32,000 bases of DNA from Candidatus Electronema aureum (lineage in GTDB: Bacteria; Desulfobacterota; Desulfobulbia; Desulfobulbales; Desulfobulbaceae), in NCBI GenBank assembly GCA_004284765.1, contig NQJD01000024.1, forward strand, positions 4,456 through 36,455, read 5' to 3'. The notes under the pieces are model-generated. The model was not told where the DNA came from. It made no database searches and worked only from the letters and a program-made list of their open reading frames with translations. A program made the position numbers and the translations under genes. Positions 1 through 32,000 of this stretch are shown here, in pieces (position 1 is the stretch's first letter; each line of letters starts with the position of its first letter).

Positions 1-526
1 CTGACCAGTCGAGGATGGCGGTGCAGAGCGCGCCTGACTGTGAGACCAAGGCGATGTTGCCCGGATTGGCCCCGCCCTTGTTGAAGGTGCAGTTGAGGCC
101 GGTCTCAGGCCGCATGATGCCGAGGCAGTTCGGCCCGACAAAGCGCAGCCCGTGGCGGCGGGCGGTCTCTAAAACTGCCTGCTCCAGCTTCAGGCCCTGC
201 GGCCCCACCTCGCGGAAGCCTGCCGAGATGATCACTGCCGAGCGGATGCCGTAGTTGCCGCAGGCTTCGATGATCCCTGGCACGGTCGCTGCTGGCGTGG
301 TGATCACCGCCAAGTCCACTGGCTGGCCGATGCTCTTCAGGTCAGGATACGCCTTGCGGCCCTGCACCTCGTCGCGCTTGGGGTTGATCGGATAGACCTC
401 GCCCTTGAAGCCGCCCTCGATCATGTTCTTGAAGACCAGATTGCCGACCGCGCATTCACGGTCACTGGCCCCAAATACGGCCACAGACTTCGGTTCAAAC
501 AGCGTGCTGAGATAGTGTTTGCTCAT
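1..526 (-). CDS. ADP-forming acetyl/acyl-CoA synthetase or Pat-like protein. Only the N-terminal CoA-binding part is present; the gene runs off the window start.
   Basis: This ORF is absent from the track because it has no stop in the window. My minus-strand translation from ATG 526-524 reads MSKHYLSTLFEPKSVAVFGASDRECAVGNLVFKNMIEGGFKGEVYPINPKRDEVQGRKAYPDLKSIGQPVDLAVITTPAATVPGIIEACGNYGIRSAVIISAGFREVGPQG...FVGPNCLGIM...VSQSGALCTAILDW. This is the typical CoA-binding / succinyl-CoA-ligase-like N-terminus, similar to what I recall of E. coli Pat/YfiQ. Confidence 0.75.
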   Translation of the reverse strand, partial: MSKHYLSTLFEPKSVAVFGASDRECAVGNLVFKNMIEGGFKGEVYPINPKRDEVQGRKAYPDLKSIGQPVDLAVITTPAATVPGIIEACGNYGIRSAVIISAGFREVGPQGLKLEQAVLETARRHGLRFVGPNCLGIMRPETGLNCTFNKGGANPGNIALVSQSGALCTAILDWS

Positions 527-783
527 GAGAGTTTTGTTGTCAGAGGGAAGGGCTGTAGGAGCTGCCATCGCGCTTCGATGGTGTCTGCGGACAAATCGGC
601 ACCGCAGGCCCATTCAATAAAGTACGTTCCATTGTGAATCTGCCTGAATGCAGCCCAGTCGTTCAAGTCAGCGAAAGCCTCATCCTGAAGGTACGGAGAA
701 ACGTCAAACATGCCAATGCGCCCATCATCGGCAACAATCCGCAGCGTGTGGTCAGGACAGGAGCAGACATCTTTGATTGTCAT
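523..783 (-). CDS. DUF2442-family small protein
   Basis: 86 aa. The pattern LRIVADDGRIGMFDVSPYL...F..L.D...F.Q....GTYFIEWACGADLSADTI matches the DUF2442 family as I remember it. Its stop overlaps the start of the downstream gene (ATGA at 523-526). Confidence 0.7.
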   Translation of the reverse strand: MTIKDVCSCPDHTLRIVADDGRIGMFDVSPYLQDEAFADLNDWAAFRQIHNGTYFIEWACGADLSADTIEARWQLLQPFPLTTKLS

Positions 784-833
784 TGATCAAGCCCTTTGAT
801 GGGGAATGGCTTCTTGCCGTTCACCGCTAATTC

Positions 834-1043
834 CTAATCTGCCAGCAAGTCCTCTTGGTGTATCTCGATCCAAGCGATGACCAGCTTGTGTTTGCCTGCT
901 GGCACCAGCAGCGTTCCGTCAGGGATTGAATACACGGCAACCTGTCCCTGATATTCTGCGTGAATATGCGGCATGTGATGCTTTTCCACATCACGGAAGA
1001 ACATCCTGATCAAAATGCCGTAGAAGAGTGAAATGGTCGGCAT
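834..1043 (-). CDS. DUF4160-family small protein
   Basis: 69 aa. MPTISLFYGILIRMFFRDVEKHHMPHIHAEYQGQVAVYSIPDG...AWIEIHQEDLLAD carries the classic DUF4160 signature (MPTIS.FYGI......H..PHIHA.Y). It lies upstream of its usual DUF2442 partner. Confidence 0.75.
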   Translation of the reverse strand: MPTISLFYGILIRMFFRDVEKHHMPHIHAEYQGQVAVYSIPDGTLLVPAGKHKLVIAWIEIHQEDLLAD

Positions 1044-1084
1044 GGTGTTGTAGTCAGAAAGGGAGGGGGTAATAAAGGGAGGGC

Positions 1085-1112
1085 GTAAGGGCGAAAGATG
1101 TTTCGCCCTTAC
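1085..1112 (-). terminator. Strong hairpin 9 nt downstream of the stop of CDS 1122-2198
   Basis: gtaagggcgaaa-gatg-tttcgcccttac forms a perfect 12-bp stem with a 4-nt loop. There is no clean U-tract after it, so function as a terminator is inferred from position only. Confidence 0.45.
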
Positions 1113-1121
1113 ACCTGTCTA

Positions 1122-2198
1122 TCAACTTCCTACGCTGACATCGAGCACATCCACCACCCGCCCGCCATACTCATTCCGCAGCATCTCCTTCAGTCCGGCG
1201 TAATTGTTCACGCGGATGGTCAGGTTCGTCACAGCCGAGCCAGCAAAGCCTTGCAGGGTGACTGCGCCATTGGCGGTGACGCTCACCGCCGCGCCTGTCT
1301 TACCGCCTTCCTGCATGTCGAGCAGGCTGAAGAGCAGCGCGTCGGCCCGCAGATCAAGAAGCACCTGAATGCGCAGGGTTTCATTGGCCGACACGCTGCC
1401 GCCGGTGACGCTGACATGCGGGCTGGTCTCTTTGCCGGTAAGGATGCCGACTTCCGGCGGATTGGGATGGCCCATCTTGGTCAAGGTTAGCGGGCTGCGC
1501 AGCCGCCGTTTGTAGATGCCGGTGCGCAGGGTGCCGTGCTTGGTGTAGCGGGTGGTGATGGAAAGCTGGTACTCGTTGTTCCACGGATCGGGCTGGCTCG
1601 GCACATCAGGCATGAGGACGATCTCGGTGTTGGCGATGGTGCCAACGCGGCTCTGCACCGCGCTGCCGCTGCGGGTGCCCTCAATCAGGCAGTGCGAGCC
1701 GCTGTCCTTGCGGTCAAAGAGGAGATTGCTGCCCGTGATGCGGAGCATTCCGTCCGGGCGCAGCACATCGCGCAGGCCCAGCACGGCATCTTCTGCGGCG
1801 GTGATGACCGGCAGCTTCTCCGCCGTAGGCAGCCGCTCGATGCGCGCGTTCTGGCGCAGGCGTTCAAGAAAGCTCTGCGAGACACGGACGCTGACTTGCA
1901 GGCATTCGTCCAAAGGCGGCAGCGGGTCGTCCGCGTTGTCCAATCTGCCGGTGAAGGTGAGATACCAGCTGAAGCTGCCGTGTTTCGTCACCTGCTCGCC
2001 GTTGAGCAGCCGCTCCAGAACAGCCTCGTCTTCGGCATGGAGGATGGTCTCCACCGCTTCCGTGCTGAAGTTGGGCTGGCTGCGGCTGATATCTGCGGCA
2101 ATGTCCTGCTCGTCCGCCGTGTTGCGGGGCACAAAGCGGAGGATGTAGGACTCAGGCGTGGTCAGTGAGTTGGGTTCCGGCTTGCATTGAATGCTCAT
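1122..2198 (-). CDS. Hypothetical protein, tentatively an HU-like (HU-CCDC81-type) N-terminal domain plus DUF4469-like Ig-fold region
   Basis: 358-aa ORF with GC-rich third codon positions. The N-terminal part (YILRFVPRNTADEQDIAADISR...STEAVETILHAEDEAVLERLLNGEQVTKHGSFSWYLTFTGRL) and the later LRITGSNLLFD motif resemble HU-like/DUF4469 proteins as I recall them from Bacteroidota. The family call is from memory only. Confidence 0.55.
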   Translation of the reverse strand: MSIQCKPEPNSLTTPESYILRFVPRNTADEQDIAADISRSQPNFSTEAVETILHAEDEAVLERLLNGEQVTKHGSFSWYLTFTGRLDNADDPLPPLDECLQVSVRVSQSFLERLRQNARIERLPTAEKLPVITAAEDAVLGLRDVLRPDGMLRITGSNLLFDRKDSGSHCLIEGTRSGSAVQSRVGTIANTEIVLMPDVPSQPDPWNNEYQLSITTRYTKHGTLRTGIYKRRLRSPLTLTKMGHPNPPEVGILTGKETSPHVSVTGGSVSANETLRIQVLLDLRADALLFSLLDMQEGGKTGAAVSVTANGAVTLQGFAGSAVTNLTIRVNNYAGLKEMLRNEYGGRVVDVLDVSVGS

Positions 2199-2313
2199 AT
2201 CTGCCTCTTCGCATCGTAAGGATTTGAGAATACTGCGCAGAACTGCGACAGCTCATCCTAAGAAGCCCGCCCGCTTCTGTCAAACATTCTTTGCCTCTGA
2301 ACATGCGCCTCGG

Positions 2314-2351
2314 CATACAGAGCGTATGCGGAAGCGCATACGCAGCGTATG
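2314..2351. promoter_or_regulatory. Nested palindrome cluster with four CATAC/GTATG half-sites; candidate operator or structured element
   Basis: The sequence is catac-agagc-gtatgcg-gaag-cgcatac-gcagc-gtatg. The central part, gcgtatgcg-gaag-cgcatacgc, is a 9-bp inverted repeat. It lies between the higA stop (2415) and the start of CDS 1122-2198. Confidence 0.3.
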
Positions 2352-2414
2352 AGTAGGGGCATGTTTTTCGTAAAGCCTTCCTCTGTCTGGAGAGAACAGG
2401 TGCCTGTGAGGTTG

Positions 2415-2723
2415 CTACCGGGCTGCTTGAGCGGAATGCACTTTCACTTCCTTGTCAAGGCGCGCGCCGAGTTTGCTGCGGGCCTTTTTCATATTGTATC
2501 TGGCTTGAAGATTGATCCAGAACTCAGGCTCGATGCTGAAATACCTGCCGAGACGCAAGGCAGTGTCAGCACTTATCTCCTTTGTGCCGCTGATGATCTG
2601 GCTGATTCTGCTCAAAGGGACATTGATGTCCTCGGCCAGCTTGTCTTGAGAGATGTTCAGCGGCTTCATGAATTCTTCCAGCAGGACATCTCCGGGGGTG
2701 ACTGGTGCCAACTTTTCTGCCAT
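2415..2723 (-). CDS. higA: HigA-family antitoxin (XRE-type helix-turn-helix)
   Basis: 102 aa. VTPGDVLLEEFMKPLNISQDKLAEDINVPLSRISQIISGTKEISADTALRLGRYFSIEPEFWINLQARY is the canonical HigA antidote pattern. The SD sequence TAGGAGGT overlaps the higB stop. Confidence 0.88.
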   Translation of the reverse strand: MAEKLAPVTPGDVLLEEFMKPLNISQDKLAEDINVPLSRISQIISGTKEISADTALRLGRYFSIEPEFWINLQARYNMKKARSKLGARLDKEVKVHSAQAAR

Positions 2724-2734
2724 TGCAAGACCTC

Positions 2735-3013
2735 CTAATGGTAATCAACAATCTCGACCGAATGAGCGCAGCCATCCTGCCAGACAAAGCAGATGCGCCA
2801 TTGATCGTTGATTCTGATGCTGTGCTGACCAGCCCTGTCTCCTTTCAGGCCCTCAAGTCTGTTACCGGGCGGAATATTCAGGCTGTTCAGCGAGACAGCG
2901 GCGTTGAGCAGCTCCAGCTTAATCCGCGCCGACTTAGAGATGGCTTTGAACCGCTTCACGCTGATGTCGTTGAAGAGCTTTTCAGTGTCTTTGCAGCGGA
3001 AACTGATGATCAT
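2735..3013 (-). CDS. higB: HigB toxin (RelE/ParE superfamily, plasmid-maintenance killer type)
   Basis: 92 aa. MIISFRCKDTEKLF...PPGNRLEGLKGDRAGQHSIRINDQWRICFVWQDG.A..VEIVDYH matches HigB family hallmarks. The toxin-first gene order is typical of higBA. Confidence 0.88.
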   Translation of the reverse strand: MIISFRCKDTEKLFNDISVKRFKAISKSARIKLELLNAAVSLNSLNIPPGNRLEGLKGDRAGQHSIRINDQWRICFVWQDGCAHSVEIVDYH

Positions 3014-3066
3014 CTGATCATGATATGCAACGTTGCGCGATGCGTCAACAGTGCAGAGAGGTGCCC

Positions 3067-4080
3067 CTACTTGCGCCGCAGTATGGCACGAATGTCTGCT
3101 AATGCCTCGCGGTATTCCTCCAGCAAGGGATAACTAATCTCCTCGGCAAGCTGCACAGCCCGGCTCATGTACGCTTCCGCCTGCCTCAGGTCGCCCTGCT
3201 TTATGTATGCACGGCTAACATTCCAGCTCATCATTGCTTCTCCTACCTTGTTGCCAATCTCTTGGCTGCTGCGCAGGGTTTCTATGTTGATGTGCAGGCA
3301 AAAGTTGTTCAGCATCATGCCTTCATCCTTACCAATCTCATGAAAGAGGATACGGCACTGCTCATACAGAGGCAAAGCTTTGTCATAGTCGCCCATTGCC
3401 AGATAAATCTCAGCGATGTTGTTCAGTATAATGCCTTCCCCTTCCTTGTCGCTGAACTCTTGTTCAATAGCCAAGCTCTGCTCATACAGAGACAATGCCT
3501 CCGTGTACTTGTCAACGCGGTGCAGGTCATAGGCTGCCTCATGCAGGTACAGCGAGCGTTCCCTCTTGCTCTCCTCCGGCAGCAGGGCAGCGGCCTTCTG
3601 CCAGTAGGCAGCGGCCTTGGCGTGGTGCCACTGGAGGCGTTGCAGGCGGGCGTTGTCCGCATGGGCCTCCGCCGCAGCCATGCTGTGCTGGCGGGCAACA
3701 TCCTCCAGCAGTGCCTCGGCTTGGGCGTAGTCGCCGCGCTCAATGGCCTGTTTGGCCGCTTGGTTGTCGCCCACGCGGGCAAGCAGTTCCTTGTACTGCC
3801 CGGCTATCTCCCGCAGCTTGCTGTCCAGATCGCTGTGCGGCACCTGCTGCTCCTCCAGTATCTTGAAGAAGCTGGCAAGGGCGGAGTCCGTGACCGCGAG
3901 CTTGCCTGCGTACTCAGCGAAGAGCGCAGGAGGGATGCCGTTCACCGTGACATTGCCGGTGCCGGAGAAGATGTTACCATCTCCGCGCACCGTCTGCGTG
4001 ACGTTCTCCTGTTTGCCGATGGCGTGGTCGCCTTGGCCGACGTTCTGCTCGCCGCCGCTGCTGTTGAAGTGGTTGGTCAT
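3067..4080 (-). CDS. TPR-repeat protein with a Gly/Asn/Val/Gln-rich N-terminal segment
   Basis: I trimmed the track ORF 3067-4152 to the ATG at 4080 (MTNHFNSS...), which is preceded by GGGGGAG. The upstream extension is occupied by a GC-rich inverted repeat. The C-terminal two-thirds shows TPR-like A..Y...L.I repeats (ALSLYEQSLAIEQE, ALPLYEQCRILFHE, AEAYMSRAVQLAEE). Confidence 0.7.
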   Translation of the reverse strand: MTNHFNSSGGEQNVGQGDHAIGKQENVTQTVRGDGNIFSGTGNVTVNGIPPALFAEYAGKLAVTDSALASFFKILEEQQVPHSDLDSKLREIAGQYKELLARVGDNQAAKQAIERGDYAQAEALLEDVARQHSMAAAEAHADNARLQRLQWHHAKAAAYWQKAAALLPEESKRERSLYLHEAAYDLHRVDKYTEALSLYEQSLAIEQEFSDKEGEGIILNNIAEIYLAMGDYDKALPLYEQCRILFHEIGKDEGMMLNNFCLHINIETLRSSQEIGNKVGEAMMSWNVSRAYIKQGDLRQAEAYMSRAVQLAEEISYPLLEEYREALADIRAILRRK

Positions 4081-4093
4081 GTCTCCCCCGGTT

Positions 4094-4168
4094 GTAGGGG
4101 CGGCCCCCTGTGGCCGCCCTGTTCGGCGCATCGGACACCGCTGGGCAGGCACGGGGGCCTGCCCCTAC
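4094..4168. repeat. Inverted pair of about 26-nt GC-rich palindromic (REP-like) elements
   Basis: Copy 1 is at 4094-4119 (gtaggggcggccccctgtggccgccc). Copy 2 is at 4143-4168; its reverse complement reads gtaggggcaggcccccgtgcctgccc. Each copy contains its own 8-bp stem with a 6-nt loop. The pair lies in the intergenic region between ppnP and the TPR gene. Confidence 0.6.
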
Positions 4169-4199
4169 CGAATCACCTACCGCCCCTTGCCGTGTGCCT

Positions 4200-4517
4200 T
4201 CACTCTGCCAAGAACGAGCAGCAGTAATCCGTCACCGTCTTGACCTGCATCTTGAATTTCGACTTCGCAGGCACCTCGAACGCCTCGCCTCCCTTTACCG
4301 CCTGCCAGCCAGAATTCTGCGGCAGCAGCACGTCCAGCTCGCCGGAGTGTATCTCCATCAGCTCCTTGGCATCCGTGTTGAACTCGTACTCGCCGGGCAG
4401 CATGATGCCCAGTGTCTTCTTGGAGCCGTCGGCAAAGACGACCGTGCGGCTGGTCACTTTGCCGTCAAAGTAGATGTTCGCCTTGTGCAAGACGGTCACA
4501 TTGCTGAATGCAGACAT
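4200..4517 (-). CDS. ppnP: Pyrimidine/purine nucleoside phosphorylase PpnP (DUF1255/YaiE family)
   Basis: 105 aa. ANIYFDGKVTSRTV...G.MLPGEYEFNT...E.MEI.SGELDVLLP....WQ....G..F.VP..S.F...V....Y.C is collinear with E. coli PpnP as I recall it. Confidence 0.85.
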   Translation of the reverse strand: MSAFSNVTVLHKANIYFDGKVTSRTVVFADGSKKTLGIMLPGEYEFNTDAKELMEIHSGELDVLLPQNSGWQAVKGGEAFEVPAKSKFKMQVKTVTDYCCSFLAE

Positions 4518-4567
4518 GGCAATCGTATCCTGTATGAAGAGTAGTGAAAGAGGAAGACAGAGAAGAT

Positions 4568-5059
4568 TCAGGCCGCCTTCTGCTGTCTTGTATCAGCCCG
4601 CTGCTCCAGATACTGGATCAGCAGGAACAGGCCCACGCCAACCGTGATGCCGGAGTCAGCGACGTTGAACGCGGGCCAGTGATGCTCCTTGATGTGGAAG
4701 TCAAGGAAGTCAATCACCGAGCCTTGTTTCAGCCGGTCAATCACGTTGCCGACCGCGCCGCCGCTGATCAGACCGAAGCTGACCGCGTAGAGAGGGTTTT
4801 GCTGGCCAAGCCTGCGCTGCATAAGCACCATTACGATCAGCGCGGTGCTGGCCACACCGACGAAGAAGACCTGCCGCCAGAGCAGGGGCATGTTGGAGAG
4901 CATCCCGAAGGCCGCGCCGGTGTTGTGCACCAGCACAAGGTTGAAGAAGCCGGGGATGACCGGCATCGAGTCGTGCAGGGCGAAGTTCTCGACAATCCAG
5001 AGCTTGGTCAGCTGGTCGCTGATCACGACCAGCAGCATAATGAGCAAAAACCGGAGCAT
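4568..5059 (-). CDS. lspA: Lipoprotein signal peptidase (signal peptidase II)
   Basis: I trimmed the track ORF to the ATG at 5059 (MLRFLLIMLLVVISDQLTK...), 2 nt after the ileS stop. Conserved LspA blocks are present (NTGAAFG, GGAVGNVIDR, VIDFLDF, WPAFNVADS). The ileS-lspA synteny is classical. Confidence 0.92.
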   Translation of the reverse strand: MLRFLLIMLLVVISDQLTKLWIVENFALHDSMPVIPGFFNLVLVHNTGAAFGMLSNMPLLWRQVFFVGVASTALIVMVLMQRRLGQQNPLYAVSFGLISGGAVGNVIDRLKQGSVIDFLDFHIKEHHWPAFNVADSGITVGVGLFLLIQYLEQRADTRQQKAA

Positions 5060-5061
5060 AA

Positions 5062-7872
5062 TCACCCTGCCAGATTGCGGACAACGGCGGCGCAGCGGCT
5101 GCACAGGGCAGGATGCTCGCTGTCTTGGCCGACGCTGGGGGAGAGCATCCAGCAGCGCTCGCATTTACCGCCCGGCGCGGGCCGCACCGCGATCTTCAGC
5201 CCGGTGATTTCCTCGGAGGCGGTGAAGGCGGCCTCGTCTGCTGTGCTGGCCATTTTCAGGCTGGAGACGATGCACAGCTCGCGCAGCAGCTCTTCTTTGC
5301 CGACAAGGAAGGCCGCCAACTCTCCTTCCGCGCACAGCAGCACCTCGGCATCCAAAGACAGGCCGATGGTCTTGTCGCGGCGGGCGGCCTCCAGCACCTT
5401 GGTGATTTCGCCGCGCAGAGCCAGCAGGCGACTCCAGCGCGTGTCCAGCTCGGCATCAGTGGTGATGTCATCAACCTTGGGGAATGCAGCAAAAAAGACC
5501 GACTGCTCAATGGGCGAGTTCTCGTCCAAGCCGTGCAGATGCTCCCACGCCTCGGCAGCGGTGACGCTGAGAATCGGGGCCATCAGGCGGAGCAGACCGT
5601 CGAGAATCCGATGCAGCACGGTCTGCGCTGCGCGGCGGCCCGGAGCGTTGGTGCCGGAGCAATACAGCCGGTCTTTGAGGATGTCGGCGTAGAGACTGGA
5701 GATGGTGATGCCGCAGAAGTTGATCAGGTTGTGGTAGATGGAGTGGAACTCGTAGCTCTCATACGCACGTTCCGTTCGACGCACGAAATCGGCGTAGCGG
5801 GCCAAGGCCCAGCGGTCCAGCTCGCGCAGCTGCTCCGGCCCGACGCTGTCCTTGGCCGGGTCGAAATCGCTGAGATTCGAGAGCAGGAAGCGGACAGTGT
5901 TGCGGATTTTGCGGTAGGCATCAGCAACATGGCGGAGGATTTCCTCCGAAACCTTGACATCGTCGCGGTAATCCTCGCAGGCCACCCAGAGACGGAGTAT
6001 CTCCGCCCCAAATTTGTCAATCATTTCCTGTGGCAGGATGACATTGCCCAAGGATTTGGACATCTTCTTGCCCTTGCCGTCCACGACAAAGCCGTGCGTG
6101 AGCACGCCCTTGAACGGCGCGCAATCACGGGTACCGACCGAAGTCAGTAGCGAAGACTGGAACCAGCCGCGATGCTGGTCGCTGCCTTCGAGGTACAAAT
6201 CCGCAGGCGAGCGCAGCTCTGGCCGTGCCTCCAAGACCGCCGCGTGGCTCACGCCAGAATCGAACCAGACATCGAGAATGTCGTGCTCTTTCTCAAACTT
6301 GCTGCTGCCGCAGGCGCACTGCGTCCCGACAGGGATGAAATCCGCCGCCTCGTGCTGGAACCAAGCATCCGCGCCTTCCTGGGCAAACAGCTCCTCAATC
6401 TTGGCGCAGACTTCGGCGTTTTTGAGGATATCGCCGCAGCTGGCGCAAGTCAGCACGGTCAGCGGCACGCCCCACGAGCGTTGGCGCGACAGGCACCAGT
6501 CAGGCCGCCCTTCAACCATGCCTTGAATCCGCTGCTCGCCCCAAGCTGGTGTCCACTGCACTGCCTTGATGGCGGCCAAGGCCTTCTGGCGCAGCTCGTT
6601 CTGCTCCATCGAAATAAACCATTGCTTGGTGGCCCGGTAGATGACCGGCTTCTTGCAACGCCAGCAGTGCGGGTAGGAGTGGTCGATCTCGCTCTCCTTG
6701 ACCAAAACCCCGGCGGCAGCCATGTCGTCGTTGATCTCCCGGTTGACCATCGGGATGCGGCGGCCCGCGTACTTGCCAGCCTCGCCCGTGTATTGCCCCG
6801 CGTCGTCCAAGGGCGAGAGCACTTCCAAGCCGTAGCGCAGGCCGGTCAGGTAGTCGTCGGTGCCGTGGCCAGGCGCGGTGTGAACGCAGCCGGTGCCGGA
6901 ATCAGCGGTGACGTAATCAGCCAGCACGATCAGCGAGTCGCGCTCAAGGAAGGGATGACGGCATTTCTTACCTTCCAAGCCTTTGGCCGAGAAGGTGCAG
7001 AGGATGCTGTAGTCACTGATGCCGAACTCGGTGAAGCATTTCTCCACCAGCTCTTTGGCGAGTATCCAGATTTCATCGCGCACCGCCACTGCCGCATAGA
7101 CAAAATCCGGGTGGAAGGCCACGGCCATGTTGGCGGGCAGCGTCCACGGAGTGGTGGTCCAGATCAGGACAGAGACCTTGCGCTCCTGCCCCGCCAGCTC
7201 AGGAATGATCTCGCTCAGGTCGTCGGCAAAGGGGAATTTGACGTAAATGGACGGCGAGCTGTGGTTGTAGTATTCCACCTCAGCCTCGGCTAAGGCAGTG
7301 CGGCAGCTGGAGCACCAATAGACTGGCTTCTTCGAGCGGATCACCCCGCCGTTGAGCAGGAAGCGGTTGAACTCGCGGGCAATGGCAGCCTCATAGCCGT
7401 AGCTCATGGTCAGATAGGGGTTGTCCCAATCACCCAAGACACCCAGCCGCCGGAACTGCGCCTTCTGCGCGTTAATCCACTGCTCCGCATAGCGACGGCA
7501 GGCCCCGCGCTTCTCCAGCGTGGAGATCACTTCCTTGCGCTCGCCCAGTTCCTTATCCACGTTATGCTCGATAGGCAGACCGTGGCAATCCCAGCCCGGC
7601 ACATAAGGGGCGTTGAACCCAGCCATGCGCCGCGATTTAAGGATGATGTCCTTGAGCACCTTGTTAAAGGCCGTACCAAGATGGATGTTGCCGTTGGCGT
7701 AGGGCGGGCCGTCATGCAGAGTGAACAGGGGCCGGTCCGCCGCAGCCTGCTGGAGCTTCTCGTACAGCTTCTCCCTGTCCCAGCGTTCCAGATACTGCGG
7801 CTCCTTCTGGGTCAGACTGGCCTTCATATTGAACCCGGTCTTGGGCAGGTTCAGGGTGTCCCGATAATCCAT
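5062..7872 (-). CDS. ileS: Isoleucine--tRNA ligase (type 1, C-terminal Zn-finger)
   Basis: The start was set at MDYRDTLNLPKTGFNMKA, matching the E. coli N-terminus. HIGH-type (PYANGNIHLGTA) and KMSKS motifs are present. The C-terminus has CERCW...CSRC. Confidence 0.96.
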   Translation of the reverse strand: MDYRDTLNLPKTGFNMKASLTQKEPQYLERWDREKLYEKLQQAAADRPLFTLHDGPPYANGNIHLGTAFNKVLKDIILKSRRMAGFNAPYVPGWDCHGLPIEHNVDKELGERKEVISTLEKRGACRRYAEQWINAQKAQFRRLGVLGDWDNPYLTMSYGYEAAIAREFNRFLLNGGVIRSKKPVYWCSSCRTALAEAEVEYYNHSSPSIYVKFPFADDLSEIIPELAGQERKVSVLIWTTTPWTLPANMAVAFHPDFVYAAVAVRDEIWILAKELVEKCFTEFGISDYSILCTFSAKGLEGKKCRHPFLERDSLIVLADYVTADSGTGCVHTAPGHGTDDYLTGLRYGLEVLSPLDDAGQYTGEAGKYAGRRIPMVNREINDDMAAAGVLVKESEIDHSYPHCWRCKKPVIYRATKQWFISMEQNELRQKALAAIKAVQWTPAWGEQRIQGMVEGRPDWCLSRQRSWGVPLTVLTCASCGDILKNAEVCAKIEELFAQEGADAWFQHEAADFIPVGTQCACGSSKFEKEHDILDVWFDSGVSHAAVLEARPELRSPADLYLEGSDQHRGWFQSSLLTSVGTRDCAPFKGVLTHGFVVDGKGKKMSKSLGNVILPQEMIDKFGAEILRLWVACEDYRDDVKVSEEILRHVADAYRKIRNTVRFLLSNLSDFDPAKDSVGPEQLRELDRWALARYADFVRRTERAYESYEFHSIYHNLINFCGITISSLYADILKDRLYCSGTNAPGRRAAQTVLHRILDGLLRLMAPILSVTAAEAWEHLHGLDENSPIEQSVFFAAFPKVDDITTDAELDTRWSRLLALRGEITKVLEAARRDKTIGLSLDAEVLLCAEGELAAFLVGKEELLRELCIVSSLKMASTADEAAFTASEEITGLKIAVRPAPGGKCERCWMLSPSVGQDSEHPALCSRCAAVVRNLAG

Positions 7873-8041
7873 GATTATTCTCGCGGAAAAGAAGATATTG
7901 TTGTTTTGACAATTCACGCCTGCGGGCAGCCCGCTTTAGCGATGCAGGCAGGAGGCAAAACTAAAAGATTTTACTCGGACATGGGGAAGATGCAAGGGAA
8001 AACGGTCTGATCGCCGGGCAGCAGCGAGCGGTGAAGTTTGC

Positions 8042-8890
8042 TTATCCTCGCTCAAACTTCTTGCGGAAATAGTCGTAAGCCGCATTGATCTCCTTCATCT
8101 TCTCCTCGGCCACACGCTTGAACTCCGCACCCAGATGCGCCACCTTGTCAGGATGATACTGCATGGAAAGCTGACGGTAGGCTTTCTTGATCACAGCGAA
8201 GTCAGCGTTTTCCTCCACGCCCAGCACGGTGCGCCAGCGCAATTCCTGGCTGGCTGCTGTTGCCATGCTCGCGCCGCTGGTATGGTGGCCGTAGCGGTAT
8301 TTGTTCTCGATAGTCTGCCGCTCGTAGGTGCTGATCTGAAGGAAGGCGGCGATGCGGCGGGCAAATTCCAGCTGCTGCTCCAGCACCGGTTTGGCGGTGT
8401 AGATGATCTGGTAGATCAACTCCAAGAGAATCAGGCGCGGCTCATAGGCAAAGCTGGTGCGGAACTCGGTCAATAGTTCCTCCAAATCCTGACTACTGTC
8501 TCTGGCCTGCTTGATCAATTGTTTGACCCAGTACATCTGCTCCTGATTGTAGCGGAGCGAGTGCTGGAAGAAGTTGAGCATAGTGCGCAGCTCAGACTGG
8601 GTAAAGCGTCCGTCCGTCTTGGCAATGCTCACCAAGATGTTGACCAGCAGATAGACAAAGCGGTTGTGGCTGGCAGTTTGTGAGCGTTCGTAGGCGGCGG
8701 CCCGCTTGCGCATGGAATAGACGAAGCCGAAGAAGGCGGCAGCTCCAATCAGCGGCACAGCGACTGCGAGCAAGAGGAGCCACGAGACAAAATTGCCCAC
8801 TGCCTGCCAACCGCCAACGGCTAGCAGGATAAGGACGATAATCAGGAGGCAGCCGCCGCAGCCGGGCGTGCTGGATTGGCGTTTTCCCAT
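8042..8890 (-). CDS. djlA: DjlA-like membrane co-chaperone (N-terminal TM segments, TerB-like middle region, C-terminal J-domain)
   Basis: 282 aa with two hydrophobic N-terminal segments. The TerB-like region reads IAKTDGRFTQSE. The C-terminal J-domain reads VLGVEENADFAVIKKAYRQLSMQYHPDK. Confidence 0.7.
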   Translation of the reverse strand: MGKRQSSTPGCGGCLLIIVLILLAVGGWQAVGNFVSWLLLLAVAVPLIGAAAFFGFVYSMRKRAAAYERSQTASHNRFVYLLVNILVSIAKTDGRFTQSELRTMLNFFQHSLRYNQEQMYWVKQLIKQARDSSQDLEELLTEFRTSFAYEPRLILLELIYQIIYTAKPVLEQQLEFARRIAAFLQISTYERQTIENKYRYGHHTSGASMATAASQELRWRTVLGVEENADFAVIKKAYRQLSMQYHPDKVAHLGAEFKRVAEEKMKEINAAYDYFRKKFERG

Positions 8891-8902
8891 CAGACTGGCG
8901 GC

Positions 8903-9982
8903 TTAGATTGGTTGCGGTTCGCTGCCCGCGTCATCGCGGCTGAACAAAGCATCAACAAACTCCTGCGGATCAAAGTCGCGCAGGTCGTCGGCCTGCTCGC
9001 CGATGCCGATGAAGCGCACCGGAATTTTCAGCTCGTGGCAGATGTTGGCGACAATGCCGCCCTTAGCTGTACCGTCCAATTTGGTTAAGGTCAGGCCAGT
9101 TACGCCCACTGCCTCATGAAAGAGCTTGGCCTGCGAAAGGGCGTTCTGGCCGGTGGTGGCATCCAAGACCAGCATGACCTCATGCGGCGCGCTGGGCATG
9201 TTCTTGCCGATCACCCGCCGTATCTTCTTCAGCTCCTCCATCAAATTGACGCTGGTGTGCAGCCGTCCAGCAGTGTCAATGATGATCACGTCGTACTTCT
9301 TGGCGATGCCCTTGGCCACGCCGTCAAAGACCACTGAGGAAGGATCCGCCTTGGGCAGCCCGCTATGCACCTCCACGCCGGTGCGCTCGCCCCAGATCTT
9401 GAGCTGGTCAATGGCAGCGGCGCGGAAGGTGTCGCCCGCCACTAACAATACCGATTGGCCGGACTTAACAAACTTGGCGGCAATCTTGCCGATAGAGGTG
9501 GTCTTGCCCACGCCATTCACGCCCACCACCATGATCACAAAGGGGCCGGACTCCGGCAGCACCAGCTCTGCCGGGCGGTTGGAAGCAAGGAGGAAGGCGA
9601 GAATCTGCTCGCGCAGCACCTGTTTCAGGGCCTGCGGATCACTGAGCTGGTCACGCTTAACCCGCTCCTTGGCCGTCTCCAGCAGATGCAGGGCCGTATT
9701 CACACCCAAATCAGCAGTGATCAGCAATTCCTCCAGCTCATCATACAGCTCCTGGTCAATCTTCTTCCGGCCAAGCAGCAGGCGGTCAAGCCGATGCACC
9801 AAGGTGTCTCGACTCTTACCCAGCCGCTCTTGCAACCGTTTGAACATCGAGGGCTTTTGCTGCTCAACGCCAGCCGCCGGTGGGGGTCGCGAAGAGGCAG
9901 CCTCCTGTTCGGCAGGCGGGGCGGCAGCAGTTACCGCAGGCTCCTCCTGTTGGAAGAATTTCTTTTTAAACCAGCCCAGCAT
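8903..9982 (-). CDS. ftsY: Signal recognition particle receptor FtsY
   Basis: 359 aa with the SRP-GTPase motifs [28 protein letters not shown] and PVRFIGIGE. Confidence 0.94.
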
Positions 9983-10049
9983 AGCTCGTAACCCTCTTGG
10001 ATAATGTCATTTTTATATAGCTGAAGCCGAAGGGAACCTCCCTCCCATC

Positions 10050-10127
10050 CATGCCAAATACATGCTGGCATGTTCCTCAAATACATGCAGAATGGTTTCT
10101 GGAACACATGCCGGATGCAAGCATGTG
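10050..10127. promoter_or_regulatory. Cluster of CATGC-containing inverted and direct repeats in the lon-ftsY intergenic region
   Basis: IR1 is catgcca-N9-tggcatg (10050-10072). IR2 is cacatgc-N9-gcatgtg (10105-10127). The direct repeat caaatacatgc occurs at 10055-10065 and 10078-10088. The cluster lies upstream of the ftsY start (9982). Function is unknown. Confidence 0.25.
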
Positions 10128-10132
10128 GCAAT

Positions 10133-10160
10133 GTATGGGCAAAAAATTTTTCGCCCATAC
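10133..10160 (-). terminator. Hairpin downstream of the lon stop
   Basis: gtatgggc-aaaaaatttttc-gcccatac forms a stem that extends into the A/T run. It lies 25 nt after the lon stop and belongs to the same 28-nt family as 1085-1112. Confidence 0.45.
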
Positions 10161-10185
10161 TCAAGTTGCAGCTTATGCAGGAAAG

Positions 10186-12561
10186 CTATTGCTCCGCCTG
10201 TTTGTCGAGAACAAACTCCAGAGCTTCCTCGATGGTGTGCGGGTAGCGGAAGACCGCCTCGGCGCGCACCTTCTCAGGCATTTCCAGCACATCCTGCTCG
10301 TTCTGCGGCGGCAGAATCAGTTCTTTGATCCCGGCCCGCAAGGCGGCCAGCACCTTCTCGTTGATGCCGCCGACCGGCAGCACGTCGCCGCGCAGGGTGA
10401 TCTCGCCGGTCATGGCCACGTCGCGGCGCAGCGGTTTGCCGCTGATCACCGAGTAAAGCGCGCTGACCATCGCCACGCCAGCAGAAGGGCCGTCCTTGGG
10501 AGTCGCGCCTTCCGGGACATGGACGTGCAGATCAATCTGCGAGAACACATCCTCGTCAATGTTCAAGGCTGTTGCATGAGAGCGGAGATAAGTCAGGGCG
10601 GCAGCGGCGGATTCCTTCATCACGTCGCCGAGCTTGCCGGTCAGACTGAGACCGCCTTTGCCCTTCATCTTCGAGGTCTCAATGAAGAGTATCTTGCCGC
10701 CAACCGGTGTCCACGCCAAGCCCGTGGCTAATCCTGCTCCCCAGTTGCGGGCTTTGACCTCTGGGAAATAGTGAATCACACCGAGGTAGTCGTGCAGACT
10801 CTCCGGCGTAACCACGATCTTCTCTTTGTTGCCACGCACGATATTGGCAGCCACGCCCCGGCAGACTGAGGCCAGTTCGCGCTCCAAGTTGCGCACGCCC
10901 GCCTCGCGGGTATAAGAGCGGATCAGCTCCAGCAAGGCCGCGTCGCCCATCTCCAGATTATCCGGGGTGAGGGCGTGCTCTTGCAGCTGCTTGGGTAGCA
11001 AATAGCGGCGGGCGATATCCACCTTCTCATTCTCAGTATAACTGGAAAGCTCCACCACCTCCATGCGGTCACGCAGCGGGCCGGGGATGGTGTCGAGCAT
11101 GTTGGCCGTGGCGATGAAGAGTATCTTGGACAAGTCAAACTCCATGTCCAGATAATGATCACGGAAGGTGGAGTTCTGTTCCGGGTCCAGCACTTCGAGC
11201 AGGGCCGAGGAAGGATCGCCCCGGAAGTCGCTGCCCAATTTGTCTATTTCGTCTAAGAGCACAACCGGGTTCTTCGAGTCTGCCCGCTTCAGGCTCTGGA
11301 TGATCCGGCCCGGCAATGCGCCAATGTAGGTGCGCCGATGGCCGCGAATCTCGGCCTCGTCACGCAGACCGCCCAAGGCCATGCGGATGAACTTACGGCC
11401 CATTGTTTTCGCAATAGACTGGCCGAGTGAAGTCTTGCCCACGCCCGGAGGACCGGCAAGGCAAAGAATCGGCCCTTGAATGTCGTTCTTCAGCTTGCGC
11501 ACAGCAAGGAATTCAAGGATGCGCTTCTTCACCTGGCCGAGGCCGTAATGCTCGTTGTCCAAGTCATGCTCGGCTTTGTCCAGATCAAGCGTGTCTTCGG
11601 TGGTCTTGTTCCACGGCAGATCGAGGATCCAGTCCACATAGTTGCGGGCCACCGAGTGTTCAGGAGACGACGGAGAAATCCGCTCCAAACGGGCCAGCTC
11701 CTTGTTCACCGCCTTCTGTGCTTCCTCGCTCAGACCGGCGGCTTCAGCTTTCTTGCGCAGCTCGGTCAGTTCAGCCTTGCCGTCAGACTCCTCCCCAAGC
11801 TCCTTGCGGATGGCCTCCATCTGCTGCCGGAGAAAGAACTCGCGCTGCTTGCCGTCAATCTCCTTCTTGATGTCCTCTTGGAGCTTGTTGCTCATTGCCA
11901 CGGTTTCAAGCCGCTTATTCAGCTCGCGGGCCACCCGATGCAGCAGCAGGTTGATCTCGATGATCTCCAGAATCTCCTGTTCTTCCTCAACCTTGAGGTT
12001 GAGCTGCGAGGCAACCAAATAAGCAATGTGGTAAGGGTCGGTGATTGCGTCAAGGGTAGCAAGAATCTCCTCTGGCATCTCCATCAGCTTGCCCAGCTTT
12101 TTAAACTGATTGCGGAGATTAAGGAGCAGGGCCTGCATCTCGTTGTTGTCCTCATCAAAGACCATTGGCAGCTTGGTAATCCTGCCTTCAATCCAAGGCA
12201 ACTCTTGAGTGTACTCAGTTACTGCCAGCTTATGCACCCCGCTGACCAGTACCTGATAATAGCCTTCGTCGAACTTGGTCACATTGTGAATGTAGCCGAC
12301 CACGCCAACCCGGTGCAGGTCTTTACTGGTGATCTCCTCAGTAACTGAAGCCTGCTTTTTATGACACAGCACCAAACCGATCATTCGGTCGCCGCTCATG
12401 GCATGATCCACGAGTTGCATAGCCGAGGTGCTGCCGATTTGGAGCGGGAATCCCATACCGGGGAAAAAGACGAAACCATGCAGCGGCATGATCGGCAGAA
12501 TGTCGGGCACGGGCAGGCTGGCAGGGTCTTTCTGTCTGCTGGCTTGAGCTTGTTCTTCCAT
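10186..12561 (-). CDS. lon: ATP-dependent Lon protease
   Basis: 791 aa. It has an N-terminal LON substrate-binding domain, a Walker A motif (GPPGVGKTS), and a proteolytic domain with PKDGPSAG (catalytic Ser). The SD sequence GGAGAA precedes the ATG. Confidence 0.96.
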
Positions 12562-12634
12562 GCGTTCTCCGGGAAGTTATATTTATTCTGAAATGCTGAA
12601 GAGATTGCGCAGCGATTTTAACGGCACCGGCCTC

Positions 12635-12664
12635 ACTATACTGCCTCTACCCGGCAGAAAGCAA
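12635..12664 (-). promoter_or_regulatory. Possible sigma70-type promoter for lon
   Basis: The minus strand reads TTGCTT-N18-TATAGT about 75 nt upstream of the lon ATG. This is a pattern match only. Confidence 0.25.
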
Positions 12665-12907
12665 GCAGTGGGCGGCAGGATAGATGATTTTTCGATAGAT
12701 AAGGAAAAAGGAAGCTCTTGAAAAAGACGCTGAATACTCTGTGTGCAGCTCCTATTTGGTATCCACACTGCACCAAAACGCATTGCGCGTTAAGCACTTA
12801 TGTGGTTGACTGCTGCGACCTGACTGTCACACTACGGAAGAAGCTGCACAAAAAAGCCTTCCAATATCTGCCAACATGCAGTATATTTTTTGTGCTTCCT
12901 TCTCACT

Positions 12908-12984
12908 GCGCCCGTAGCTCAACTGGATAGAGCATCGGACTTCGAATCCGAGGGTCGGGGGTTCAAATCCCTCCGGGCGCACCA
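12908..12984 (+). tRNA. tRNA-Arg (anticodon TCG)
   Basis: I folded the cloverleaf by hand. The acceptor stem is GCGCCCG/CGGGCGC, the D-arm GCTC..GAGC and the anticodon stem TCGGA/TCCGA with loop CT-TCG-AA. The T-arm is GGGGG-TTCAAAT-CCCTC, and the 3' end has an encoded CCA. Confidence 0.9.
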
Positions 12985-13133
12985 GTTGTTTCATTCTGCG
13001 GTTTCTCTTCCTTGCAGTAAATCCTTCCCTGTCTGTATTTCTCAACGCCTTGACAAATACCAACGAACGTATCAGCAGCAGACTGTTTCCTTCCACCTTC
13101 ATCCTCCACGTAAGTTCAAAGCACACAGCTCTC

Positions 13134-13162
13134 TTGCCGATGTGCGCAAAGTGCTGTAATCT
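13134..13162 (+). promoter_or_regulatory. Possible sigma70-type promoter for aroK
   Basis: TTGCCG-N17-TAATCT lies about 45 nt upstream of the aroK ATG. This is a pattern match only. Confidence 0.25.
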
Positions 13163-13208
13163 TACCGCAGGCGAGACGGAAAGAGGAAAATGGCACAAGG
13201 TGGAGCTG

Positions 13209-13781
13209 ATGAATGAAGCGGATGCGCGGAGGACTGGACTAATTGTGCTGACCGGTTTCCGCGCTACCGGCAAAACAGCGGTTGGCCGACTTTTAGCCCA
13301 GCTTTGTGGCTATGAGTTTGCCGACACCGACGCGATGCTAATCAAACGCATGGGCTGCTCTATCGCTGAGGCAATTGCCCAGCAAGGTTGGCAGTATTTC
13401 CGAGAGCAGGAGCGGCTTTTGCTGGTTGAGCTGGCTTCTTGGCGAAACACAGTGATTGCCACGGGCGGCGGCGCGATTCTTCATCAGCAAGAATGGGAGC
13501 TGCTGCGCAAGCAGGCCTTCGTGATTTGGCTGCGGACAGAGTTGGCAAGCACGTTAGCCCGCTTGCGGCAGGATGAAAACACTGCCGGGCAGCGGCCTGC
13601 GCTGCCATGTCAGGCATCAGGGCAGGGCTTGGAGGCGGAGACCGCTGCTCTGCTTGCCGAGCGCGAGCCGCTGTATCAGGCCGGTTCGGATGTGGTGGTT
13701 GAGACGGCGGAGAGAACAGCAGGGGAAGTGGCAGAGGCTGTATGCTCCCGCATAGGCTTGAAGCAATTCAATAAAAACTGA
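13209..13781 (+). CDS. aroK: Shikimate kinase
   Basis: I trimmed the track ORF (TTG at 13050) to the ATG at 13209 (MNEADARR...), which is preceded by AAGGTGGAG. It has a Walker A motif (LTGFRATGKTAVG), then DTD, GGG and the typical shikimate kinase layout. Confidence 0.88.
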   Translation: MNEADARRTGLIVLTGFRATGKTAVGRLLAQLCGYEFADTDAMLIKRMGCSIAEAIAQQGWQYFREQERLLLVELASWRNTVIATGGGAILHQQEWELLRKQAFVIWLRTELASTLARLRQDENTAGQRPALPCQASGQGLEAETAALLAEREPLYQAGSDVVVETAERTAGEVAEAVCSRIGLKQFNKN

Positions 13782-13794
13782 TTAAATCAATCAA

Positions 13795-14394
13795 ATGGAA
13801 ATTATTGCTTATGGAGAAGATGCTCTTACCTTATGGGCATTGAAAGAAAAACTCCCTGAGATTCTTGAATTACTGGATGACGATTCTAACCCCGCTGACT
13901 GTCAAATATTTTACCGGCCCAGTTTTGGACGTGGCGGTCGTAGCAAGAAGATGTTTGGCGAATTTGACTTTATTCTATTGGCAACGAAGACGCTTTATCT
14001 TGGAGAAAGCAAATGGAAGGGATCAAATGAGAAAATTAAAAATAATATTTTACAATTGCAACCTAATCAGGAGCAAAGACATAGGGTATTCAAATGTTAT
14101 GTCAATGAATGGGCTTTCGGAAATTATCTAAGCTGGCATAAGTTCAAGGGCGAAAAACAAGAATTTTTTGGTGTCGAAATTCCAAATGATAACGATGGAA
14201 TTGCTAGAAATTTACAAACGTTGCTCGGTATAATCAAAAAACATTTTACATCAGAGCCTGTTGTAAACAACGTACTGCTTTTCCTTCACGATGACACTGG
14301 GAAAATTCCTCAGAAAGCAAGTAGCGACTTTATTGTCGTGCCGATAGATTATTCAGAAGCATCTTTTGACAATTTCATTCGGCTCAAGCTGTAG
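13795..14394 (+). CDS. Hypothetical protein with a PD-(D/E)XK nuclease-like motif
   Basis: 199-aa ORF, conspicuously AT-rich compared with both neighbours. The motif is E8 ... D58 (GEFDFILL) ... E71-S-K73 (LYLGESKWKG). No SD sequence is evident. It sits 13 nt after the aroK stop and ends 37 nt before aroC. Confidence 0.55.
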   Translation: MEIIAYGEDALTLWALKEKLPEILELLDDDSNPADCQIFYRPSFGRGGRSKKMFGEFDFILLATKTLYLGESKWKGSNEKIKNNILQLQPNQEQRHRVFKCYVNEWAFGNYLSWHKFKGEKQEFFGVEIPNDNDGIARNLQTLLGIIKKHFTSEPVVNNVLLFLHDDTGKIPQKASSDFIVVPIDYSEASFDNFIRLKL

Positions 14395-14431
14395 CTCCGC
14401 CGAACAGATAACTATTTGACATTGCAACATC

Positions 14432-15514
14432 ATGGCAGGAAACACCTTCGGCACCCTGTTTAGGGTAACAACATGGGGCGAGTCCCACGGCACTGCACTT
14501 GGCGCGGTCATTGACGGCTGTCCTCCGGGCATCGATCTGACCCCAGAAGTAATTCAGCAAGAGTTAGAGCGCAGGCGGCCCGGCAAAGGCGGCGCGACCT
14601 CGCCCCGGCAGGAGCCGGACAAGGTTGAGATCATGTCCGGCATCTTTCAGCCGGACGGCGCGGCCTGCCCGAAAACCACCGGCACGCCTATTTCTCTGGT
14701 TATCTTCAACAAGGACGCGCATTCCAAATCCTACAGCGATTTGCAGGAGATATTCCGACCCGGCCACGGCGATTTCAGCTACCAAGCCAAGTACGGCATC
14801 CGCGACCACCGGGGCGGCGGGCGGGCTTCGGCGCGGGAGACAGCGGCGCGAGTAGCGGCGGGCGCGGTTGCCAAACAACTCCTCAACAAGTACAATATAA
14901 GCGTTTTGGCGTACACGGTGGCCCTCGGCGGCATCCGAGCAGAAGAGCGCGATCTTGCGGTGATCAACGAGAACAGCCTCTTCTGCCCTGATAGCGCGGC
15001 TGCCGTGCGCATGGAGGAACGGATTGCCGAGGTACGAGAGCAGGGCGATACGCTCGGCGGCATAGTCGAGATTCGCGCCACCTGTCCCGCTGGGCTGGGC
15101 GAGCCGGTCTTTGACAAGCTCGACGGCGAGTTAGCCCGTGCCTTGATGTCCATCGGCGCGGTGAAAGGCGTGGAAATTGGTGCAGGCTTCCGGGCGGCAG
15201 TAATGCTCGGCTCGGAGAACAACGACCCGCTCACGCCGGATGGCTTTCGCAGCAACAACGCGGGCGGCATACTCGCCGGAGTCAGCAGCGGCCAGGAGCT
15301 GATCATGCGGGTGGCGGTCAAGCCGATTCCCTCCATCCGCAAGGAGCAGCAGACCGTCAACCTGCGCAACGAGCAGGTGACAATCAGGGTTGGAGGCCGC
15401 CACGACATTTCCGCCATTCCGCGCATCATCCCGGTCTGTGAGGCGATGGTGCGGCTGGTCTTGGCCGATCAGCTCTTGCGGCAGCAAGCAATGCGCGGGC
15501 TGCAAACATTCTAA
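14432..15514 (+). CDS. aroC: Chorismate synthase
   Basis: 360 aa. MAGNTFG..FRVTTWGESHG, RPGHGD, RDHRGGGRASARETA and GGILAG are chorismate synthase signatures. Confidence 0.96.
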   Translation: MAGNTFGTLFRVTTWGESHGTALGAVIDGCPPGIDLTPEVIQQELERRRPGKGGATSPRQEPDKVEIMSGIFQPDGAACPKTTGTPISLVIFNKDAHSKSYSDLQEIFRPGHGDFSYQAKYGIRDHRGGGRASARETAARVAAGAVAKQLLNKYNISVLAYTVALGGIRAEERDLAVINENSLFCPDSAAAVRMEERIAEVREQGDTLGGIVEIRATCPAGLGEPVFDKLDGELARALMSIGAVKGVEIGAGFRAAVMLGSENNDPLTPDGFRSNNAGGILAGVSSGQELIMRVAVKPIPSIRKEQQTVNLRNEQVTIRVGGRHDISAIPRIIPVCEAMVRLVLADQLLRQQAMRGLQTF

Positions 15515-15528
15515 GGAATACGAGAACT

Positions 15529-17160
15529 GTGAACCTACCAAAAGAGAGAAAGATACAGCGCGTCCTGATGGTCGCCCGTGAATACGACGGGTTGGCCGGA
15601 GCAGGCGGAGTAAAGGATGTCTGCCGTCAGCTTGCCGAGGCATTAGCCCAGCACGCAGATTGTGACGTGCGGGTCGCGCTGCCGCTCTACGGCTTCATGG
15701 ATGCAGCAGCCTTGGGCTTTGAGCAGGTGACACTGCCTTGCCGAGACGCGAGCGGTAAGCCCTCGCTATCCTTTGAGGTCAATATGCACTATCCGGGTCG
15801 CGAGCGGCTGGAGGAAGTCGGCATCTGGCAGAAACGCATCCAAGGAGTCACGATCTATCTGCTCGACTCCAAACGCTTTGCCGAGAAGCACGGTGTCTAT
15901 ACCTACACCGCAGCGGAGGAGGTGGACAAGAGCTGGCAGCAGGCCGGAGCCGGGCACTATGACTACTTCGCGATGAACATCTTGCTCCAGAAAGCTGCCT
16001 TAGCTATGCTGATTCTGCTCGATTTTCGGCCAGATATCATCCATTGCCACGACGGCCACGCTGCTGTCTTGCCTGCGATGCTGCGGGAGAACGAGGGCTG
16101 GCGAAACTTCTTTTGCTGCACCGGGGCAGTGGTGACGATTCATAACGCTGGGCTTGGCTATCACCAAGAAGTAGCGGACATCGAGTTTGCTGAGGCGGTC
16201 ACTGGCCTACCTACGTCGGTAATCCGCGCTGGTATGTTCAATAGCTGCTTTGATCCCTTTGCCGTGGCCGCTGGCTATGCGGTCATCAATACGGTCAGTG
16301 AGAACTACGCCCGCGAGCTGCAAAAGAGCGAAGAAGACAGCCGCACCGGTTGGCTCGGCCATCATCTTCTCCGCAAAGGCGTAACCTTAGCAGGCATCAC
16401 CAACGGCATCAACCCAGAAGATTTCAATCCACGTGCGCCGGAGAAGCTGGGCTTAGACGCAGTCTTTGACCCAGCAACCGGCGAGCTATCTGGCAAGCAA
16501 GTCTGCAAGGAACGGCTGCTTGCTGCTTGCGGTACAGAACACAACTGGCTGCGGGTGGTGCAGCACGGCAGTCTGAACTTAGAGCCAAACCTGCCCCTCT
16601 TCACCTTTATTGGCAGACTGACCGCGCAGAAAGGAGTAGATGTCCTGCTCAAGGCTCTGATTCTGCTTGCTGCCACCGGTGAGACTGGCTTTCAGATGCT
16701 GCTGCTTGGTAGCGGTGAGAAGTATCTGGAAGAACACCTTGAGGAAATGGCCGGTGCTGAGAGTGAAGAAAGCGAAAGCAGGCGGCTCTGCTTCTTGCAA
16801 GGCTACGACCCAGCTTTGGCCAACCGGATTTACGCTGCCGGTGATTTCTTCCTCATCCCTTCCCTCTACGAACCCTGCGGCCTGACCGACTACATTGCCC
16901 AGCTCTTTGGCAACCTGCCGATAGTGCATCAGGTCGGTGGCTTGGTTAAGGTTATGGATAAGGAGACTGGCTTTGCCTATCAAGAACACGCACCAGAGGC
17001 CTTAGCAACCGCCATGCAGCAGGCTTTGCTGCTTTATCGCCACGACCGCGCCAAGCTGATCGCCATGCAGCGGGCTGCGGTAGAGCGTATCCGCAACCGC
17101 CATACCTGGGAGCAGGTAACACAAGACTACCTTTCCCTGTACCGACAGGCTCTGCGCTAA
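15529..17160 (+). CDS. glgA: Glycogen/starch synthase-like glycosyltransferase (GT5 type), long form
   Basis: 543 aa with a GTG start. The N-terminal block is VAREYDGLAGAGGVKDV and the C-terminal block is FLIPSLYEPCGLTDYIAQLFGNLPIVHQVGGL, comparable to GlgA. The canonical K-x-GGL motif is altered. Confidence 0.75.
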   Translation: MNLPKERKIQRVLMVAREYDGLAGAGGVKDVCRQLAEALAQHADCDVRVALPLYGFMDAAALGFEQVTLPCRDASGKPSLSFEVNMHYPGRERLEEVGIWQKRIQGVTIYLLDSKRFAEKHGVYTYTAAEEVDKSWQQAGAGHYDYFAMNILLQKAALAMLILLDFRPDIIHCHDGHAAVLPAMLRENEGWRNFFCCTGAVVTIHNAGLGYHQEVADIEFAEAVTGLPTSVIRAGMFNSCFDPFAVAAGYAVINTVSENYARELQKSEEDSRTGWLGHHLLRKGVTLAGITNGINPEDFNPRAPEKLGLDAVFDPATGELSGKQVCKERLLAACGTEHNWLRVVQHGSLNLEPNLPLFTFIGRLTAQKGVDVLLKALILLAATGETGFQMLLLGSGEKYLEEHLEEMAGAESEESESRRLCFLQGYDPALANRIYAAGDFFLIPSLYEPCGLTDYIAQLFGNLPIVHQVGGLVKVMDKETGFAYQEHAPEALATAMQQALLLYRHDRAKLIAMQRAAVERIRNRHTWEQVTQDYLSLYRQALR

Positions 17161-17170
17161 AGGCACGTTG

Positions 17171-18028
17171 ATGGTACATCTCAGTCGCCAGCGCGTCACT
17201 TGGTTTGATCGGCATCGGGACTTCTTTGTCCGCCAAGTCTTTGCTGACTTCTTCAACCTGATGTATTCCTTTCAGGAACTCTATCATTCCTACTGCACCT
17301 GCCGCACCACCCGACGCGGCGAAGCCTGCTGTCTGCTCATCCGCAGTGAGGAACAGGCGCAATGCAGCATCTGGGATCAGTTGTCAGTGATGGTCGGCAC
17401 GGAGATAGAGAAAGGACCGATCTGGCTGCTGAAAGACCTCTGCCAGCAGATATGGCCAGAGGGTGGGCAGGGGAGGAAGATTGAGGACTCGCTGATGGAC
17501 TGGTTAGTCGGCTCCATCTTTCACGAGGCGATGAAGCTCAAAGAGGACGTGCATATCCTCAACAGCTACGGCTCGGCATCCTTTTGGAACAGTGCCCCGG
17601 AACCGATCTCTCGCCTGACCCGGATCATTGACCGCAAGGGACTGATTCAGCGGGTGGCTGTGGATGTCGTGCGACAGATGGAACAGTTAGCCATGCTTTT
17701 TGGTCAAACCAGCAACATGCTCCGCACCATGCTGCCGGTGCTGGCGGACAACATCCTGTTAGTGCGCTTTCTGGTAGAGCGCGAGGATTTGGTTGAACAT
17801 CTCTGGAGCGAGGAACTGACCTCGGTCTTTCAGGACATGTTCGGCAGGCCGAGCCAAGGCTTCTGCGCCGCTGGCAAGAGCTACATGAGTGGCCAGTGGT
17901 ACACCCGTGCTTTAGTCATGTACCGCCGCGCCTTAGAAGTAGACAATAGCAATACCGAGGCAGCAACCAAGGTGGAGGAGCTGCAACAGCTCATCCAAAA
18001 GACTGGCAGCTACTTCGGCGCGGCGTAG
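17171..18028 (+). CDS. Hypothetical protein
   Basis: About 285-aa ORF with GC-rich third positions throughout. I recognise no family. The C-terminus has one TPR-like helix pair (WYTRALVMYRRALEVDNSN). The start codon is uncertain. Confidence 0.5.
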   Translation: MVHLSRQRVTWFDRHRDFFVRQVFADFFNLMYSFQELYHSYCTCRTTRRGEACCLLIRSEEQAQCSIWDQLSVMVGTEIEKGPIWLLKDLCQQIWPEGGQGRKIEDSLMDWLVGSIFHEAMKLKEDVHILNSYGSASFWNSAPEPISRLTRIIDRKGLIQRVAVDVVRQMEQLAMLFGQTSNMLRTMLPVLADNILLVRFLVEREDLVEHLWSEELTSVFQDMFGRPSQGFCAAGKSYMSGQWYTRALVMYRRALEVDNSNTEAATKVEELQQLIQKTGSYFGAA

Positions 18029-18350
18029 TCTTTACGCGCCGTCTTCCTCCTTCATAAAACCCGTTCACTGAGATCCGTAAGGTCACAGCGCGACGTGATC
18101 TTACTATTCAACAGTCATGACTGAAGAGTTCCGCTTTCTGACGCGTCAGTTCCTTGCAGAATAATGTAAGATGCCCGTTGTCAAATGGACAGGGCTTACC
18201 TGCTCATAGTAAGCACCAGCATAGCTCCGCCAAGCGAGGTGGTCGGTGTCTTCCAGCAGCGCGGGGTGAGGGCTGGCAGGCGGAACTCAACGCCGTGCTT
18301 CAGCGGCATGTTGATGCCAAGCAGACGGCATGACAGAAAAGCGGATGAAT

Positions 18351-18370
18351 GGGCGGTTCGCGAACCGCCC
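18351..18370 (-). terminator. Perfect 20-bp palindrome abutting the stop of the TPR gene
   Basis: gggcggttcg|cgaaccgccc sits directly 3' of the stop at 18371-18373. On the minus strand it is followed by attcatccgcttttctg. Confidence 0.5.
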
Positions 18371-19975
18371 TTACTCCCCCGCCAGCTTTTTCTTCATGTA
18401 TTCGTAATTCCCCTCCATCACATCAATGTCTGGATGGTCGCCGGGAAATTTCTTCTTCATGACAGCGATGGCGCGTTCAAACATCTCCGCTGCTTCTTGG
18501 TATTTTTCCTGCTTGTAATATAGCGCGGCCAGATTGTTCAGGGTAGTCGCTACGTCAGGATGGTCTTTGCCAAGGGATTTCTCGGAAATCTCCAGATCAC
18601 GCTTGTACAGCGGCTCGGCTTCCTCGTACCGGCCCTGCTGCCTATACAGTCCGCCCAGATTGTTCAGGGTTGTCGCCACGTCAGGATGGTCTTTGCCAAG
18701 GGATTTTTCCTTGATCTCCAGCGAACGCCTGAACAGCGGCTCCGCTTCAGCGTACCGGCCCTGCGCTTTATACAGCAAGGCCAGATTGTTCAGGGCAGCC
18801 GCCACATGCGGGTGTTCCTTTCCGAGAGATTTTTCAACTATCTCCAGCGAACGCTTGTACAGCGGCTCCGCTTCAGCGTATTTTCCCTGCGATTCGTATA
18901 ATCCGGCCAGATTGTTCAGGGTTGTCGCCACGTCAGGATGGTCTTTGCCAAGGGATTTCTCGGAAATCTCCAGCGAACGCTTGTACAGCGGCTCGGCTTC
19001 AGCGTAACGGCCCTGCGATCCATACAGCTCGGCCAGATTGTTCAGGGCAGCAGCTACATTTAGATGGTCTTTTCCCTGATATTTTTCCGCTATCGCAAGA
19101 GCGTGCTGATATAATGGCTCTACTTTTTTGTATCGTCCTTGTTCCTGATAAATTATTGCTAATGAATTTAGGATAGTGCCGAGCTTAACATCTTCCTTTC
19201 CATCCTTCTCCCGGATTTGCAGCAGCCGTTCCAGCCATTCCTGGGCATGACCGTAATCGCCCAGCGTGCGGGCCATCTTCCCAGCAGCCAGCAAATAGTC
19301 CGGGTTGTCCTCCTCCAGCGTCACAGCCTTCTTGTACTGGCGCATGGCCTTGGCGTAATCAATGCGGCCCTCGGCAAGCTGCCCACCTTGGTAGTTGGCA
19401 AGGGCGACAGCTTTGCCTTCCTTGTCCGCCACCTCGTCAAAAATTTGCTCCGCCGCTTTGGTGTCGCCTTTCGCCAGCCGCAGCTTGGCCTCGGCAATCC
19501 GCGCAGCAGGCAATTGCCCCTTCAGCTCGTCCAAAGCCTTCTCCGCAGCCTTGAGCAGGGCCAGCTTCTCCTCGTAGCTCTTTTGGAAATCGGCCAGCCG
19601 CTCCTCCAAGACTTTCGCCTTCTGCTCCAGCAGGCCGCGTTCCTCAGCGGCAAGGCCGGGAGCCTGCATTTCCTTGGCCGCTATCCGCAGCTCCTCCTGA
19701 AGCATCTGCCGGTATTCCTCCTTGCTCAGGCTGATGCCGCTGCCCGCCGCTGGCGTGGCCTTCCAGCTCAGGGCAAATCCGCCGATCATCGCCATTGCCG
19801 CGAGGAGGAAGAGCAGAATCATCCCCCAGCGCAGCAGCGGCGCGATCAGCGGGCCGGTCAGCTTCTTGCTGTTCAGAAACAGCGGCCTGATGATCAGGGC
19901 GAAAACAAACAGTCCGAAGCCCGCCAAGACTAACGGATGCTGCAAATGGCTTATCCACTCATTCATATTGTTCAT
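18371..19975 (-). CDS. Membrane-anchored TPR protein with kinesin-light-chain-type 42-aa TPR repeats
   Basis: 534 aa. A strong SD sequence (AGGAGGAGGA) precedes the start. There are two N-terminal hydrophobic segments and a coiled-coil-like region. Reiterated units follow, of the form GRYAEAEPLYKRSLEI.EKSLGKDHPDVATTLNNLA.LY..Q. Confidence 0.85.
   Translation of the reverse strand: MNNMNEWISHLQHPLVLAGFGLFVFALIIRPLFLNSKKLTGPLIAPLLRWGMILLFLLAAMAMIGGFALSWKATPAAGSGISLSKEEYRQMLQEELRIAAKEMQAPGLAAEERGLLEQKAKVLEERLADFQKSYEEKLALLKAAEKALDELKGQLPAARIAEAKLRLAKGDTKAAEQIFDEVADKEGKAVALANYQGGQLAEGRIDYAKAMRQYKKAVTLEEDNPDYLLAAGKMARTLGDYGHAQEWLERLLQIREKDGKEDVKLGTILNSLAIIYQEQGRYKKVEPLYQHALAIAEKYQGKDHLNVAAALNNLAELYGSQGRYAEAEPLYKRSLEISEKSLGKDHPDVATTLNNLAGLYESQGKYAEAEPLYKRSLEIVEKSLGKEHPHVAAALNNLALLYKAQGRYAEAEPLFRRSLEIKEKSLGKDHPDVATTLNNLGGLYRQQGRYEEAEPLYKRDLEISEKSLGKDHPDVATTLNNLAALYYKQEKYQEAAEMFERAIAVMKKKFPGDHPDIDVMEGNYEYMKKKLAGE
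18534..19163 (-). repeat. Intragenic 126-bp tandem repeat (4 well-conserved units plus 1 degenerate unit)
   Basis: Units begin with ttgttcaggg at 18534, 18660, 18786, 18912 and 19038, an exact 126-bp period. The first 47 nt of units 2 and 4 are identical. Confidence 0.9.
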
Positions 19976-20172
19976 GGGCCGTCCTCCTCCTGCGGCGGTG
20001 AATTGCTTCGCTGATGCCGCATCTTAACCGGTCGGCAGGGAGAAATCACGCGGGTTTTCGGCGGACTGAAGATTGTCGCGGCGTACCTATCCCAGATTCA
20101 GGAGGAGGCTAAGGCAATGGTGAGGCTGATCTGAGATGAAATGCTGGGCGAAATGATTTGATCAACGGGGCA

Positions 20173-20201
20173 GCAGCGGTCTTTTGCACATAGACCGCTG
20201 C
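20173..20201 (-). terminator. Hairpin downstream of the outer membrane protein gene
   Basis: gcagcggtct-tttgcacat-agaccgctgc forms a 10-bp perfect stem 24 nt after the stop at 20225. There is no clear U-tract on the minus strand. Confidence 0.4.
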
Positions 20202-20224
20202 GTTGTTCTCAACAAGAGACAGAA

Positions 20225-20866
20225 TTAGAAAGAAGCTCTGATGCCACCATAGACATTATGGCTGGAATAGTCAAACTCAGCACTCTCAATATTGTCATCA
20301 AGCTCTAAATCAATTGCTGCAAAGTAGCGATACTTGAGATCGAGAGCCAGATTGTAGTTGAGCGCATAGCTGAATCCGCCGCCGACCTGATAGGCCATTG
20401 CAGTGCCGTCAGCTTCACCAGGAATGTCTTCACCTCCAATTGCAATATCACTAAGTTCTACCTTGGTCAAGCCAATGCCTGCACTGACAAAGGGAGTCAG
20501 CGAGCTGATATTGGTGAAGTCATAATATCCGTTGAGCAGACCTGATTGACTTTTAATCTCGCCTGATGCCTTCGCACTCAAGCCTGTTCCCTTGATATTG
20601 ACTTGGTCAAGATCATTCTGCTGATAGGCTAACTCAGTCTCCATCCTGAAATTGGCACCAAAATCATAGCCAAGGGCAGCAGTCAGGGCAATGCCTGGAT
20701 CGGTGTCAAACTCAATGGTGCCTTCACTAAATTTCATATCTGCATCATTGAGGGTGGCCATTCCACCGCTGATGCTCGCATACGGCCCCATCACCGCGCT
20801 TTGAGCGGCAGAAGCAAGGGACAGTAGGGCAGCGCAACCAACGAACATCACAGCATGTTTTTTCAT
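20225..20866 (-). CDS. Outer-membrane beta-barrel protein (OmpA-like / OMP_b-brl type)
   Basis: 213 aa. It has a signal peptide (MKKHAVMFVGCAALLSLASAAQSA), alternating-hydrophobic beta-strand patterns and a C-terminal ...GGIRASF ending in Phe. The SD sequence is GGAGGA. Confidence 0.8.
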   Translation of the reverse strand: MKKHAVMFVGCAALLSLASAAQSAVMGPYASISGGMATLNDADMKFSEGTIEFDTDPGIALTAALGYDFGANFRMETELAYQQNDLDQVNIKGTGLSAKASGEIKSQSGLLNGYYDFTNISSLTPFVSAGIGLTKVELSDIAIGGEDIPGEADGTAMAYQVGGGFSYALNYNLALDLKYRYFAAIDLELDDNIESAEFDYSSHNVYGGIRASF

Positions 20867-20952
20867 CGTAGTCCTCCAGTGTTATATATATCTTGCTGAT
20901 TTCAGCTTGTTCCTGAAAAGTTCAGCCGCAGCCTTTCTTTCCAAGCTCTCCT

Positions 20953-21384
20953 CTAAACTGAAATAAACTCTTCTTTAAGCATGTTGTCAATGCAATCAAG
21001 CACAAATTGCCGCTGAATTGGTGTCGCCCACGCAATACAGGAGCAGTGCATGTTGTGCGAGCTGCGCACCAAAAATTCCGCACGCAGCTCGGTTTTCTCC
21101 AACATCACAGTGAAATAGAAAGGGCCGCAGTTGGGGTGAGCAAGTTGCGGCGGTGCTAACACATCCTGCGGCACTTCAAGCCAATACACTCCGGCAAGCG
21201 GGCCAGACTTGAGGGTGCGCTTGAGATAACTGTCTATGTTGTCGCGTTCCAAGAAAGAAAGCTCATCGATAAGATATTGGCGCATAGCAGCGGTCAGTCT
21301 GAACATTGAAGGTTGATTGCCATTTTTCTTTGTCGCGCTGTCAATGCGTTGAGGCAGACAGATACTGCGTTTTCCGCTTGGCAT
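20953..21384 (-). CDS. Hypothetical protein (start uncertain; it may begin at MFRL, 21306)
   Basis: 143-aa ORF divergent from hpt. I recognise no family and no candidate start has a convincing SD sequence. Confidence 0.45.
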   Translation of the reverse strand: MPSGKRSICLPQRIDSATKKNGNQPSMFRLTAAMRQYLIDELSFLERDNIDSYLKRTLKSGPLAGVYWLEVPQDVLAPPQLAHPNCGPFYFTVMLEKTELRAEFLVRSSHNMHCSCIAWATPIQRQFVLDCIDNMLKEEFISV

Positions 21385-21460
21385 TCTGTGATGATCAGTT
21401 TAGGATTCAATCCAGAAAATACCAGCGCAAACTTTTTTTATAGAAGCAGAGAGGATAAAC

Positions 21461-21982
21461 ATGGACATTGCGGCAACCGTGCTTGACCGTAAGGAGATTG
21501 CGGACAGAGTCGAGGCTCTTGGAGAGCAAATTACAAGGGATTATCAGGGGAAAAAATTGGTTCTGATTTGTGTGCTCAATGGCGCATTCATCTTTCTGGC
21601 AGATGTAGCTCGAGCTATCAATTTGGATATAGAAATCGATTTCATCCGGGTGGCGAGTTACGGCAATGAGACAGAAAGCAGCGGCTCGATTATTTTGCGC
21701 AAGGAGCCGGATATTGATCTTGCTGGAAAAGATATCCTCTTAGTAGAGGATATTGTCGATAGCGGCATCACTATTGCTTGGTTACATGAATATTTCACTA
21801 TCAAACATCAGGCAGCATCAGTGAAAATCTGCGCCCTGATCAACAAATACGAACGACGGATAGTGCCAGTGCAGGTTGATTACGCTGGATTTCAAATCGA
21901 CAAGGGATTTATAGTCGGCTACGGCTTAGATTATGCGCAAAAATACCGTAACCTGCCAGATATTTGTACGCTCGCAAAATAA
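21461..21982 (+). CDS. hpt: Hypoxanthine(-guanine) phosphoribosyltransferase
   Basis: 173 aa with the PRPP-binding motif ILLVEDIVDSGIT, plus VLNGAFIFLADV and GYGLDY blocks. Confidence 0.92.
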   Translation: MDIAATVLDRKEIADRVEALGEQITRDYQGKKLVLICVLNGAFIFLADVARAINLDIEIDFIRVASYGNETESSGSIILRKEPDIDLAGKDILLVEDIVDSGITIAWLHEYFTIKHQAASVKICALINKYERRIVPVQVDYAGFQIDKGFIVGYGLDYAQKYRNLPDICTLAK

Positions 21983-22016
21983 AAATCCCCGCCACGAACG
22001 GCAGGGATTTTTATTC
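21983..22016. terminator. Bidirectional rho-independent terminator between convergent hpt and the decarboxylase gene
   Basis: aaaaatccccgcc-acgaac-ggcagggattttt forms a stem with one C-A mismatch. It is flanked by an A-run and a T-run and starts right after the hpt stop. Confidence 0.7.
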
Positions 22017-22049
22017 AATAAACCGCTGTAACAAGAGCGGCTGCGGAGA

Positions 22050-23240
22050 TCAGAGCAGGTCTGAGGGTTCGTTGAGCACTACAATTTTTGCCTTGGGGAA
22101 GAAGTTAAATTCAGACGCAGAGGCGGCAGTGTAGGCCCCCATCATCCGTCCTATCACCAAATCGCCGTTCTTCAGCTTGGGTAGCATGATGTCCTCAGAA
22201 ATCACATCAATGCTGTCACAAGTCGGCCCAGCCAGCACGGAAGGATACAGCTCGCCCTCGGTGTGCAGTGCCTCAACCGGATAGACCGCATGATCGTAGA
22301 TCATGCCGCTGTAGGAGCCGTAGAGTCCGTCGTCCAAATAATACCACGTCTTGCCGTCGCGCTCGGCCTGGCCCATGACCGAGGCCACGGAAATGATCGC
22401 CGGAGCGACGATGAAGCGGCCTGGTTCAGAGATCACATCTACGCTTTCCGGGAACTCAGCCAAAGCCTGACGAATTGGCACACAGAATTCGCCGATAGAC
22501 ATGACTTTGTCGATATAATGCACCGGAAAACCACCGCCAATGTCCAAGGTGCTGAGTTTCGGCAGCCCCAATTCGCTTACGCGGCGGAACACATCACCAC
22601 AGGTCTGAATCGCGGTGACATACTTCTGCGGGTCAGCAGTCTGCGAACCAACGTGAAAAGATAAGCCTTTGATGCGAATACCCAGCTGGTATGCCTGCTG
22701 AATCAGCTCCAATGCACCATCTGGGCTGCAACCAAATTTTTTCGACAGATCGGAATACGCATCAGCATTGCGGAAACTCAGACGAATCAGCAGCTCGGCT
22801 TGATCGCGATATTTGCTGAATTTTTCCAGTTCATTGAAATTATCGATGACAAAAACCGTGCAGCCGTACTCCAGCGCATGGCGAATGTCGGAATCCCGTT
22901 TGATTGGATGCGTGTGAATGGTCCTTTTGCCAGAAACGCCAGCGGCCCGTACCAAATCAACCTCGCCGTTGGTGGCAAGATCAAAATTTGCGCCTTCTTG
23001 GAGCAACGTTTTGACCACTGCCGGATGAGGCAGCGGTTTTAGAGCAAAGTGAGCGGCAGCTTCAGGCAAAGCCTGTCGGAGTGCGCGATACTGACTACGA
23101 ATAACATCGCAGTCAAGCAGCATCACCGGCGTACCGTGGAGGGCTGCCGCAGATTCTATCTGTTCGCGTTCAGGTAATTTGTTGACGATTTCTGAGACGC
23201 GGACGGACGCGGCAGGCAAGTTGGGCAGAATTACAGACAT
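22050..23240 (-). CDS. Type III PLP-dependent decarboxylase (ornithine/lysine decarboxylase-like, Orn/DAP/Arg decarboxylase family 2)
   Basis: 396 aa with FALKPL (PLP Lys), HVGSQ, GGGFP, EPGR and GPTCDSID motifs. Substrate specificity cannot be determined from the sequence alone. Confidence 0.85.
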   Translation of the reverse strand: MSVILPNLPAASVRVSEIVNKLPEREQIESAAALHGTPVMLLDCDVIRSQYRALRQALPEAAAHFALKPLPHPAVVKTLLQEGANFDLATNGEVDLVRAAGVSGKRTIHTHPIKRDSDIRHALEYGCTVFVIDNFNELEKFSKYRDQAELLIRLSFRNADAYSDLSKKFGCSPDGALELIQQAYQLGIRIKGLSFHVGSQTADPQKYVTAIQTCGDVFRRVSELGLPKLSTLDIGGGFPVHYIDKVMSIGEFCVPIRQALAEFPESVDVISEPGRFIVAPAIISVASVMGQAERDGKTWYYLDDGLYGSYSGMIYDHAVYPVEALHTEGELYPSVLAGPTCDSIDVISEDIMLPKLKNGDLVIGRMMGAYTAASASEFNFFPKAKIVVLNEPSDLL

Positions 23241-23493
23241 AGGACACCCCCCATCAAGTTAAAGTTTACAAAGGATGACAAAAACCTCAACTCTCTTGCT
23301 CCCGACAGTTGCTCTGTCATTGCTCGCTTGGGGCGATTCTGCACGGATTGGCTATCAGCAAGAAAAGGCGAACATAATAAATGAAAATCGCCGTCTCCGC
23401 AAGACCGTAGAGCCTGTCAATCTTTTTTTTCCTAAGCGATATCGTTTTTTTGCGAGCAGCATTTTTATATTCCTTTGAATCTCCGAGGGAAAA

Positions 23494-26316
23494 TTAAGAA
23501 GACTGCAAGCTGCGAATTTTTTCAGCAAACTGCTCAACAGGAAGGGGCTTGCTGAAGTAATACCCTTGTACTTCATGGCATTTTTTTTCTCGAAGAAAGT
23601 CTAACTGCTCCAGTGTCTCCACGCCCTCGGCCACCACTTCCAAATTCAGACTACGAGCCATTTGAATAATTGACGCAACAATTGCAGCATCATCTGAATC
23701 TTTGGTCAAGTCAGCAATAAAAGATTGGTCGATTTTGATACTGTTGACTGGAAATTTCTTCAAATAAGCCAATGAGGAGTAACCCGTGCCAAAATCGTCG
23801 ATGGCGATTCGTATACCGATCTGTCGAATTTCCTGTAAGAGTTCTACGGCCTGTTTCGGATTTTCCATCACCGTGCTTTCGGTGATTTCAAGTTCTAAAA
23901 AGGCGGCAGGTAAGCCAGTCTCTGCTAACGTGTCACGTAACAAGTCGAGGAGTTTACGGTTCTGAAACTGCCGTGACGAGAGATTGACTGCCACCCGATG
24001 CAAACCTAACCCCTGCGCTTCCCAGTCTTTCGCTTGGCGGCAGGCGGTTTTCAGGCTCCATTCACCGAGCGCGGTGATCAAGCCGGTTTCTTCGGCAAGA
24101 GGAATGAACTCTGCCGGAGAAATAATGCCTTCTTCTGGGTGTAACCAGCGCACCAAGGCTTCTGAGCCGACCATTTTTTCATCTGGTAGCGAATATTTAG
24201 GCTGATAATAAAGGACAAACTGTTCGTCGTCCAAAGCATGGCGCAGCTGCTTTTCCAAATTAAGACGCTGCACTAACTGCTCATTCATCTGTGTGCGAAA
24301 ATGCTGAAAGCTCCCTTGCTCGCGCTGCTTGGCAAAGTGCATGGCTGTATCTGCATTTTTGATCAGGGTTTCCGCCTCCAAACCGTCATCAGGATAAATG
24401 CTGATGCCGATGCTGGCGTTGATAAAAATTTCTTCACCGTCAATATGAAAAGGCTGTTGCAGAAGATGAATCATTCGTCGGGCTAAATGACCGGCTGATT
24501 CGCAAAACTTAATTTCAGAAAGTATCACCGTGAATTCGTCGCCACAAAGCCGAGCAACCACATCACTCTTGCGGACACCGCTTCGTATCCGCTTGGCGAC
24601 TTGGGTTAGTAGCTCATCACCCGCTTTATGACCAAGCGAATCATTGACATCTTTAAACCGATCAAGATCAATGCAAAACAAAGCTAACGGAATGTCGTGG
24701 CTTTGGCTGCTGATCATGGCTTGTTCAAGATGTTCTTGAAACAAAGTACGATTCGGCAGTTTAGTCAGTGGGTCGTAAAAAAGTAAATTCTTGAGCTTGC
24801 GCTCGATGTTTTTCTTTTCAGTAATATCATTGAAGATGCCAACATAGTTGACCGTGTTGCCGCTGCTGTCGCGGATAGCACTGATGGTCAGCCATTTTTC
24901 AAAGACCTCACCGTTCTTGCGGCGGTCCCATATCTCACCTGACCAAGAACCGGTTTCGGTCAGCTGTCGCCACATTTCTTCGTAAAAAATTTGATCATGA
25001 TGGCCGGATTTGCAAATACGTGGGTTTTGACCGATAGCCTCATCGCGTTCATAGCCCATGATGAAGGTATAGGCTTCGTTGACATCAAGAATCGTCGCCT
25101 TAGCATCGGTCACCACTACAGCTTCTTCGGCATTTTCGATGATTTTTTGATCTAACCGTAGCTGCTGCTCCAGCTTTCTTCGTTCTGTAATATCGGTCTG
25201 AATGCAGCCCACACAGCCGTTGAATTCACCACTACCCGGCAAAGCAAAACAAGAGGTAAGAAAAGTGCGGGTGCCATTTTCTGAGGAGATGCTTTCTTCG
25301 TATTCTATTACCGTTTCTGACTCTGTGCTGTCATGGGATAATTTTCTGGTCAACTTGGGTAAAATATCGGCGGCAAACTTACCGATTACGTCTTTCTTCT
25401 TAATGCCAAAAAGTTCCTCGAAGCGTCTATTGACCAGAACATAACGGCCTGAAATATCCTTGAGCGTGACAGCGGATGGCGAGTTTTCGATCAAGTCGGC
25501 TAACTGTTTGCGGCCTACAGCTAAATCGTCCCGATGACGACTGAGTTGCTGAATATTGTCTCGACAGCGGGTGAGAAACAAACACAGCAGAGCAAAAAAG
25601 GCAGCCAAACGAAGAACATGCCAGAGCCACCAGACTGCTCCGTACTGAAGAGTAAAGGGAAAGAAACAAGCTGCTGAGGCAAAGAAGAGGCTACATCCAG
25701 CTATAAGCAATGCGTCTCGCTTCTCTGTGCCGCTGCTTTCTCTCAAGAAATGCAATCCGGCTATGAAAAAACAGAGACCACCGCTGATGCTGATGATTTT
25801 GGCGACGGCAAGCGATGCTACTGGTGGAATCAAAGCGGGAGAAAGCAGAAAACCGGTTCCAGGCAGCGAACAGAGGGTAGCAGTCAGGCAAGGCAACCAT
25901 TCGATGAGCGGATGCCGAGCAATCCGTTCCGGCAAACTATGTAGGGTAAATAATAGGCCACCGACCAAGGCAGCGGTGCTGTACAACCAAACAGATGCGA
26001 TAGAGGAGACTGTTCCGCCAGCGTTGAAACCATCTAAAACGCCCATGCCTGCTAACGCGGCAGCAATCCAGACCGTGCGCGGCGCATTTCCCTCTGTATG
26101 CCGGGTGAGCATAATGAAGAGAGAGGAAAGAATGGCTGTAACCGCAGTCCAACCGAGCAGCATGGCTGCCAAAGGTTCATGGATGAATCGCCAAGAGCCG
26201 ATGCAGCAGTGAAGCACAAAGGCCGCACCTGTGGGCAAGAATGCGCCCAGCAGCACCGCCACGCCTATGAGCAGCACGTTTCTTTTCGGCTTCTTGTCAT
26301 CATTCTGGTTGTTCAT
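23494..26316 (-). CDS. Membrane sensor protein with PAS-PAS-GGDEF-EAL domains (c-di-GMP turnover)
   Basis: I trimmed the track ORF to the ATG at 26316 (MNNQNDDKK...), preceded by AAGGAGA. It has about 8 N-terminal hydrophobic segments and two PAS-like regions. The GGDEF domain has the motif CGDEF with an RKSD I-site 5 residues upstream. The EAL domain carries EALVRW, ELEITES, DDFGTGYSSL, KIDQSF, EGVE and QGYYF. Confidence 0.9.
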   Translation of the reverse strand: MNNQNDDKKPKRNVLLIGVAVLLGAFLPTGAAFVLHCCIGSWRFIHEPLAAMLLGWTAVTAILSSLFIMLTRHTEGNAPRTVWIAAALAGMGVLDGFNAGGTVSSIASVWLYSTAALVGGLLFTLHSLPERIARHPLIEWLPCLTATLCSLPGTGFLLSPALIPPVASLAVAKIISISGGLCFFIAGLHFLRESSGTEKRDALLIAGCSLFFASAACFFPFTLQYGAVWWLWHVLRLAAFFALLCLFLTRCRDNIQQLSRHRDDLAVGRKQLADLIENSPSAVTLKDISGRYVLVNRRFEELFGIKKKDVIGKFAADILPKLTRKLSHDSTESETVIEYEESISSENGTRTFLTSCFALPGSGEFNGCVGCIQTDITERRKLEQQLRLDQKIIENAEEAVVVTDAKATILDVNEAYTFIMGYERDEAIGQNPRICKSGHHDQIFYEEMWRQLTETGSWSGEIWDRRKNGEVFEKWLTISAIRDSSGNTVNYVGIFNDITEKKNIERKLKNLLFYDPLTKLPNRTLFQEHLEQAMISSQSHDIPLALFCIDLDRFKDVNDSLGHKAGDELLTQVAKRIRSGVRKSDVVARLCGDEFTVILSEIKFCESAGHLARRMIHLLQQPFHIDGEEIFINASIGISIYPDDGLEAETLIKNADTAMHFAKQREQGSFQHFRTQMNEQLVQRLNLEKQLRHALDDEQFVLYYQPKYSLPDEKMVGSEALVRWLHPEEGIISPAEFIPLAEETGLITALGEWSLKTACRQAKDWEAQGLGLHRVAVNLSSRQFQNRKLLDLLRDTLAETGLPAAFLELEITESTVMENPKQAVELLQEIRQIGIRIAIDDFGTGYSSLAYLKKFPVNSIKIDQSFIADLTKDSDDAAIVASIIQMARSLNLEVVAEGVETLEQLDFLREKKCHEVQGYYFSKPLPVEQFAEKIRSLQSS

Positions 26317-26362
26317 CTTGACTGCTGTCTCCTTGATCAAAATAACAAAAACTCCCAAAGAA

Positions 26363-26391
26363 TGAATAGCAGAATTCGCCTTCACTGTCAA
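26363..26391 (-). promoter_or_regulatory. Sigma70-type promoter for the GGDEF-EAL sensor gene
   Basis: The minus strand reads TTGACA-N17-TATTCA, about 45 nt upstream of the ATG at 26316 and just downstream of the preceding terminator. Confidence 0.5.
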
Positions 26392-26419
26392 TTTTCGCTC
26401 CCAACGGGCATTCCGCAAT

Positions 26420-26450
26420 AAAAAAACCGGCACCCCGCGAGGGATGCCGG
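26420..26450 (-). terminator. Rho-independent terminator of the globin-cytochrome gene
   Basis: On the minus strand, ccggcatccc-tcgcg-gggtgccgg (one bulge) is followed by TTTTTTT. It lies 35 nt after the stop at 26485. Confidence 0.7.
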
Positions 26451-26484
26451 TTCCGTCACGCCGCCTGTTCAGCGGCCTGTGCGT

Positions 26485-28947
26485 TTACTGTTTGCCGAGA
26501 ACGTCCTTGCGGGCGCTTTCAGCCACTCTGACCGCCACCGCAATCATCTCCTCTTTCACGCCCAGCTCGCGCAGCGCGTCGCCGAAGTGTTTGATGATGA
26601 TGTTGAAGTGGCTGTCATTGAGGCCCTTGTCCTTGACCAGACGGGCATGGGCCGCAGTCAGGTCGCGGCCTTTGTACGGCAGGCTGCCGCCAAAGGCGAA
26701 GTTCATGAACGCCTTCTGCATCCGGCGCTGGGTGTCCATGTCAATGCCTGCGAAGAAGTAGTTGACCGCCGGATCAGCCATGACCTTGTCGTAGAAGAGA
26801 TCAACCGCTTTGCTCACCGCCTCCTCGCCGCCGATCTGCTCATAGAACGCGTCTGCGGCGGTTTTCACACTGTCGCCACGCTCCTGAATCCGGTTTTGGG
26901 TCGGCGCGCCGTGGGTGCTGAAGGTCACGGTCTTGTCAATCATGTCAACGATCGGCAGAGGATCCGGAACCGCCTTGAGGCCGTAAATCTCCTCAAGATC
27001 AAAGCCCTTGGGCAGATTCTCAAAGAGCTTCTTGGCGATCTTCTGGCTGGCCACGCGGAAGCGCAGCCGGGCGTGGAAGGTGATGTTATGCTTCTTCAGG
27101 TCGCTGAGGGTGGAATAATACACATCCCTGTAGCCCTTGGGCGGGATGACATCATGCCGCGAGAAAGAGACAATCTCCCACGGGTCATTCTTGAGGGTCA
27201 TATCATGGCCCATGCCGTCGGAGTTGAACATGTAGGTGTTCTCGTCCAGCTCGCCGTCCTTTTTGAGGAGGCCGCTCTTCAGCACTTCCTTGCCGGTCTC
27301 GTCCTTGGCCACCACTTCCAGCCACATCTGGCGGATGTTGGTCAGCGAGGTGGGCAGGGCGTGACCGCAACGCTCGTTCTTCACCCGCACTTTGATCTTG
27401 CTCAGGTAGCCGTCCTCGCTGTAGATCGGCGTGATCTCCATCTCTGCGGCCAGCTGGAGCCGGGCCACAGCCATGTCGTACTTCAGCTGGGCGTTGTCGG
27501 CCAGCTTCTTGTCGCCCAGCTTCTCAGCCCGCAGCTTCTCCAGCAGATACATAGTGAAGTTGGCGCCGTTGAAGAAATGGCGGTACTCATGCCGCTGCGG
27601 CTTCTGAAAGGTGTCGGCGGAGCGCTTGAAAGTCGGGATGTCAACCATGTGGCAGTCCTGACACTGAATGCCCTTGACCGAGTAGATACCCTTCTTCCAC
27701 TCGTTGTAGGTGTGCTCGATCGGGAAATGCTCTTGGTAATGGAAGACCTGATGGCAGCCCGCGCAAAGTTCAGCCCGCAGATGCAGGGGCGACTCGACGC
27801 ATTCGTGGAAGCCGCCGCCGCAGCCCTCGTAGGGAGGGAAGGGACCGTATTTGGTGCGGACATTCTCGCCTTTGGCGTTCTTATAGCCTGGAGAGAGGAC
27901 ATAAGAGCCGTTCTCCGGCTCGCGGGACGGAGTCTCCCAATGGGTGTGCCGCTTGATCGAATGGCAGACATCGCAGGACACGCCCGCCTTGGTTAGATCA
28001 GTGAGCTTCTTGAAATCAAACTCCTCCGGCATCTGCCCGGAGACAACCGCCGCCGCCGTGTGGCAGCCTTCGCACTGCTTGGTGATCTCCTTGCCCACCG
28101 CCTTCACGCCCAGCGCAAGCTCGCCGAGGTAGATCGGGTCGCGGAAGGCCTGCGCGTGCATAGAACCCTGCCAATCCTCAAATTGCTGGGGATGACAGCC
28201 GCCGCAGGTGAAGACCGAGGGGGTCTCGAAGGGCACGCCCTTGTCCTCAAAGGCGATGTTGGAAGGATAGTATTTGTATTGTTTCTTCAGCGCGTCATGG
28301 TCGTAGCGGGTGTAGGGCACGCTCCAGACATTGGCCAAGTCCTTGTCAATCTCATTGGGATTGTTCGGCACGACACCCACGCCGGGCTTCGGCGGCGAGT
28401 AGGACGAGAGTCCGGCAGGCTTGCTCTGGGCGGGCTTGACTGCTGCGGCATCTGTCTTGCCCAGAATGTCGCCACGAACGCTGTTGGCTACTTTGGCGGC
28501 GTGCGCGATCAGCTCGTCCTTCACGCCAAGCTCTTTCAGCGTGGCACCAAGATGCTCAACAATTACATCAAAATGACTGTCATTAAGGCCGCGTGCGACT
28601 AAATGAGCGTGCGCCGCTTTCAAATCCCGACCCTGATAGGCGTTGGGGCCGCCAAAAGCAAAGGTCAAAAATGCCTTTTGCATGGCAATCTGCCGATTCA
28701 TGTCAACGCCTTTAAAGAAGCCGTTGACCCGACTGTCAGCCAAGACCTTCTTGTAGAAGCCCTTGACAGCGGCATCAATAGCTGGCGCACCGCCGAGCTG
28801 ATCATAGAGTGATTGCTGCTCTTGTCCAATCTGACTTTGTGGGCCGGTCTGATTAGCTTGGTTGGGGTCGCCTGTAAAGGCGGACTGTGCTGTCAGGGCT
28901 AATCCCGCTGTCAGGCAGATAGCTAATCCTGCACGCTTGTTGTTCAT
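26485..28947 (-). CDS. Exported fusion protein: truncated haemoglobin (trHbN) - pentahaem c-type cytochrome - truncated haemoglobin
   Basis: I trimmed the track ORF to the ATG at 28947 (MNNKRAGLAICLTAGLALTAQSAF, a Sec-type signal peptide), preceded by AGGAGGAG. Globin signatures occur at aa 46-164 (28456-28812) and in the last 122 aa (26488-26853). Both show ..Y.QLGG..FY.KV..D....FF...DM..Q...QKAF...AFGG...Y.GRDL..AHA.L...GLNDSHF. The core has five CXXCH motifs at 28192-28206, 28059-28073, 27961-27975, 27751-27765 and 27649-27663. Confidence 0.88.
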   Translation of the reverse strand: MNNKRAGLAICLTAGLALTAQSAFTGDPNQANQTGPQSQIGQEQQSLYDQLGGAPAIDAAVKGFYKKVLADSRVNGFFKGVDMNRQIAMQKAFLTFAFGGPNAYQGRDLKAAHAHLVARGLNDSHFDVIVEHLGATLKELGVKDELIAHAAKVANSVRGDILGKTDAAAVKPAQSKPAGLSSYSPPKPGVGVVPNNPNEIDKDLANVWSVPYTRYDHDALKKQYKYYPSNIAFEDKGVPFETPSVFTCGGCHPQQFEDWQGSMHAQAFRDPIYLGELALGVKAVGKEITKQCEGCHTAAAVVSGQMPEEFDFKKLTDLTKAGVSCDVCHSIKRHTHWETPSREPENGSYVLSPGYKNAKGENVRTKYGPFPPYEGCGGGFHECVESPLHLRAELCAGCHQVFHYQEHFPIEHTYNEWKKGIYSVKGIQCQDCHMVDIPTFKRSADTFQKPQRHEYRHFFNGANFTMYLLEKLRAEKLGDKKLADNAQLKYDMAVARLQLAAEMEITPIYSEDGYLSKIKVRVKNERCGHALPTSLTNIRQMWLEVVAKDETGKEVLKSGLLKKDGELDENTYMFNSDGMGHDMTLKNDPWEIVSFSRHDVIPPKGYRDVYYSTLSDLKKHNITFHARLRFRVASQKIAKKLFENLPKGFDLEEIYGLKAVPDPLPIVDMIDKTVTFSTHGAPTQNRIQERGDSVKTAADAFYEQIGGEEAVSKAVDLFYDKVMADPAVNYFFAGIDMDTQRRMQKAFMNFAFGGSLPYKGRDLTAAHARLVKDKGLNDSHFNIIIKHFGDALRELGVKEEMIAVAVRVAESARKDVLGKQ

Positions 28948-29001
28948 GACTCCTCCTGTTTTGTTGATGAAAAGCACTTTGTTGTAGTACCAACTGCCCC
29001 T

Positions 29002-29031
29002 ATTATAGGGGAGCGCAGGAGAAAAGTACAA
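29002..29031 (-). promoter_or_regulatory. Sigma70-type promoter of the globin-cytochrome gene
   Basis: The minus strand reads A8-T-TTGTAC-N18-TATAAT, with the block GCTCCCCTATAAT identical to the paralogue's promoter. It lies about 55 nt upstream of the ATG at 28947. Confidence 0.55.
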
Positions 29032-29089
29032 ATTTTTTTTGAGTAAAAATACGCCTGTTTTTTCCTGTCATAGTGGCTCTAAAGGCAAT

Positions 29090-29129
29090 AAAAAATCCGG
29101 CATCCTCCATAGGAAACAGAGGATGCCGG
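29090..29129 (-). terminator. Rho-independent terminator of the upstream cytochrome paralogue
   Basis: On the minus strand, ccggcatcctc-tgtttcctatg-gaggatgccgg (11-bp perfect stem) is followed by ATTTTTT. It lies 43 nt after the stop at 29172. Confidence 0.75.
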
Positions 29130-29171
29130 ACTTAGACACCAGCGGCAATTACCGCTACTTAGATAGTGCCT

Positions 29172-30743
29172 TTACTTGACAGACTCAGGCGTACCCTTAG
29201 TCTTGATGGTCACAGACTTTTCGGTCATGTCAACCACTGGCACAGCAGGTACAGCAGTAAGGCCGTAGATTTTCCCCAAATCAACACCCTTGGGTTGATT
29301 ACTCAACAGCTTCTCAACCACCGCTTGACTGGCCTGACGGAAACGGAGCTTGGCACTGAACTTGATCTCCTGATCGTCGGACTCATTGACAAGAGTGTAA
29401 TACAGGTCACGATATCCCTTAGGCGGAATGGTGTCATGCCGTGAGAAAGCCACTACGTCCCAAGGATCAAGTTTGAAGCTCAGGTCGTTGCCCATGCCGT
29501 CAGAGTTGAAGTTGTAGGTTTTTGGGTCAAGCTCACCTTTGCTGTCCAAATAACCGCTCTTCAACAGCTCTTTGCCACTGGCATCGGTGATCACCACTTC
29601 AAGCCACATCTGGCGAATATTGGTCAGCGAAGTAGGCAGATTATGGCCCGCCCGCCTGTTATGCACCCGTACTCTGATTTTGGAAAGATCGCCCTTCGCG
29701 TTGTAGAATGGCTCGACTTCCAGTTCAGCAGCAGCTTGCAGCCTTTCCACCGCCATATCAAACTTCTTCTTGGCATTTTCCGCCATCTTGGTGTCGCCTT
29801 CTTTCTTTGCCTTGAGTTCGGCTAAGAAATACTGAACAAAGTTGGCACCGTTAAAATAATGGCGGTACTCGCCCCGCTTGGGCAGAACAAAGCTGTCCGC
29901 AGAACGTTTGAAGGTGTCGATATCAACCATGTGACAATCTTGGCACTGCACGCCCTTGACCGCATAGATGCTTTTCTTCCACTCAGCATAGGTATGTTCC
30001 AGCGGCGTATGCTCCTTGTAATGAAAGACCTGATGACAGCCTGCGCACATTTCCGATGTCCGATGCAGAGGCGACTCCACGCACTCATGGAAACCACCAC
30101 CGCAGCCTTCGTAGTTCGGGAACGGGCCGTATTTAGTCAGCACAGCTTGACCGGTCTTTTCATCTTTCCGGTTTGGAGACAATAAATACGAGCCATTCTC
30201 TGGCTCGCCAGACGGGGTTTCCTGATGAAGCTGTTGTTTGATCGAATGGCAGACATCACAGGAAACACCAGCCTTAGCTAAGGGGCTAAGTTTGTCAAAG
30301 TCAAATTCACCAGCTGTTTCACCCAATAAGAACGCCGCCGGGGTGTGGCAGCCTTCGCACTGCTTGGCAATATCTTTACCCACTGCTTTGACGGCCAGAT
30401 TCAGCTCGCCAAGATAAACCGGGTCTTGAAAGGCCATCGAGTGCATGGAATTCTGCCATTCCTCGTATTGCTGAGGATGACAGCCCGCGCAGGTGGCTAC
30501 TGAAGGCGCGTTGAATTTTGCATCTTCCTTGCTTAGTGCCTCATCTAATTTGAGATGCGAAGGATAATTAGGGAATTTTTTCTTCCACTCCTCCATGTTA
30601 TAGCGGCTGTATGCGGGTACCGCAACCGTAGGTGCGGTAGGAGCTGTCGGTACTTCTGGAGCAGTTTTGGCAAAAGCAGCGGTGGCTGCAAGTGCTGTTC
30701 CTGCGGTTAGGCCAAGAATCAGGCCAATACAATTTCGTGCCAT
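29172..30743 (-). CDS. Exported pentahaem c-type cytochrome (globin-less paralogue of the 26485-28947 core)
   Basis: 523 aa with signal peptide MARNCIGLILGLTAGTALAATAAFA. It has five CXXCH motifs (CAGCH, CEGCH, CDVCH, CAGCH, CQDCH) in the same order and context as the neighbour. Shared blocks include CGGGFHECVESPLH, YRH.FNGANF, GH.LPTSLTNIRQMWLEVV and SRHD.IPPKGYRD. Confidence 0.88.
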   Translation of the reverse strand: MARNCIGLILGLTAGTALAATAAFAKTAPEVPTAPTAPTVAVPAYSRYNMEEWKKKFPNYPSHLKLDEALSKEDAKFNAPSVATCAGCHPQQYEEWQNSMHSMAFQDPVYLGELNLAVKAVGKDIAKQCEGCHTPAAFLLGETAGEFDFDKLSPLAKAGVSCDVCHSIKQQLHQETPSGEPENGSYLLSPNRKDEKTGQAVLTKYGPFPNYEGCGGGFHECVESPLHRTSEMCAGCHQVFHYKEHTPLEHTYAEWKKSIYAVKGVQCQDCHMVDIDTFKRSADSFVLPKRGEYRHYFNGANFVQYFLAELKAKKEGDTKMAENAKKKFDMAVERLQAAAELEVEPFYNAKGDLSKIRVRVHNRRAGHNLPTSLTNIRQMWLEVVITDASGKELLKSGYLDSKGELDPKTYNFNSDGMGNDLSFKLDPWDVVAFSRHDTIPPKGYRDLYYTLVNESDDQEIKFSAKLRFRQASQAVVEKLLSNQPKGVDLGKIYGLTAVPAVPVVDMTEKSVTIKTKGTPESVK

Positions 30744-30791
30744 GATGCCTCTCTTTTTTTAAGTTATGATGAGATTCATTGTTAATAGTTC

Positions 30792-30821
30792 ATTATAGGG
30801 GAGCTGGAAATAAAGATACAA
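30792..30821 (-). promoter_or_regulatory. Sigma70-type promoter of the globin-less cytochrome paralogue
   Basis: The minus strand reads A6-GAC-TTGTAT-N18-TATAAT with the same GCTCCCCTATAAT block. It lies about 50 nt upstream of the ATG at 30743. Confidence 0.55.
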
Positions 30822-30934
30822 GTCTTTTTTCTTGCAGGAAAAATGTGGTCACACAATGTGTCATAGCGGTGGGAATAAGAACACACCAGAACCGGTTCGC
30901 TTAACGGTGATTACACAGGACTGCTGGAGGTGTG

Positions 30935-30968
30935 AAAAAGAAAAGGTGACCCTGCCTTTGCGGCAGGG
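30935..30968 (-). terminator. Probable terminator of the small secreted-protein gene
   Basis: On the minus strand, ccctgcc-gcaaa-ggcaggg is followed by tcaccTTTTCTTTTT. Confidence 0.55.
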
Positions 30969-31075
30969 TGTAGGCGATGAAGAACACTTTGCATGATGCG
31001 TGCCTTGATAACTCATATCCACGCTCGAACATGAGTTATTTTCGGTTAATGCGGGCTATGCGTTGAGGAAATAAT

Positions 31076-31558
31076 CTACTTCGAACAAATCAATCCCGTG
31101 GCTATTTGTGTTACTTTACTTCTTCCACTGGATAGACAAGTTTCTGTAGAAATTTGTCTGCACATTGACACACACGCTGGACTGTTTGGACTTGCTACTG
31201 GATAGCATTCATTTACTCTTTCTACTGAACAGAAGTTCTGGTACTTCATTTGGTTGTATGCTGCAATAGCCCTACGAATGGCCTCCCTTTCCCTTGCATT
31301 CATTTTTCCGTATACCACAACAAACCTTTGAAACACCTTCCTTTCCCTTGCAGTCATTTTTTTGTATCTCGTGACAGCCCTCTGCATCGCCTGCATCTTT
31401 GCCGACTGCCTCTTCTTCGCCGCCGCTTTTCTGATTTTGACCATATCAGCTACAGTCACCTTTCTCGCCGACGCAGTTTCCGGCAGCGACACAAAAAGCA
31501 GCGACATAGTCAGCAACACAGCAGCAGTCATCCCAAAGAGCGTTTTCATTTTTCCCAT
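31076..31558 (-). CDS. Small secreted protein with an internal Arg/Lys-rich repeat and a Cys-rich C-terminus
   Basis: The SD sequence GGAGGAAGG precedes the MGK/MKT starts (31558 or 31549). The signal peptide is MKTLFGMTAAVLLTMSLLFVSLPETASA. The repeat is Y.KM(T/N)ARER....R twice. The last 50 aa contain six Cys residues. I recognise no family. Confidence 0.6.
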   Translation of the reverse strand: MGKMKTLFGMTAAVLLTMSLLFVSLPETASARKVTVADMVKIRKAAAKKRQSAKMQAMQRAVTRYKKMTARERKVFQRFVVVYGKMNAREREAIRRAIAAYNQMKYQNFCSVERVNECYPVASPNSPACVSMCRQISTETCLSSGRSKVTQIATGLICSK

Positions 31559-31611
31559 TTCCTTCCTCCGTTTGTTGATGTAAAAAACAACTTTCTGCGG
31601 CAAGATAATCA

Positions 31612-31824
31612 CTATACGGCATGAGAGTCAAGGTGTTTTTTGCTTACAACAGCAGTATATGCACCCTCCTCCCTTGTCGGGTGCATTCCGCGCAGGAAGA
31701 GGCCGCTGCGTTCGTCAATGGAGACCGGGTCGCCAAAGCTGATGCGGAAGCCGTTGATCAGGGCGTGTGCGCCAGTCTCGAAGACCTGCAAATCGCGGCA
31801 GCCGACCACGCAGGTCTTCTCCAA
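31612..31824 (-). pseudogene. Short GC-rich coding-like ORF, possibly a gene remnant (weak resemblance to the C-terminal part of a MOSC domain)
   Basis: 70 codons with a TTG start and a stop codon immediately upstream in frame. The first 45 or so codons have strongly GC-rich third positions like genuine genes here, while both flanks are AT-rich. The MOSC resemblance ([15 protein letters not shown] ... RSGLFLRGM) rests on my memory only. Confidence 0.25.
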
Positions 31825-32000
31825 TCAGTGGTCGCCACCCACACATATGGGTAATAGAGATCTGTGAGTGATCAATAAATCTCCAAACAGATGCAGTTAA
31901 GTTTTCAATGCTTCTCGAAAACGACAATGTCTTCCTGACTAATGCCGACACTCTCTGCCTGAATGTTAAATTAATCCTTTCGATATGACTTGTTTTTCCG

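What the first reader, a model, noticed from the sequence alone, without database searches (positions are those of the whole stretch)
26485..28947. Exported globin - pentahaem cytochrome c - globin fusion: 7 predicted haems on one periplasmic polypeptide
The 820-aa product has four parts.

1. A Sec-type signal peptide (MNNKRAGLAICLTAGLALTAQSAF) with no twin-arginine.
2. A group-I truncated haemoglobin domain at aa 46-164. It keeps B10 Tyr (GFYKKVL), E7/E11 Gln (RQIAMQKAF) and the proximal F8 His (KAAHAHL). It closely resembles what I remember of Synechocystis GlbN.
3. A core of about 480 aa with exactly five CXXCH motifs.
4. A second truncated haemoglobin as the last 122 aa, with the same key residues. 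By eye it is about half identical to the first.

In both globins the E10 position is Met. That position is the distal His that hexacoordinates the haem in Synechocystis GlbN.

The architecture places an electron-wire module (five c-haems) between two gas-binding b-haem sites outside the cytoplasmic membrane. This would suit a soluble periplasmic O2, NO or peroxide reductase, or a sensor, that does not depend on haem-copper or bd oxidases. Loading b-haem into a globin that is exported unfolded through Sec is itself unusual.

I recall that cable-bacteria / Desulfobulbaceae genome analyses flagged periplasmic truncated haemoglobins as candidate O2 reductases. I cannot verify whether this exact domain order has been described. 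As far as I know there is no biochemical characterisation.
Basis: partly seen in the sequence, partly recalled or inferred. Interest (0 to 1): 0.9.

Follow-up and report, generated by a model that had tools for sequence, protein, structure and literature searches.

The report
Cable-bacterium globin–pentahaem cytochrome–globin fusion

Summary
Window 26485..28947 (-) encodes an 820-aa protein with these parts:
- a Sec-type signal peptide;
- a group-I truncated haemoglobin;
- a roughly 470-aa core with exactly five CXXCH motifs, made of a helical haem cap and an Ig-like domain;
- a second group-I truncated haemoglobin.

Met sits at E10 in both globins.

The protein is not new. The exact sequence is public as CAK8719420.1 / TAA74525.1 / A0A521G0J7 from Ca. 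Electronema aureum. It is listed by accession as "lPHCtX" in EMBO Rep 2025, with a Sec/SPI signal peptide and proteome detection. Kjeldsen et al. 2019 proposed it as a periplasmic alternative O2 reductase. The papers I could read, up to 2026, report no biochemistry.

What this analysis adds:
- The core is homologous to the Geobacter selenoprotein polysulfide reductase MccSep/ExtKL (hhalign 99.4%). It has Leu and Ile where MccSep has its catalytic Sec and its haem-ligating Cys, and it carries its own invariant Cys/His cluster.
- Met(E10) is invariant in all 38 fused globins examined.
- All domains are under purifying selection. The N-globin is the most constrained (dN/dS 0.01-0.04).
- Globin-less relatives of the core often sit next to rubrerythrin or peroxiredoxin genes.

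Verdict: already known. The anatomy is correct and the function is still a hypothesis.

The parts
26485..28947 (-). lPHCtX gene: 820 codons plus stop, encoding globin, pentahaem cytochrome c and globin
   Evidence: ORF list and translation. The exact protein is public as CAK8719420.1 / TAA74525.1 / A0A521G0J7 and is listed as lPHCtX in Dataset EV1 of PMC11976967.
28876..28947 (-). Sec-type signal peptide, aa 1-24 (MNNKRAGLAICLTAGLALTAQSAF). The exact cleavage site is uncertain.
   Evidence: Lys4/Arg5 are followed by a hydrophobic stretch. The AF2 model has a helix at aa 2-19 and then disorder. The published SignalP call is SP(Sec/SPI). There is no RR motif.
28453..28815 (-). N-terminal group-I truncated haemoglobin, aa 45-165. 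Key residues: Tyr65 B10, Gln86 E7, Met89 E10, Gln90 E11, His113 F8.
   Evidence: Pfam stretch aa 46-160. Match to GlbN at E 4e-31. Residue table. pLDDT 85-95. dN/dS 0.010-0.038.
28312..28452 (-). Pro/Ala-rich linker, aa 166-212, predicted disordered
   Evidence: pLDDT below 50 at aa 169-196 and 203-212. dN/dS about 0.4.
27448..28311 (-). Helical five-haem cap of the large pentahaem cytochrome (lPHC) core, aa 213-500
   Evidence: Five CXXCH motifs. Pfam Cytochrome_C554. Foldseek match to 5ZE8 at E 2.4e-13. hhalign to the MccSep family at 99.4%.
28192..28206 (-). CXXCH 1 (CGGCH, aa 248-252)
   Evidence: Invariant in the 82-sequence alignment A1. Aligns to MccSep haem 1.
28060..28074 (-). CXXCH 2 (CEGCH, aa 292-296). 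This is the equivalent of the catalytic haem 2 of MccSep.
   Evidence: MccSep haem 2 has His122/Cys239 ligation.
27961..27975 (-). CXXCH 3 (CDVCH, aa 325-329)
27799..27828 (-). lPHC-specific invariant motif EGC376-GGGF-H381-E-C383 (aa 374-383). His389, His403 and His407 lie just downstream and are also conserved.
   Evidence: Listed as invariant columns. These residues have no His/Cys counterpart in MccSep: C376 falls in an insert, H381 aligns to Pro, C383 and H389 to Met, H403 to Glu and H407 to Pro.
27751..27765 (-). CXXCH 4 (CAGCH, aa 395-399)
27649..27663 (-). CXXCH 5 (CQDCH, aa 429-433), followed by invariant Met434
26893..27447 (-). Ig-like beta-sandwich domain, aa 501-685. It carries the motif R-C527-G-H529-A-L-P-T-S-L535.
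   Evidence: DSSP strands at aa 501-677. The GHxxP motif is shared with T. tepidum c552 and MccSep. Leu535 aligns to Sec325 of MccSep.
26860..26892 (-). Short linker, aa 686-696, predicted disordered
   Evidence: pLDDT below 50 at aa 686-696.
26488..26859 (-). C-terminal group-I truncated haemoglobin, aa 697-820. Key residues: Tyr719 B10, Gln740 E7, Met743 E10, Gln744 E11, His767 F8.
   Evidence: Match to THB1 (4xdi) at E 6.8e-35 over aa 697-818. Foldseek match to 6cii with TM 0.89. Residues. dN/dS 0.13-0.26.
28952..28957 (-). Ribosome-binding site AGGAGG, 6 nt upstream of the ATG. A TATAAT at 29002-29007 is a candidate -10 box.
   Evidence: Read directly from the sequence. The promoter is inferred only.
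29093..29133 (-). Intrinsic terminator (18-bp stem plus T-run) between the upstream lPHC gene and the fusion gene
26423..26454 (-). Intrinsic terminator (14-bp stem plus T-run) directly after the fusion gene
29172..30743 (-). Tandem paralogue: a globin-less lPHC of 523 aa with its own signal peptide and 5 CXXCH, 64% identical to the core of the fusion
   Evidence: It is 100% identical to P0036 of Ca. Electronema aureum and is listed together with the fusion in Dataset EV1. The tandem arrangement is kept in L129.
23494..26316 (-). Downstream neighbour, not part of the unit: a membrane PAS-PAS-GGDEF-EAL protein
   Evidence: Pfam hits. A terminator separates it from the fusion gene. It is syntenic in two close Electronema relatives, L049 and L129, but absent from the fusion loci L046-L048.

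Best explanation
**What it is (shown)**

This is the lPHCtX protein of the freshwater cable bacterium Candidatus Electronema aureum GS. It is a Sec-exported, soluble periplasmic polypeptide.
- It has a large pentahaem cytochrome c core, made of a helical five-haem cap and an Ig-like stem. This is the PHC fold shared with T. tepidum c552 and Geobacter MccSep/ExtKL.
- Each end of the core is tethered by a disordered linker to a group-I truncated haemoglobin.
- The prediction is therefore 5 covalent c-haems plus 2 non-covalent b-haems.

**How it most likely works (inferred, and identical to the published hypothesis)**

1. In cells exposed to oxygen, electrons arrive from the periplasmic conductive fibres or from small periplasmic cytochromes.
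2. They enter the c-haem chain of the core and are passed to the globin b-haems. Possibly they also reach the core's own haem-2 pocket.
3. The globin pockets (TyrB10, GlnE7, GlnE11) bind O2 and reduce it to H2O2 or H2O.
4. No proton is translocated. The protein acts as a non-energy-conserving electron sink.

**A possible role for Met(E10)**

The invariant Met at E10 may ligate the ferrous b-haem, giving a redox-linked His/Met to five-coordinate switch. This would tune the potential and gate ligand access.

**Confidence**

The figure of 0.5 refers to the functional part. The identity and architecture are near certain.
For: **Identity**
- The exact sequence is in public databases under Ca. Electronema aureum, and the neighbouring gene is 100% identical to a protein of that organism.
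- It is listed by accession as lPHCtX, with SP(Sec/SPI) and proteome detection.

**Architecture**
- Supported.

**Periplasmic location**
- There are five invariant CXXCH motifs on the same chain.
- c-haem attachment takes place on the periplasmic side (established knowledge of Ccm/System I-II).
- No hydrophobic segment separates the domains.

**Both globins are functional**
- The haem-pocket residues are invariant in 38 fused globins.
- dN/dS is 0.01-0.26.

**Link to O2**
- Most cable bacteria lack canonical oxidases, yet they reduce O2 fast and without energy conservation. All of them encode a periplasmic truncated haemoglobin, which is fused to the pentahaem cytochrome in several species.
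- Every fused form that carries an organism name comes from Electronema, Electrothrix or a cable-type 'Desulfobulbus sp. TB'.
- Globin-less lPHC genes in other anaerobes neighbour O2/peroxide-defence genes far more often than chance would give.
  - Rubrerythrin is the commonest Pfam family among 201 flanking genes (6 hits), and AhpC-TSA has at least 3 hits.
  - A flavodiiron-like cluster occurs in 3 loci, and one locus has peroxiredoxin plus rubredoxin.

**Met(E10)**
- E10 is the iron ligand in GlbN (His46) and THB1 (Lys53).
- The THB1 K(E10)M variant shows Met ligation in the ferrous state only.
Against: - There is no biochemical or genetic test of the protein in the papers I could read, up to mid-2026.
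- The electrocatalysis precedent cited in the literature is Bacillus subtilis trHb, which is a group II globin, not group I.
- The closest characterised group-I relatives (THB1, M. tuberculosis HbN) are NO dioxygenases (own knowledge).
- Other O2-reduction candidates exist in cable bacteria: the CydA homologue, small cytochromes, and Cox or CydABX in some species.
- Met(E10) does not ligate the iron in Shewanella benthica HbN.
- The relative position of the domains is not predicted with confidence (pTM 0.62, disordered linkers). Haem-to-haem distances could not be measured.
- The neighbourhood signal for lPHC is present in only about 14% of loci.
Confidence: 0.5

Rival explanations
1. It is a periplasmic NO dioxygenase or NO detoxifier with a built-in reductase. 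The oxy-ferrous globins convert NO to nitrate, and the fused c-haem core re-reduces the ferric globins. This would be a periplasmic, cytochrome-powered analogue of flavohaemoglobin.
For: - The best solved relatives are group-I truncated haemoglobins: THB1, GlbN, the Tetrahymena globin and M. tuberculosis HbN.
- The TyrB10/GlnE7/GlnE11 pocket is conserved.
- THB1 and HbN are known NO dioxygenases that need an external reductase (own knowledge; THB1's link to nitrogen metabolism appears in the title cited).
- Cable bacteria carry Nap and a periplasmic octahaem nitrite reductase, so NO can arise in the periplasm.
Against: - The reaction needs O2 and NO together.
- It does not explain why the fusion is confined to organisms that lack terminal oxidases.
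- The neighbours of lPHC point to peroxide/O2 defence rather than to nitrogen-oxide genes.
- No nitrogen-oxide genes lie next to the gene in the window or in L046-L048.
Confidence: 0.15
2. The core is the enzyme and the globins are accessories. Catalysis would occur at haem 2 of the PHC core, for example reduction of peroxide, O2 or another small oxidant. The tethered globins would deliver, buffer or scavenge O2 or NO, or protect the site.
For: - The core is homologous to the enzyme MccSep, whose active site is haem 2 (hhalign 99.4%, E 2.5e-20).
- lPHC keeps invariant residues of its own (C376, H381, C383, H389, H403, H407). They flank the haem-4 motif, next to the stretch that supplies the haem-2 distal ligand in MccSep.
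- The core is very conserved, at 53-66% identity across Desulfobulbales, Desulfuromonadales and Nitrospirota.
- The core occurs alone in most organisms, often beside rubrerythrin or peroxiredoxin.
- The EMBO Rep authors class lPHC as potentially catalytic, with a pentacoordinate haem.
Against: - There are enough conserved histidines for all five haems to be bis-His.
- No coordinates were available to check whether haem 2 has an open site.
- The N-globin is the most constrained domain of all (dN/dS 0.01-0.04). That fits poorly with a mere accessory.
Confidence: 0.15
3. It works at the anodic (sulfide-oxidising) side. The ferric globins would bind and oxidise sulfide, or the core would act on polysulfide. 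Electrons would flow out through the c-haems to the conductive fibres.
For: - The core is homologous to a polysulfide reductase.
- Its closest solved structure, T. tepidum c552, has been suggested to act in sulfur metabolism.
- A conserved 115-aa DsrE-like gene follows the fusion gene in both Ca. Electronema halotolerans and Ca. Electrothrix laxa.
- Truncated haemoglobins can bind sulfide tightly, and ferric globins can oxidise it (own knowledge).
Against: - Both MccSep catalytic residues are replaced: Sec325 by invariant Leu535 and Cys239 by Ile410.
- NCBIfam ExtKL scores 32.6 bits against a cut-off of 250.
- The DsrE-like protein has no signal peptide. It is absent from the window and from L048.
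- The neighbours of lPHC are oxidative-stress genes, not sulfur genes.
Confidence: 0.07
4. It is an O2/NO/redox sensor that signals to the adjacent PAS-GGDEF-EAL protein.
For: The PAS-PAS-GGDEF-EAL membrane protein lies directly downstream on the same strand. That order is kept in two close Electronema relatives.
Against: - The protein has no transmitter domain.
- A 14-bp-stem terminator separates the two genes.
- The neighbour is absent from the fusion loci of E. halotolerans, E. laxa and another Electronema MAG.
- Five c-haems are not needed for sensing.
Confidence: 0.03

Closest known systems
lPHCtX, the 'cytochrome-truncated haemoglobin fusion' of cable bacteria (Kjeldsen et al. 2019 PNAS, as cited in PMC11976967 and PMC7875522; named in EMBO Rep 2025)
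   Same: It is the same protein. CAK8719420.1 / TAA74525.1 / A0A521G0J7 is listed under lPHCtX, and its neighbour CAK8719425.1 is listed with it. The architecture, the predicted Sec export and the proposed role as periplasmic O2 reductase are all the same.
   Different: Nothing differs in the object itself. The extra points here are the profile-level homology to MccSep with loss of Sec/Cys, the invariance of Met(E10), the per-domain selection, and the neighbourhood statistics. I did not see these in the papers I could read. Kjeldsen 2019 itself was not available to me.
Geobacter sulfurreducens MccSep / ExtKL (GSU2937-2936; PDB 9WT8-9WTC), a pentahaem selenoprotein polysulfide reductase
   Same: - It has five CXXCH in the same order, a helical cap plus an Ig-like stem, and the shared GHxxP motif and Met after haem 5.
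- hhalign gives 99.4% over 376 columns.
   Different: - The catalytic Sec325 is Leu535 here, and the haem-2 ligand Cys239 is Ile410.
- The core is larger (about 470 aa against about 425 aa) and has inserts that include the CGGGFHEC motif.
- The NCBIfam ExtKL model scores 32.6 bits against a cut-off of 250.
- MccSep has no globins.
Thermochromatium tepidum low-potential pentahaem cytochrome c552 (PDB 5ZE8)
   Same: It is the best solved structural match to the core: Foldseek E 2.4e-13, TM 0.71 normalised to the target, 478 columns. The profile hit is E 1.2e-10 and includes the GH..PT motif.
   Different: - Identity is only 17%.
- c552 has no globins.
- Its function is also unknown.
Gsu2801 (Q749E2) and other globin-less lPHC proteins of Desulfobulbales, Desulfuromonadales and Nitrospirota
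   Same: They belong to the same lPHC subfamily. Hits of 473-540 aa are 53-66% identical to the core and all carry 5 CXXCH. The tandem paralogue in the window is one of them.
   Different: They have no globin domains. The equivalence to Gsu2801 is taken from the paper and was not tested here, because the AFDB library was unavailable.
Group-I truncated haemoglobins: Chlamydomonas THB1 and Synechocystis/Synechococcus GlbN
   Same: - They share the 2-on-2 fold, at 43-52% identity.
- TyrB10, PheCD1, GlnE7, GlnE11 and HisF8 are all conserved.
   Different: - E10 is Met here, against Lys53 in THB1 and His46 in GlbN, both of which ligate the iron.
- There is no His117 equivalent for the covalent haem link of GlbN.
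- The globins here are exported and fused to a cytochrome, whereas THB1 and GlbN are free cytosolic proteins.
Flavohaemoglobin (Hmp), a functional analogue only
   Same: It is a globin fused to its own electron-supply module on one polypeptide (own knowledge).
   Different: - The reductase module is FAD/NAD(P)H-dependent and cytoplasmic.
- The globin is of the 3-on-3 type.
- There is no homology to the cytochrome core.
E. coli cytochrome b562, a precedent only
   Same: It is a Sec-exported periplasmic protein that binds non-covalent haem b with His/Met ligation (own knowledge).
   Different: It has an unrelated four-helix-bundle fold. It is an electron carrier, not a gas-binding globin.

Membership tests
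Group-I truncated haemoglobin (trHbN, TrHbN-1) | 2-on-2 globin fold | tested here: met
   The AF2 domains have pLDDT 85-95. Foldseek TM-scores to THB1, Tetrahymena and Paramecium trHbN are 0.88-0.89.
Group-I truncated haemoglobin (trHbN, TrHbN-1) | Proximal His F8 and the distal pocket TyrB10 / PheCD1 / GlnE7 / GlnE11; Gly-Gly hinge motifs | tested here: met
   - N-globin: His113, Tyr65, Phe78, Gln86, Gln90.
- C-globin: His767, Tyr719, Phe732, Gln740, Gln744.
- Hinge motifs: LGGAP and FGGPN in the N-globin, IGGEE and FGGSL in the C-globin.
Group-I truncated haemoglobin (trHbN, TrHbN-1) | Closer to group I than to groups II or III | tested here: met
   Group I structures score E 1e-35 to 1e-16. 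Group II structures (HbO, YjbI, the Thermobifida and Geobacillus globins) score 1e-4 to 1e-2. The database name 'YjbI' is a generic COG label.
Group-I truncated haemoglobin (trHbN, TrHbN-1) | Binds haem b | not testable with these tools
   This needs purified protein and a pyridine haemochrome assay or mass spectrometry.
lPHCtX / PHC family of cable bacteria (EMBO Rep 2025) | Large pentahaem cytochrome domain with five CXXCH plus an Ig-like domain, structurally similar to 5ZE8 | tested here: met
lPHCtX / PHC family of cable bacteria (EMBO Rep 2025) | One or two terminal truncated-haemoglobin domains on the same chain | tested here: met
   Both termini carry a globin.
lPHCtX / PHC family of cable bacteria (EMBO Rep 2025) | Listed member / cable-bacterial origin | tested here: met
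   An exact-sequence look-up returns the Ca. Electronema aureum accessions. The same accessions appear in Dataset EV1 under lPHCtX.
MccSep / ExtKL polysulfide reductase | Five CXXCH, helical cap and Ig-like stem (shared fold) | tested here: met
   hhalign gives 99.4%, E 2.5e-20, with all five motifs aligned.
MccSep / ExtKL polysulfide reductase | Conserved Sec/Cys at position 325 (D-G-U-P loop) | tested here: not met
   It aligns to Leu535, which is invariant in 82 lPHC sequences. All 28 rebuilt MccSep homologues have U there.
MccSep / ExtKL polysulfide reductase | Distal Cys239 ligand of haem 2 | tested here: not met
   It aligns to Ile410, a position where the lPHC consensus is Leu (57%), followed by Glu411. 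No Cys lies nearby. Alignment in this loop could be off by a few residues, but the nearest conserved candidates are His403 and His407, not Cys.
MccSep / ExtKL polysulfide reductase | NCBIfam NF040886 equivalog cut-off (250 bits) | tested here: not met
   The score is 32.6 bits.
NrfA-type pentahaem nitrite reductase | CXXCK catalytic haem motif and membership of the Cytochrom_C552 family | tested here: not met
   There is no CXXCK motif. Pfam PF02335 does not hit the fusion protein, and it hits the paralogue only at E 0.0069, below the cut-off.
Globin-coupled sensor | Globin fused to a transmitter domain (MCP, GGDEF, kinase, CheW) | tested here: not met
   Pfam finds only globin and cytochrome domains. 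Real CheW-, Hpt- and MCP-globin fusions exist among distant relatives, but this protein is not one of them.

The most novel reading that the evidence does not exclude
The protein may not be, or not only be, the cathodic O2 reductase. It may be a sulfur-side enzyme. In this reading the ferric Met(E10) globins capture and oxidise sulfide, or the MccSep-derived core handles polysulfide. Electrons would leave through the c-haems into the conductive fibres. The protein could therefore run in either direction, depending on where the cell sits in the sediment. This fits the observation that cable-bacterial cells switch between anodic and cathodic roles within minutes, without new gene expression.
Probability: 0.07. 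Interest if true: 0.85.

Novelty: already known. Interest (0 to 1): 0.3.

Why it matters
How cable bacteria get rid of electrons on oxygen is an open question in electromicrobiology. Most of them have no haem-copper or complete bd oxidase, and this fusion protein is the leading candidate. If confirmed, it would be a soluble, haem-only, non-energy-conserving terminal oxidase, which is an unusual kind of enzyme.

The finding itself adds nothing to what is published. The window simply contains the type example. The side results sharpen the experiments that should be done:
- The core descends from the same stock as a characterised enzyme, the polysulfide reductase MccSep, but it has swapped out that enzyme's catalytic residues.
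- Both globins carry an invariant Met at the position that ligates iron in their closest characterised relatives.
- Globin-less relatives of the core keep company with rubrerythrin and peroxiredoxin genes in other anaerobes.

Tried and rejected
**Tools or sources that were unavailable**
2. Kjeldsen et al. 2019 could not be read by PMC id or DOI. Its content is cited through later papers.
3. Model coordinates are not exposed. Globin-to-c-haem distances and the coordination of haem 2 could therefore not be measured.

**Ideas tested and rejected**
4. I considered that the low-GC3 5' part of the gene (signal peptide plus N-globin) was recently transferred from another Electronema, because P0005 has a 99% identical N-globin but only a 78% identical core.
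   - This was rejected. Nucleotide identity in that stretch is only 73-87% and dS is about 1.2.
   - The pattern reflects very strong purifying selection, not recent exchange.
   - The composition step itself stays unexplained.
5. I considered the DsrE-like gene as a conserved partner. It is present in L046 and L047 but absent from the window and from L048, and it has no signal peptide.
6. I considered P0194 as evidence for a second widespread cytochrome-globin family. It is a singleton, and about 120 relatives lack the globin.
7. I considered the longer TTG start (848 aa). It was rejected in favour of the ATG with a ribosome-binding site, which matches the public annotation.
8. I considered a lipoprotein signal at Cys11. 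It was rejected because only 3 hydrophobic residues precede the Cys and -1 is Ile. The Cys is also absent in Electrothrix homologues.

**Searches with no result**
9. I looked for organism names for the stand-alone exported globins. None are recorded.

Full report

Yes. The gene is on the minus strand.
- The mechanical ORF runs 26485..29031 from a TTG. The ATG at 28947 has an AGGAGG 6 nt upstream and gives the 820-aa product that public databases also record.
- Pfam finds Bac_globin (E 4e-33, two stretches) and Cytochrome_C554 (E 8.8e-11, aa 247-330).
- There are exactly five CXXCH motifs, at aa 248, 292, 325, 395 and 429, and no CXXCK.
- A sequence search of solved structures puts both globins in group I. 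The C-globin (aa 697-818) matches Chlamydomonas THB1 at E 6.8e-35. The N-globin (aa 46-156) matches Synechocystis GlbN at E 4e-31. Group II globins reach only 1e-4 to 1e-2.
- Against GlbN numbering, both domains keep TyrB10, PheCD1, GlnE7, GlnE11 and HisF8. Both have Met at E10 (Met89 and Met743).
- The two globins are 55.6% identical to each other.
- The AlphaFold2 model has mean pLDDT 82.8. It shows three confident bodies: globin aa 45-165, core aa 213-685, and globin aa 697-820. Disordered linkers (aa 169-212 and 686-696) join them, and an N-terminal helix (aa 2-19) fits a signal peptide.

**2. Is it an artefact?**

No.
- The exact protein is on four contigs, one of them 2.94 Mb long.
- The same globin-core-globin order occurs in at least seven further proteins from NCBI, JGI and Logan assemblies (P0001-P0006, P0126). 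Each of P0001-P0006 has five CXXCH.
- Codon-level comparison with three homologous genes shows purifying selection on every folded part. dN/dS values are in the table below.

| Region | dN/dS |
|---|---|
| N-globin | 0.010-0.038 |
| Haem cap | 0.05-0.13 |
| Ig-like domain | 0.17-0.31 |
| C-globin | 0.13-0.26 |
| Linkers | about 0.4 |

**3. What is it?**

It is the published lPHCtX protein of Ca. Electronema aureum GS.
- The upstream gene (29172..30743, 523 aa) is 100% identical to a Ca. Electronema aureum protein.
- Dataset EV1 of EMBO Rep 2025 (PMC11976967) lists these two accessions under 'lPHCtX'. It records structural homologues TtLPC (5ZE8), Gsu2801 and ExtKL, a SignalP call of SP(Sec/SPI), and detection in the proteome.
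- The paper says the architecture was first described by Kjeldsen et al. 2019. There it was proposed as an alternative periplasmic terminal oxidase that takes electrons from the periplasmic conductive fibres.
- Later papers repeat this as a hypothesis.
- A January 2026 preprint on cable-bacterial O2 reduction still treats it as one of several untested candidates.

So the finding is correct but already known.

**4. Surroundings**

- The gene is its own transcription unit. An 18-bp-stem terminator follows the upstream lPHC gene (29133..29093). A 14-bp-stem terminator follows the fusion gene (26454..26423).
- Upstream lies the globin-less paralogue (64% identical core, own signal peptide).
- Downstream lies a membrane PAS-PAS-GGDEF-EAL protein.
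- The order lPHC, fusion, PAS-GGDEF-EAL is kept in two close Electronema relatives.
- In Ca. E. halotolerans, in another Electronema MAG and in Ca. Electrothrix laxa, the fusion gene sits in unrelated neighbourhoods.
- The rest of the window is housekeeping: IleRS, FtsY, Lon, AroK, AroC, GlgA and others.

**5. Distribution of the architecture**

| Form | Length | Where found |
|---|---|---|
| Globin-core-globin | about 808-825 aa | Where an organism is named, only Electronema |
| N-globin-core | about 688-703 aa, one of 756 aa | Unnamed metagenome sequences close to Electronema |
| Core-C-globin | about 623-684 aa | Both Electronema and Electrothrix |
| Globin-less core | 473-540 aa, 53-66% identical | Widespread: Desulfocapsa, Desulfuromusa, Desulfobulbaceae, Nitrospirota and others |

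- In a neighbour-joining tree (no support values), the Electronema N-globins group with the Electrothrix C-terminal globins. The Electronema C-globins form a separate clade. This suggests the globin modules have been moved or fused more than once.
- Stand-alone trHbN proteins with hydrophobic N-terminal leaders that look like signal peptides exist in metagenomes. Examples are P0146 (82% identical to the N-globin, Met at E10) and P0170. An exported haem-b globin is therefore a small class rather than a one-off.
- One unrelated tetrahaem cytochrome with a C-terminal trHbN (P0194) was found. It is a singleton among about 120 globin-less relatives.

**6. The core is more than a wire**

- Its best solved structural match is the T. 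tepidum pentahaem c552 (Foldseek E 2.4e-13, TM 0.71 normalised to the target).
- The literature search also turned up MccSep, which is Geobacter ExtKL. It is a pentahaem selenoprotein polysulfide reductase. Its haem 2 is His122/Cys239-ligated, and Sec325 reaches in from the Ig-like domain.
- I rebuilt 28 MccSep homologues from genome contigs by reading through the TGA codon. All carry AGHxIPDGUPTPNR.
- I compared that family with the lPHC alignment by hhalign. The result was probability 99.4%, E 2.5e-20, over 376 columns.
- All five CXXCH motifs align, as do His264, His336, His529 and Met434.
- Sec325 aligns to Leu535, which is invariant in lPHC. Cys239 aligns to Ile410.
- NCBIfam's ExtKL model scores 32.6 bits against a cut-off of 250.
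- lPHC also has its own invariant residues with no His/Cys counterpart in MccSep: Cys376, His381, Cys383, His389, His403 and His407. They flank the haem-4 motif, next to the stretch that supplies the haem-2 distal ligand in MccSep.

The core therefore shares the fold and ancestry of a known enzyme, is not a member of that enzyme family, and may have a different active site at haem 2. The EMBO Rep authors also class lPHC among potentially catalytic cytochromes. I could not test haem coordination, because model coordinates are not exposed.

**7. A hint at what lPHC does elsewhere**

- I collected 80 metagenome loci and 4 genome loci with lPHC genes, most of them globin-less. I reduced them to 63 non-redundant loci and scanned the 201 genes within two positions of the lPHC gene against Pfam.
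- Neighbourhoods are otherwise unrelated. The most frequent family is Rubrerythrin (6 genes), and AhpC-TSA has at least 3.
- BLAST clustering also shows a flavodiiron-like protein in 3 loci.
- Single cases add peroxiredoxin plus rubredoxin (Desulfocapsa) and OsmC plus rubrerythrin-encapsulin (Desulfuromusa).
- Such genes are a fraction of a percent of an anaerobe's genome (own estimate). This looks like a real, though modest, association with O2/peroxide defence, seen in about 14% of loci.

**8. The Met at E10**

- It is invariant in all 38 cytochrome-fused globin domains.
- It occurs in only 43 of 364 globin domains (12%) among the 150 nearest cluster representatives. Lys (36%) and His (15%) are the common residues there.
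- E10 is the endogenous sixth ligand in GlbN (His46) and THB1 (Lys53).
- A JBC 2025 paper notes that E10 ligation can aid electron transfer. It reports that the THB1 K(E10)M variant shows Met ligation in the ferrous but not the ferric state, whereas Met(E10) of Shewanella benthica HbN does not ligate.
- A redox-linked His/Met to five-coordinate switch in these globins is therefore a reasonable and directly testable inference. It is not a result.

**9. Mechanism**

Best explanation (function about 0.5, identity near certain):
- It is a periplasmic, non-energy-conserving electron sink.
- Electrons from the conductive fibres or from small cytochromes enter the c-haem chain.
- They reach the tethered globin b-haems, and perhaps the core's haem-2 pocket, where O2 is reduced.

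Shown:
- the architecture;
- the export signal;
- purifying selection on all domains;
- restriction of the fusion to cable bacteria;
- expression, taken from the literature.

Inferred:
- b-haem loading;
- the electron path;
- the substrate;
- the product.

Rivals:
- NO dioxygenase with a built-in reductase (0.15). The nearest characterised globins are NO dioxygenases.
- The core as the real enzyme with the globins as accessories (0.15).
- A sulfur-side or bidirectional role (0.07). The homology to MccSep and the DsrE-like neighbour in two genera speak for it. The loss of Sec/Cys and the oxidative-stress neighbours speak against it.
- A sensor (0.03).

**10. Verdict**

- Novelty: already known.
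- Interest is low to moderate (0.3). The biology is remarkable and unresolved, but this finding adds no new object. The side results are incremental leads for experiments.

Noticed in passing
window 26485-28947 (-), with a step near 28470 (about aa 150-165): There is a sharp codon-composition step inside the fusion gene.
- The signal peptide plus N-globin have GC3 of about 0.55, like the upstream lPHC gene (0.55) and the other neighbours (0.47-0.51).
- The core plus C-globin have GC3 of about 0.81, like the housekeeping genes at 1-20 kb (0.73-0.80).
- Homologous genes in L049, L129 and L048 are uniform.
- The cause is unknown. Recent transfer of the 5' module was tested and rejected.
   Followed up: partly
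window 28453-28815 (-), compared with L129:2212-4638 and L049:16-2460: - The N-globin is 99% identical in protein to the L129 homologue but only about 85% identical in DNA (dS about 1.2, dN/dS 0.010).
- It is by far the most constrained part of the protein.
- dS differs about 3-fold between the N-globin and the C-globin.
   Followed up: yes
L046:9150-9497 (+) and L047:9082-9429 (+): - A 115-aa DsrE/DsrF-like protein lies directly downstream of the fusion gene in Ca. Electronema halotolerans and Ca. Electrothrix laxa.
- The two copies are 67% identical, carry a GACRxCS motif and have no signal peptide. The surroundings are otherwise unrelated.
- The gene is absent from the window and from L048.
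   Followed up: partly
L002, L003 and the metagenome loci L049-L128: Globin-less lPHC genes have no fixed partner. They are flanked unusually often by rubrerythrin (6 of 201 neighbours), AhpC/peroxiredoxin (at least 3), flavodiiron-like proteins (3 loci), rubredoxin and OsmC.
   Followed up: partly
window 27799-27828 (-) (aa 374-383), and aa 526-535 at 27343-27372 (-): - The lPHC-specific motif EGC-GGGF-H-E-C, together with His389, His403 and His407, has no His/Cys counterpart in MccSep.
- It could form a disulfide, a metal site or part of a haem-2 pocket.
- Cys527 in 'RCGH' is Ala in the family consensus.
   Followed up: partly
L007:6001-7335 (+) (P0194, GCA_029260735.1): - This is an unrelated exported tetrahaem c554-type cytochrome with a C-terminal group-I truncated haemoglobin. 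The globin is 57% identical to the N-globin and has Lys at E10.
- It is a singleton. About 120 relatives from Chthoniobacterales, Acidobacteriota and Ca. Uabimicrobium lack the globin.
- It may be an independent fusion or an assembly artefact.
   Followed up: partly
proteins P0146, P0170, P0184, P0245, P0218: - These are stand-alone group-I truncated haemoglobins of 162-196 aa with hydrophobic N-terminal leaders that look like signal peptides.
- P0146 is 82% identical to the N-globin, and P0146 and P0170 have Met at E10.
- They are probably the 'split' periplasmic globins of other cable bacteria, but no organism names are recorded.
   Followed up: partly
globin tree: The Electronema N-terminal globins cluster with the Electrothrix C-terminal globins. 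The Electronema C-terminal globins form a separate clade. The globin modules seem to have been fused or moved more than once. The tree is neighbour-joining without support values.
   Followed up: partly
proteins P0127-P0274: - The nearest globin relatives include proteins with up to 13 tandem trHbN domains (P0127, 1882 aa).
- They also include fusions of trHbN to CheW-like, Hpt-like and MCP-like N-terminal parts, judged by sequence only (P0198, P0238, P0271, P0223, P0262, P0199).
   Followed up: no
window 13795-14394 (+): A 199-aa ORF with very low GC (0.377, GC3 0.35) and no Pfam hit is wedged between aroK and aroC, which have GC of 0.57-0.63.
   Followed up: no
window 23494-26316 (-), L049:2696-4504, L129:5177-5485: The membrane PAS-PAS-GGDEF-EAL gene downstream of the fusion gene is conserved in position in two other Electronema assemblies, at 75-77% identity. 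A terminator lies between the two genes in the window.
   Followed up: partly
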